This document shows positions 1-64,000 of a DNA stretch of 64,000 nt, piece after piece. This DNA is from Trichosphaerium sp. ATCC 40318 (taxonomy: Eukaryota > Protista > Tubulinea), in NCBI GenBank assembly GCA_038496445.1, contig JALMLS010000281.1, forward strand, positions 115,610 to 179,609, written 5' to 3'. The number at the start of each line of letters is the position of its first letter. Position 1 is the first letter of the stretch. Made by a program: the position numbers and the translations under genes. The notes under the pieces were generated by a model. It had not been told where the DNA came from. It was given only the letters and a program-made list of their open reading frames with translations, and did not search any database.

Positions 1-45
1 GTAGTTCTCTAAAATTACAGTAAGTACTCAATCAAGAGTCAAATT

Positions 46-3029
46 TCATAAAAAACTTATGTAAACGTACTGATGCCTGTGTTTAAGTATTTTGTTGTAC
101 ATCCCAAAGTTTCGAAGCAATACGTCATTGCAAACAAGATGTGCTGATACAACCCTTACTTGATTGTATCCATGCATTTTAGACATCTGTTCCCTAAGAA
201 ACTCAAGTTCTCTTTTAGCCACTTTATCTTTATCAGCCATATTAAAAATATCCAGTGTTCGGAAATGTGTTGCTTTTTCAATGAACCCCCTTTTACAACT
301 ATTAAACAAACAATAAGGAGGTTATATACACACTGATTGTTGGATCTATCCCAGCTACAAGCATAGTCTAATCTTGGGTTTAATTCCCAAGAATTGTTGC
401 TTTTTAGTCCTAGTTGAGAAGTCAATTGGTAGGGAAAACAGCAATGCTTGTACCTGCTTTAGTTTCACCTGGTTTATTATTTGGTACAATAGGCTGAATA
501 GCACATGTGCCACGTTTACATATGAGGGATGTGTCAGTATTAAATGTCTAGCAATAGTTAATATTGTATTGATTAGTTGTTATGTACAGAATTTTCATCG
601 TCAAGAGTGTGCTGAGCACATAGACTGCATATGAAGTCCTCATCAAACGCTGTACAACATTAACCATAAATAGAAAACTTATTCTAGCACTTACATTCCT
701 CTAAAGTTGGTTGAATGGAGTTTAGACACCATCCTTGTTTCATACATATTTGATCAACTGTACCAGCTTGTAGTTCACAGCTCCAAATATCATCTGGTAG
801 ATCACACAAGATACCTTCCATTAATTCTCCTTGTTGAACCCAAAAGGTCTATAAATGATATGAGTTATAACAAACTGAGTATCTTGTGTACCGAAGATTG
901 AACAAATATGCGATTGTAAGAACAAATTAAGGTACAAATACCTTTTTGTATTGCAAGTTTAAAATAAGAACGTGTTGGCTGTGTATCGTTAGTCAAGAGT
1001 TTTTGAGGATTAAAAGATGTACCAAGTACTGTAACCACTTTGCAAGATTACATCTCCATTGTGGGTAGTTGTCTATATGTGCACAAGAAGACCATAGCGA
1101 TTGGCTTGCTTGTTTATTAGTCGGAAAGTGTGACAACAAAGTTTCAAAGACTTTGGTGTATGCAGGATCATTATCAACCACCTTAATTAAGATAGTCTGA
1201 ATACCAAACTTTCGGTTGCTCATAGTCCGTGAAAAAACATCACTTGCATTAGATAATATAAGAAACACAGAGGTATTTTCCAATTGTCCTGACAATAGTG
1301 TTAATGTTTCGCTTCAGTATTTTATGTAGAATGACCTGCATAAAGTAACGGCGTCCATCCTTTGTTGTCTATTGCTTCTACATTTGCACGTGATTTAATT
1401 AACTCCTCAACAACCGCACTGTGTCCATATTTGGCTAGTAGAGTATGAATAACATAAAATCAAGACGTGTAGTACCAGCAAGATGTAATGCTGTCCGGCC
1501 ATCAGTATCCGCTGCCTCAATTTTTACTTTTGATCTTACCAATACTGTAACAATATCGTTGTGTCCATGACTTGCTGAGACGTGTGAGTAGCAAGTATTG
1601 TTATAAAATAAATATTGTACCAGCATAGTGTAATGGTGTTTGACCTTTTTTATCTGTAGCGTCGATGTTGCCTTTGGCTTTGATTAATAATCTAACAATA
1701 CTTACGTGTCCCGTTGATCCTAAAGTGAAATACGTTTAGATTAAAGGTATGTGTGGTATGAAAATACATTGTATAATGTGTACCTGCAAGATGTAAAGGT
1801 GTACGTCCATTATCATCAACGGCATTGATATCTGCTTTTGCTTCGATTAATAATTTAGTAATACTCGCATGTCCACATGCTAAAAAATGTGAGTAAAATT
1901 TATACAGTCGTACGTTTACAACATTACCTGCAACGTGTAAAGCTGTCTGTCCTTTGTCATGGTCTACAGAGTTAATATCTGTATTTGCTCCAAGCAGTAG
2001 TCTAACAATTCTTGGGTGTCCGCGAGAACCTTAGAAATGTGAGTAAGATACATTTATAGCAATGTTGTACTGGCAATATGTAGCGCTGTCCATCCATTAT
2101 TGTTCGCATCGTTTGTATGTACATTTGCTGCAACCAAGAGTCTGACAATATCAACACGTCCACACAGCGCTGAAAAATGTGAGTACGTACTTTAATACTT
2201 ACAATTTGTACCCGCAACATGCAAAGGTGTACATCCATTCGCATCTGAGGCGTTGACATTTGCATTCGCTGTTATCAACAATGTAACAATACGTTTGTAT
2301 CCACGAAATGCTGAGAGGTGAGTAATGTGCTTTGTAACATTTTATACTTACAATCTGCACCTGCGAGATGTAAGGCTGTCCGTTTTCCATCAGTCGCAAC
2401 ATTGACATCTGCTTTTGCGTTGATCAATATTTTGACAATCTCTTTGTGATTCTTCAATACTAAGAAATGTGAGACAAATTTCATTTTACGACCACGATCA
2501 ATCGGTGTACCGGCAACATGTAAAGCTGTACATCCATTGTCATTTGCAACATTGACGTTTGCGTTTGCTTTGGTCAATAACCTAACCATACGTGTCCATC
2601 CACGAGATACTGATAAGTATTAGGAACTCAAAGTGTACATTTACAACAATATTATACCTGCAACGTGTAAAGCTGTCCATCCTTCTTTGTTTGTAGCACC
2701 AACATTTGCCGTTGAGCATAAACACATCGATACAATAATTGGCGAATTGTCATGTGCTAAATAATTAGTTTTGAGTTTTACTAACGTTTCAACAAACCTG
2801 CACACATAAGGATATCATTGGCTGTGTCGCTTGTACGTAGCATCCTCTTTAGTTTCTTTCCTAGAAGTTGTCAATAAAGAAGTTCTATTATCTCGATGGT
2901 ACTTGTGATAGTATTGTAACGTCGTCGCTGTCGAAGCATTCTTATTTCGGCTATGTGTGGTTAATATTTAAGAAGAATCGCCCAGATCACGTGTTTCCAA
3001 AAGTCGATAAAAACCCCCAATTACGCCAT
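46..3029 (-). CDS. Ankyrin-repeat protein (about 10 repeats) with an uncharacterised C-terminal region; multi-exon, 3' end may run off the window
   Basis: Spliced exons give repeated ANK motifs (GHNDIVTVLVRSKVKIEAADTDGRTALHLA; KYGHSAVVEELIKSRANVEAIDNKGWTPLLYA). Phase-1 introns of about 40 nt separate the repeats (e.g. 1435-1475). The last repeat splices in frame to ORF 993-1295 (GQLENTSVF). Probable ATG at 3029 (MA|RNKNAS). Confidence 0.85.
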
Positions 3030-3653
3030 TTTGTACGACAATAAAAGGACTGAAACGATTGGTATGTGCTTAAGACATTTCCTTCCATGTCCCAAAAAAA
3101 ACCAGTTGAACGTCTAACGCAATTTTGCAAGTATAAAACAAGCCTTGATATGTACCTTTTAATTTTTGCTTATTTGTTTCATTTCTATCTCTTTTTGTTG
3201 CTGCTGACAATTTCCGATGTTCCATGTGATAGTAACTATTCACAGCTTTTACACGCCGTTTGCCTTCTTTCACACGTGGTAGTTTAAAAAAGTCCAATCG
3301 AAATCTCCACGGTATCACGTACCAGTTGAGTTTTGTTAGGTGCGACTGTTGTGTTGTGCTAATTAAATTTTAGTATTTTCGAACAAAATATTAAAGAAAA
3401 GTTTCAACTTTCGAACGAATTGTGATGGCGTCAACACGTAGCTTCCCAAATTGGTTGCCAACGAAAGCCTTATCTTTAAAATAAATATGCCACATGCAAA
3501 GGGGTGACGTTTTAGTACGCTGAAATAAATTGTTTATAAAAACAATTAATTGGTATTGATAATACCACTATGCAGCTGCAAGTTTACTATTTATTTGGTA
3601 CAAGAACAGTTCCTATTGAGGCAAATATTAACTGAAAGCAATACCTCCAATGA

Positions 3654-3815
3654 CTGATAAGAAATCTTCGCACGGTCTTTATACTTCTCTAACACGTGAA
3701 GACCAACGTATTTAAATCCACTACCGGCGTTTGTAGGTTTGCCTAATCACGGCACATCCCCAATCTATAACAAGTGCATCATTGCTGATAGTCAACATGA
3801 TATTGGTAAAGGATA
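3654..3815 (-). pseudogene. Isolated decayed fragment of the kinase exon of the 9934-12611 gene
   Basis: Near-identical to 10267-10435 (ctgataagaaatct...ttggtaaaggatat) with small indels; covers the NIMLTI..IDWG region. Confidence 0.85.
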
Positions 3816-4140
3816 TATTGTCCATTCAAGTTTGTGACAGGTTTGGCAGAAGTATCAAAGTGCAAGATCTCAAATTACTAATGTTCTTTACACGCTAGCT
3901 TAGCACCATGCGAATGATGGCACGTTCAGGCGTAAAGAGGAGTATTAAACATGAGATAACGTTAAAATCTCAAAGAAAATTACAAGCGCTTCCAAAGTAT
4001 CTGCGCTGAGCGTACGGTATTAACGTAGCGTAATAATCTGTTTTAGAGTATAGGAGACAAATGTTGGACCTCAGAGGTAATCAGAGACGTTAACAGAAAT
4101 GCATTAATGTACCAAATAAAACAACAGTAAAAAACACGTG

Positions 4141-4345
4141 GTGTTGCACAATATGTTTGCGTTTTTGACATGGATTTAGTTTTTTCCAGAACTGACAAGA
4201 TCCATTAGATCTTGTAGTTTTTGACAGCTCTTGTAAGAACTAACAGAAGTTGCAAGATCTGTCAGATCTGACTAAACACGAAAACCAAAAGTCACAAACA
4301 GCAAAAAGTTGCAAAGATTAGCAAACTTGAATGATATGTACAATA
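4141..4345. repeat. Imperfect foldback of about 180 bp (MITE-like); right arm repeated at 47663-47741
   Basis: Left arm tttgcgtttttgacatggatttagtttttttccagaactgacaagatc pairs with the reverse complement of gatctgtcagatctgactaaacacgaaaaccaaaagtcacaaacagcaaa. Confidence 0.65.
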
Positions 4346-5226
4346 CTTAAACAAACTTCGAATACAATGCCAAAGGTTTCAGCACCCAACTTAGCTGTAT
4401 GACTTATACTGTATAGTGTAAGTAGCAAAAGTATTAAATAAACCGTATATTCTTTCTTTTGAGTTGGATTCGGCTTTTATTCTAACTTCATTATTATATC
4501 ATGTGACAACTTTTTAAAACCATTAAGTGTTTTGTTCATTTTTGCTATATCATTGCGAATTTTCTTTACCATCTTAGCGTCTTGCTTACTATCGATAAGC
4601 TTTGAGTGTATTTCACCCAACCAACACTGAAGTAGCTCGAAGTTTCTCCTTGCTACGAGTTAAAATTCTACTGTACAAAGGTGGCACGTACAAAAACTGT
4701 TTAAGCTTTGAAGCAGCTTTCTTTGTGTTACCAAACATTTCGTATTTTAGAGCTACGTTAAGCATTGAGTTGTTGAGGTTGCATATTTGGGTAAACGAGT
4801 TACAATCCCATATCATTAAAAAGGTCTGGTATTTGCTCCAGCTTCGCTTCTGTCGACCATTCTGAAATTATGGATGTACTCTGCCGTGTCTTTTCCTTTA
4901 TGCGCAAACGTATGTGTATGCCTTTAGATGCGGGTAGGGCTTCGATGATATAAGAATGTCTAAGATTTTAAAGTTAAACAGTAACAAGGGAAGCAACAGC
5001 GAAACCCTGTTCTTATATGTGGATTGCTATCCCTTATGCTAGTTATGTCGTTTATTATTTCGTCGTTAATAGTTTTTATGGCTTGTATCTTTTTCAATAG
5101 AGTGGTTGTGCTCATTGTAGTGCTCGTAGAACATGTAAAAAACAAACAAATTTGGCAAATCTCTCAGAGACTTTCTTTTTTTAGATTGGGTCTCGAGGCT
5201 TGTGGCAGACTTCTTTCAAACAGAAT

Positions 5227-6680
5227 TTGTTCGAATAAACATACACCAACACTGCAAAACGAAAAATAAATAACTAAGAAAGCCAATTAGTTATCTTGTT
5301 TGCAGAGACAACAATAGCCATAGTCATTCACTACATGGAGCGTTGATTTCATCATAGAACATTGACACTAGTGATTTTATCAAACCATCATAGTCCTCAT
5401 TGTAGGCACATGCTAAACAAGAATGATGTACTTAACACCGCAGGGCGCTTTTTTGACTTTCCAGAGATGATGTCTTCTTCAAGACTCTCTTCAGTGTGCG
5501 TATCCCGCACCATCAGATAAGGTAATGTGTTTTCTTGTGCCAGGAATTGTCCAAGGTAAACACCATACTCCTCCTCAGACTCAAACGTTTTCAGTGTTCC
5601 ATCATCCTCCGTCATAAAATTGTCTACTATGTTAACCTTTGTGCTAGAAAAATTCATCAGTCAAGAGTCTTAACTTCCTTGCCGACCTGCAATTGCTCTA
5701 ACGAAAAAGTGAGCTTGATTGATTCCTGAAAAAAAACCTGGCGAAGTAAACAGCAAACGTACGTGTAATTAAGACACCTAACAATGTCATGTGCCTTTCC
5801 GAGTTATAGATAATCGCCATTTGCTGCTTGTTTATATCACGCATTCGTTCTTCAATTTCGATTTTTTGCTTTTTAGCCTCCCTTTCTAGCTTTCGGTGAT
5901 CTCTCAAACTTTTTTTTGTGCTCACTCTGTAGTTTGTCTAACTTTAAGTGTACAGTTTCTAGCCTTTCCATTTTCTCTTGTTACTCTCCACAGTGGCACA
6001 AATCTCATCCAGCGTAGCTTGTTTTACAACAATACCTCTGAACTCCCCTATCTCTTCAACTGCAGTCTGAGAGGAGAATACGTTGTATCTATAGAACCGT
6101 TAGAGGCGATAATCTAAGAATTATTAGAGGCGAAGACACGGCTACCAGAACTTTCGAACAGTTTTTTTTGAACTGTTTTGATGTGTACCTCAGGATCTTC
6201 TTCTCACCTATATGAGTAAAGATTAACCCATTACTGGCCATGCTGAAGACGTAGTTGTGTAATGAAAAGGTAAGGTGTAATTGCATTGACTTAATTGATA
6301 ATGTACTAAATAATCACGTACCTCCCTCAGAACCTGGTGTAGGAGATTTCCAAGAAGCTTTATGTGATAAAGTTCTCCTCTTTGAGCAAGTCATCATCTT
6401 TAGAACTACGTTAGAGAAGTAATGAGGGAGTAAAAAAATAAAGTCCAAAAACTTTTTTCATGATTGAAAAAACAAGGAATTCTAGAATAAAGTTCAACTT
6501 CACCAAATACTCAGTTTATAGTACACCTCAGTGAATGACACTAGTATTACTGCGTGTAGGATATGTACTCTTTCGCTTGTGTATCCCTTGATACGGTTGA
6601 GCCTGAAAGGCATAGTTTGGTAATAACAGTTTTTGCGGTTCCGCGTGGGTGCGTTTGTTATCAAAACAAGTAGATTTGTT
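5227..6680 (-). pseudogene. Internally deleted duplicate of the HEH-REase-kinase gene and its upstream region
   Basis: Colinear with 9886-12900 but missing about 10076-11310 and about 12077-12393, with several small indels. ORFs 5397-5657 and 5698-5925 match 11205-11669 and 11584-11904. Confidence 0.9.
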
Positions 6681-6882
6681 ATTTCACAAGTGAGCGCTTG
6701 GCGAGTCCACGTGATACTAAATATTGTTTTGACCTTATGTAGGTTCAGTCAGCACAGATTAGACGTACTAGGTATCATTCACCTCCTTATTACCATGGCT
6801 TGTACATATTTTCCAAATAAACACTCGGTTTGTCTTATACGCCAGGGATTGACAAAACACAAAAGCACGAAAAATTGTTTAT

Positions 6883-8756
6883 TTACACAGAGTCCGAGAA
6901 CGAGCTCTCTTTGCTTTTTCCAGAATAGCTATTGTCCTTAGAATTAATCAAAGGCTTATTTTCCTAAACAATCAAATTAAAAACTAGTAGACAAGTAAAC
7001 AAAAGCTCACCTGTCGCTTGCCCAACTCTTTCTCTGTTGGTTTAATAAAAAGCAATAGCAAAAATGCAATAAAAAAAGATGCACCAGCCATAGCTCCAGC
7101 TACTTTGTAGCTACCAAATGCATCATATATGGCACCAGCAGCAGGTACACCAGCTGCCATTGATAGCCAACCAAACCACAATGTACCAAGAATCACAGAA
7201 AAGTTCTCTAAATTATTGCTTTAGTATGAGATGAAAGCAAAAAAAAATAAATAGAGTACCTGTTCCGAAGACCTCTGCAACAAACGGCGAAAAGTTTCCT
7301 ATTATTGAACCAGATGATACACCATAAGCTACACCATAAGCCATCAGTAGTGGAAAACTATTAAGCCAGGGCCAAGCAGTAGTAATGACAGTCATGAACA
7401 ATAAAGCCAACTGAATAATAATTCTTTGTCCAACGAAATCAGATATGAAACCAAAGATTAACCTTCCACCAGCAGAAGCAGCACCAATAACTGAAAGAAG
7501 GAGAGAAGATTGGAAAGTAGTAAATCCTTTATCTTCACCATCAGCAATGATATGAGAGAATGGTATAAGGTATCCGTATGCCATGAATAATACAATAAGG
7601 AAAAGTATTATAAATTGTAAGTTTGTAAAGTATTCAATATCAAAAACTTTCTTGCTTTGTTTGATTGTAACCCTCTTACGATAAAAAAATATCAAAGGCA
7701 GATTTAATGCGAGAATACCCGACATTACTTTTAAAGTGTTCTTCCAGCCCATCATACCCTCCAAATATGTAAAAAGAGCTGGATATACAAAAGTACCAAC
7801 GCCAATACCTGAACAAACATAAGACGGGGTAAAAAACTTCAGAATGACTGCTAGAAACAACGCACTTCAAAAAAAATTTCACAAAACAAATACATAACTA
7901 TTCGGGCTTGAAAAGAAAACAGTCCCTTGCGAATTACTGAGTGAAAAATGACTCCAAAGTGGTTTTTGTCGGGTTTTGCCAATATTTCCTATTTTTCTAA
8001 AAATACAACACACGTGTAAGGTCGAGAATTTTTCGTGTAGTGATGTTAGGTACCTGCGTTAGCTAAACCAAATGCTAATCCGGCGTATTTGTCAAACCAC
8101 ATGGCTAATAATGCATTACCAAGAATTGTACAACAAGAACCAAGTCCCACAACAAAACCGTATGTAAATACAAACCAAGCAAATGAAGGAGCATATCCAC
8201 TAGCGAATAGACCAACTGTTGCAATAGCTGATGCTATACCCATCATAAGAGGGTACCCGAACTTTTCTGCACAATAACCAAAACCACTCATCACTGTGTA
8301 TGTCTAGAAACTAATTAATTTGCGTCTTCATCTCATACTACAAAAAATTCGCGTTCACGTAACGTTACGTCTACAAGTAGTTCACTTTGAGTGTTTCTAT
8401 TTGAGTTGAAACAGCGGTAGTTGAGTACTTACTGTGATTGTGTAGATTGTACTAGCTAATGATGCTTCACCTCTATCGATATTGTATTCTTCTAGATTGT
8501 AGTTAGAAATAGCGCTTGTGATGTATTACGAACCTGTCAGGTTAGTTATAAGAGCGCCGAAGAGATAGCTTACACCATAAACCGAGAAAAATAGATAAAA
8601 ACAAACAGCAAGTACTACAAATGCATATCCTTTGTCTGGTGGAGGCGGTGTTGGGTCATTAGCGAATAAGTCTTCTGTTTCAAACTCTAGGCGCTCAGTT
8701 GTTGTGAGAGCTACTTCCGCAGAAAACCTCTTTATATCACGTTCCTTTGCGTCCAT
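6883..8756 (-). CDS. MFS transporter, monocarboxylate transporter (MCT/SLC16-like) family; multi-exon
   Basis: N-terminal PPDKGYAFVV motif, WFDKYAGLAFGLANAG, GRLIFGFISD, multiple hydrophobic helices. Last exon DNSYSG...DSV* after a GTGAGC donor. Confidence 0.92.
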
Positions 8757-8999
8757 TCTCGATAAAGATAAACGTCACTTTTGATACCTGCTGTTCAAAA
8801 GATTCACAATATTTCGTCATCTCGAGGTAAGATACTCCGCGTTCACACCGGAAGAAACACGCACGTTCTCCTACATTTTTTGGTACCTGATCACGTGCCT
8901 TTCTTCCACGATGACGAACACTTTGTTGTTTGAGTCTAGATATGTCATGCGATCCATGAATACTTTCCTAACATTTCTTGTAAACGATGGAAGCTTAAT

Positions 9000-9155
9000 T
9001 TGGCATTTTGGATCTTCTCCATTGTTATCACAAACCCTAAAGTGTTTGCTATCGTTCTCATAGAAAATATACTGGAAAGTGATGGAAACCGTTTGCATCG
9101 TCACTGTACGATAATAACTTATTTTTATAACCATATCATGCCAATACTGTGGCAT
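9000..9155 (-). pseudogene. Remnant of a class 3 lipase (C-terminal part)
   Basis: WHDMV, a frameshifted GFHHFP and IFYENDSKHFRVCDNNGEDPKC match the Lipase_3 C-terminal H...C...GEDPxC pattern. No GxSxG-bearing part was found. Confidence 0.55.
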
Positions 9156-9933
9156 GTTTTACGTCGAGCAGAAAATCTATGATTTCTTTCTGATTTATCA
9201 TTGTCGCCCACGCAGTGATCTTAAAACTGCTCTTTGGTGTTGTATTTTAAAAAAGCGAGGTAGAGAAACTATTCGATTTAAGCCATTTTTTCTAGCCTCT
9301 GTGAGTACTCCCAATATGCTGTTTTACGCGTAAGGAAACGTTTTATGACATTCATAATCCCAAACTACACGCCATAAAGTTATTAAAATTTATAAAGCAG
9401 AAGAGCTACTCACACGCTATGAGAGTACGTTCACCTATTTTTTGTGCTGTTTGAGAGCTAAGAAACATAAACACATTTGAAGTCACAATAACTCACTGGG
9501 AGAGTTTTAATACTGGCGCTTAAGTATATTTGCTTGTTGGAACAGACATCGTAATTATGGATGTTTTTATCGCGCAACTACGCTCGTAATTTTTTGCGTG
9601 CCGCAGTTTTTATGAAATTTATTATTGTTGACACGTGATCAAATGCAAACAGAAAATGACTTGGCTTGCCTTTTATATGGGTTTTTACGAACAATTCTAG
9701 CTGCATAATACTGGCCATTTTTAAAACACAAAAGTGTGCCAGCTAAAATGCATCACTTGCACACATGTGAGTATATATGGCAATAACGGGGCTTTCAAAT
9801 AGTTCAAAATTTTATTTGTGTTGTACTTAATGTTGGTGGCAGAAGTCCATCATAAACGGTTAAACACTACTTCAACAGAGTTTATTCGAATAAACATACA
9901 CTGATGAAAAAAAAAGAAGTAACAGAAATCCAA

Positions 9934-12611
9934 TTAGTTATCTTGTTTGCAGAGACAACAATAGCCATAGGTTCCACATTCACTACACGGAGCGTTGATT
10001 TCATCGTAGAACATAGACACTAATGATTTTATCAAACCATCATAGTCTTCATTGTAGGCACATGCTAGACAAGAACCCCAAATGAAATCAAGTGTATAGT
10101 GACTCCATTTACGAATAAAATTTTTTCTCGAGTCACGTTCTTCTGTTGCTGTACCATTTTCAATGGTTTTTATCCACGCAGCATAAGAAGAATCTATATC
10201 GTTTCTACAGTTTTCGTTTAGCTTAAGGTACATGATAACTCGAATGAACGAATACAAATCATGGGAACCCTGATAAGAAATCTTTGCACGGTCTTTATAC
10301 TTCTCTAACACGTGAAGACCAACGTATTTAAATCCACCAGCGGCGTTTGTAGGTTTGCCTAATGTCGCAGCACATCCCCAATCTATAACAAGTGCATCAT
10401 TGTTGATAGTCAACATGATATTGGTAAAGGATATGTCCCTAAAAATTTGTCAAAAACCTGATAATTCAATGAAAAACTTTCATTTGACACATTGCAATGT
10501 GTCAAAAACAAAAAAAAAAACTCACCGATGAACTATTTTATGCTTATGCGCATATCTTAACGTGTCAACCACTTGCTGTATAAACAATTTTATATTGCTT
10601 ATTTGGTTGATGCTTTTTACTCTCAGTGCAATCGGAGTCATAGCTATGGTCGTTTTTAAAGTTTCAAGCTAATAATAAAGTGAGATTACCTTGTATTTTA
10701 TCAAATACGATACGTACAACTTTTGGAACTGTAGGAAGCCCCTTCAGCTTTACTAAAACGTCCACTTCTTTAGCTACGTAATCAGGCGCATTTTGACTGT
10801 CCTTCTTATTAAACTCCTTAATCGCCACCAACTCTACAACGTCTCCGTTTACAACTGGAACGCTGTACACAGTGGCAAATGCTCCAATCCCAAGACACGA
10901 TTCCGGAGAATAAGTTTTACCTTTGAATCGCAATATCTTTGATCTGTATCCCAGTGTCTCTGGCTTTTGCGATAATAGCTGAAATAATCGTACACGCCCC
11001 TCGGTTTTCAAATCCAGCTCTTTAGTTTTGAAATAAGTGGGAGCCTTATCCGTCTGCTTAATGACGATTTTTATAATAACGACTTTCTCGAAATTCATCA
11101 GCACAACATAAACCGCTTCGCGTAATGTTTGGGCACGTAGAACAGCGATACCATACAGGCTTACTTGCCCATAGTCATCTGTTGTAAACTTTTCTACAAA
11201 AAAATTAGCGAGAATACAAGAAAAAGAAAAAGAAATGCAAAGAATAAGACATACTTTTTTTAAGTTCGATAACTACCACTTGGTGGTAGTTCTTGACTCT
11301 TCTTTCTTCAAGGATGATGGTGTCTGTACTTAACACCGATAAATCAGGGCGCTTTTTTGACTTTCCGGAGATGATGTCTTCTTCAAGACTCTCTTCAGTG
11401 TGCGTATCTCGCACCATCAGATAAGGTAACATGTTTTCTTGTGCCAGGAATTTTCCAAGGTAAACATTATACTCCTCCTCGGACTCAAACGTTTTCGGTG
11501 TTCCATCATCCTCCGTCATAAAATTGTCTGGTATGTTAACTTTTGTGCTAGAAAATTCATCAGGAAGTTCCTGAGCAAGAGCCTTAACTTCCTTGCCGAC
11601 CTGCAATTGCTCTAACAAAAAAGTGAGCTTGATTGATATCTGAAAAAAACCTGGCGAAGTAAACGGCAAACGTACGTGTAATTAAGACACCCGACAATGT
11701 CATGTGCCTTTCTGAGTTATAGATAATTGCCATTTGCTGTTTGTTTATATCGCGCATTCGTTCTTCAGTTTCTAATTTTTGCTTTTTAGCCTCCCTTTCT
11801 AGTTTTCGGTGATCACTCTCAAGCTTTTTGTGCTCACTCTGTAGTTTGTCTAACTTTAAGTGTACAGTTTCTAGCCTTTCCATTTTTCGCTTGTTACTCT
11901 TCATAGTGGCACAAATCTCATCCAGCGTAGCTTGTTTTACAACAATACCTCTGAACTCCCCTATCTCTTCAACTGCAGTCTGAGCAGGAGAATATGTTGT
12001 ATCTATAGAACCGTTAGAGGCGATAAGACACGGCTACCAAAACTTTTGAAAATTTTTTTTGAACGGTTTTGATGTACTAAAACGAAAAACAAAAGGCTCA
12101 AACCCACAAAAACTTTGTACATGTATGAAATGCCCTGTGAGGAATCCAAACATTTAAAAGTACTAAATTGAAGTGTTGTACTAAATAAAAAAAACACCAA
12201 AAGTTTTGAGTTGTTACGTACGAAGGGCTCTGTAAATCAACGCTACTAACTCTGCTTTGTTGAGATTTCTTTTTTTACTTTTGCGCTGGGTTCCTTCTGT
12301 TTTGTTATCAACTTCCACTTGTTTTAAAACCAAGCGTAATCGTTTGGCAAGTTCTTTTAACTCGTCTACAGTTTTCTCTTCTAGCTGATCATATGTATAC
12401 CTCGGGATCTTCTTCTCACCTATATGAGTAAAGATTAACCCATTACTGGCCATGCTGAAGATGTAGCTGTGTAATGAAAAGGTAAGGTGTAATTGCATTG
12501 ACTTAATTGATAATGTGTACTAAATAATCACGTACCTCCCTCAGAATCTGGTGAAGAAGATTTCTGATGAGCTTTATGTGATAAAGCCCTCTTCTTTGAG
12601 CGAGTCATCAT
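9934..12611 (-). CDS. HEH/SAP-like domain + coiled coil + PD-(D/E)xK restriction-endonuclease-like domain + protein kinase (Crinkler/CR-effector- or FunK1-like); at least 7 exons
   Basis: LEEKTVDELKELAKRL...LNKAELVALI (HEH); KKRPDLSV...VIELKK..DYGQVSLYGIAVLRAQTLREAVYVVLMN (REase); LGIGAFATVY, VAIK, KEVDVL, HR|DISFTNIML, IDWG (kinase). All splice junctions are frame-consistent; the exact 5' start is uncertain. Confidence 0.8.
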
Positions 12612-13530
12612 CTTTAGAACTACGTTAGAGAAGTAGTGAGGGAGTAAAAAAATAAAGTCCAACAACTTTTTTTCATTGATTGAAAAAACAAGGAATTCTA
12701 GAATAAAGTTCAACTTCACCAAATACTCAGTTTATAGTACACCTCAGTGAATGGTACTAGTATTAATCTGTGGCAGGATATGTACTCTCGCGCTTGTGTA
12801 TCCCTTGATACGGTATGAGCCAGAAAGACTTTTTGGTATTCTTCTTTTGTAGTTTTTTCGGTTCCACGTGGGCGCATTTGTTATCAAAACAGTAGATTGG
12901 AAACTCACGACTGACGAAGAGTACATATCCTACAACAACAAAAGCACAAAACGAAAATCGGCGATTTCGTTCTGATTTCAAATTTGTCGCCCACGCACGC
13001 AGTGATCTTAAAACTGCAAAAAAGCGAGGCAAAATTTTGTAAACTTTAAAGCTCTGCTTTGTAGCGCTCGAAATGTATGTGCGAACCTATGCGTATATTC
13101 TATTCATTTTTCGTTGTAAAAAGGCAGTTTATGCACTACAGCTACTTTTTAGGAAAAGAAAAGCGACATCGCTTAAACTTTACGTACTTTGGTTTTTTAG
13201 CTGCCAATTGGGCGCCTAGGCAATAAAGAAATTACAAAGTAATTATTTTGGCCCAAAAGGCAACAAATGGCTTGTTTTATGTATTTTTAGTGTAATTTAT
13301 TTCGTTTACGCTGTTTTACAACGAGTTTTAAACTTACCTATTTTTATTCCAAACTAAGCCCTGGATGTGTTCATTTTAATGTAGCGTTTACAGTCGTAAA
13401 GTGAAGATTGTAACAGTCGCAATCATGCAAGTCAGCAATAGTCCGCTGTGCCACAAAACTGAACGTAAATGAAACTGTTGTTTAGACATACAATTCAATT
13501 GATGCCTATCAAATATTTTTGAATGTTTAT

Positions 13531-15711
13531 TTAGTCTTTAACACCAGCAAGTTTATCAAAAGCTTTTGTTAACGAACCAAGCTCTTCTAGAGACATTGAT
13601 TTTTCTTCTTCTTCTGTTAATAAACAATCATCAAATAACTTTGTGACTTTTTCTTTATCTACTGATGTACCAATCAACACCAGTTCTTGTCTCACTAAAA
13701 GTAATGCTGTTAATAGATATCACGTAGAAAAAATATCACGTGCCATCTCCATGTTCAGGGTCCCATCTGCCATCATCTTCTAACCATTTTTTTTGTTTTA
13801 AAAGATCTTGCATTACTACTTCTGTAGTTTGTTCTACTGACTCTAAATCTGTTGAGCTGACGGAAGCAATTTTGAATTCTCCTTTGTCTACAAGATCTAT
13901 TGCTCTTTTTACCCAAAGACCACGTTTGAATGTGACCTAATGTATGAGTTTTCGCTTTGGACATAGAAAAAACATCAAAATTTTGACGTACTGTGCCTGC
14001 TGTTGTTTGCCATTCGTAACGGTAATCGCTTCCTGCTAGATAAAAGAAACCTTTCGATCTCAAGAGACCTTTAAGTTTCCAATTTTGAACAATATCAAGT
14101 AATCTTCCAGGATGGAAAGGCTTCGTTGCGCTGTACACCTAAAAAGAAAAAAATAAGAAAAAAAAACCAACACAAATACCATACCATTGTGGATACACCA
14201 AACTCTTCTGAAGTGTGGTCATGCCTTTGAAAATGTTAATTGAGTGTTGCATAAACAATGCTTAGATAATCAGCACATTACATACATTGCGTTTTCTTTT
14301 CTCCAACTAAGACTTTTGGCTTCTTTTACCATATCATATTTTCCTGTTCCTAACAGTTTATCCTACAGTCGCACATCTCTTGTAAGTATTCCACAAGACT
14401 CTATGATTACATACCAAGCCTACTTTGCTGTATTGTGTTCTATGAATTTCAGCCTTTGGGTTCATCTGACGTAAAAGGGATTCAAGAGAATCCAAGAAGT
14501 CAGGTGATTTAATTAAATCTGTCTTGTTGAGAATAATTGTATTCGCATACTCAATCTGATCACTAACTAATTGAGAAACTAGTCTCTTAAAAAAGATCCT
14601 GTTAGTGAGTTACTTATATGTTTGGGTTATTTACCGTATCATTGTCACCCTCTCCAAGATTTAATTTATCTATGTTTGTAATAATTAGTCTTTCATCCAA
14701 CAATAATTTTCGATAATCTATCCGTACCTAAGCTTGCACGGCTTTTGAACTGCGACATAAAATGGCCTGCGTCTACAACAGTAGCCTAAAACTTATTGTA
14801 AATATTTTATAAACGATTATATTACGACTATTCAGCTGGTTTTAAAGACGGAGAAATACCACACATCAAAATAAAAGAAGAAATAAATAGGAATCAACAC
14901 GAGGAACGTGATTAAGTACCATTGTATCAAGTTGTGCTACTTCTTTAAGATTTTCTCCAAATTGTTCTGAAAATAAGAATGCGTGTGCTACTGGCAGTGG
15001 TTCAGCAACACCAGATCCTTCAATGACCATGTAATCGAATTCATTTCTTTTTGCCATCTCAGCGATCTATTGAGTATCAAGAGTAAGCTCAGTGAAACGC
15101 ATGGGAACGAAACAAGTCAGCACTGAAATACAAACGGTTTTTTCTACAATAAAAAGATAACTAAGAAATACTGCTACATAGACGAATGGTAGCGAAACCA
15201 AGTCGAAAAAAGGCTACACATGACATAACGTAAAAACAAAATCGTATTTTCATAACACCGTACGGATTGAACCAGATCTTGACGAGAGGTACAGCAAATA
15301 CATCCGTTACTTAGTTGTACCATTTCTTTGCTAATATTGGAGAAATTACCTTCGGTTCAAGTTAGGATAACATTTATTGATGTAAAACGCGTCAAAATGC
15401 TTTTTCCGCATATTGTAACATCGTACCATCCTTGTTTATAAGATGTGAGTCAATATTAAGTTTAGCAACATCATTTACGATGACAGCGACGCGTTTGCCT
15501 TCTCTGTTCTGTAATATGTGGTTCAATAGCGTAGTTTTACCTGTTAGTACATTAATACGTTAGAACTACCCTATTCAATACCTGAGCCCAAGAAACCGCT
15601 CAATACAGTAACTGGTAGCTTCTTTTCTACTCTATCCACTTGTGTACAGTATTTTACGCGTTGAAAGCGGCGTACGCAACTAGCACGATGAAGAGCAGAT
15701 ACTCGTAGCAT
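13531..15711 (-). CDS. COG0523/CobW (ZNG1/YciC-like) G3E-family metallochaperone GTPase with a possible mitochondrial presequence
   Basis: [73 protein letters not shown]. The N-terminus [22 protein letters not shown] is Arg-rich and acid-free. Confidence 0.92.
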
Positions 15712-15817
15712 TATGATGCCCTGACAGTAAACGGCAGCACTGTTTTAATAAACGACGAATTATTTTGACCAAACTCAAAACCAAGAATATTGAAAAGTGC
15801 TAAGTATTGGTTTATTG

Positions 15818-17844
15818 CTAAATTGCTTCAACATCAAAGTAATTGAAATTTTGTCTATTCGTTAGAAACTTCATTGTGATGGTATGCAACCCAGCTGATA
15901 TACTTCCAATATTTGCTGAACGTGTTTGCCAGTTTTGCCATCCTACAACTGTTAATGTAAACAGTCTAGACTTATACTTACCACCAGTGCTAGGATACGA
16001 GATTGTGGTCTTTGGGGTACCATCCACAAGAACTTGGATACGTCTTGTTCCAGAACCGGCCGAAGCAACACGTACTCTAACACGGTAGTTTGATGTAGCA
16101 GCAAATTCAACATCATACTCAAGAAACTCGTGTCGATCGATGTAACCAACGTTACATCCACGTCCAACATCACTTGTTAATTCGAGATCAACTTGTGGAG
16201 CAGTTAATGTAGCACCACATGTCGCACCACCTACCTATTTTAGTACCAAGTCTTTTAAGGGTGCCCTTTAAGAGCTGAAATAAAAAAGTACTAACCTCGG
16301 TTTGCGGATGTTGTATCAAAAGAACCTGTAAATGCTTCTGCTTGAATCCTTCCAGGAACGGAAAGTGTAGGACATGCAAAGGCTCCAAAGGCTTCACTTA
16401 AAAACAAAATTCTGTCACGCCCTGCGGTTAGCTAAAGCACATATTAAACAAAGCTAAAGAGGAACACCAAGGCAACGCACCACTGCTCTACCACAAGTTG
16501 CCGAAGGTAGGTTTATCCAGGTCGCTTTCATACCAAAGCTACCTCCTGAAGGAAGCGCCATTGTTGCTACATTACGAGTGCTTGTAATAGTAGCAATTCG
16601 CCATCCATTAAGTCCGTTAATGTTGGCAATAAACTTCTTGATACCAGGAGCATAGGCTACATTCGAATCGGCAAAGAAAAAAGGTTCAGGTGCACTCAAA
16701 GATATTGGTCCTCCTATTATTGAAACAGCACCACTCGTAGGATTGATAGTGAACAATCTAACAGTTGGGGTTTGCTCGCGGTTACCATCTTGAGAGTAAC
16801 TGAAACAAAATGTGTTTGTATCAAAGTCAAAAGCGATTTCATAATTTGGAACACGTGAAGACCCAAATGATAACACAGTTCTATCAATCTACAAAAAAGC
16901 ACGTGTTACCAAACAATAACTTTATACTAACGCACCGATGTTCCGATTATTTTCACCTTTAGGCTATTACTGCCTTCGTAAAAGAAGTAAAAGACGCCAT
17001 TGCCATACACAAGCTGAGATGAAAACCCAGAAGGGTTTGCCACTAAGCAGTGTTATTTACTTTTTAACTCTCCAAAGTCATACATACCGACATTGTTAGA
17101 TGTTGTGACAGCGCTAGATGCTTTGTCGACGAACGTAGGGAAGTTAGTGCCACTAACTCTTCGTATGACCAAGTACTCATCGTCAACTACGAAGCGTTTT
17201 TTAGATTCACAAAGTGTTTCGCCGTATGTAACGTACTTGGATGATAGGCAAAACCATCTGAACCAAAACTTCCTGGTAGAGCAATTGGTACAATTTGATA
17301 GCTCTGAAAAAAAGATTAATCAAAGTTTTAGGAGTTCTAAGTACCCCAGAAACAAAGCGAACTCGCAAAACACTTGTTACAGCTACTACTTTAATGAGAA
17401 TACCAAACTCGTCTTCAGCATGGGTAATGTCAAGTAATTGTACAGCGTTAGCGCTGTAGTACAGAGTCGTGGCACCACCAGAAAGAAGTTCTAAAGCGAT
17501 TTTTAGCCATAATAAAGCAGAAAAAAAAAAAGGTCACAATTTAAAAACAGTTTACCATCTTGAGTGCCTAGCGTTATCGAAAGACCAGATACGAAATTAT
17601 TTATAGTCGCTACTCCTACTGTACATAGTACTTCTCCTCTGTTGCCAATATTTCCGGCTAAAGTTTTTCTAGAACTAATACCTGTAGCTGGCGCAACGGG
17701 CGTAAGTGTTGTCCACGTGTTGTCAGTAGCCCATACTGCGAGTAAACTATAAGCACGAAGTTTTGGTCAAAATCAAGAAAAAGGTGCTTTACCATATGCT
17801 ACAGATACCAGAAGGGCGAAAGAAACGATGATTATTGATCGCAT
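15818..17844 (-). CDS. Secreted protein with a C-terminal CBM6/CBM35-like carbohydrate-binding module; multi-exon
   Basis: Signal peptide MRSIIIVSFALLVSVAY; beta-rich middle; C-terminal YRVRVRVASAGSG...PSTG|GWQNWQT...AGLHTITMKF...NFNYF typical of CBM6. Confidence 0.75.
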
Positions 17845-18694
17845 GCGATTCGTGTGCTTGAACCACTGTTGAGTACTGGATTTGTGTTTTTTATTCTTCC
17901 GTAAATTCACAATTAAATTTGCTACGGTAAATCATTTGCCCTAAACCACCCGTGCGCATACGGTAGTCGTACCAATAATAGTCTTAGCCACTCTCCAATA
18001 TGCCTTATTAGATTTCCACCAACAGTTAGAATCAAAACTACGCATGTTGGCGCTAGATATGGACAACAATTGACAATGTGATTTAACCACTTTGTAAGGC
18101 GGGAGTTCTTGACCTCCGCTCACAAAAAAGTCAACAAGCGCACGATAAATATCTACATTAACCACTTTAGCGTAGCGTACCAATCGTTGGTTACAGTACT
18201 GATATTGTTTCTCCAGTTAGGGTATACGCAAGCAAGTTTTTAATTATTCGCTACTAGCATATCATGAGCTACATATCATCCAAGACATGTGTTTTCTTAC
18301 TACCCTTTTCTTTCCAGCCAAAACCACAAACAAAAGCTGCGCAGACCAAGAAAAGAGGTGGCTGCTCGATCACGTTTTACACCTAAACTGGCTAAATCGG
18401 TTCAAAACTGGAATGACACACTGTTGGCTTTGTATTTCTAATCTGTTGTTACTTGGAGTAATCACGAAGTGGCCAACAACACGCTGAATGAGGCTGTACA
18501 CTGAACCCTCAAGACGGCTAAAATACACTGAAAGTGAGTAAGACTTTTTTGAGCCAAAACCAATTATACTAAACTAAATAAACAGCAATAAAACGTGTTA
18601 GGATTGCTTTTTTATATTCCGTGGTGTAGGTGGCTTAGTGGAATACAAAATACATCTTTAAAGATGCTTAAGAAAAGTTTTATTCATTGTACTC

Positions 18695-21600
18695 TTACAC
18701 TGTTCCTGCTCCATCGTACGCGTCAAATACTGCTTTAAATGACTTCATATATTTTTCTCCTGATGTTTCAAACTCTTGTCCGGATGAGAGACATGATACA
18801 AAGTGTTGCTGAGTCCCAAAAGTGCTATTATTTTTTAGTATATTTAAACGAGAAATTGGTGACAAACCTGTCTCCTGGATATGCTCCTTTTTGTGGTATA
18901 ACATAATTATGATAGTAGTAAGGCTTGTCGTGAACTGAAACCTTGATTCTACCATCTACACCTAACTCTATGCGACCTTTTTTTCCTTCGACTAAATCGC
19001 CTGTTACGAAAAAGTAATAAAACAGTTCAACTTACCAACAAATATGCCAAAAGTAACAGCTTTCTTTCCTTTAGTGGTTGGTTCCTTTTATGCGTTAGAA
19101 TATGGAAGTGGCTAATATAACATGCCTGTGGGTCTGCGCATCTATGTAAGTCAATGAAAACCGATACATCGTTATCCATTGTGAGTGTTGTTACTGTTAA
19201 ATCTTCACCTTTGATTTTAGGATTTATCCTTTAAAATTTCGCATTACTTTTGACAACCAATACTAGTAGGCTTACTTTTTATGAACGGATTGAATATCTT
19301 TAATTTCTCCAAATAAGTATCTTGCAGTATCTATAAAGTGAATACCAGACTCATACAAAAGGAACTTTGGCATATCTATTTCAATTTTTAGTTCAAACAT
19401 ACAGAATAAAATCAGATATATAAATAACTTACCTTTGAAGTAAGGTTGGTCAGTATAAGGCTTATCACTGCGACCATCACCCTTCTTTGATTCCCAGCGA
19501 GCATAGTATGGATCACCTTCAACAACACGTCAGAAAGACTACAAAGGTCAAAAGAGTCTATAAACATACCAATAACGCCCTTATCCATCAATGCTTTGAT
19601 TTCTCTGTACCACACTCTCCAACGCCAATTCTCATTAATCATCAACTTAACATTCTATAATGTACTCTCAGAAGAGCATAGAGGACTTTCATTTGCGTAC
19701 ATTCTTCTTTGTTACTTCCAGCATCTGTTCAGCTTCTTCCATTGTAACCGCCATTGGTTTCTGACAAAGAATATGAACACCTTGTTCAGCAGCTAGTGTT
19801 GTCAACTTTAAGTGAGAAGACGGCCTAAAGAAAACATGTAAATCTAAGAGAAGGTGTCACTTGTGATCTCTTAATACCTTGTTACTATATCAACGAAATC
19901 AGGTTTTTCTGCTGCAATCATTTCAGCAGCGTCCGTGTAGGTTTTAGGAATACAATGCTTAGCTAATTTTGAAAAACAAGTTAACAAAAACTACAATACA
20001 ATGGTTCTTGAGCTTTTATCTACTTACCTGCGAATGCTTCACCTTTGCTTTTATCAACATCGCACACAGCAACAATTTCAGCACCAGCAACGCGTTTCCA
20101 ATCAGCCATTTGAATGTCACTGTTGCAAACAGAAGGACGTTAACCTTTTTTTGTTCTATGATATAAAGCACTTACCTGAAGAATCCTGTACCGATTGTCA
20201 CTCCTCGAAGAGCTTTAGAAGCTACTTGGGCTTTTGTAGTAGGAGCACAAACACGATTAATTGCATCCAAGACAGCTGTAGTCACCTGAAAATGAATGAG
20301 CAGGAGACTTGTTTCGAAAATAAACATGATATTTACCATTTTTGTGTTTGCGCGACCACCAAGATCAAAGCCATGATTTTTTGGGTTTGCAAGAACATCA
20401 CATATCTATGTATACATTGTTTAGGAGGATAAACACATGCTAAAATTACAGTGTGACATACGGCTTGGTCTATGAGTGAAGCACATCTTTTCAAAGTTGA
20501 ATCATCGTGTCTGTCTGCCAACCAATCCAGCATCATACCTGCTGACATCATCTGGCCTATAGGATTTGCTACGCCTTTTCAAGAGTCAGTAAAATTAAAT
20601 GAATGCTATTGACCAACCTTTACCAGCGATATCTGGAGCAGTGCCTAATTTTGGATTGGTTAGTTTTTTTATTGTAAGAAAAAGTGATGTACCATGAGAT
20701 GGCTGAAACATTCCATACTTATCACCAACATCACCTGAAGGTGCTAATCCCATACCGCCAATAGTACCTAGAATTTTTATTGGCACTGTAAACAGCAAAG
20801 AAGAAGTCCTTGAGGGTGTACCTGCTGCAAGATCCGAGATTATGTCACCAAACATGTTTTCAGATACTACGACATCAAAGTTCTCAGGTTTAGTTACCTA
20901 AAGATACATTAAAAGCGTTGGCGATGTGACACGTGATTCATGAATATTAAAAACTTGCAGGTAAAAAGTAAGTACCTGGTACAGAGTGAAAGCGTCAATA
21001 TAAGCATAGTCCTTTTTGATATCTGGGAACTCTGTGGCTACTTCATCATAATTTTTACGCCAGTACGCAAGACTTCTTAATACATTCGCTTTATCCACGC
21101 ATGTTACCTTTCATATGGTTAGTATATATTGAATGAATGCGTCTAGAGTATTGTGTACCTTCTTTAAACCGTTTCGTTTCTTTGCGAGCTAAAAACCACG
21201 TGTCAGTTTTTGACAAAAAAAAAGACAGAAAACTAGGCCGTACTTCGAAAGCATATCGAACAATACGCTTAGTGCCCTTTTCTGTTACTATCATTTTATC
21301 CGTGAACGTCTTAAAGGGTATGTTAAATCGATTGGGTACACTCAAAGCACCTTTGTCTGTTCATCAAAAGTTCCCTTTCCTTTTGGGAAACAGTTAATAA
21401 AAAATTCAAATGTCGTTTAAAGATTTACCTCTAGACCAGTACAAACCTTCTGTATTCTCTCGAAGAATTACCTATAGAATGTCATAAACCACGTGACTCT
21501 ACTGACAGCATACATAGTCAATAGGTTGTCCTTTGGCCAGAATAGGCTGAACACCTTATGTACAGAAAAATAAGCCAAAAAAACCCAAACAACACTTTCG

Positions 21601-22211
21601 CTTTCGCACCTGGGTACAATTTTATAGGACGGATACCAGCCTAATAATAAAATAGTAAATATTACTAAATGTGGCGTTGTACGTTATTATATCTAAATTA
21701 TACTTACATAGAGATCTAATACTACGCGGAGAGTCAACTGAGGAGCTATTTCTGTGCCATCTTCGTATCTAATTGATGGCAAACCTGCCGATCCGAATAA
21801 AATGGCGTCACACTCCTTACATGCTTCTAGAGTATCATCTGGAAGGTCCTAAGAGTGGTGAGCTTACTTTCGGTACATAAAACCGCTTATTCGAGACTAG
21901 CGAACAGTAACAAAATTCGAAAAAGCTAATGACGCTTCAAAAACGTGTTGTGCGGAGGTTTTTGGTTGTTTTAGGTGTACGCACTTTTCCAGTCTCCTTA
22001 TAGCATACAGCTCCACAGCGCTTATGTACATACTCTAATGTTGTGCCAGGGAAGTATTTGAAGAGCTCTAACCGTATGTTACATCAGCTTCAATAGAATA
22101 GAAGAACTTTTCAAAGTTACCATCAAGCATTTTGATCGTTTCAGCGACAACTTCAGGACCAATACCATCGCCTGCGAGTACAGCTATTTTGTATATTTTC
22201 TCGGCAGCCAT
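18695..22211 (-). CDS. Fusion protein: N-terminal isocitrate/isopropylmalate/tartrate dehydrogenase-family domain + C-terminal Gfo/Idh/MocA oxidoreductase (D-apiose dehydrogenase-like); about 20 introns
   Basis: [68 protein letters not shown]|VTTAVLDAI, continuing without a stop into [84 protein letters not shown]. Confidence 0.88.
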
Positions 22212-22593
22212 ATTGCTAACAGTATTACAGTGTACAACAATAATACAAGGAATCACAAACTGAAAGGTTTCAGTAATGTTCAAAACACTCCAAAGAGAAC
22301 TGTACTCACTTATGCTCTTCTGTACCCACACTACTACTCTAACACTGTTTTTCTTTTACAACGTATCTTTCATAATGTCAAAGCTGGGACTGTAATGTCA
22401 CGTGGACAAATTTGTTCAAATAGGTGATAAGAAATAATAGTCGAAAGTTCTCTTTACTTTTTTTCTAGAAATTTTTTTTTTACATAACGAAAAGTCGTTT
22501 TGTCGTAGGTTCTGTCATTCACGTCTAGACTATAAATACAGCAAAACGCACTGTGCGCATGAGTTTTTAAACAATACGTGCATGTATTCATGG

Positions 22594-22929
22594 CTACCCA
22601 TCAGCCAGTTCTAAGCACCTTTGAATTATTTTCTTTTTGACTTCAAGGATATTGTCATGTGGACTGACATTTATCGTCAAAGATTTACCCAAAATACTTT
22701 TCGTGTGTACTTCTGCAGCTCCATGTAGTGCTATAGCCATATGCATAGAAGACTCGTCTACAATAGAGTAATCGTTAAGAGTGCGGCCATCTTCTAATAC
22801 AACGCCGGCATAAATTAAGCGTTGTCGTTCAGGAGGCATGCCAGCATCCCATAAATCTGTTTTAAGGTCATTATCGCTTGTAGTGTGCTTTTTGGCCGAA
22901 CCATCTACAGTTTTGACGAAAATCCGCAT
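22594..22929 (-). CDS. Divergent tandem ubiquitin-like protein (one UBL with an internal deletion plus a partial second UBL); possibly a pseudogene
   Basis: MRIFVKT, GMPPERQRLIYAGVVLEDGRTLNDYSI, then a second UBL start (VHTKSILGKSLTINVSPHDNILEVKKKI). No di-Gly motif. Confidence 0.7.
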   Translation of the reverse strand: MRIFVKTVDGSAKKHTTSDNDLKTDLWDAGMPPERQRLIYAGVVLEDGRTLNDYSIVDESSMHMAIALHGAAEVHTKSILGKSLTINVSPHDNILEVKKKIIQRCLELADG

Positions 22930-23983
22930 TGAAAGCTTAAATTATGATATTACGTCGTAGGGCGTTACAATTATCTACTTGAACTGGCTTTTGAAGACTT
23001 TTGTAGTTTAAACGCCAAAATCTATTCAAACGCGATTAGATACGTAGAATAGATGTAAAAAACGCAATCCTTACCAGTTTCAACCAGCCTCAACACAAAA
23101 CGCTTGAAACAACCAGAAAATCGTAGCAAACAGTAGGTTATTATGCTGTTGGCCTAACAAACACAATTCTTAAATTAGAACAAAAAACGTTAAGTTTGAA
23201 CGGCAAGCAAGTCAGCGCCTGTATTTGTTGCGTATCTACGCTGATAGTGTTTACCAATACTGGCCAGTATAAACAGAGCGTGAAAAAATTCAGTGAACAC
23301 AATGACACATTGCGCAATGTGTCAAAGTACAATTTTTCTGCTATTCTAGCTCTGAGTGCTTGATAACGACTTTTTCTAGCTCTAGCAATGTCTTGAACAT
23401 GTGTTGAATTTCTACATCCTGCTTGAACAGTGCTCATAGTTTTATTTCTAGGTATTACATATACAAGCGAGTATACATGGGTATTTCAAACAGTTGTAAT
23501 CTTTGTGCTAACTCTCTAAGCATAGGTCTATTAAATCTGATATGGTTCATGCTGTTTCTAAGTTACTAACCACAGCAAACGTGTACCAACACTAGACGGA
23601 TACTTTTTCACAGGTTTTAGATACCACAAGAAGTCTCATGGGACATACGTTCATAGTAAGATAAAAAAGCATATCGCACTTCAAGGCAAGAAAAAATTTA
23701 CTCAGCCAATGCGGGCGACACAAGACTACAGGTGGAGGTGCCACTGGAAGGCCGCCCACATAGTTATCAACAAGATAAAGGATTTACAATTGCTGAACGT
23801 AATGCTACTGATGTTTGATATCTATCTCATCTACTGCGTTGGGCAAAGTACTTCTAATATTGATTATACAAACCTGGCAGATACCGATAATCTTGATGAA
23901 TTTTATTGCTCATTGCCTAAACCCACAACCGACAGATGCTTGTTAATTTGCGTTATAACCAGAAACAAACTGTACTGTTGTAG

Positions 23984-25961
23984 AAAACTATCACAAATTT
24001 TACGGGTATCTTATGATTCTGCGTTACCCATAAGTAAGATTATTTTGTAGTGATTGTTTCTACTACTTCGATGCACACTGTTCGCTTTGGGACTTCCAAA
24101 AAAAGTAAAGTGTTTCCCACTCAAATTTGGTCATTCTGCTATTAGATCTAACAAAAGACGTACCAGTCGGTTACCAGAATAGGTACTCACTTCAGGAAGT
24201 GCTTTTCAAGTATTAAACCATGTTTAGATTTGTCATGTCTCAAAAGAACCAAGTAACGGCGAAGTACGTACTATAGCGTCCACACCGCGTAGAAAACTAA
24301 CGCAAAGCGTACTTACTAGCACTGAAAGAGCAAACAGTACACAATCGCTTACTAGTACACAAAAGGCACTCCATAAGGTAGTGCCTCTTATAAATAGTGC
24401 TCTATTTGGTTCTAGCAGAGATCGTCACGATTCAAAATCGTTTTCAAAGTACTGGGATCAATATGTTGGTACTGACGGCCAAGAAATTGAGGTACGGTAC
24501 TATTCTGATTAATTTATTCTGGACTTACTGTAGTAGGATACGACTGTAGCTAAAAGGTTTGCAAGGATTCAAGTAAGCAACCAGAATACCACAAAAACCA
24601 TTTCTTAATTTTTTTTTCTCAGGTTGTAGAGTGGCCTGCTGAAGGACGTGTATTGCGCGGTAGGGTTTACCGTCCAGGTCCTGAATCTGAACCACCAAAC
24701 AACACCCTTTTTGTAAGTTTTTCTGGGTCTCATGGGTCAAGTGAACAACATATGAGTCAAGCAGCTTTCTATTTGGCATCACTAGGATGTTCAGTAAGTT
24801 CCCCAAAAACCATTGTCGGAAACCCTTGATTAAACCGTGTAGGTACTCGCACTTAATTATACAGGATTTGGTGCTAGTACATCTGATGCGTATACACCAG
24901 GTGAACGCTCAAAGTTTGGTATGATTGGTACGACATTTTCTCTGATTGCCTCAACTTTTTACATGAGCGCTCATTTAACCTCTTGTACAGGGATTAAAAA
25001 GCTTCATAGCTCTCACTTGTATCTTGATGGTATGGAGTTTCTGAAATGTGCAACCACAAAGTTAAGAAACAAAGACGGTGAAGTACGTCCGTAGCACACA
25101 TTTTTTTCTGAATTATGGTAACTCTATTGTAGCGCTATAAAATATCAGATATAGTACTTCATGGTTACTCATTAGGAGCCCCTGTAGCTTGTCACGTGGC
25201 TGTAGAAACTGCTCGTAATTCTGATAAAATACACGGATTATTGTTGGACCGAGGAATGGCCAGTGTTAAGCAAGCTTCGAAGGACCATGGTACACTAGAA
25301 CTTTATTTTATAGTGAAACAAAATTGTTTTCTTTCTTTTTTGGTAACATTTTTGTTGCTAGGTTACTCGTTGGCTGGTGCGTTTGCTGCGTATACACACG
25401 GTGATATGAATTTACTAGAAAGCCTTATACAGTTACAAAGAGTGTATTCAGATGTACCTTTTCTTTTTTGCATTGCAGGTACTAAGGATGCTATGTCAGG
25501 AACGTTTAAAGATGTTGGTACGTGCATGCCAACCATTTACTATTATTTTTCACATTTTATGTGCGTCAATACGTTCTACTGTAACGTACAGTGACTATAC
25601 GTAAACCATAATAGGAAACTGTTTGTTTGGCTTTTCTCCTTCTTACACAGTTTTTTTTGTAGGTTTTTTCGCTGATGTAATTGGATTTACTAAAATATGG
25701 TGTCATTATGATAGCATAGCAAAACACACTGACCATGTACAGATGTTAGTTTCATCAAGACTGGAGCTTCCAAAGCTTATTAACGGCACTCTGATTGCTG
25801 CTGCAAGGGAGGTCGATGGTGTGGAAATCGAAGGTGACTTTAAAACATGGGCGAAAGCTATTACTGAGCACTATGGGAACATGAATTATCACAATACCGA
25901 GAATACTAACTTTGACAAAGAACCTTCAAAGTTTGAATACAAATATTGCACTTTGATGTAG
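23984..25961 (+). CDS. Alpha/beta-hydrolase (ABHD-like); multi-exon, 5' end unresolved and may extend to about 23710
   Basis: VLALNYTGFGAS; nucleophile elbow IVLHGYSLGAPVA at about 25150; GLLLDRG; FCIAGTKD; frame-consistent upstream exons. Confidence 0.75.
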
Positions 25962-26231
25962 ATAAAACTAAAAGTTCTTAACAATAGTTCTTTGTTTATT
26001 ACAAGTACTGTATTAGTTCATAAGTACATTTCAAATTACCAAAAGAGCACATCCATAATTGAACGAACCTATGGCATTCCCTCTTCGAAAACTTTCCATC
26101 TGCCACTCGCATTGTTTTCGGAGCTATCATATCATAGAACATAACTGATACAAGTGTAAGGAAATATTAAACTTGCGAAGTCATGCCACGAGAACAGACT
26201 TAACAGTTTTTTTGTTGTTATTAGTTTTGGC

Positions 26232-26945
26232 ATGTCGATGCGCAAACTGTGTGCTGTATTACTTACGTTGATAAGTATAGCGTATAACGCTGAGCGATGC
26301 GGGCTGAAGGGTAGATTATTGCTATTTAGTGATACAATTGTACACGTGATGACAAATGACTTGAACGTGTCTTCAACAGTAGGCCAGTTCGTAGAAATCG
26401 CCACTGACGCAATTTTACCTGTTATTCACGAGTCTCATTTTGGTTGTACTTATTTTGCAAAAGGAGCGCCTCCAGCTATAATAAGCGCACCAAACAACGT
26501 TAAAAATGACAGCTATCTGTATCCTTACTCCAACGGAACAATATCCTCAAACACCGAAGGCTTTGCATGTGCAGTTGTTATTGATAAGCTACAGACCGCT
26601 CAACATGGTATTGACACTCTGGAGTTGACTTCAATAGGGTATAGCAGACATTCTATCCACATGTTCTCCCACGTGAACAAAATAGTACAAGAGTGCGATG
26701 ACGAAATAGGAACACTTGAGGGCGATCAAGGAGTATACAATATCACTTTTTTGATCAATGACATGTTTGATGCTGTAGTTGTAGATAAGGCGAAATGGCC
26801 CAAAGGTTGTGCGCCCAGTGTATTCGATTTGCAATACCGCAAGAGCTTGAATATTACTGTTGATTTTGAACAAGATTTAGTGTGCTTAAGGCTTAGATGT
26901 GACACTGACGTATACTGTCCTTGGACTTTAATAGTGACTTCATAA
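26232..26945 (+). CDS. Hypothetical protein, intronless, possible signal peptide, Cys-containing
   Basis: 237-aa uninterrupted ORF; hydrophobic N-terminus KLCAVLLTLISIA; AATAAA shortly downstream. Confidence 0.55.
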   Translation: MSMRKLCAVLLTLISIAYNAERCGLKGRLLLFSDTIVHVMTNDLNVSSTVGQFVEIATDAILPVIHESHFGCTYFAKGAPPAIISAPNNVKNDSYLYPYSNGTISSNTEGFACAVVIDKLQTAQHGIDTLELTSIGYSRHSIHMFSHVNKIVQECDDEIGTLEGDQGVYNITFLINDMFDAVVVDKAKWPKGCAPSVFDLQYRKSLNITVDFEQDLVCLRLRCDTDVYCPWTLIVTS

Positions 26946-27038
26946 ACGGTACAACCACGTTGAATAAAATTCGCTTTCCATACAGTCCATTCTTTCCTTA
27001 TAAAGTACTACAATGCAAGAACTCCTAACCTACCAACT

Positions 27039-27465
27039 TCAATAAAGAATGTCATTGCACTGGTTAACACCATGTTTCCCATATCTTTTGAAATCAGTAG
27101 CGTAGCCACTCCAGGTTAGATGTTGCCTCAAATGCGTTAAAAGGTAAACTAGAAGCCTGCAATTAGGATTTTTCAAAAATATCAAACACAATATGTCATC
27201 ATACCTGAGGTTATGTACCTTTATATGAGTTGCACACGGCTCCATTATACCCCTTTACTGGTGTATCTGTAATGATTACTCGAAACACTAGACAGTTTCC
27301 TTTGACAGGATGCAACCATTGCGACATGTCTTTTTCTGCAAAATCTATGTACTCAATTTGATCGGACGTATGATATGACGTTATGCGAAACGTGGTGTAA
27401 GGATTATGAATTCTTATGTATTGACATAAATCTGATGGGACGCGTAGTGACATTATCTGAAACAA
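27039..27465 (-). pseudogene. Hypothetical gene split across two overlapping frames
   Basis: Two protein-like ORFs overlap at 27211-27245 with no intron of usable length. No family recognised. Confidence 0.3.
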
Positions 27466-27976
27466 AGCTTAAGGATTTTTGACAATTCTTATTGTATTGC
27501 GAGATCTACAATCTAAAGCAAGGTTGTTATTTCTTGGGGTATTTAACATTCGAAAGGTAAGGTTGGCAAATGCAATAAGCATGTAGATTGTGTTATATGT
27601 ATTTACTCAACAGCTTTCTACAAGTTTGGTGAGTAACGAAACAGCGTCAGTGAGCGACTAGAATGGCACTTATTCGCACATTAGCCGTTCACATTTACCC
27701 CTGAGTTGCTAGGTTGCCTTTGTTTCTTGTTTTTCTTACATGCCAAGAGTACTTTTTGTTTCAAAGCATAGACATAGTTCAAAGCAAGTTGTGAAAATGT
27801 TTGCAATGGGTATTTCCTAATTTGGGTAAAGGGTCTGTTGTTGCATGTTTAATTCTCTCGTCATACAAAAGTCGTTGTTTTAATATTACAGCCCTCTAAT
27901 ACGTGTTGTACCATGGGAGACAGTGTAACACGAAATAAAACTTTACTGACACTAAAACAACAGCTAGGTAAAGCAA

Positions 27977-28665
27977 ATGCAAGCGTTTGAAGCTAATAGA
28001 GATGAAAATAACTCTACAGCAATAAAAGAACGTTTTACACCTAACTTGGGCGCATCTGCGTATGATGAACTACTAATGCATGATGAATGGACACAACTAA
28101 AGGCCAAACGAAACCTAACTGATAAAATCAAGTACAAGGCTGAGGGCGTTGGTTTATTAGATGCGGAGAATGTTCCTATAGGAACTGTTACTTATGCTAT
28201 AAACCTCATTAGCCATATACCAGAAGCTGAAAAGAAGGAGGCGATAAAAATTATAGAAGAAATGAAAATGAATGAAGTTTGTGCTTTGAGATTTATAAGC
28301 CCGTACGCCCTTGTTTACATTGATTACTCTTTCTCACAATACACAGACCAAGTGCCAAAGAAATACATTTCACAAGTTTTCGTATAAAAAAGCACATGCA
28401 CAACAATAAGCAATGTTATGACTACATGGTACTAAGTAGGTATTTTGAGAAAAAAGATCCACCTGAACCAATACTATCAAGCAATTCTATTTTGGCATTT
28501 GCTGTCACTGCTGCAAGTTGTGCTGGTATTGCGATGGGTCTGACAGCTGCACCTATTGCTATTGGTGTAAGTGCTGTTGTTGGAGGAATATTGGGAGCTA
28601 CAGGGCAAAGAATATCGCACATGAGAGCTAACATGTCTGATGTAAAACGGAAGGAAATAAAGTAA
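27977..28665 (+). CDS. Hypothetical protein with a C-terminal Gly/Ala-rich hydrophobic hairpin; split into two ORFs (frameshift or unresolved intron)
   Basis: ORFs 27977-28387 and 28396-28665 (AFAVTAASCAGIAMGLTAAPIAIGVSAVVGGILGATG). A colinear paralogue of both parts lies at 33059-33625. Confidence 0.5.
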
Positions 28666-28804
28666 GCTTTGTGGCGTTCATATTTATTGTCACAGTACTG
28701 TACGTGGTAGATTAAAGGTGGTTTTGTTATCGAATACCGTATGAAACGCCACAGGCTTATTTTTAGCGATGTAACTTAATGCGTGCATTTGTTTGGCATC
28801 CACA

Positions 28805-31800
28805 ACGCAAGTTGTGAAAATGTTTGTGATGGGTATTTCCTAATTTGGTAACCGTCTGTTGTTGCATGTTTAACTCCCTCGTCATACAATAGTCGTTGAT
28901 TTATTGCAAGTATAATCTCTAATACGTGTTGCACCATGGGAGACAGTGTAAAACCATGTAACATTTACTTAAACAGCTAGGTGAATCAAATGCATAGAGG
29001 TAAAAATGGTGCTACAATAATAGCGTATCAGGCCAAAAAAGGAGCTGTCCCTTAATTTTCTTAGACGGTAATAGCCGGCTATAACCAGTCCAAAAACTTT
29101 CGCGGTTAACCGGCTGTAGCCGTGTAGCGACCACCTCAATAGAAGATCAAATAGTAGAAAGTCTTTCTCTTCTTCCCCAGCAACGTTGTATTTCTCGGCA
29201 ACAAAACTAAAAAGAGGTGATCGCGTAGTGTGCCTCGGATGTGCTGGGTAAACAAGATGAATTTATCATCCGTCGTTACCTTAGAGCACAAGGTTTTCAA
29301 GAGAACTCAGAAGAATTAATTTTGTCGGAGTATTAACCACCGACCTTTCACCACTTAGTAACGGTCGCTACAAACTGCCTGGTTCTCCCGCACTCTGCAG
29401 GAGACAAGACAAGTCAGCAGCGCCACAACATAGCAGTGAGTCATTGTAGATTGGTTTATGGAACAAGGGTTTTAGATAAGCGAAGTAGATTACGAAGTAT
29501 TTTTTAAAGACCCTTGCTCCCTTACATTAAAACGAAGTATATCAATGACCAGTCAGGCAGTTGGGAAGCACGACAACTATGCACCTCGATTTTAAAAAGG
29601 GATCAACTGTGCTTTTATCCACGTGCCTATTGATTTAAAAAAAAAATGTGGGAAGGATGAAACGACTGAAACAGTTTATGGCGGGTTGTAAGATCGTTGT
29701 GGTCGCAGTATAGAAACACAAAAGAAGTTGGTTCTTAGTTTCTGAAAAACGTGAAAACTCAATTTTTTTCAAATCAAAAAGGATACTGTTTTTCGCACAG
29801 AAAACGTTATTGGCAATTGATACCTTTTTATTACGTACAGGGCACCATCAATTGAGTGGCCTGTTTAGTGAGTTTTCGCTTCCGAGTAGCTTGAAAACCC
29901 TCAAACGACTGAAACGAGCCCAGACTATGTACGCAGCGAAACAAATAAAAAGTTTTGTGTGGACTTTGAACGTGCTGCCAGCAAAATGAATCGAACTGCA
30001 TGAAACTTGAGACACACGAAACTCGGTACTATAAGAGAACTAGTTTAGATGTGTCCAACACTTGATTACTAATACTCTGGTTAAACGGGGCAACATCGCT
30101 TTTGAGACTGTTTCAGACATTCCTGAAAATATATGTTTTGAAAAAAATTGTCGGTACTTTGCCTTGGCACAGCATAAACGAATTGGAAAGTTGTTTTTAT
30201 ACCTATAAGTATAGCATCCTAGATACATGTTGAAAATACCAATTGAAGTTTAAGATGGTTCTGAGGTGAGTAAAAACATTCTCGAAATCCAGTAACACTA
30301 GTAGTTCTTATGATAGTAACCGACAGTATGGAAGCTGTTGGTTCTAGCACTGGAGGTAAAGTTGGCATGTAATCTGGAGCGAATAGAATTGGCGTAAGTG
30401 ACATAATTTTACCCAAAACTAGCGTCGATTACATCAAAAAAGCGTTCATGTAAATAGTATGAACGTCATTCTATGTTGAGTGTCGTGTTGGAAAACAATT
30501 GTTGCGATAGTAATTTTGAAAGCGCATAAAAATTTTTGTCAATGGTTGCTAGCTTACCGATAAAATTGTTGATAGAAGTCTATTATATCAGCAGATGTAA
30601 TAATAAACCAACCACTATCCGATAGGGACGATTTTTGTAAGCAGTTCACACTTTCAAAAAAAGTCTAGCACACCTCAAAAACGTTAGTTTTGGCCAAATT
30701 TTGGATATGCTTCAGAATGCATGTGTTTCTATAATATACTTGAACCAGAACTTACTGGTAATTAATAGTGTACTTCAATCAACTATTTCATTGAAACTAA
30801 AAACAAGTTTTTACTGCTTGGGATCATATTGTTCTCCTCTATCGCCACCATGTTTTGCAGGTAATTCTTTTATACCATAGTGATTAAGGATTACATTCTG
30901 TCGTTTTTGGCATTTTTTATCACTTTCAGTGTTCCACATAAAGCTATCGTCACCCGTCTCTACACCTGATTGCTGTAAATTGGTCATTTTTTTGAACAAT
31001 CATTCTAACCCACAGATACCTTTTTCAAATCTTTTCTTTTGGCGGCAGGTGCTTAATAAACCATTGTGTACATTTGCGCAGTTATAGAGTATTTGATGAT
31101 TTAGGTATCAAAACACAGAGGTTACTTTTTCATAGAACTTGATGAACAAATATTTTAATGAAAATGTCAAAAAACTCGCCCTTGCTTGGTAATTTATTGC
31201 ATCAGAGAGCCACAAAGCTTGCTGTAGCTATGGTTTACCACTATAGAAGTTTTAGAGACAGAACTTAGTTTTTACTTGGAGAATCTTCAAAAACAGTTTC
31301 TTTGAAACTATGCTGCTACAACTTGTTTAGCTATTGCTGAAAGTTATGCTGTATCATACACAGTACATGAACTGTACTTTCAAAGAGTCAGGGACCTTCA
31401 ATTACTCATGGTATTTCATAAAACGTAAAATTGCTTATGGTAACAGAGGACAGAATATTGGAATTTACAGATTACGCAAGGCTGTACAGACTTGAAACCC
31501 TTCTTAACATATGTTAAATAGCTATTATATGTATATACATCATTTAAACGCTTGTACACGCTTGCCCTACATCGTTATTGGGGAACTCGGTTTGACTACA
31601 ATATTAACACAGCAAACAAACTTTTTAAGCGTTTTCTGAGCGATAAACGTCATTTAATGGTACATTGTACATACATGTTCATATTTTGGTACCATAAGCT
31701 TTATTTTAGCCCATAACGCAGAAATTTATTTGCAAGAGCCATTTATGACGATTCTAGGCTTGAATCATCTTCTTATTGTCAATGAAGCTCGGTTGAAGCT

Positions 31801-33630
31801 TTTTTAGCTATGTATTAAAAAAAAACGCCAAAAAACATGTAAAAAAGTAAATAATTTATTTCACACTTAGAGCTTAACAATAGAGCCATTCGTTCTAGAG
31901 ATACATTCACATATGCTAAAGCATTGATATGAGACGTGTGAACCACTTACAAAAATAGTCCCTAGTTGGGTGACAGTGGATTTTGGTTGTAAGTTCACGT
32001 GAAAAAAAAAATCAGCAGTAAACTCTTTCCAAGGGTCCCCTTTTAAGTCTAGAGGCTATATACGCCTAAATATAGCAAAAACTCGCAAGAAAACATTGTC
32101 AAATAGTGACGTGTACATCTCGAAAAAATGCTAAATTTCAGCCAGTTACAAACAAACTTTGCACTTTTTCAGAAAACCGACACTTGCAGATATAGGTAAA
32201 GCAATGATTGTACGATATATATGTGCTACTATGAGTAATACCAAAGTTGATGACTACAAGTTAATACCACAATAAATTTGGATGATTCGCAAAGATCAAA
32301 TCCTGGATTTTTATTAAACTCCAGGAACGCCTTGGTAAATGGGACGCGTAACCCAATATCTCTCAAAAAACCCTTCTTACGTTGGTCCAATCAAAGGCTT
32401 GTAGGCGGTGCTGATCCAAATAATCAGCACCTGCCGTAATCGACTTAAACTCTTCCACCCACACGATTTGCTACAAAAGGGCTCGCCATAATTGGAAGGC
32501 GAGCCTGGCAATGATGCCCCGATACCCTTCTTGCAACAAGTTTGCACGTTTGACATTCACGTGTAAGCTCTAGCAATACCCCAAACTTCATCAAACTGGC
32601 TTGATATCAACTGTGTTCAAACACAACCAGAGCCAAAGGCTGCTACGGATCACTGCTGCGCGTCTGCTTGTTCCATGCACTCCACTGACTCAATCACCTC
32701 TATTATGGGTGCTCTCATGTCTCTGCACCTTCGGCTCATCAATTGCCGGCCCTTTGAACAAAGAAAACAAACTAGTTTTCAACACAAGCAATACAAAGTA
32801 GTATTCCACGCTTTGACCCAAAAAAAAAGAGTTGGTAGCGTAGCGTGCCCCATAGTATTGCGCTCCATTAGTGCTGTAGCATCAGATAGAGCACCTATGT
32901 AACGAAGAAGCTTTACTCCTTCGTTGCGAATTGTGCAACGAAGTATGGTTTTCCCAACGCATGAATGCATCAGTATGTTGTTTCTGCAAGGTTTACGAAG
33001 TATGTCTACAATTGTATTGGCATCCCGAGAGATTTAACGGATTCATTCTCGAAGTATTATAGCAACATAATGTTAATCTGCTGTTGACGAAGTACTGATG
33101 CATGATGAATGCAACTAAAGGCTAAAAGAAACTAATAAATCAAGTACAAGACTGAGGATATAGCTTTACGTGAAGTAGAAAAGGTTACCATAGGAGGTAT
33201 CATTAGTACTATAGACCTCAACAGACATATACCTGAATCTGAAAAGAAGGAAGCAGCACAAATTGTTGAAGCAATGAACACGAATGAAGTTTGTGCTGTG
33301 AGATTTATAAGCCCGTACACCTTTGCTACTTTCGTTCGTCTAACGTATTATGTAGACCAAAAGCAGAACAGCTATATTTTCTACGTGTATGCACAACGAT
33401 AGGCAAGTTTATTTATAGAACTTCGCAGGTATTTTAAGAAACCTGAACTGATAATATCAAGCATTTCTATTTTGGCAATAGCTGTTAGGTGGTTGTGCTG
33501 ATAGCAATGATTCTTACCGCTGAACCGATTGCTATTGCTGTCAGTGCTGTGATTGGTGGTATATTGGAGCTACGGGACAAAAAATATTGTACATAAGAGC
33601 TAACACGTGCCTGATGTTTAAAAAGTTCGA
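28805..33630 (+). pseudogene. Decayed tandem duplicate of 27785-28650, split by a 4-kb insertion
   Basis: 28805-29024 matches 27785-28028 and 33059-33625 matches about 28024-28650, with stops and indels. Confidence 0.8.
29025..33058. mobile_element. Insertion of about 4.0 kb, class unknown, flanked by an ATAGC direct repeat
   Basis: ATAGC at 29020-29024 and 33059-33063. Joining the flanks gives caataatagcaacat, matching caataaaagaacgt in the uninterrupted paralogue. The interior has no intact long ORF. Confidence 0.55.
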
Positions 33631-33845
33631 TTGAATAAACTATTGCACAGTTATGTTTGAGGCAATAATCAGGTTGAAAAGACATCGGGGCTACTCTTCC
33701 ATGGGATGACGTTTTGCTACATGAGATTTAGAATCAACCTGATAAAGCACTATCCAAGGAATACAATAACGCCTAAATGCCAAGCGAAGTTAAGTGAAAG
33801 TTGTTGTCCGTTAAGGTCTGTGACATTTCACAGCGGTCTATTAGC

Positions 33846-35322
33846 ATGGAGGATAGCATTTGCACACTTCCAGTAGAGCTTTTGTTTAAAATAGCGGCAA
33901 ACGGCTTGAACTGTAAGGATTGCCATTGTTTACAAGCGACATGCTGCCACCTAAGCAATATACTATGTAGCGACCCATTCTGGGCGTACCTAATTCGAAA
34001 CACTACCAGAAGTCATATTTCCCCTCTTAACGAGTGTATACAAACGGTATAATGATATATACGGCTCAGGCGAAATTATAACACAAGTTAGGACGAAAAC
34101 CTATATAAGTTCGCTCTGAGCTTCGATTCGAATGCTCTGGCACGGTCAATGATAAGTAATTGTAAAAACAGGCGGAAAATTGACTGCAGAGCAGCCAGGT
34201 GTCTGTTGTTTCATGTAAACACAATTTTTTCACAAGAAGAAAATATTATTTACGTCGATGGACCGACAACAGTTGTTGGTAGCCTAAATGGACAAATCGC
34301 TGATTTACTACATATATTCAATGTCACAGGATGGCCACCAAATGTCCAGTATCTATTTTTGGGAGCATACACGGGAGGGTAAGTACAAAATTTAGTGTAC
34401 ATTTTTTCTTGATACATTTATTTTTTTTGACTCAAAGTCACGTGTGCTGTATGTAACCTCACGTTTTTTTGTTGTTTATTACTGCTAGTAAAACGTGTAG
34501 TCTATATATTGTTAAATTCTGACTCCTTTCTCGTAGCGGTTTCCACTCAATTCGTTTGTTTCTACTATTGGCAGCATTAAAGATTTGTAACCCTAATTGT
34601 GTACACATGCTTCGTGGAATTCGTGAAACTTCAAGTGGTAGCTGGCTGCTTAAAAAGTGTGAGCTAGAAAACGCTGACTTGTGGGAAGTACTATGTACCA
34701 CATTCAAAACCCTTCCTTTGGCTTCTATTGTGGCGGACTCGTATTTTTGTGTTTATGGAGGCCTTGTCGAGGATATAGGAGAAATTGATAACGTTAATCG
34801 ATTCGTACATTCCGAAGAGAGCAGCTTAATTAACGGACTTATGAGTAACTCATTCTTGGAAACAAGTGAACACGTTTGGGAGGTTCTACCAGATACACTT
34901 AGTACGTTTGCTATTATTTTTTCTTCAAAATTTTTTTGTTGTCACGTGTTCGTTTACACATGAACAATGTCTTGTTAGACAAAATCTCTTTCTTTCGTTG
35001 TTGTTGTATTGACTGTTTTTAAGAGCAAGCTTGCGGAGGAGGTGTTGTTAAGGAATTTTTGGCAGGAAACGATCTGAGAGGAATTATTCGTTCTAGGACG
35101 CTATATATCGAAGGATACAATGTTGCTCATGGCACTGTACATACTATAATGAGTGATTCAAACAAAAATTATAGAGTCGCCAATACTGGAGCTATACTAA
35201 GAGTCAAAAAGGATTTATCAGTGGAGCCTACAATATACTTCGTAACAGATGAACAAAGAAAGAAAATCACAAAGAATTTTGCTGTTCATGTTAACATTTA
35301 TCCCTCTGTTATGTGCAAGTGA
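33846..35322 (+). CDS. F-box + PPP-family (PP1/PP2A/PP2B-like) pseudophosphatase; 3 introns
   Basis: F-box ICTLPVELLFKIA...LQATCCHLSNILCSDPFW. A 45-nt intron (34047-34091) joins it in frame to a PPP fold: VVGSLNGQIADL, YLFLGAYTGGG, MLRGIRE, LPLASIV, CVYGGL, IIRSR, SNKNY. Confidence 0.85.
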
Positions 35323-35633
35323 TTATTGACTTTGTAAGGATAGCTAGTTTTAACAATCTGATGTAAACTAAACTACACAGTGCTAGCTTGTATAAGATAA
35401 CATGTAACTATTCTGCAAGCAATTTTGTTTCAGTAATTGGTTGAGAAAAAAATTGGAAAAGAGTTTATCTGATACGCACTTTATGTTTGTTGTAACGTTG
35501 TATGGTCTTTTGTTTGCTACACTACGTTTGCATAACGTCTTTCAATGAAACTAACGGAAATATAAAAGGTTGACGTGTCGTTTAACTGAAGGACACTATC
35601 AACACATTCATGCTTTTTATAAAACAACAACTG

Positions 35634-37300
35634 ATGAGCAACTGGGCACCAAAAACAACAAGCGGAAATGCGCCTGTACGCACACAGTATAGACGTGGTA
35701 GAGGACGCGGTAGAGGAGGTAGAGGACGTGGCAGAGGAGGATACCACACAAGTACCTACTTAGTGCGGCTAATTACGCGTTAATTATTGGTTTAAGCGTC
35801 TAAAGGAGCTAATAAACAAGCTCAGCAGGCAAATAAAATCTATGACGCTCTTGGGACGTTTAAACGTTATAACTTGGTTGACATCGGCGCAAACATAGCT
35901 CACAAAAGGTAGATAAAGGATATAAGTAAATTCTATTATTAATTACGCTAAAAGGTTTCAAAAAGATTACCCAGACATGCTAAAGCGCGCAGAAACGTTC
36001 GGGGTAAGTTTACTTTGTCTACAAGGCTAATAGTCTCGCTAGGTTTCCAAAATTGTTATTACTGGTACTAGCGTTAAATCAAGCAGAACAGCGCTCAAGT
36101 TAGCCGAAGTACGACAAATACAAAGCTGTTTATCCGTTTTCTCTTTGAATTCACTTCTCAGGCGCCTTTCTTACTTATAAATCTATCTAGAAACATGGAG
36201 ATGCTATGCCAGCTTTGTTTGCTACTGCTGGAGTTCATCCACATGATGCGAAGAGTTGTGATAATGGGACAATGCAATTGCTTGAAGATTTTGCACAATC
36301 TGACAAGGTAAAATGTTTTACTGTACAACAACCTTTGGGGCGCTACAGCCATACACATTTGAGCATCCGTTAATCCAGTGCTATCGTAAAATGTTGTTTG
36401 CACTGGAAGGTTTCTCCAACACTGAGGTTTTTCAGAAACACGTGCTAAGTTCTTATGTTTTTTTTCAGGTTGTAGCTATTGGTGAATGTGGATTGGTATG
36501 TGCTTTGATTGCAACTTGTAACGTCAACACTAACGTCCTTTTGTAGGATTATAACAGGTTATTCTCAACTGCAGAAGAACAGAAACTATGGTACCCTTGT
36601 TGACGTAAAAGATAGACAGAATTGTTTACATTGTTAAAGGTTTGAAGAACAACTCAAATTAGCAGCAAAGCTTAAAATGCCTGTATTCTTACATGAGCGC
36701 GATGCTCATAAAGATTTTGTTGAGATTCTTAAAAAATACATGGTATTCTCATTCCAAAACAATGCATCGCATAGTTGGCTAACATTGAGGTTTTTTTCAG
36801 GATGTAATACCAGGAGCTTGTGTTCATTGCTTTACTGGGACAAAAGAACAATTAGAAGTCTATATAAATATGGGTTGCCATATAGGTATAACTGGTTGGG
36901 TTTCTGATAAGAAACGTGGTGATACTCTACGTGATATAGTCCACATGATTCCATTGAATAAGTACGTTCTTATTTTTTACTTACTTTTTATTCTTGTTTG
37001 ACACTGTCAACCTTGCTGCTACAGACTTGAACCTTGTAGTTTGTCACTACTTAATTTATAGATCGATTGAGTTGCTTCATACTCTGACTGGTTTTTTTTC
37101 ATAGGCTCATGATTGAAACAGATTGTCCGTTCCTTACGCCTCATAATATGCCACAGCGTAGTTCAAGGAATGAACCTTGTTTCTTACCATTTGTTTTAAA
37201 ACAATTGGCTATTAGTATGGGAAAATCAGAGGAAACAATTGCTTTGGAGACAACTAAGACAGCAAACCAGTTCTTTAACATAAAGTCAACAAAAGACTAA
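35634..37300 (+). CDS. tatD: TatD-family DNase with an N-terminal RG/RGG-rich extension; multi-exon
   Basis: VDIGAN, ITGTS, TAGVHPHDAK, VAIGECGLDYNR, FLHERDAH, VHCFTG, IGITGW, MIETDCPFL, RNEP. Exon 1 encodes RRGRGRGRGGRGRGRGG. Confidence 0.93.
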
Positions 37301-37488
37301 ACTAACACGAAAAATAAAGTAGATTCAGAACAAAATAAACTATTTTACGCAAACTGTTTGTCTAGTCCACAGTCTCACACAAAATACTCGCTCCAACCTG
37401 ACTAATGACAATCTTTGAGTTCGGTTGTATTTGCTAAACGGATAAAAACACTAATGTCGAAGACACGTTATGAGTATAGTACAAAAAT

Positions 37489-39267
37489 TTAATCTTCTAT
37501 CACTTGTATCAGTGGCTTTTTTACAGGTTGTTTTTCAGTTTTAAGTATTTTAATCTTATCTGGTTGTTTTGTTGATTTAGGCTTTAAGGAATCATCCACT
37601 ACAGGCTTAGGTGGCGTAGTTCTTCGCTCTTTAACCATACCAATTTGTTTATCGTAAGTATTCTTAACAACAGGTTGTAAAAGAACAAAATCTTCCCAAG
37701 GTTGAGCATTTGCCCAAACAACAAAGAAGAACAGTTTCCTGACGTATATCTTCATCTTTTTATCCCCTTTCTTGTTGGCAGGTTTATCTCCCTTCTTTTT
37801 AACACCTTTATAAGTCATATAAGTAAAGGCGTCTCATTGTATGAACAAGATTTTGAAAGATAAAAAAAAGTTTTTAGAAGAAACAATGTTTGATCCGTAT
37901 CTGTCCACACAAGCGATCTAGTACTTGATGGTCATCATAGACCAGTTTTTATATTGGGTGGGGAACGAGAGCACCTTACTTTCAAGAAGAGAGGGTTCAG
38001 AGTCCGCCCGTGAGAGGCAAAAAAGAAATTCAAAAAAAACTCATTCACGTACTCGTTGTTTGTACGTAATTCATGAAGCGATATATATCCCATAACGCTC
38101 CCACAAGATGTGACTTACATTTCAGGATATGCAATATATCTGTTAAAACATGTAATGAAAAATCAAGCGAAGTATGAACCAAAGGCTATGAGCAACAATT
38201 AGTTTTTGAAAAAAGAAAAAAAGCAAAAAAAAGCTGAAAAGTACTTCCTTCACAAAACAAAACAAACGTACATTTCTTGAGCTTGCTATGGCTTCTTCAA
38301 TAGCTAAGAACCCAGCATCATAAACAATACCATCACTTAAAACCTTTGACAGCTGTAGTATGCAAGAAACTGTTGATACAGCGTCACCAGTTGGATCTCC
38401 GTTATACAAGCGCCATGTGTACGCATAAGCGTATAGAATGTCAAGGAGGTTATTGTATAGCTTTATAGATGGTTCTCTCTTTATCATTGAAGATAATGGC
38501 GGTAGCTCTTCAGAAGGCCAAGGAATAGCTTTTGGTTGTGGTGTATCTGTTATTTCTTGTACAAGCGTCTACAGAACGGAACGTTAGATACGCTTTAAGG
38601 GATGAGAGAGGTTCAATTTTTGTTTGGTTTAAAACAATACCTGATCATCTAGAAGCCACCACGGATCCCATATGGGTACGTTGGCGTCAATTTGACCTTC
38701 TCGCAGTGCTCGAGCGAAATCTTGTTGTAAATGCTTTGGTAACTTGTCAAACAAGTCTGGATCGTCTAGGTTGCGCGTAAGGAACGATCGCATGGGTCAT
38801 TTGTGGTATTGTGCCGAAACGACTTGAAAAATGCAATCGGCTTAGCGATTTCGTACCTAGATCCATACTTTCTAATTCCTCGTACATGCCGTCAACGTCG
38901 TGGTCTTCTTCCTCTTGAAACTTTCGTAAAACTTGCATTATCTGTAGTCTGTCTTCTTTCGATGCCTTGGTGTTCTTTAGGGCGTCCACGATGTTTTCTT
39001 TGTAAAATCCTTCTGTACAACTATCCGAATGTTTCTAGTGTCTATGAGCGCTGTAAGTATTGTCGTAACGAAATTGCGTACCTTGTAGCATTCTAAAGAG
39101 CAAAGGCGCCATTTACATTTTGGACACGAGTATTTAGACATTTCCTTCTTACACCTATCAGTATTAGAGCTACACCACGGATTAAAACTAGTTTACAAGT
39201 AACATCGCGATCTATCCGTTTTAATAACTTCAGGGTTATCTGCACCCTCTAGTATCTGTGTTGCCAT
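37489..39267 (-). CDS. ZNHIT2: Zinc finger HIT domain protein, ZNHIT2-like; multi-exon
   Basis: CYL|CKKEMSKYSCPKCKWRLCSLECYK...HSDSCTEGFYKENI, PWW motif, NLLDILYAYAYTWRLYNGD, KLFFFVVWAN, C-terminal KPLIQVIED. Confidence 0.85.
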
Positions 39268-39464
39268 CGTTGAACCGCGTTAGTGCTAAAAAACTTATTG
39301 AAAACAACACATGGCTTAAAGTGTTGGCGAGGAACGCCATGAAATGGTAATGTGGCACCACTATCGCGCGTTGCATACTTCCAAACGAATATTTCATCTA
39401 ACCAAATTTTACTGAGAGAGATTGCGTTATGTACATATTTGTTATTACAAAGCAGGCAGTAGGT

Positions 39465-40210
39465 TCAGTCTGCGTGCGCTGCTGAAGAATTAGTAAACGA
39501 AAATGGACCAGAGTTCGTCATGGGATAATCACTATTGTCACTGGACTGGTTGTTTCCTTGCTGCTGCATCCCAGGCATCACGTTGCAATTAGAAAAGTCT
39601 GGAACGTTGAGCCACGCTTGAACAGCGATATTCATAAAATCGCGTAAATCATCACGCTCTTTACGCACAAGCGCTTGCATAATCTAAAAAATGGCGTTAG
39701 TGTCTTTAAAACAGTGACTGATGGCCTTTTTTTTCGTTTATGTAAAATCCGGCGAAATTCAGGCGCGGTTTAAAAAAGCGACAGTATTTTGCGCACCTTC
39801 TCAGCCTCTAGTTCTGCCTTGTTTAGTTCGTTTTGTTTTTCGAGTTCCTGTGCCTGTTTTTCGAGCTGAAGCATCTTCTGGCGTTGTTGACCTCGCCAGT
39901 TACTAAAGGAGTTAATATAAAACGAAAACACTTTTGAATTGTACTTTTTAGCAGCAGTCTTTTTGATAGAAGGCTGTTTCTTTCTTTTCTTGCGCGGTCG
40001 TGGTTTTTGAAATGTAACAGGTGCTGTGGGAGTGTTTTGTTTCTGTTCTTTCGTATTAATTGTATTAATTGAACCACTGTGCGTAAACGTAGGCGCTTGG
40101 AAGAATGTATTTACTGTTGGCGGGTTTACAGGCGGTTCTTGTTGAAATTCAATGGGAGGTAGAGTCAATTCTCCTTGCTTCATCCAATCAGGTGGTGAGT
40201 CCTTTTCCAT
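39465..40210 (-). CDS. bZIP-like transcription factor
   Basis: Basic region RPRKKRKK...KTAAK..WR..QRQK followed by heptads MLQLEKQAQELEKQNELNKAEL; splices to exon 39465-39683. Confidence 0.6.
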
Positions 40211-40710
40211 TCCTACAAGCCCAGTTTAACTACATACTGCTGTTTACAAGTCAAACTACGTCAAAAAGATGTTTCGCAGCTACACCATTCAGAGTTTTGC
40301 TATAACTGTGATCAGTGCTTGAGGTTGTGTAACACGCTTTTCTCACAAAATCTACGGCGTGGGATTTTGCACGTGCGCAAAAATAGTCGAAGGAGATTTT
40401 TGCAAGCACGATCGAGTTTGTAACTAGTGCGAACAGTAAAGCCATGCATCAAATCACAGGAGTTGCGAATAAGTCCATAAAAAGCCGTAAGCGTACCTTA
40501 GATAATATAAGTTTTATTGGTGTTCAAGGCGAAGCGGCATGGCCTTTACAGGCGAAAAGAGGCAACGCCGTCGTAGTCACTGGATGCGTGGCAAGAGTAG
40601 TTCGATGGGTACGATATAGTATTGACTTTCGACGGTTTGGCTTTGTACTGGTAGTTATCGATCTCTAACACCTTTTTTTATACAAAGAAAATATAAGAGA
40701 CGATCGTACT

Positions 40711-43700
40711 ATGAGTTACAGCGCCCCTGAAAAAAGTTCAAAACTCGTCAGTAAAAAACGCACAATGAGCTTGGCAGTACACGTGCCTAGGTACCTTTAT
40801 GGTTTTTTTAAGCACTTTTAATAAGAAGTTCTGTTATTTTTTGGTTTTTCGTTTTTATGACTTTATCACGCCATTAAATAACCCGAAGTGCCACGTGACA
40901 AAGCACGTTGCCTTTTTGTTTTGTTTATACACTAATATTAAAGACTGTGCGTTGTTTTGGCTTGTTTAACGACTTTACCAAAGAGGAGGAGATAGAGATG
41001 TACAGAAATCAAAATCTATGCCTCCAATGCTTACACATTTATCGCCAAATTCAATTACTGCATCTGATCACGTACGTACAATTTTCTTTTAATATAGTAA
41101 GCGGGTTAATTGGGTTTTTATAGGATTTACTTACTGTTGTGCGTGATGTGCTACAAGGACTTGGAATGGGTGTACTTGATATTAATAATTTAAGACAACA
41201 GATTCAGCGTACTGAGGTGCGCTCCTTTGACCTTTAACAAACTCTTTGGGCCTTTATACATATTAGTAACTCATATTTAAACGTAGGTAATGCATGATAT
41301 TGGCGCTATCGGCAAGTTGGACGACAAAATTAAAGTATTTGTAAGAATTCTTTTTTTGGTGACTTTTTTTTTCTTTTTTCTGACATTTCTCTAAAGTCAA
41401 AACTTGGTGCCTATTGTCAGAAAAAGGTGCAAGACTTAGATAGACAGAGAGCAGCGGTGAAGATACAAAAAGTTGCGAAGGGCTTTCTTGTCCGAAAGAG
41501 GATGAAGAGATACTGTACTCTACAATTGAAAAAAAAAAAAGTTATTGGTTTCTAATTTTTTGTAAGGTTATGCGTTTTACAAGGATAATTTTTCTGTAAA
41601 GGATCGTAACCAGTTTTTTATATCCATGTTACATAAAGAACAAGAATACGTTGATTATTTGGAAATAGCAGTGAACGTACGTGAATTTAATCCGTAAAAT
41701 CACAATAGTAATTTCGATCTTTTTTTCTTTCTTTCTCTAGCCGAAGATTTCTTATTTTCTCGTTTTAGCATTATCTAAAGCCACTACGAGATAATTTTCA
41801 TGCGTATGGGATAACATCTGAAGACGTTCATGCTATGTTTTGTAATATCGAAATTCTTTTCAGCGTTCATCAAGAGTATCTTCAAAAGTTTAAACAAATT
41901 CAAAAAAGGATTCCATTCTTAAGACATGTTGGTAGAGTATTTATTAAAATGGTGCCATGATCGCTCCATTTTCTTCACATTGCTGATGTAAATTATAGGC
42001 GCCATTAATGGCTGCGTATGGACCTTATGTAGAAAACTCTGCTCATGCTTTACGAACTATTGCTCGCTTGGTGTCGAAAGCGCCAAAGTTTGCTAGTTTT
42101 AAAAAAGAGATGGCTGCCAAAAGTGATTATTCTTTACAAGATATCCTTATGTTTCCACTGAACCACGTTGGTCACTATAAAGCTATATTAGGCGTACGAT
42201 ATCCATATATATTTAACCATCTAAAAGAGACTAAAACGTTCCAATAGCAAATGTTGAGATTGACTCCAAAAAAACGAGCTCATCAGTACAATACGCTTGA
42301 AAGAGCCTGGGAGACTATTGGTCAATTTTATCAGAAAGTACAAGCAAGCGTACAAAGTTCAAGAAATCATGCCGATGTTTTAGAGGCACAAAGAAAAATC
42401 ATTAACTATGATATTGTACAGGTACGGGTCAACGAAAAGTGCTGGTAACTTTTTTTTAATCAACAAAACTAAAGTGGTATTTTTCTAATAGGGTCAGCTT
42501 TCGACAATTAAGAGAAAGCTTGTTAAAGAGGGTCCTCTTTGGATATTAGATGCAAAGAATAAGAAACAAGAACGGTTTTGTTTCTTGTTTAATGATATGG
42601 CTCTATTTTGTAAAAAAGAAAAGTCTGATAAGATGAAAGTAAAAGAAACATTGATGATAAGTTTAAAGAATAAGCTTGCTCGCAATAATGAAGTTGATAT
42701 GGCTTTCACTGTTGTAACAAGCGATGTAGATATTTCAATAGTACGTCAGAAAAGCGATTCTTTGACTTGAGAACTATTGTTCATCACGTGATTTTTTTTG
42801 TTGTCACGTGATTTTTTGAAACGTTTTTTTTGTTGACTTTGTTGGTAATTTTTGAGTCAGAGGTTGGATTCACAAGATGCTTGCGAAGAGTGGAAGAATG
42901 AGTTTAGAAAATGTCATCGATTAATGCTTCAAGAAACTCGAATAGGTTACAAATGTTAAACCTTTTTTTTCTTTTTTTTTTTCAGTTAAAGTTGAATCAA
43001 TTTTGTTGACGTTTCTTACAAGTTTATGGCGCAAAATTGTCGACTTTGCTTGAATCAGATACAAAGCAACGTGAAGGAATTCCTTGGGTTCTTAGAACTC
43101 TTGTAAAACATGTTGAACTACCAGAAAGTACGTATTAATTGGCAGAGTGATTTTTCGTTTTTTTCAACAATAAGATCCTTACCGTCTATAGATATTGTAA
43201 AAGAAGGCTTATACCGTGTCCCTGCCTTTGAAGGATCTGTTTCACAATTGAAGAGACAAATAGACACGTGTAAGCTACCACTTGGGAGTGTCCATTATTA
43301 AACTAATTATTTTAGTTGACGAAGTAGATGAAGAGGAAGTTTTTCGGGATGTTGAAGCATGGGTTATTGCCGATGCTTTAAAACATTTCTTCAAAGATAT
43401 GCCCGAACCTCTACTTACATATGCACTATATAAACCCATAACAGAGCTGGAATGTACGCCATTAAAACTCCACCAGAAAAACAAAGACAAAAAAAAAGTG
43501 TTAACTGTTGTTTAGGCCAACCTCGTGAAATTCCTGTCCTCAAGGAATTTTTAAGAGCAATACCCCCAGAGAATCTATCTGTTTTAAGGTTCCTCATTAA
43601 GCATCTGAGTGTTCTTTCAAAGCATTCAGATAAGAATTTGATGTCTGCGAATAATTGTGCTATGATTTTTGGACCAAGTTTATTACATCCTCCAGTAGAA

Positions 43701-44343
43701 GATCTAAGCTTTACATTGACTTTGCCTACAATATTTTGGGCTGTAACAGCTATGATTACAAATTTTGATGTAGTTTTTGGCGACTCAAACCTACCCGATC
43801 TCGTACGCTTCAAGCACTTTAATTGGCTTAAACTAACTGTTTTTCGAAAAAGCGTGTTGAGTATGGTTCAGACGAAGAGCTCTCTCAGCCAACACCATCA
43901 CGTCCTGCACCTCGAAAACGAACTAATCAAGAAAGGGAAGTAAGAAAGAGTAGACGTAAAAGCGCTAACAGGAGCAAACGGGATGGTATAAGGCATGCAG
44001 GTGATGCTATATCTCCTAGACAATCCAGGAAATCAGGTCACAGGTAAGTTTTATCTTCGTTGTTCCGAGTTCTTACATCTGTTAGGAGAAAAGAGTCTAG
44101 AGATGGTGGTGGGAAGTCAAGAAGACGAAGGAGTATTAGTGGAAGAGCAAGAAAAAGCGTTGTTCCCAGAGTACGAAGTTTCTTGTCAATCGCTTCTGAC
44201 TGTCTGCGTTTTAGCAATCAACACAATTTCATAAACAAATCAAAGATGTAGAGCTCCTTGATATTGATGATAACCAACGTGCTGTTGTTTTTCGAGAGGA
44301 GCATCCTATAGATACCTTGAGCAGCCTTGGATCTTTACAGTAA
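40711..44343 (+). CDS. IQ + RhoGEF (DH) + PH + RhoGAP protein (BCR/ABR-like architecture); multi-exon
   Basis: IQ motif AAVKIQKVAKGFLVRK; DH (EQEYVDYLE, FCNIEIL, LQDILMFPLNHV); PH (RKLVKEG, FCFLFNDMAL); GAP (GIPWVL, EGLYRVP with arginine finger, LKHFFKDMPEPLL, NLMSANNCAMIFGPSL). Confidence 0.92.
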
Positions 44344-45333
44344 TGTTTTCAAAAAAGAAAAAAGTAAATAAAAATTATATGTCTTTTATTCTTGTTTATT
44401 TCCCAATCATTGCTTGCATAACGTTTCAGCTGCCTTTGTCACAAATCTCCTTGTGAAATGTCTGGAAGATAAATACTCAGTAGGATAGCAAGACTGTTTG
44501 TATTGACAATAACAACGTCATTATGAAACCGAGAAGGTAGGGTAATCGGAACTTGTTTTGGTTTTACACAGATGCCATTTTGAAATTGAACTAATAACGA
44601 TTTACTTCAAGTGCTACAAGTTTTGACAGTTCGCCAGAAACAACAGGTTGGTTTCATACAATGTAACACAGACCAAAGTATTGTTAACAAAGTAGCTTTT
44701 CTCTAAATTCACAAAACAGCAACCCATGCTTTGTCAATTAATAAGACTCAAACCGTAGAATGCTGAGTAGAAGCTGCAAAAATGAATGCATACTGTTGCG
44801 AGTGAACTCTTAACTCACTTCTTCCAGTTGTTTAAGAACGCAAGAACTAGAACAATTAATCAACATTTCAGGTATACTAGAGTCTGTATTGATTGATCTT
44901 GTTTACAAAACTGCCTTTGATCAAGCAAAAGGCAAAGAGAATAAATTAAAGCGTAACCTAAGTTAATTTCGGAAAAAGGCAATATTGTAGCACGGACTAA
45001 AGAACCGTAAATAGCTACTTGAAAAAGCTCTGCTTTCTTTTAATATTCAGTTTGATGAGTTGTTCAGTGTATTACCGGTTTAGGAGTGTTACACTATGGT
45101 CTCAGTTAGAGCCTTTACAGTTCAACGAGGTTTCAAGTGCTGTATGGTAAGGGTCTTCGTACACTGGGTAAATCAGTCACGTGTTCGAAAGCTACCCATT
45201 TACAATGTCTTTATAACGTCTCATAGAGTGAAATAATTGAGGACAGGCACTTGAAATAGCCACCGCTATTTCAATGAATCTGTTGTTTTCAAAAAAAACC
45301 CTTGGGTAGACATAAACAAACAACCGTACCACC

Positions 45334-46274
45334 ATGGGCAACGAGTGCGCTCCCAAATCAACTTATAAACAGAATACCTATCTCAATGATACAATCAAGC
45401 GTGAAGAGCACATATACAAGCCTGGGTACTCAATCATTGCAGTAAGTACAATTTAGAGCAGGCAATGAAATTAACAGGAACAGATGACTCCTTCAGGAAA
45501 AAGGTCCTGGGTGACGGTTGAAGCTTCTAACACTGTTGAAGAGCTTAAGAATAAGATCCGTTTCCAAGAGGGAATCTCTTTTGATGAACACAATCTCATC
45601 TATTGCGGTGCTTTTTTTTCGTAGAAAAGCATCACTTACAAACGTGTAGGTAAGTTTTTACAGGATGATCAAACGATGCGAGAATTAGGTCTATCAGGTA
45701 AAAAAATCCATCATAGTTTACTGTGGAAAACTTAACTGTTGTAGAATCGGTTTATTGCCTTCGAGACCAACAAATAGCAGCAGGTGCTATCATTAGTTTC
45801 CGAAATGACTATCTATATTCTGGACCCGAAATTTCAATTATACGGCGCCTTCGTGGCGGTATGTACCATAAAACTAGTGGCCGTAGAGATATGAAAGACG
45901 TGGGAACTCCATACATAGAAGAGAAACCCAAAGAAGAGACTGTACGAAATCATCCCAAAAGGGTTTTCTTTGTTGTTTTTTGGCTTGTAACTCTTCATTA
46001 GTTCATCTATTATGTAAAGAAACAAACAGGATCGGTATTAAAAATACCATTGTCAACACCGTCAGTATCTGCAAAGAGACTTCGAAGTACGTGGACACGA
46101 ACACGTTTGCTAGTTCAAAAGTTGATGGAAGATAATTAAGATACTAAAGCTTCTTTCCTAGAATTGGTGAAAAAAAAGCTACAAATAGAATCAATGTCAG
46201 TTTACGAACTTAAAAAGCTCGTGTTTGATACATACAAACAAAAAGATTTAGAAGAAAGTGTAGAGTCTTCATAA
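45334..46274 (+). CDS. Ubiquitin-like domain protein with an internal LRGG followed by a MYHKTSGRRD tail; possible N-myristoylation (MGN)
   Basis: VTVEASNTVEELKNKIRFQEGISFDEHNLIYCG|KFLQDDQTM; IIRRLRGGMYHKTSGRRD; last exon ends VESS* at 46274. Confidence 0.75.
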
Positions 46275-46647
46275 ACAAAGTTGAGATCACTTGCTCAAAT
46301 AAATAGTTTTACTCACTATCTCTGTTAGTGTTTGTTCCTCTAGTATTTTGCTTGACCACTTATTAGACCTACAAATCTTGCTACCTTAATTTACAGTATA
46401 TGATACAACAAGTAACTTCTATTCGCTCAGGTATAATAAAGATATCTATGCTCCTAGAATTTTCAGTTTCACATTTCATCTTTTCTGAAAAGCAAAGCTA
46501 GTGTACTGCTCTTGGCATCATAGTATTATGTTGTGCTCAAACAAAGGAGTCCAGGATGTCATTCGATAATTGACTTTCCTTAGGAAGTTTATTAAAGGGT
46601 TGTTTATTAACAGTGTTTACAAGCCATGAGTAAATGTTGCTTTTACA

Positions 46648-47274
46648 ATGAGAGTCCTTTCTTTACTATTAAACATCCCAATTGAAGTACATTATCATAT
46701 CATCGATTTGGACTTTGAAGTGTATCAAAAGTGGCCATTATTATCAAAATACAGTGCTACAACAACACGATTCAATTACGAGCTTCAAAAACATGGCACG
46801 TGGCTGAAAAGATGTGACACTTTTGGTGACACAAACAATATCAGTCAAGTTTTCGTTAATGGTAACAAAGAAGGAGAGCTAAGGTGTTGGTATAATAACA
46901 AAAGCCAGTTGTATGAACAAGGTAACTACTCAAACAATATACTGCAAGGTGAATACAAGTGGTGGCACAGTAATGGTCAATTAAAGCGTCAAACTAGTTA
47001 TACTGATGGTAAGCGAGAAGGAGAGTTTAAGCAATGGCATTTTAATGGTCAAATATATCTCCAATGTCATTTTGTTAAAGGTAAGCTTGAAGGAGTGTAT
47101 AAAGAATGGTATGATAATGGTCAATCATACCTGCGTTTCCATTATGTTAATGGTTTGAAAGAAGGAGAATATACTAAGTGGGATCAAAATGGTCAAATTG
47201 TGAAAGTTGTATCTCTCGCAGCGTTAGCAAATATAACAAACCCATATTTTGTTTTAGTTGAATTCATGTTCTAG
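46648..47274 (+). CDS. F-box-like + MORN2 (YwqK-type) repeat protein, intronless, copy 1
   Basis: LLNIPIEVHYHII N-terminus; five repeats of about 24 aa of the form G.Y..W..NGQL.....Y..GK.EG. Confidence 0.85.
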   Translation: MRVLSLLLNIPIEVHYHIIDLDFEVYQKWPLLSKYSATTTRFNYELQKHGTWLKRCDTFGDTNNISQVFVNGNKEGELRCWYNNKSQLYEQGNYSNNILQGEYKWWHSNGQLKRQTSYTDGKREGEFKQWHFNGQIYLQCHFVKGKLEGVYKEWYDNGQSYLRFHYVNGLKEGEYTKWDQNGQIVKVVSLAALANITNPYFVLVEFMF

Positions 47275-47662
47275 CCTGTTTGTTACGTATTAGTCAAAGG
47301 TGACATATGGTCTCTCCTGATGGAGCCTCCCGTTTCATTTCATCTCTGAACAAAATGTCTTCTCACTTCTTTCATCAGGATACTATTGTCAGTTTTAATG
47401 GTTCTTGCAAGAACTTACAGCCTTTGATAACAAATTGTGGAACCAGTACAATCTGAAAGCATCACATTCTATAACTCATGACAACGTACCGTGCTTGCCG
47501 TCCTTATGTACGTTTAAGCACTCTGTCATCATCTGACACGACAATCACAGTATTTACTTAGGTGCGCTCTCACTACTACTCACCCCAAGGAGCCATACAA
47601 ACGGCTATGAATTAATAATTATTTACACGGTAACTTACTAGTAGTATTTAATAGATTTTGTC

Positions 47663-47741
47663 GATCTGACTAAACACGAAAACCAAAGTCACAAACAGCA
47701 AAAAGTTGCAAACTTTTGCAAACTTGAATGATACGGACAAT
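47663..47741 (+). repeat. Dispersed copy of the right arm of the 4141-4345 foldback element
   Basis: gatctgactaaacacgaaaaccaaagtcacaaacagcaaaaagttgcaaa...gcaaacttgaatgata matches 4265-4345. Confidence 0.85.
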
Positions 47742-48178
47742 ATAGATGACGTTGTTTTACAGGTAATCTCAGTCACGTCCAGTTTCAATGTTACAGACTA
47801 TTCAATACATTGCACGTGCAGAATTTGTAATGTGAAGGCCAAATTCAAAGGTACCCACTCAATACAAAGTCAGCAATGTGCTCTTTAGTAATAAACGTGA
47901 GTTCTGAACTTTGAAGGGTAATTTGTACATTTAGAAAGTGTTGTGGATGGTACACTACAATTTTAAAGAACAAAGACTTTGGTGCATTCAGATAAACAGA
48001 AAAGTAATGTATTGAATCTTAGTCACGAGACAAACACATCACATCTATAGAGTTCATATGTAGTATTAACAACTCGATCTACAAAAGTATTACAGCAGGT
48101 GACAGTCTTCAGTTCAGTTAATCTTGTTAGTGATTATTGCTAAGTAGCTTTCAACTCTAGCAGCTTAGCTCTCGTAAA

Positions 48179-50064
48179 ATGGCATGTTGCGCAACATCAG
48201 GAGCTAAAGGGGTCGCAAGCTTTACTTCAAACATTGACAGAGGCTATTTACCTCCTGCAAGTAGCATAGCGTACGAAGGGCTGTATTATAATCACTATTT
48301 CAATGTTGGCGCTCAAGAAAAGGAAAAACCGTTTTCTCCTCGTTTTTTCACCGCTGTAACCAAGGATCCTATCAACGGTGCGTATTTAAACATATTGAAG
48401 GTACTTTGTAACATTGCTCAACAGGTGAAACAGAAAAGTTTGTTTGTGTTGGACTGACTGGAAACTTGGATGGCCCTGGTCTCTACGAGAACAAAGGACG
48501 GTGGCCTCTTGATGTTGTGGTAGTTATGGATATTAGTGGGTCCATGGGCAGTGTATTTGGACAATGCAAGACAATAGTACGTCATACTTTTCGCCCAAGG
48601 CATAACATTGACCTTCAAGTTTGTTTATCTCTTTTAACGTTCCACTCATATTCTCCGTTTAGATGCAAGTAGCGAATGAAAGCGTTATTTCAATGTTGGA
48701 TAATCTACGCGATGATGACTCTTTTGGAATGGTTTTGTTCGATACAAATGCGTCTACTTTACAAGAATTAAAAAGATGGAGCGATATTGATAAACAAAAT
48801 CTATCCAAAAAGATATTGGATGTTAATGCGCAAGGAGGCACAACACTATCCAAAGGTAAGATTACATGTTAAGAACAATGTTTGTTCTAGGCTATGAGCT
48901 TAGATAGTTAATAGGGTTCGAGGCGGGTTATAAGATGCTTCAAGGATCAAAACAAGAGAAACGTAGAGAAAGAAGATTGTTTTTCTTCACAGATATGTTG
49001 ATATCAAAGGTCTGATCTTAGCGTTTCTAGCTTCCAATTTTTGGTTCTAAAGATCTTTAGCGTGAGTTTGATGCGGGGTTAAAATCTCAATTCCAAAAAG
49101 CAGCAGCAGAAGGGATTTACTCATCTTTTGTTGGCATGGGAACAGATTTTGATACTGATGCTGTTGAATGTATCTCATCCGTAAAAGGGTGTAACTACTT
49201 CTCCGTCAACACGCCAAAGGAATTCTCTATGCTAATGAAACAAGAGTTCGATTACATCACTACAATTGATGTCTTTGATGCACAAATTAAATTGAGCAGC
49301 AATGATGTTACTGCTGAATATGTTTACGGTTCTCCAGGTAATCACGATTTCTCATTATTTTCTTGAAAACTTATTCACATGATAGGCAATGAAGTTCCAA
49401 AAGATGGTGTACTCTGCAAAATCGTGAGTTCAAGTCCTAGTTTGCTTGATCACGGTAGAACCAAAGGAGGTGTTATTGTTGTTAAGGTTTCAACAAAAGC
49501 GAAAGAAGCTAATAGCTTTTCAGTTGAGTACGTTTCATTCTTACTTGCTTTACGGATGTTACGTTATATTATTTGACCTCTAACCATTTTAAAGTACCTC
49601 GTATACTAGCAGAGAAGGTGAGAAGTATCAGTTTTCAAATCAAGTTGAATTTCCTAAATCTGCAGTAAGTTGGTTTTCTTTTATCAAATCGTCTTCATTT
49701 CCCTGATCATTTATTGCTATGCTAGGATACTGATTATTTTGAAAATGCGTGTATACGTAAGGCAGTATTATTAACACGCTATGCGCGATTTCTAAAGAGC
49801 TATTTAAGTGCTGGAGGTCCGTTTGTTGTTGCTAACTTACATAAACTAGCTTAACTTTTCTTTCAGATAAAAAAGGGTGGAACCAAAAGTTTGATGTTTT
49901 TAAACAGTATCTTGAAACTGAGGTACGACAACCCATAGTTTCAAATAACAAACAAATACTCAAATTTCGAATTATAGATTGATGCACTGGAAGAAGATGA
50001 AGAGGCTCTGACAAAGGAGTTAGAAAACTTTGATAAAATTCATAAGATTGCAATGAAACAATAA
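48179..50064 (+). CDS. von Willebrand factor A domain protein; multi-exon
   Basis: N-terminal GAKGVASF..NI..GYLP....AYEGLY..HYF; MIDAS motif VVVMDISGSM; GGTTL; FFFTD; FVGMGTDFD; RKAVLLTRY. Confidence 0.88.
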
Positions 50065-50348
50065 GAGTAATACTAATTGTCTTGTAATACTTCGTCACTT
50101 CTACGTGAATAAAGACACCTCTACACACTTGATATCCCATTGGCTTTAATCGATGTGTAACCTAATAGCATAATTTTCCCAAAAGATTGGGTAAACACTT
50201 TTTTTTATGGCTCCACTTGACCAATGTTGAAGCTTTCGCATTTAATATTTACAACATCCAACACATGACAGCCAACCACAAGGTATTGTTGTTTTTTTTA
50301 AAAACCACGTCGACTCATTAACGAAAATATTTTCTACAACAGAACATA

Positions 50349-50945
50349 ATGGCAAAGAAAGCCATGTTGTTATTACATATCCCAGTTGAACTACATTATC
50401 ATATCATCGATTTGGACTTTGAAGTGTATCAAAAGTGGCCATTATTATCAAAATACAGTGCTACAACAACAAGATTCAATTACGAGCTTCAAAAACATGG
50501 CACGTGGCAGAAAAGATGTGGCAGTTTCGGTGTCTCTCCACAAAACATGAACACTATCAGTCAAGTTTTCGTTAATGGTAACAAAGAAGGAGAGCTAAGG
50601 TGTTGGCATAATAACAAAAGCCAGTTGTATGAACAAGGTAACTACTCAAACAATATACTGCAAGGTGAATACAAGTGGTGGCACAGTAATGGTCAATTAA
50701 AGCGGCAAACTAGCTATACTGATGGTAAGCGAGAAGGAGTGTTTGAGCAGTGGCATTTTAATGGTCAACTATATCTCCAATGTCATTTTGTTAAAGGTAT
50801 GCTTGAAGGAGTGTATCAACAATGGCATAATAATGGCCAATTAAAAATGCGTTTCCATTGTGTTAATGGTTTGAAAGAAGGAGAATATATTCAGTGGGAT
50901 CAGAACGGTCAAATTGTGAAAGTTGCGTATATCTCACGGCATTAG
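50349..50945 (+). CDS. F-box-like + MORN2 repeat protein, intronless, copy 2
   Basis: Close paralogue of 46648-47274 with long identical stretches; about 160 bp of 3' flank is also shared. Confidence 0.85.
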   Translation: MAKKAMLLLHIPVELHYHIIDLDFEVYQKWPLLSKYSATTTRFNYELQKHGTWQKRCGSFGVSPQNMNTISQVFVNGNKEGELRCWHNNKSQLYEQGNYSNNILQGEYKWWHSNGQLKRQTSYTDGKREGVFEQWHFNGQLYLQCHFVKGMLEGVYQQWHNNGQLKMRFHCVNGLKEGEYIQWDQNGQIVKVAYISRH

Positions 50946-51490
50946 CATCAATAAATATAACCAACCCATATTTTGTTTTTTTTGAAATCATGTTCTAGCC
51001 CGTCTGTTATGTATTAGTAGAAGGTGACATATGGTATCTCCGTATGGAACCTCCCGCCTCTTATCATCTCGGAACAATACCTTTTCTCACTTCTTTCATC
51101 GTCATACTGTGACGATTACAACCACTTGTAACCCTCCGGCCCGCTCTCCCTTGTAAACATATTTCCTATTACCTATATAAATAATCCTTGTTACAGCTTG
51201 GTAAACTAGCTGCTGACATAACTACTTTCACATGCAACTCTCGTAGATGACCGATCCACTGTCATGAATCAGTCTACATCCAAACAACTTGCTAATATGG
51301 CTTTGCTCTTGGTTATTTTGTCCCTACATTCAAACCTTGTGCAATCCTTACTAAAGCGTACTCAAAATAAAACGCAATATAAAAGACGTAAAAGAAAAAA
51401 GAAACCCACTTAACAAGCTACGTTGCTTGTTCAGAGAAATGACAAGTTCAAATAAAATTTGTGATCACGTTTACCTTCATAAACTTGTTG

Positions 51491-52136
<646 letters not shown>

Positions 52137-52514
52137 AGAAATGTAAATTAAATATGTACAAACAAGATATCCGTCAGTATTCTAATGCCAAATTACTCTG
52201 GTGTTAAGTAAATGCTGGGGTGTTAGCGTTCCACATGTGCTTTAAGGTGCTATAACTTACCAATACAGTCTGTCGCTAGTTAGAAACGCATCATTAGCAT
52301 TACGTACTTGGTCATAGCGGATGCATGGCAATTGCATAATACACGGTTACATTGGTTAGTAGGTGGATAACAAGTATCCAGTTTTTGTTTCATTGGTGCC
52401 ATCGATCAAAAACACTGCTTTATCTATAGACACAAATTCAAAATGCCTGGTGTGATTATATCGGTCGCAAAAATTCTGAGAGTTTTCTTAATACTACTTT
52501 AGTTCATTGTGGTT

Positions 52515-54755
52515 ATGGCAGCACCAGTTATCATTTCTAATGTTCCAGCTACGAGATACAAATATAAACTAGCAGATATACACGTGTTGCGTATAGCTGT
52601 ATGCGAAGCAGTTGATTTTTGTGTTGAAAATAACGTTTACATTTCTTTCGCTTATAAAACGGAAACAACTAAGACTACATGTACAACCAGTTTAATTTAG
52701 AGCACGTGCTCAGCGATAAGTAGGTGTAAACCTTAAAAAGTGCTCTTTCTACCAACGATTGCATCTGTTCATAGATGAGGAGCCTTTGGATCCGTTAACA
52801 ATTAAAATCAAGACAAAAGGATTAATAACGAATAAAGAGGTACGAGAGTTGGTACAGCACTAATAATATTACTGTAGATAGCGTCTCACTTGTTTTCTGA
52901 GTTATCAAATGTCAAATCAGAAGGGAAAAGGTATGTTCCCTCTTTTGGTTTTTTGTTAGATTCTTTGACGCCTTGTAGAGATGTTTGGATAGATTTTGCA
53001 GATGCTGGTTATCCTAAAATGAAACTGCATTTTAGTCTATCGATTGGTTTGGAAGCCATACCTCTGCACGTGCTCAAAAAATCTAAAAGGTGAGAATATA
53101 TAATCTGACGCTTTCACTTTGATTTTCTATTTTGCCGTCGAGCATAATTAATCACGTGCACAGCTAGAATTTTTACTTTACTTTTAGAGCGCTTCCTGCT
53201 TTAAATATATGTTTACCTCTGAAAACATACCATACAGACTCAAAGATAAGCGGTGTAGTGCAGTTTTCAACGCCGTACCCAATTACACCTGCGATAGGTC
53301 TTCATGTATTTTTAACTGGAATGGTAAGCATACTATAATTTTTTTTCTGGTGTTACAACTAATTTGCCTTGAAGGAAAATGTGTATTGGACAAGACAACA
53401 CGATAAAATGACTGCCATTTTCAGAGGAACACGCGTTTTTTTGAACGAGGTCAAGTGCTTGGCAACAAACGTAGGAAAATTTTTGAGCGGTATAAAAATA
53501 CTAACAATGCATAGACAATTCCGGCTGGTCATCACGAGTATCCATTTACTTTGTTGCTCCCAAAAGGGCTTCCTTCATCATTCTTGAAATCAACAGGTGA
53601 TATGGGAAACATTCTGTACCAAGTAGGCCTTAACTATAATCCTTTAAGCTGATCGTTTTAGGTTCGTGCCAACATTCAGAAAAAGCCAAAGTTCAACAAA
53701 ATAATACAAGAGCCAGCTCATCCTGATATCTGTAATGGTACCTACGAAACTTCCAATTTCCTAATGAATAATGTTTCCCAAGCTGCAACTATCAGCGTTG
53801 CACAACAGATGGATGAAGCAGACTACCCAGATGTCCTAAATCTTAGACATTCTAAAACAGGAATTGTGTTTTCTATAAAGTATGAGAACGCCGTTCATTA
53901 CATTGACGACCCACATCTCCTCAAATTTACACTTGTACAAAATAGACACGCCATCAAATACTAATAATCTCATCATAGACGATAAACAACGTGACTTCAA
54001 CAGACCTTCAAGTCAATGTCGTTAAGTTAAAGATGAAACAAGTATTCACTTCGCAGCAGGGAAACAAAACAATTTTTAGGCACACCCTGTTCCAAGTAAA
54101 GGACATACCGAGTGTACTTGCTGGTGAAACTGAATCTACTGTTTATGCTATGCATTTCAAGATAGCAAAGAACTGGTTCTGGCCAACTGCAAGAAAATTG
54201 CAGCACATCGAGAGGGAGTACCTAATTCGCATTAAGTGTGTTAGCGGAGGTGCGATAACCACAAAAAAAATTTTAATGTTTTTACTTCTTTTTTAGCAAA
54301 GAACGTCAACGTGGCTTTCCCTTTTCACGTTTGTGGCCACCCACGTGCGCAGCAGCTGAAAGAAAATAAGAAACGTGAATTTGATGTTGAAGCTATTGAG
54401 GAAGATTCAGAAAGTTCGGGAAGTGATTACAGCATCGTGTCACTGGAAGGGTACGGGTTTTTCTGTTGTTACTCTGCTTGTGCTTATATCAACATGTAGT
54501 AATCGAATCAAAGAATTGGAATCTGTTACAGCTTCATTACCTAGTAATTCAAGAATCTTTTCTAACAACGAAGAGAAGTCTGATAGCAGTTCAGAGGAGC
54601 ATGTTTCAACAGACGAAAAAAATGAAAAAAATGATATTGATGCTGAAGCAAACAAACGTGTTGTTACAGTTGAAAAGCATGTTAATATTCAATGCTCCGA
54701 CTTACTAGGTTTTAAAAATCCGTTCTTTAAAGATTATCCTTTGTATATTCAATAA
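52515..54755 (+). CDS. Arrestin-domain protein with a probable N-terminal C2-like domain; multi-exon, start uncertain
   Basis: IPAGHHEYPFTLLLPKGLPSSF...GNILYQVRANI (Arrestin_N); WPTARKLQHIEREYLIRIK (Arrestin_C); N-terminal beta-rich VLRIAVCEA..VYISFAY..TTKT. Confidence 0.7.
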
Positions 54756-55143
54756 AATACTGAAGCTCAGATGATGTTAAATTATCTTTGTTTATTAGTA
54801 AAGTGTTAAAAGTAAACAAGCACAAACCCTATCATGATCTCCTCATCATTTCTGTACGGAATGTTGATAACGTTAATACTCTCGCCATTAACTCTCTTCT
54901 TAGCCTTTATCTTCTTCAAGAGAGTTTCCGCGTTGATGTGGTTCTGTGCTGTTTTTTGAAATCTCATAAATTCTATGAGAGACTTTTTGTCGCTTGAATG
55001 ATGTACTTTCAAATAGAGTTGATACTACACGATGCGTATCAACAATTCAGTGAGTAACGATTTAGTTTGATAAATAAGTCAGAGAAGACGTTTGTTGACC
55101 GTTATTTCTCCGAGAGAGTTCTTATTTGAAGTCTTTGCTTAGG

Positions 55144-57570
55144 ATGGAAAAGCACCACAGTACGTTGTTATAGCGCCCACTTTGTTTAATACCGTGCAGA
55201 CTCCAGTTGGGAGGATATTTACACTAACTTATTCGAAACGCTTCCAACACGTTGTTTTAATACGATCCTATCTCACTTACCTCCAAAAAGCCTCATTTAC
55301 TTCTCTTCGTTGTCAACACTATGCAAACAACGTGTAGACGATAATTTCGAATGGCAAGAGTACTTGAAGAACCAAGTAGAGGATCTACAGCGCCTTTCAA
55401 GAGAAAAGCGAGTTCCTCTCCCTTTTGTACCAAAAACTATCCACAGCCAAAACGAACTCGCTCTATTTGCTCACAGCAAGAGCTATATAAACCATTGGAG
55501 TGAAGCAAGTAAATTCCTGGAACATACGTTAGCCTGCCAAGATATATTTTCAAGCTGTTCAACTACTCCAGAGCGTTGGTTAAACTTGGGGCTTCAACAG
55601 CTTGTAACTCAAGTGAAAGCTAAAAGTACACTTCCTGGATTCTTTGCATATGCACGTGACATTACTGTAACTGTCTTATCTATGTAAGTCTGTCAATATA
55701 CACAACACTGTTGGTGCCAATTAAACGAAATAGGATACTATTCCGGGCTTTGGAACATCAACAACCAACTGACCAACAGAGTTTAGTTATTCAAGATTCA
55801 TCTGTTGTAGCTGCATACAAACAACTTGTACAAGAATCTCCAGCATCATTTCCTGAAGCAGGTGTTACCTTAGAACCCACCAACTACTTCCAGTCTGAAG
55901 TAACTAGGGTGAGTGTCCTCAAAGAAAAGAGCATCAATATCAAAGAATATAATTCTCTTAGAAAATCAATTGTGCGTTGTTGACAACAAGCCCTTGCCCG
56001 AGCTGACAAATTCCTTTAGAAACAGAAACATAGTATCAAAGAATTTCATTTGCTGGCGCTTTTATCCTATGTTAGTAATCTGGGCTACAAAATCTCTTTG
56101 AATGCGTTAAAGCTTTGCAACACCCTGACTTGTAATGCTATTCTCAATATCTTTAAACTGGCTCACAGTGTTGCTGAAAGTAACGGATCAAGGCACTTAA
56201 GTAAAGGTAATCTCGAATTTGTTTGGGTAGTAATGCAAGGTCACAAACGGGGCAATCCCAGAAATAGCATTGTTAAATTCAAACCAAACATTGAGCTACA
56301 GAAGCAACGACTAATGTATGTTCTAGATTGTAACCTACAGTGCCTACTAATGATGTTTTAGGATAGGCGACGTTGATGTAAAAGAGAAATGTTTGACAGG
56401 AGGAGATGTTGCATTTTATGATGTCACTTTTGTTGTCTTTTACAATACAGATCCTGTACTTACACTTAGAGGGTCAAAGTGCTTACTGAGTAAAAACTGC
56501 GAGTACGTTGCTCTAAAAAAAGTAAAGCTGACTTTGGCCAGATACTTAAAAAATCAGTTCACAAAGTTTAAGAATGATGATAGTACTTATCAGCTTGTAC
56601 TACTTGAAGGCGAAACACAAGATTCTCTTCTGTTAGTTCTTGAGTATCTATCTACATCCTCCCTTGAAGACATACTTAAAATCACTTCAGTGGAGACAAT
56701 CATAGGTGTACTCATTAGATTAGGCCATGTACGAACATTGCCAAGTAAAACCTTTCCTCTGACTTTTACAGTTTGTTAAAGAAGATGCACAAGAACAAGT
56801 CTTTCTTGGTTGTAAATTTGATATTTCTGATTCAGTGGCGTTGTGTAATTACCTGCTACCCTCGGTTATAGCTAGAAAATCTGTTTCTGATCGTATTGTA
56901 AAGCTGATAGGCTCTAAGAAAAAATTAATATCAGTGACTGACGGACCTATGAAACTTCCTAGAAGTGTATTTATGCTCATTGCAAAAAAAGTTCATCTAC
57001 AATCCTGTGACTTGTGGCTCATTGCTCGTGCGTATTTTGTTCTAACAGAAATCACTTATGAAAGCTACTAATAGATGCCTCATCGCTGCCTGATTTGGCA
57101 CGTGAATATGCACCGAAGCTTCCACACTTCTTTGCACGATACTTGCTGACATGTTACAAACCTGAAGACTTTTACTGGCACGAAAGATGGGGTAATATTG
57201 TATCAATAGACACCTTACGTTCTGAATCTCACTTGCACGCTATGTCATGTGCTTGTGGTATTGAAACTGTTGAACAGTGCTATGAGATTGGGGGTGGTGG
57301 TGAAATTTACGTTGAAGGGTTTATACTGTGCGTCTTTCAGTTCATTACAGTTGTGATACTAACGTGCCAAACAGAAGATACAGCACAATCCGAAATTTTC
57401 TGACTTTCACAAAAGAGCTAGCATCTAGGAAGGTGCTTTTTGATGTCCTGTACAGGTTTCAGCATGACAGAAAATATGTAAGTATGTTATCAGGTAATAA
57501 ATCTTATGGTGGTTTCAGTAGAACTCTATACATAAAGCCGTACGTAACATTGTGTCTATTTTAAGCTAAG
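55144..57570 (+). CDS. F-box + tandem H4-like/H3-like histone folds + BTB/POZ protein; multi-exon
   Basis: MEKHH|N...FETLPTRCFNTILSHLPPKSLIYFSSLSTLCKQRVDDNFEW (F-box); two helix-loop-helix-loop-helix segments that align to H4 and H3; YDVTFVV...LRGSKCLLSKNCE|YLKNQF...LVLEYLST (BTB). Junctions through the BTB domain checked as frame-consistent. Confidence 0.7.
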
Positions 57571-58063
57571 TTAACTTTTAACATGTATTGAACATAAATA
57601 AGTCGCTGACACATTTAGTGTTCCATCACAAATGACGAATGAATAGAACAGAAAACCATAGATTTAGTTACAAAAACAAAATAAATTATTACATGGCAAC
57701 AAAGCACTTTTTTTTACAATGTCTTCTACTTCTAGCTACGTTCTTCAATTTCTCCACCATATCCTGTGGATGCTTTTTGTGATTTGGGTACTTTAAATTG
57801 ATGTATTGTCAAGAATCAAGCGAAGACTCACCGTAAAAGAGTTATCTAAAAGTTGTTTATTGTGCTTCCCACAAGTTGCCTCTTCACGTTTTCATACTTA
57901 CTTGAAGGGTATTCCCTACTACTATGAGAGGTCTTTGTCGAAATAGAGCAGTCAATCTGGGTCGTATTACGTGATAGCTAAAAAACAGGGTAGGATTCGA
58001 GCTAAGCTGGTTCTAGCCCTCTCAATATAACTGTATCAAACAGTAAATACTGAACAAAACTAA

Positions 58064-59888
58064 ATGAACTCAAACAGCGCATTCTTTGATGAGATACCTA
58101 TTGAGATTATTGTACACGTGTTACAATTCCCTTCTTATTATTGTATACGTTCAGTAGCCCATACATGCACAAATTTAGCTATTATAACTACACAATACTT
58201 TGGATACAGGAGAAAAATCTTCATTAGAAAGAAAAAACAGCTGAAGAAATTATACAAGAAAGCGCCACATGTTTTTAAGAATTCTTCGAATATCCCATGC
58301 GCAGACACTGTTTATGGTGAAAGTACACAAAATTTTTTGACCTATATTTTTCCATCTCTTCAAGCTAAATAGCACAATATCATACCATTTTATCACCAAT
58401 ATACAATACTATCTATACACAAACCAAAAGTTTATACAATTGATTGGGTGGTGCGGCAGAGCATTGTCAAAAAAGTCAATTTTTACTTTTTGACACAAAA
58501 TTACTTTTATAGTTCAAAGACGGTATACTCATATTTTTCAAAATCTATTATTGACGTAAGTGCTAAAAGGTTTTAGTGGTACATGTAAAAACTAAACAAA
58601 GAGTTTTATTAATATACGTAGCAGCATTTTACAATTATTTTACAGGCCTAAAAGTGATTTTGACACTCAAATTCCTCCCTTACTCCTACAGTTATTTCAA
58701 TAATTAAACAACCGCATATAGTACTAACACATCTTAAGAACCTACTATTGGATTTACACTTTTACACAGTTGAGCAGGCCGGAAAAAATGAACACAAAAG
58801 TGGCTTTTTTACCATTTTGAAACAGCCTCGTGAACAGATGATTAATAATTTTTTTAGTTCTTTAATGTTTAAAGACGGGTGCAAAGGGCTTTTAAATCAC
58901 ATATAGTGTGAAGGGAAAGAGTTATGTTTTAGATGGTCCACAGTGTGCATGCAAAGTTGACACATCAAAAATTTTAACTTTGCAAAAAAACGCTCTAGCT
59001 TGCAACCCACCATTTTGATTACCCCTTAATATTCACACATATAGTAGTATAGATGTTATATTTGTAGCTAACTTTATGGCCTGTTTAAGTAAATATGCAT
59101 GTAAATATGGTGTCCCTTCACCAGAAAAAGTGTGTCCCTTCACGGGATATGATAATTCTTGGGTTTATGCTGAAACAAAAGCACTTTAAGTATCTAAATG
59201 GTGTTCGTTCTTTGAAGATAGAGAACGTAAACAATAAATATTTTGGTAGCGGTTTGGACAAAAAAGTTAATTTTGAAAAGTTAGAAGGTATTGATACTAT
59301 TGACTTTACTGATTGTTATTCGGTTACTGATGAACACCTTAAACAACTCGCTGGAATACATAAAATCATTTTAAATGGCGCAGCTGTTACAGATGAAGGT
59401 ATTCAAGCTCTGGCTGGTATTCATACTATCTATTTGAATAGATTGGACATTACAAACAAAGGTATTAAGGCGTTGGTTGGCGTTCATGAAATAGATATAA
59501 GTCATTGTACATGTATAACGGATGAAGGAATTAAATCATTGGCTAGTGTCCATACTATAAGTTAAGCTATTGTAAACATGTTACAGATGAGGGAATTAAA
59601 GCATTGTGTGACGTTCACACCATCTGTCTCGATGGATCAGTAGTTACAAATACAGGCATTAAAGCATTGGCTAGTGTTCATTGGGTTGGACTCAATTTTT
59701 GCTTAAGGGTCTCAGATGATGGTATAAAGGCGTTGACAGGAGTTCACACTATTTCTTTAAGCCGTTGTCACTTTGTTACAGATGAAGCTATTAAAGCGTT
59801 AGGTGGTGTTCATACTATTTTGGTAAAACGCTGTGGAGGGATTACAATTGATTATATAAAATCTTTAAACAATGTGGTTGAATTGTAG
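58064..59888 (+). pseudogene. Intronless F-box + LRR gene disrupted by an 853-bp insertion and a 1-nt frameshift
   Basis: FDEIPIEIIVHVLQF F-box; repeats of about 22 aa (GIHTI.L..C..ITDEGIKAL). At about 59563 AGTTAAGC reads as AGT TTA AGC missing one T. Confidence 0.85.
58294..59146. mobile_element. Non-autonomous TIR DNA transposon (MITE), CCC...GGG ends, ATAT target-site duplication (Sola1- or piggyBac/Pokey-like)
   Basis: ATAT at 58290-58293 and 59147-59150. Left end CCCATGCGCAGACACTGTTTATGGTGAAAGTACAC versus reverse complement of the right end CCCGTGAAGGGACACACTTTTTCTGGTGAAGGGACAC. Excision restores the host frame. Confidence 0.85.
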
Positions 59889-60988
59889 TGGTGAAAATAA
59901 CATGGTCATTTCTTTACGTAATTTGCTGTTAACAATAACCTGTCAAACCACCTTTCATGCATGTAAGTTGATTGCTTGTTTTTAATGCTGTCTACTGTCT
60001 GGAATTCTGGAACGTTCCAGAAATCTGTGCATCTCCTAGCTGAGATTGATATCCAACTATAAAACAAAAAAACAGTAATTTCTCTGGACCCTCCAACCCT
60101 TTCTACAATCATTGTTCAAGCACAAACTGACTCTCCAACAAAACCTGTACAACAAACATGTAGTCAACTCAGATGCTTCGTACTTTCACAAAACTCATGT
60201 ATCTTTGCTTTAAATTGTGTTAGCCGTGTTTGCTCAAACTTCTGTTTCAACTCCAGAATGTTAGTTAGAACCATTATCTGCAGGTTCGTTCTGGGAACAA
60301 GTTTAGAACCTGTAATCACTGGAAATAAACCACCTTTATTGATTGCATCATATACGCTAAACGTTCTAATAAAGCTGTTCACTCCTCAAGGCTTACGTGT
60401 TGTACCTCCAACGAGGATACGTTGTAATTAACTTATTGACATTGCACAAAAAAAAAAGTAGCCTTCGCGTAATTGTCCTTCTCTGTGTTCTATTCCTCCA
60501 CTGGTAGCAAGGTCAATGAACTTTTAGCGAAGTTATTTATAGATGACAAGTCATATTAGGCTTAAGGTTGATCATAAATAGCAAACTCCTAAGCAAATCG
60601 TGTTATCGTAGTGTACCAAACTTTCATTCCATTGACACCGATTGGTTGATAGTAGAAATACCAGCTAGGGGTAATACTGAATTACCTTTCTCCGGCCCAA
60701 CTGGTTCGCTCTTAAGTTGTGAATACAATACTAACGTGTAGGTCTTACACTGGTACACCTGCTTAAAATACCATTTTTTTCATGCTTTTTTTTAAGGTAG
60801 TACCGCTTGAAACCCACGTGATAACGCATCATATTTTCTTACGCTGTTTAAGGATACCATGCTTCAACACATGTCCAAAAAACCTCTTTTTAAGTGATCT
60901 TTTTTATGAGATCTCAAGAATTTGTTTATTATTAGTTGTAACGCACAAAATACCCTCCTTGACCTCCCTTACTATATATTCTTCTACC

Positions 60989-63900
60989 ATGGCCTTCAGG
61001 GGAACTACCGGCGCAATGTCGGACCCTGAAACGCGAATGGATCGCATGACGAAAACACTCAGGCAGAAATTAATTGAAGTAGGGTTTTCTGAGATCGAAG
61101 TGCGGAAAGCACTTGTGGTAAGTATATAAAGATGCTCTAGGACAATCTCGGGGTTTTGGTGAAAAAAACCAAATTACAAAAAACAAGTTGTGCTCAAACA
61201 CACGAAATTTCAGTACTAAAAACGTGATTAGTCACATGGTGGTGACATAACGAAAGCTACAAAATTTTTAATGGCACAAAGAACAAGAAGGAACAGCCAT
61301 AGCACTCCACCAAAGCCTAGACCGCGACCTGGAGTATCTCACCTTGTGAAAGAGCCAATTAAAACTAATAATCGGCCTGGTACACCAACAGTTGGTGCTC
61401 GAAGACCTCCAGCTGTACCACCGCGTAGAATACCTTCGCTTGTACAACAAAGAAGCGCACCAGTGATTAAAAGAAGCAAACCTGCATTCCAAAGAGAAAC
61501 CAGGCGTAGTTCACCGCTTAACGATACGCCAATACGAGTGGTAGCATCAAGACCACCAAGGACTGCTCCACCACCTCGTATGCCTCCATCCACGGTGGCA
61601 GATGATGCTACAACTACACCTGTTGTAAGTAAGGCAATCCTGGATCTAGTTGGAAACCAACTCAACAAAGACTTAGACGAGATCCAGAAGCGTCTGAATC
61701 TGGTGAAGGAAAGGAGACGTTCTTGCAAAAGCCTGCAGGCACGTGATTTTTTTCTTGTTTTTTTTTTCGCTGATTTGTTGTGTTTCTCAGAGCTTCCAGA
61801 GCCTCCTTCTAGCCCAGTGGAGGAACGAAAAAATCTACGTAAACAAATTTTCACTCAAGGATCTGCCAGCGCACCAGAGAAAGTAAGGAGAAGTTCGTCG
61901 GCTACTGGAAAACGAAGAAAAAGAAAAGGTTCTCGAAAAGATAAGCGTAACTTCTCGCTCTTTACAAAAAAGAAACGAAGTGCTACGAAGCATAGAAAAA
62001 GCAGAGCAGCAACAATAGATATAGATGAGGTTTCTCCCCGACAACAGCGACCAACGAGGAGTAAGCCAAATGGAAGAAGTTCTGGAGGTACAACTTTTTT
62101 CCCAAAATAGATACAACTTATCAATGTGAAGCTGGTATTCATACTGCCCTTATTAGATACTATGACAAAAGATACTTTACGTTTAGTTACAAAGGGACTC
62201 GGTAGAAACCTAAGAGACGCAAATGACAAGATTGCAGAGCTTCGAAGGACTGTAAAAGAGATGGAAGACAAAATAAAAACTCTTGAAAAAGAAAACCGAA
62301 GTTTGAAGTATCAGGTACGTATAGATTAAACCACGTGGATTATCACGTGATTTAGAATATATTTTCTAATTAATTGTTTCATAATGTAGTTCACTAATCA
62401 AAAGCAAAAATCAAAATCAGAGCAACAAATGAAGACATGGTTTCTTGAATATAATGAAGTAAAAATAGAGAATATTCTTGGGTCTGGTGGGTATGGTGTT
62501 GTTTGTGAAGCAACATGGAGAGGAGCTAAAGTAAGTTTATTTATATTTAAATTTCAATCGTCACGTGACTTTTTAATTTTTGATATTTTGCATTCAAGGT
62601 AGCTATGAAGCAACTTAAACTAGGCGGAATAAACCAAAAAGAGTTATTGGAATTTTATGCCGAAGCCAAAAAATTATCTGGAATAAGGCCTCATCCAAAT
62701 ATAACTACTGTAAGTCGATTCTCCAATATTTATACTTGCGTTAAGTTATATAGTTTTTGGGTATTACAAAACAACCTCTTTGTGTTGTCATGGAACTTAT
62801 TCGAGGCGGAGATTTATTTTCAAAACTTCATGATAAAAAATTCACTTTGCATCCAAAGATTACATTAAGGGTACACTTCTAACCACACATTATATTAACT
62901 TCTTCACATCATTGATTTATTTTTATAGATAATGCGTGGCGCTGCAGCTGGTTTATTACACTTGCATACTGAAGGTACGTGAGAATTTAATTACTTTTAA
63001 TTTTCTGACATCGTTTTAGGCGTTGTACACAGAGACGTACTAGTTTGATGTGATTTATTGTCTTAACCAATTAATTTTTAATTAGATTGCTGCAAGGAAT
63101 ATTTTATTGACACGTGATTACCAAGTTAAAATAACAGGTACATGAACTATTTTTTCAACAAATAAAAAAAAAGGCTAAGATTTTTTGCATAGACTTTGGC
63201 TATGCACGAATAATAGGCGTGCGGGAGCAGAGTGCTACAAAAGTAAGAGTTTGTTCAGTTTTTCTTTTGTTCTAAACATGTACTTAGCAATCTGTTGGTC
63301 CATGTAGATGGATGGCACCTGAGGTACGCTCAACAGTGTTCAAATATTTTCTGATTCGTTTTTACTAGACAATAATGCCTCAAAAAGATGGCAAGCGTAT
63401 TTATAGTAGAAAAAGCGACATATGGATGTACGACATCATAAGATCCATACGGGCATTTTATTCTTATTTGTACCCTTAGGTTTGGTGTATTATTATGGGA
63501 GATGTTCTACCGTCACAAACCTTATTACTGGATAAAAGCGTAAGTATTCTGTAGTTTGCTACTCTCAAACTGTTGATGTGGGTTGTCTCGTTATTAGTTG
63601 AGCCAATGAGAATGCAGAGTCAATATTCTAAGATAGATATCACGTGCTCGCTAAGTCTTACAGCTGTTTAGTGAGTCGAGTATTCCTGTTGAAGTATTCC
63701 ATCGTACCCTACAGTTACCGCTTCCAGGATCTATGCCAGAAGTTTCAAGGATGCTGTCAGCATGTTTAAACTATAATGCAGAGTATAGGCCAACGATAGA
63801 AAACTGTACGACTCATAAACGTTTGTTTTGTATACAAACCTGTTGACACGTTTTTTAGTGCTTGAAAATATTTCATGTTTACATGAAGAACACCTTCGTA

Positions 63901-64000
63901 CAATACCTCCAGGAGGCATAGGTCGTATGTTTGAATCTATAGACTAAATACTTGTGTTGGCACCAAAAGAGACGATTTTTAACCAAGTCTCACGGTCACA
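60989..64000 (+). CDS. UBA + Pro/Arg-rich linker + coiled coil + TKL/tyrosine-kinase-like protein kinase; multi-exon, 3' end unresolved near the window edge
   Basis: LIEVGFSEIEVRKALV|SHGGDITKATKFL (UBA); LGSGGYGVV, VAMK, HPNI, HRD|IAARNIL, DFG, GPCRWMAPE, SDIWMFGVLLWEM. Confidence 0.9.

Follow-up and report, generated by a model that had tools for sequence, protein, structure and literature searches.

A single transcribed amoeba gene encodes a LeuB-like dehydrogenase fused to a Gfo/Idh/MocA sugar dehydrogenase

Does one gene of this amoeba encode both a LeuB-like dehydrogenase and a sugar dehydrogenase in a single polypeptide, and if so, where did the two parts come from and what might they do together? 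The locus lies in a window of 64 kb, by which we mean the whole stretch of DNA that was analysed.

One transcribed gene with two domains

The coding region, delimited from contig joints and an exon model, occupies 18695-22211 of the minus strand, with the ATG at 22211 and the stop codon at 18695-18697. It comprises 26 exons totalling 2133 nt, and its predicted product is 710 aa plus stop, in one open frame with two domains joined head to tail. All exons lie on the minus strand: exons 1-5 at 22211-22121, 22067-21985, 21848-21708, 21640-21610 and 21554-21514; exons 6-10 at 21471-21429, 21379-21351, 21309-21244, 21188-21159 and 21107-20976; exons 11-15 at 20897-20822, 20767-20693, 20644-20618, 20574-20462 and 20405-20337; exons 16-20 at 20285-20176, 20119-20028, 19962-19878, 19824-19701 and 19654-19570; and exons 21-26 at 19516-19433, 19375-19276, 19228-19126, 19084-19036, 18991-18868 and 18824-18695. 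This model is the sole stop-free GT-AG combination that fits the record lengths of the spliced contig. It contains 25 introns of 41-136 nt (median, 53), where an earlier note on this DNA had counted about 20; 24 are GT-AG and one is GC-AG. The exception is intron 23 (19085-19125, minus strand, 41 nt), whose joint, 19083>19125, was present in two runs. Intron 15 (20286-20336, minus strand, GTAAAT..TTTCAG) has exactly the 51-nt length given to it in the earlier note and is in frame and stop-free, and it is spliced out in the contigs. The peptide strings quoted in that note, including QQH..CLSSG...TSG, are all present in the translation.

The N-terminal domain (20250-22211, minus strand; aa 1-361, exons 1-16a) is an Iso_dh, or LeuB-like, domain of the beta-decarboxylating dehydrogenase family, and the C-terminal domain (18698-20210, minus strand; aa 375-710, exons 16b-26) is a Gfo/Idh/MocA (GFO) sugar dehydrogenase domain. 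Between them lies a linker of 13 residues (20211-20249, minus strand; aa 362-374). The junction is without an intron: exon 16 (20176-20285, minus strand) holds the last residues of the first domain, the whole linker and the GxGxxS motif with which the second opens.

A 1959-nt spliced contig from run X3, 100% identical to the locus, covers the 5' UTR and both halves, and the exon model matches its coordinates (exon 16 ends at 1176, and exon 19 corresponds to 1354-1477). The junction exon is unbroken in record 10 of X3 (positions 1069-1176) and in record 3 of X1, a contig of a second study likewise spans the domain junction, and the transcript extends to at least 22230. This transcript evidence consists of assembled contigs, not raw reads, from runs that were guessed to be RNA (X1 and X2) or whose kind is not recorded (X3). 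There is no Met between residue 349 and the glycine motif of the second half, so the second half could not be translated alone with an intact NAD site. Relative to the contigs of a second organism, we counted 7 synonymous and 3 nonsynonymous differences; two of the three amino acid differences fall in the linker, and synonymous changes predominate in both halves.

That the cell does not make the fused frame, because separate mRNAs meet at the junction or because the contigs are chimeric assemblies, is scarcely credible. The earlier note had named separate transcripts ending near 20250 among the findings that would refute the fusion; contigs show neither transcript ends nor abundance, and the runs lack a record of being RNA, but no loose contig ends occur near 20250. 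Moreover, a single exon, spliced at both of its ends in contigs of two studies, contains the junction, all 25 introns are precisely removed, and no start codon stands ahead of the GxG motif. The in-frame fusion proposed earlier is real and expressed: the locus is a single intact, transcribed eukaryotic gene encoding one fused 710-aa protein.

We also searched for the same architecture elsewhere. The junction ORF (20175-20405, minus strand) had no match among 1.84 billion representatives, a result that excludes close relatives only, as 17 of the 77 aa in this ORF are intron coded. In a word search with the 442-aa ORF around the nearest bacterial Iso_dh, a query of sufficient length for proteins of 710 aa to be admitted, each of the best 120 matches was 310-400 aa long with PF00180 as its sole domain, and any fusions would be hidden behind them. 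A second word search used the GFO part of a 727-aa ORF whose end is a close GFO and admitted only proteins of at least 400 aa; it gave 18 matches, GFO-cyclase fusions among them and no Iso_dh-GFO fusion. A 773-aa stop-free stretch in locus L074 was discarded as a candidate fusion, being in the wrong frame and devoid of a Pfam match, and tblastn of single GFO exons against plasmids gave results that were either too generic or empty. Literature searches yielded nothing relevant on the pairing of Iso_dh and GFO domains, on DUF1537 with isopropylmalate dehydrogenase, or on aceric acid catabolism.

Family affiliations of the two halves

Exon pieces between 22211 and 20336 match Iso_dh (Pfam PF00180) at profile positions 1-34, 52-100, 181-226, 227-253 and 286-322. 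The N half also keeps the catalytic Tyr and Lys, the three substrate Arg and the three metal Asp (GDIISD is among the motifs), as judged from residue equivalence with LeuB read through the subfamily alignment and an alignment of L090 to 3U1H. The match along the domain and these residues place it in PF00180. It is 60-64% identical to bacterial subfamily members over about 355 aa and is nested in a bacterial Iso_dh clade with 100/99 support, and the subfamily is split from the LeuB-like outgroup with 100/100 support. Because the amoeba protein was scanned exon by exon, scores against curated models are those of its nearest bacterial relatives, and these fall short of the cutoffs for LEU3_arch (329 versus 410), the LeuB models TIGR00169 and NF002898 (276 versus 353 and 312 versus 393) and the tartrate dehydrogenase/decarboxylase model TIGR02089 (290 and 266 versus 470). 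The bacterial subfamily reaches no curated LeuB, tartrate dehydrogenase, isocitrate dehydrogenase (IDH) or homoisocitrate dehydrogenase model. Identity, nesting and these scores together uphold the earlier assignment of the first half to a bacterial Iso_dh subfamily. That subfamily is large: a single search scored about 8,000 relatives with E values below 1e-30, and database labels call its members "3-isopropylmalate dehydrogenase" or merely "family protein."

In the C half, exon 19 (19701-19823) scores 34.4 bits against PF01408 (Pfam cutoff, 24); IGTGFFS, CQKP and ESGIH correspond to the GxGxx(S/A), EKP-type Lys and (D/E)xxxH motifs; and alignments over the full length score up to 297 bits against bacterial members. 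Score, motifs and alignment identify it as a member of the Gfo/Idh/MocA family. Over about 330 aa, it is 37-44% identical to the closest metagenomic GFO proteins and 29-36% identical to others; identity to the GFO proteins of apiose-type clusters is 33-36%. For exons 23 and 26, a search of the entire PDB gave a single match, 5UHW, which we take to be ApsD; the GFO of an apiose-type cluster shares about 62% identity with it. The 5UHW entry is an oxidoreductase of Agrobacterium radiobacter. The earlier description of the second half as ApsD-like therefore holds at the family level but apparently not at the level of the narrow ApsD/5UHW clade, which is marked by a 4-residue deletion that the C half lacks. 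In tree tests, neither a grouping of the C half with the ApsD/5UHW side (AU p 0.66) nor a place beside the Iso_dh-linked clade was rejected. A reading of two indels as features common to the amoeba protein and the Iso_dh-linked GFOs was rejected: in a wider alignment, the "insert" is widespread and the ApsD/5UHW clade is distinctive in lacking it.

Bacterial neighbourhoods, function and origin

On Sulfitobacter and Marinovum plasmids, the Iso_dh gene lies directly upstream of the GFO gene with a 4-nt overlap. Co-occurrence of the two families in bacteria, which the earlier note had proposed to look for, extends to metagenomes: of the metagenomic GFO loci, 48 had sufficient DNA upstream, 25 of these carry the Iso_dh subfamily, and about 15 of the 25 have it immediately upstream on the same strand, all counts being drawn from loci retrieved by using one of the halves as bait. 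Linkage between the two subfamilies is seen in at least two separate bacterial Iso_dh clades, adjacent in one and within the same locus in the other. In locus L117, the order is Iso_dh, Amidohydro_2 and GFO, followed by OtnK, OtnC and OtnI, which score 560, 319 and 365 bits against NCBIfam cutoffs of 350, 250 and 325, respectively; OtnK and an aldolase also occur in L002, L164 and L160. Catabolism of L-threonate and D-erythronate reportedly proceeds via LtnD or DenD, OtnI, OtnK and OtnC. An apiosidase-like hydrolase immediately precedes Iso_dh in L111, with GFO 2 kb further on, and another adjoins GFO in L097. Lactonase-type hydrolases were found in ~15 of 43 subfamily loci and in 0 of 10 LeuB-like outgroup loci. 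GFO-cyclase fusions are present in Planctomycetes. By gene-neighbourhood comparison, the subfamily lies among genes of sugar or sugar-acid catabolism and not in leu operons, as had been supposed. Within the 64-kb amoeba window, we found no homologues of the lactonase, the ABM protein, the DUF1537 kinase or the class II aldolase, nor RuBisCO-like, ApnO-like or decarboxylase homologues.

The adjacency of Iso_dh and GFO in many bacterial sugar-breakdown clusters points to a job for the unassigned LeuB-like subfamily. From these comparisons, the fused protein is probably, though by no means surely, a bifunctional enzyme that would catalyse the first and third steps of an oxidative route for tetrose/apiose-type sugars. 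The C-terminal domain would act as an NAD(P)-dependent aldose 1-dehydrogenase, converting a small tetrose/apiose-type furanose to its 1,4-lactone, which would open spontaneously or via a separate lactonase. The N-terminal domain would then serve as a metal- and NAD-dependent 2-hydroxy-acid dehydrogenase that turns the aldonate into an oxo-acid, most likely a 2-oxo-tetronate-type compound feeding an OtnI/OtnK/OtnC-like route to DHAP. Several observations count against this bifunctional reading: the amoeba window yielded no lactonase, kinase or decarboxylase homologue, the closest bacterial relatives of the N half stand in a Zn-ADH/amidohydrolase/M20-like or PdxA/kinase context with GFO absent, and no Iso_dh lies near L098, L095 or L140, the loci most closely related to the C half.

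A further such observation is that the full LeuB-family Arg triad is kept, which could mean a dicarboxylic substrate rather than a simple aldonate. In a competing account of the same fusion, the LeuB-like half is an oxidative decarboxylase acting on a 2-hydroxy-3-carboxy sugar diacid, such as tartrate, another aldarate-like compound or a C1-oxidised branched acidic sugar (e.g., aceric acid), with the GFO half and a lactonase turning an acidic aldose into that diacid. The residues typical of decarboxylating members (Arg-Arg-Arg, Tyr-Lys and Asp-Asp-Asp) are wholly conserved, the Roseobacter clusters carry TRAP or TCT transporters, typically for carboxylates, a rhamnogalacturonan-lyase-like gene lies near one close relative and apiosidase-like genes in the two loci mentioned above, and the closest relatives of solved structure include tartrate dehydrogenase (209 bits). 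Against this, OtnI, OtnK and OtnC fit a monocarboxylic tetronate route, many clusters have sugar ABC transporters, and no uronate-type gene was seen; we regard the decarboxylase as a doubtful but serious contender. Much less plausible is a neutral, accidental fusion of unrelated domains, for example, a leucine-pathway paralogue and an arbitrary oxidoreductase. The nearest bacterial relatives of the two halves are indeed not neighbours, but the 100/100 split from the LeuB-like outgroup, the lack of subfamily members in leu operons, the linkage in at least two bacterial Iso_dh clades and the mostly synonymous differences between two organisms in both halves all argue against it.

As for origin, both halves are likely bacterial, judging from trees that took in bacterial and metagenomic sequences. 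An old, vertically inherited eukaryotic gene, or one gained from another eukaryote, would suit the 25 introns, the host-like composition (GC3 of the coding region, 0.32) and the restriction of those trees to bacterial and metagenomic sequences, but it is unlikely: the 60-64% identity is to proteins of NC10, Latescibacterota and Gemmatimonadota, among which the N half nests, the junction ORF has no relative among the 1.84 billion representatives, and of the best 120 relatives of the nearest bacterial protein, all of them PF00180-only, the named few are bacterial. We infer that the introns and the full adaptation of codon usage were gained after the bacterial origin. Joining the N half to the operon-pair clade was rejected (AU p 0.0004), so a ready-made operon source is not supported, and in the bacterial clade around the N half, the sampled members have no GFO neighbour. 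The two families seem to have been joined independently here rather than copied as an operon. The earlier scenario, in which two bacterial catabolic genes were acquired, fused and filled with introns, thus stands as to its likely bacterial origin and its introns; the tree test leaves a single transferred gene pair undemonstrated, and two acquisitions or an unsampled donor are as likely.

Significance and comparison with known systems

Gene fusions are among the strongest clues to function that sequence alone can give. Here, the fusion and the repeated bacterial adjacency tie a large Iso_dh subfamily to oxidative sugar catabolism, and its link to ApsD-like dehydrogenases, lactonases and OtnI/OtnK/OtnC yields a short, testable substrate list and would correct a common misannotation. 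The gene also adds a case of a bacterial-type metabolic pair retained in a eukaryote as one polypeptide that has since gained 25 introns. We tentatively suggest, as a possibility that falls somewhat short of probable, that the LeuB-like subfamily is the missing aldonate dehydrogenase of an undescribed tetrose/apiose-type route, welded independently to the first enzyme in the amoeba; it may substitute for LtnD/DenD or perform a nonhomologous version of the ApnO step. If so, a eukaryote would be able to use furanoses of plant or algal walls by a route of bacterial style. In a bolder variant, the pair may handle a branched acidic sugar of RG-II, for example aceric acid; oxidation of this sugar at C1 gives a 2-hydroxy-3-carboxy acid, the kind of substrate that is classic for the Iso_dh family.

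LeuB (3-isopropylmalate dehydrogenase), tartrate dehydrogenase and homoisocitrate dehydrogenase share the PF00180 family with the N half, at about 35-40% identity, and their catalytic and metal-binding residues are all retained in it. The closest solved chains for its nearest bacterial relative are LeuB 3U1H (240 bits), homoisocitrate dehydrogenase (~210 bits) and tartrate dehydrogenase 3FLK. From these enzymes, the subfamily differs by lacking 3 residues of the substrate-specificity loop, by having FQPxHG where they have (F/Y)EPxHG, and by a genomic context of sugar catabolism rather than leucine or lysine synthesis.

With ApsD (EC 1.1.1.420)/5UHW, the C half shares the Gfo/Idh/MocA fold and the motifs GxGFF, CQKP, ENxRW and QPY. 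PMC13753588, citing Carter et al. 2018, describes ApsD as the D-apiose 1-dehydrogenase of bacterial oxidative D-apiose pathways. In the apiose-type clusters that we compared, the GFO gene is accompanied by genes for a RuBisCO-like protein and a four-carbon acid sugar kinase and by an ApnO-like gene. The amoeba C half is joined to an Iso_dh domain, whereas in apiose clusters the next oxidation falls to the KARI-like ApnO (D-apionate oxidoisomerase, EC 1.1.1.421) (PMC13753588). An identification of the N half as ApnO was rejected, since ApnO has a KARI-like fold (PMC13753588) with a two-metal site and the N half is a PF00180 protein; its role could still be analogous despite the different fold.

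The tetronate route resembles the bacterial clusters in that those with both subfamilies encode OtnI, OtnK and OtnC above curated cutoffs (L117), with the Iso_dh subfamily gene standing where a 2-dehydrogenase is expected and no LtnD/DenD-type gene noticed there. The 2-dehydrogenases known for this step, however, belong to the beta-hydroxyacid dehydrogenases and not to Iso_dh; the established pathway begins at the acid, whereas the bacterial clusters add a sugar dehydrogenase and a lactonase ahead of it; and none of its downstream genes was found in the 64-kb amoeba window. Finally, as in Rosetta-stone fusions of operon neighbours, the order Iso_dh then GFO is the bacterial gene order, in pairs that often overlap by a few bases, and the amoeba junction is free of introns, but the N half falls outside the bacterial clade in which the pairing occurs.

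Splicing of the fusion gene and its domain junction

The fusion gene lies on the minus strand and, by three-frame translation and an ORF list, consists of short coding pieces split by introns of 41-136 nt. When ten stop-free pieces were searched against Pfam, Iso_dh (PF00180; the LeuB-like domain of the N half) was matched by pieces between 22211 and 20336, and GFO_IDH_MocA (PF01408; the sugar dehydrogenase, or GFO, domain of the C half) by the piece at 19701-19823, with 34.4 bits against a cut-off of 24. We then placed assembled contigs from public sequencing runs (X1, X2 and X3) on window positions 18600-22300. One 1959-nt contig from X3, 100% identical, ran from 22230 to near 18931 with all introns removed, its intron borders reading CT..AC on the plus strand and thus GT..AG on the minus strand. 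Shorter spliced contigs, 95-99% alike, came from X1 and X2, runs of a different study that are labelled as another organism. When the listed contig joints and the contig record lengths were combined with a search for GT-AG combinations free of stops, a single model remained, with 26 exons (2133 nt, 710 aa), its ATG at 22211 and its stop codon at 18695-18697. Its cumulative exon lengths reproduce the X3 contig record coordinates (exon 16 ending at 1176, exon 19 covering 1354-1477). Its 25 introns (median 53 nt) divide 11, 10 and 4 among the phases and include a sole GC-AG intron (19125-19085). The source genome is eukaryotic with short, densely spaced introns, and the coding sequence is host-like in composition (GC 0.41, GC3 0.32; window GC 0.37). 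At 18698, exactly past the stop codon, an X1 contig gives way to Illumina adapter sequence; this stop is a library artefact rather than a transcript end.

Exon 16 (20285-20176, minus strand) carries the junction. It is spliced on both sides and encodes segments of 12, 13 and 11 residues in turn, so that a single exon holds the final helix of domain one, the 13-residue linker and the glycine-rich beginning of domain two. The earlier note had described the 51-nt intron just upstream (20336-20286) as in frame and stop-free, which proved correct, and the contigs have it spliced out. Across the junction, the assemblies also speak for a fusion: spliced contigs from X3 and X1 carry exon 16 together with neighboring exons, X1 record 3 spanning 20028-20119 and 20176-20283 and running on into the upstream exon. 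As Met occurs close to the junction only at 349 and 390, and 390 falls behind the GxG motif, a separate second domain with an intact NAD site cannot be made. The window differs from the second organism's contigs at ten positions, seven of them synonymous, and two of the three amino-acid changes fall in the linker; in this small sample, the pattern is what would be expected of a working two-domain protein.

Elsewhere in the window, an ORF with two ubiquitin-like halves (22594-22929) lies on the minus strand, like the fusion gene, and ends ~380 nt upstream of the fusion-gene start codon. A pair of similar single-exon ORFs carries MORN/YwqK-type repeats (PF07661; 46648-47274 and 50349-50945) and is ~3 kb apart; the named relatives that match best are transcripts of the amoebozoan Trichosphaerium (38% identity), and the ORF at 50349-50942 is lineage-specific.

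Relationships of the two halves

The N half is 45-49% identical to plasmid proteins annotated as "isocitrate/isopropylmalate dehydrogenase family" from Rhizobium, Sinorhizobium, Cupriavidus, Aminobacter, Sulfitobacter and Marinovum, and 60-64% identical to proteins from NC10, Latescibacterota, Gemmatimonadota and many uncultured bacteria. A maximum-likelihood tree of 54 rows split this subfamily from a LeuB-like outgroup at 100/100 support and placed the N half inside a nine-row bacterial clade (100/99). Members of that clade occur in two contexts: one with an amidohydrolase, a 100-aa protein, an M20-like protein and a Zn-ADH (once also with a rhamnogalacturonan-lyase-like gene), the other with a DUF1537 kinase, an SDR, a TIM-barrel isomerase and PdxA.

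Single exons of the C half gave matches at the family level only. Exon 19, through its best matches among plasmids, led to two loci resembling D-apiose clusters, recognized by the known composition of that pathway (PMC13753588). Both encode a RuBisCO-like protein, a four-carbon acid sugar kinase, a "phosphogluconate dehydrogenase C-terminal domain" protein that we took for ApnO (D-apionate oxidoisomerase), an ABC transporter and a GFO. Against these two GFOs the C half shows 33-36% identity, and both are in turn ~62% identical to PDB structure 5UHW, presumably ApsD (D-apiose 1-dehydrogenase). For exons 26 and 23, 5UHW, an oxidoreductase of Agrobacterium radiobacter (PMC7535918), was the sole match in the whole PDB, with NPKIKGED and QQH..LSSG..TSG in common. 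An alignment-seeded (A1) metagenome scan returned 80 GFO loci, the best 41-44% identical over ~330 aa. In the GFO tree, the C half sits on a long branch adjoining loci L098 and L095, outside a 44-row clade (SH-aLRT 99) that contains all Iso_dh-linked GFOs. Grouping it with the apiose-cluster side was compatible with the data (AU p 0.66), as was a position sister to the Iso_dh-linked clade. One of the GFOs closest to the C half forms the C-terminal part of a 727-aa open frame (L093:1165-3345) whose first 390 residues have no Pfam match; this extra part could reflect an ORF called too long in GC-rich DNA, or an uncharacterized N-terminal domain.

From trees of bacterial and metagenomic sequences, a bacterial origin of the fusion gene is likely. 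The earlier idea that two bacterial genes were acquired and fused agrees with the nesting of the N half among bacteria; a copied operon pair as the source is not supported. When the N half was constrained to the 20-row clade with GFO following Iso_dh, a group defined after viewing the tree, the cost was 55.8 log-likelihood units (AU p 0.0004). This rejection, together with the other neighbors found in the N-half clade, argues against a straightforward copy of such a pair: either the two genes arrived by separate acquisitions and were then joined, or the donor arrangement is unsampled.

Iso_dh and GFO genes as bacterial neighbors

On Sulfitobacter and Marinovum plasmids, a GFO gene directly follows the Iso_dh gene with a 4-nt overlap, and both loci encode an MBL-fold lactonase, a small ABM protein, a TRAP or TCT transporter and a GntR regulator; the Sulfitobacter locus additionally has OtnK and a class II aldolase. 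The gene-neighborhood analysis suggested earlier bore out such co-occurrence, with an Iso_dh-subfamily gene in 25 of the 48 GFO-baited metagenome loci that had 1.3 kb or more of upstream DNA (in ~15 of these, immediately upstream and on the same strand). Of 43 subfamily loci, ~15 had lactonase-type hydrolases, 5 had DUF1537 kinases and 4 had class II aldolases, and none of these was present in 10 outgroup loci. All of these counts are biased, since one partner served as bait; among loci fetched from the Iso_dh side, GFO was directly downstream in just 2 of 23. The metagenome contig L117 (L117:12-6734) holds a compact six-gene set in the order Iso_dh, Amidohydro_2, GFO, OtnK, OtnC, OtnI, the last three scoring above NCBIfam curated cut-offs (560/350, 319/250 and 365/325, respectively), and is a candidate for a whole pathway that turns a tetrose-type sugar into DHAP. 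In a general scan of its open reading frames, no gene of the established tetronate 2-dehydrogenase type stood out. An apiosidase-like hydrolase gene (PF13204 with DUF5060; L111:2734-4455) immediately precedes the Iso_dh gene of L111, with GFO 2 kb downstream, and another (L097:5914-7566) adjoins the GFO gene of L097, with an alpha-L-arabinofuranosidase-like gene downstream.

A small ABM-fold protein (~95-110 aa), which might be a sugar mutarotase, recurs beside the Iso_dh subfamily gene or its lactonase (L001 8933-9262, L002 4514-4804, L006 6054-6338). In the clade closest to the N half, an unrelated 100-aa protein with no Pfam match stands in its place (L090 3209-3511). An Aminobacter plasmid has a cyclase-family gene after Iso_dh (L005 11024-11998).

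A putative two-domain reaction and known systems

We propose that the GFO domain would oxidize a small furanose of the tetrose or apiose type to a lactone and that, after hydrolysis, the LeuB-like domain would oxidize the resulting aldonate at its 2-hydroxyl. Bacteria would then reach DHAP by way of OtnI, OtnK and OtnC. The chief alternative retains the fusion but has its first domain work as a true oxidative decarboxylase on a sugar diacid, which we consider unlikely. Bacterial members of the subfamily fall under every curated NCBIfam equivalog cut-off, their nearest solved structures are LeuB 3U1H (240 bits), homoisocitrate dehydrogenase (~210 bits) and tartrate dehydrogenase 3FLK (209 bits), and three Arg, a Tyr/Lys pair and three Asp are all conserved. 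The proposed functional connection between the two families is strengthened by the Iso_dh-GFO link differing in kind between lineages.

The joined 710-aa model was compared with the sequences collected here. A search with a 77-aa junction ORF, 17 residues of which are intron-coded, gave 0 matches among 1.84 billion representatives, and no Iso_dh-GFO fusion occurred among 18 matches (at least 400 aa) to the GFO part of the 727-aa ORF, both weak negatives; our literature search found no description of the architecture. Planctomycete proteins of ~550-570 aa (P0122-P0138; for example P0137, Botrimarina hoheduenensis) have the same GFO subfamily fused to a "putative cyclase" domain (PF04199, kynurenine-formamidase-like), and may be dehydrogenase-lactonase fusions.

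Compared with LeuB, the specificity loop of the N-half subfamily is three residues shorter, and the four-residue deletion typical of the narrow ApsD/5UHW group is absent from the C half. The fusion has the same order, Iso_dh then GFO, as the Sulfitobacter and Marinovum plasmid pairs.

Follow-up and report, generated by a model that had tools for sequence, protein, structure and literature searches.

The nearest described architecture to that of the protein analyzed here is that of ABTB2 and ABTB3 (BTBD11; formerly Cca3). ABTB2-type proteins, which are reported from animals only, combine a double histone fold with ankyrin repeats and a BTB domain, and their two histone folds share about 25-30% identity with H2B and H2A (2026 review, PMC13088155). 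As in ABTB2, a putative histone-type fold in the present protein lies N-terminal to a BTB-like domain and would be of the non-chromatin, protein-interaction type, but ABTB2 has been reported from animals, whereas this protein comes from an amoeba (PMC13088155). The comparison, which is one of descriptions only, shows further differences. ABTB2 has two folds, which are H2B/H2A-like and not H4/H3-like, whereas one is supported in the amoeba protein. In addition, the amoeba protein lacks the ankyrin repeats of ABTB2 and carries an F-box, which ABTB2 lacks.

Histone doublets occur in giant viruses of other amoebae. In the Marseilleviridae, these doublets (H4-H3 and H2B-H2A) are nucleosome components that have neither an F-box nor a BTB domain. 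An unusually large uptake of giant-virus genes has been reported for the Trichosphaerium lineage, and F-box and MORN are the commonest domains among the Trichosphaerium genes that have been ascribed to giant-virus transfer (PMC10521059). Like SCF (Skp1-Cul1-F-box) receptors and the F-box/MORN expansions of Trichosphaerium, the present protein combines an N-terminal Pfam F-box with a C-terminal part of the variable kind (PMC10521059). It would differ from described F-box proteins by the presence of a histone-type fold and a BTB-like domain behind the F-box, and a full-text literature search found no description of an F-box protein with a histone fold.

Gene model and N-terminal F-box

The gene lies on the forward strand at 55144..57564 of the window, i.e. 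of the whole 64-kb stretch of DNA that was analyzed. Our splice model consists of eight exons (E1, 55144-55159; E2, 55200-55683; E3, 55734-55971; E4, 56020-56315; E5, 56362-56728; E6, 56772-57027; E7, 57075-57327; and E8, 57375-57564, all on the forward strand), with a reading frame that is open for 699 codons across the joined exons and is followed by a TAA stop. All seven introns are GT..AG introns of 40-50 nt, each of which takes in-frame stops out of the frame-consistent model, and CTAAC/CTAAT-like branch sites are present in several of them. The peptides that had been quoted in a previous sequence-only reading of this DNA were found where that reading had placed them, and its junctions VLSM/ILFRALEH and LRKSI/KQKHSIKEF match this splice model, which is the only frame-consistent one.

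The same reading had taken the F-box and BTB parts to belong to one protein, and this claim was supported. The intron between exons 4 and 5, which contains a TACTAAT branch-like site, is 46 nt long. There is no Met codon in exon 5, the ATG at codon 345 arises solely through splicing of exon 4 to exon 5, and the next in-frame Met after codon 345 is aa 518. Because this intron is too short to hold a promoter, exon 5 lacks a Met codon, and the ATG at codon 345 depends on splicing, the BTB-like part cannot be a separate gene, and 55144-57564 is, as read from the DNA, one intact gene and not two.

There is no second copy of the gene in the window, since a tblastn search of the 64 kb with the gene model returned this locus only. 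Close to the gene, Pfam identifies two MORN_2 genes, an Arf exon, and an LRR_6 gene whose start resembles an F-box. The gene thus stands among adaptor-type genes (MORN_2 and LRR_6), as do the Trichosphaerium expansions (PMC10521059). No Rfam families were found in the window. The GC content of the window is 33-41%, and the Trichosphaerium genome has a GC content of 37.69% and 8.7 introns per gene (PMC10521059). This agrees with an origin of the gene from that amoeba but does not prove it.

The F-box, which had also been proposed from the sequence, was confirmed at aa 19-57 (55238..55354, forward strand). Pfam PF00646 matches this segment with an E-value of 6.1e-6 and a score of 26.4 bits, above the gathering cut-off of 20.5, over profile positions 3-41 of 43. 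As judged by this profile, the N terminus is a member of the F-box family.

As assessed by sequence searches, the protein has no detectable relatives in the public collections searched, from which the proteins of this organism seem to be missing. Using exon 2 as a query, phmmer returned only three tandem-repeat artefacts from 1.84 billion representatives. Word searches of public collections with exons 4 and 5 found no relatives, and viral contigs searched with the same two exons contained no related loci. A phmmer search of the PDB with exons 2-7 gave nothing relevant, the one match of exon 3 being an irrelevant copper ATPase (E 1.5). A viral "relative" of exon 7 (L244) was rejected as a chance match, its 8-residue seed MSCACGIE lying in a phage ORF.

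The two candidate histone folds

The sequence-only reading had placed two consecutive histone folds after the F-box, the first in register with H4 and the second aligned with H3, which is the order of the H4-H3 doublet of Marseilleviridae. To score this identity, the candidate segments were compared by Smith-Waterman alignment, with 1000 shuffles per segment and with control stretches from the same protein, to real H4 and H3 genes that were taken from L002, a giant-virus contig of metagenomic origin. The first segment (aa 125-200) gave z = 0.8 against H4 and the second (aa 236-322) gave z = -0.3 against H3, and control segments of the same protein reached H4/H3 scores equal to or above those of the candidates. 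Histone and BTB families of Pfam gave zero matches at E <= 10 on all exons. Considering these z-scores, together with the lack of a Pfam histone match and of a relevant PDB match, the register with H4 and H3 is no better than chance, and a specific H4 or H3 identity of either half is at chance level in such comparisons.

The first candidate fold (55556..55833, forward strand) is unsupported. It is split by the intron at 55684-55733, which interrupts the proposed central helix at its middle. Against an archaeal-histone HMM, aa 125-200 gave P = 0.56 under a shuffle null and P = 0.64 under a natural-window null, and hhalign against a histone alignment gave a probability of 0.1%. When a histone profile was threaded without gaps within aa 118-215, no block gave a signal. 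There is no similarity between aa 125-200 and the second fold (P 0.37), and hence no internal repeat. An L2-alpha3-like motif, SLVIQDSSVVAAY, is visible by eye in this stretch.

The situation is different in exon 4, where one generic histone-type fold is probable at aa 251-322 (56032..56247, forward strand), with two helix-strand-helix units. This is the part of the earlier claim of histone folds that found support, whereas the H4-like fold ahead of it and the H4/H3 identity did not. The proposed elements are alpha1 (SIKEFHLLALLSYVSNL), L1 (GYKISLN), an alpha2 of 28 aa, L2 (SRHLSKG), and alpha3 (NLEFVWVVMQG). In a language-model search, the neighbors of exon 4 were histone-fold clusters only (PF00808, PF00125, TAF, and CENP-T). 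The top score was 0.91, with 173 of 256 features shared, and at least 170 shared features are typical of true family members according to the calibration of this search. Each of the best ten named matches belongs to one and the same clan.

A single-sequence AlphaFold2 model of exon 4 (pLDDT 59) has helices at residues 6-20, 27-33 plus 38-54, and 62-76, and strands at 24-25 and 59-60. In other words, it shows helices of 15, 28, and 15 residues, the longest of which is kinked at 34-37, and 2-residue strands in both loops. In this model, the chain is folded back in the manner of an AAA+ lid. In a Foldseek comparison against BFVD, 13 of the 20 top rows for the exon-4 model were viral histone-fold proteins (histones, histone-like proteins, and one TAF12-like protein), and the PDB rows include histones as well, but none of the matches was significant, every E-value being above 0.2, and the best shape match by VIA was an AAA+ lid. 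The histones of Marseillevirus and Melbournevirus were weak rows (7lv8_A, E 0.27; H4-H3 doublet, E 2.1), none of them significant, with an rmsd of about 9-14 A. Exon 4 has no H3/H4 sequence similarity, and the proposed link to the Marseilleviridae doublet finds no backing here. Histone-fold proteins are rare in the viral structure library.

A profile built from 113 archaeal histones was threaded over the protein without gaps. With the block of profile positions 18-66 (L1-to-alpha3), which was picked post hoc when the sequence had already been inspected, the best place was aa 268 with 3.2 bits, the next place having -11.5 bits, at a P of 0.007 against shuffled proteins and with 0.024 such matches per protein expected under a natural-sequence null. 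Archaeal histones have exactly the same spacing between the K-I-S of L1 and the glycine preceding L2. Threading of the full-length profile over the protein was not significant (P 0.135) and peaked elsewhere, at aa 450, and threading with sub-blocks was not significant. A further histone fold at aa 450-517, after the BTB-like domain, was considered and rejected on account of this P value of 0.135 and of its overlap with the BTB-like helices. More generally, exon 4 lies below every curated threshold. The gapped archaeal-histone HMM gave P = 0.04-0.10, which is not significant, hhalign against the histone alignment gave a probability of 1%, PDB chains, including histones, gave no match at E <= 10, and none of the histone-fold families of Pfam (PF00125, PF00808, PF02969, and PF15511) matched exons 2-4 at E <= 10. 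Taken on its language-model neighbors, modeled shape, and threading, aa 251-322 is nevertheless quite likely to be a histone-type fold.

The best shape matches of the exon-4 monomer model are AAA+ lid domains, with an atlas TM of 0.57-0.63 and a VIA Z of 8-9.9, in a range (8-10) that is by the tool's own account common among helical bundles. Like the exon-4 model, the AAA+ lid has two helix-strand-helix units, and its fold is regarded as homologous to the histone fold (PMC1847821). Indeed, Alva et al. (2007, PMC1847821) trace the histone fold to the AAA+ C-domain through a 3D domain swap that involves this pair of units. The lid match is therefore no real contradiction, since a histone-fold monomer in the closed state should look lid-like. 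Judging from the model, the exon-4 module may be either open, i.e. histone-like and requiring a partner, or a closed lid-like bundle. A true AAA+ lid in exon 4 was rejected because, unlike in AAA+ proteins, no ATPase core lies ahead of it and the language-model neighbors are histone-fold proteins and not AAA+.

If the exon-4 fold is open, the partner that it needs could lie within the same chain, and aa 125-322 would then form an intramolecular double histone fold, with aa 125-200 in a handshake with aa 251-322 as in ABTB2, Sos, and viral doublets, so that the ubiquitin-ligase adaptor would contain a histone pseudodimer of its own. We regard this reading, which is that of the sequence-only account, as doubtful. 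The second fold is probable, the upstream stretch would suit a partner fold in its approximate length and spacing and carries the SLVIQDSSVVAAY motif, and ABTB2, which that account had also named, provides a precedent for a double histone fold together with a BTB domain (PMC13088155). Against this, the first fold is blank throughout, in pairwise alignment, HMM, hhalign, and threading alike, the two halves have no mutual similarity, and the H4/H3 identity of both is at chance. Two consecutive histone folds are thus not seen by the sequence tests, which are weak for very divergent folds, and their presence is unlikely. Still less probable is the fuller proposal that an F-box, a true intramolecular double histone fold, and a BTB domain define an amoeba-specific adaptor family that targets or mimics histone-fold proteins of host or virus. 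The role of a histone mimic that recruits histone chaperones, which the sequence-only reading had suggested, finds no support here.

The BTB-like domain and the C-terminal part

Exon 5 was searched with a BTB HMM that was purpose-built from 72 open reading frames on metagenome contigs with the motif AH.xVLAAxSxYF. It gave 5.9 bits, with P = 0.0023 in 3000 shuffles and P = 0.0003 in 4000 natural windows, over positions 43-84 of the 131 of the profile only. The candidate domain extends over about aa 360-480 (56405..56810, forward strand), with a profile-aligned core at aa 405-447 (56540-56668) that corresponds to the BTB stretch "..YF..mf.. ..i.L.dv....l..lL.flYtg.le". The same HMM was not significant on aa 1-345, E2, E4, or E7-E8.

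Other searches did not recover this signal. BTB (PF00651), BTB_2, Skp1_POZ, or similar families of Pfam gave no match at E <= 10 on exons 5 and 6, PDB chains gave no match to exon 5 at E <= 10, and hhalign of single segments with a BTB alignment gave nothing usable. The language-model neighbors of exon 5 are not BTB. Its single-sequence AlphaFold2 model has a pLDDT of 42 and is unusable, and Foldseek and VIA return nothing meaningful with it. Metagenome loci had been used for the profile because a word search that started from a poxvirus BTB yielded two poxvirus proteins only and the subsequent locus scan only the same contig. Of the BTB domain claimed by the sequence-only reading, what persists is hence the exon-5 signal with the purpose-built HMM, whereas Pfam and the language model do not recognize it. 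This evidence is modest and confined to the exon that had been predicted beforehand, and it makes a BTB-type domain in exon 5 plausible, indeed fairly probable.

The C-terminal part of about 220 aa (56811..57561, forward strand) has no credible match. Pfam gave sub-threshold chance rows only (E about 0.1), and the PDB gave one row (E 0.11). These residues are possibly the substrate-binding part of the protein.

The evidence on exons 4 and 5 has to be weighed together against the view that there is neither a histone fold nor a BTB domain, and that the protein consists of fast-evolving orphan helical bundles behind an F-box, the signals being due to chance or selection effects. Neither domain reaches a curated threshold, the histone HMM with gaps gives no significant match, and the Foldseek E-values and VIA scores are of the kind just described, i.e. 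all above 0.2 in the first case and common for helical bundles in the second. Moreover, the exon-5 model is unusable, and the block for threading was selected after the fact. On the other hand, three kinds of test agree on the same 70 residues as histone-type, and the BTB profile signal is restricted to the exon in which the domain had been predicted and holds under two nulls. We consider orphan bundles improbable, the histone-type fold in exon 4 being probable and the BTB-like domain in exon 5 plausible.

A possible SCF substrate receptor

With modest confidence, we favor the explanation that the gene encodes a lineage-specific SCF substrate receptor in an amoeba-like protist, probably Trichosphaerium. 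Its F-box at the N terminus would serve for docking on Skp1. Past the F-box, at a distance of about 190 residues, there would be one histone-type fold (aa 251-322), which in its open form cannot stand alone and would pair with a second copy or with another histone-fold protein. A second copy could be brought near by the neighboring BTB-like domain (aa 360-480), for which self-association is the most likely role and a second cullin docking site a less likely one. Engagement of Cul3, as proposed by the sequence-only reading, is unsupported for a BTB-like domain of such divergence. The C-terminal 220 residues would probably share in target binding. Skp1 binding, dimerization, the partner, and the targets are elements that we infer from this domain order.

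Should the histone-type fold be real, we would have here an F-box adaptor in which a histone fold serves as a working module, a combination for which we found no description. It would also extend the pairing of a histone fold with a BTB domain from the animal ABTB2-type proteins to an amoeba, apparently by an independent domain shuffle, and would then offer a candidate for work on the recognition of histone-fold proteins by ubiquitin ligases. As it stands, the gene is another product of a family of adaptor genes that is shuffling rapidly.

That the locus is not expressed as modeled, being either a decaying or mis-spliced family copy or the source of two transcripts, would fit with the absence of an identical or related protein in the public collections searched but is very improbable, as the F-box is intact, 699 codons are open over eight exons with seven canonical short introns, and a separate BTB transcript would have no start codon before aa 518.

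Non-significant histone likeness near the end of the BTB-like domain

When a profile from 113 archaeal histones was threaded ungapped along the 699-aa product of the F-box gene, the full-length fit peaked at aa 450-517 (P 0.135, not significant), and the L2-alpha3 sub-block reached its top score at aa 487-515 (P 0.078, not significant). The peptide at aa 487-515, DSVALCNYLLPSVIARKSVSDRIVKLIGS (window 56829-56915, + strand), is similar to the histone L2-alpha3 motif ..HAGRKTVKAEDIKLA... The longer stretch, aa 450-517, runs into the end of the BTB-like domain.

The H4 and H3 comparison sequences come from adjoining, nearly canonical genes of eukaryote type (L002, 1900-2793, - strand) on contig IMGVR_UViG_GVMAG-S-1091232-186_000001, which is binned as a giant-virus genome. 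A further H4 motif is present at L001, a locus of the same-named record.

Library matches to exon 2

The only "significant" matches to exon 2 in the full-library phmmer search were three long proteins with many near-identical tandem repeats (P0001, P0002, and P0003), whose scores are sums over many weak stretches. They were rejected as homologues; such proteins are a trap for single-exon queries.

Neighboring genes

The next gene downstream (window 58064-59885, + strand) starts with a peptide, FDEIPIEIIVHVLQF..., that is F-box-like by eye and has no Pfam match at E ≤ 0.01. Because this peptide is followed by leucine-rich repeats (LRR_6, E 5.6e-8), the gene probably encodes an F-box/LRR adaptor.

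An exon at 51783-52133 (+ strand) matches Pfam Arf (E 5e-31) and codes for a GTPase of the Arf family, covering its C-terminal two thirds. Two similar ORFs, at 46648-47271 and 50349-50942 (both + strand), each carry a MORN_2 repeat at an almost identical internal position (Pfam E 3e-15 and 2e-14, respectively) and probably represent exons from MORN genes that are paralogues. MORN is, beside F-box, the other family with a reported expansion in Trichosphaerium (PMC10521059).
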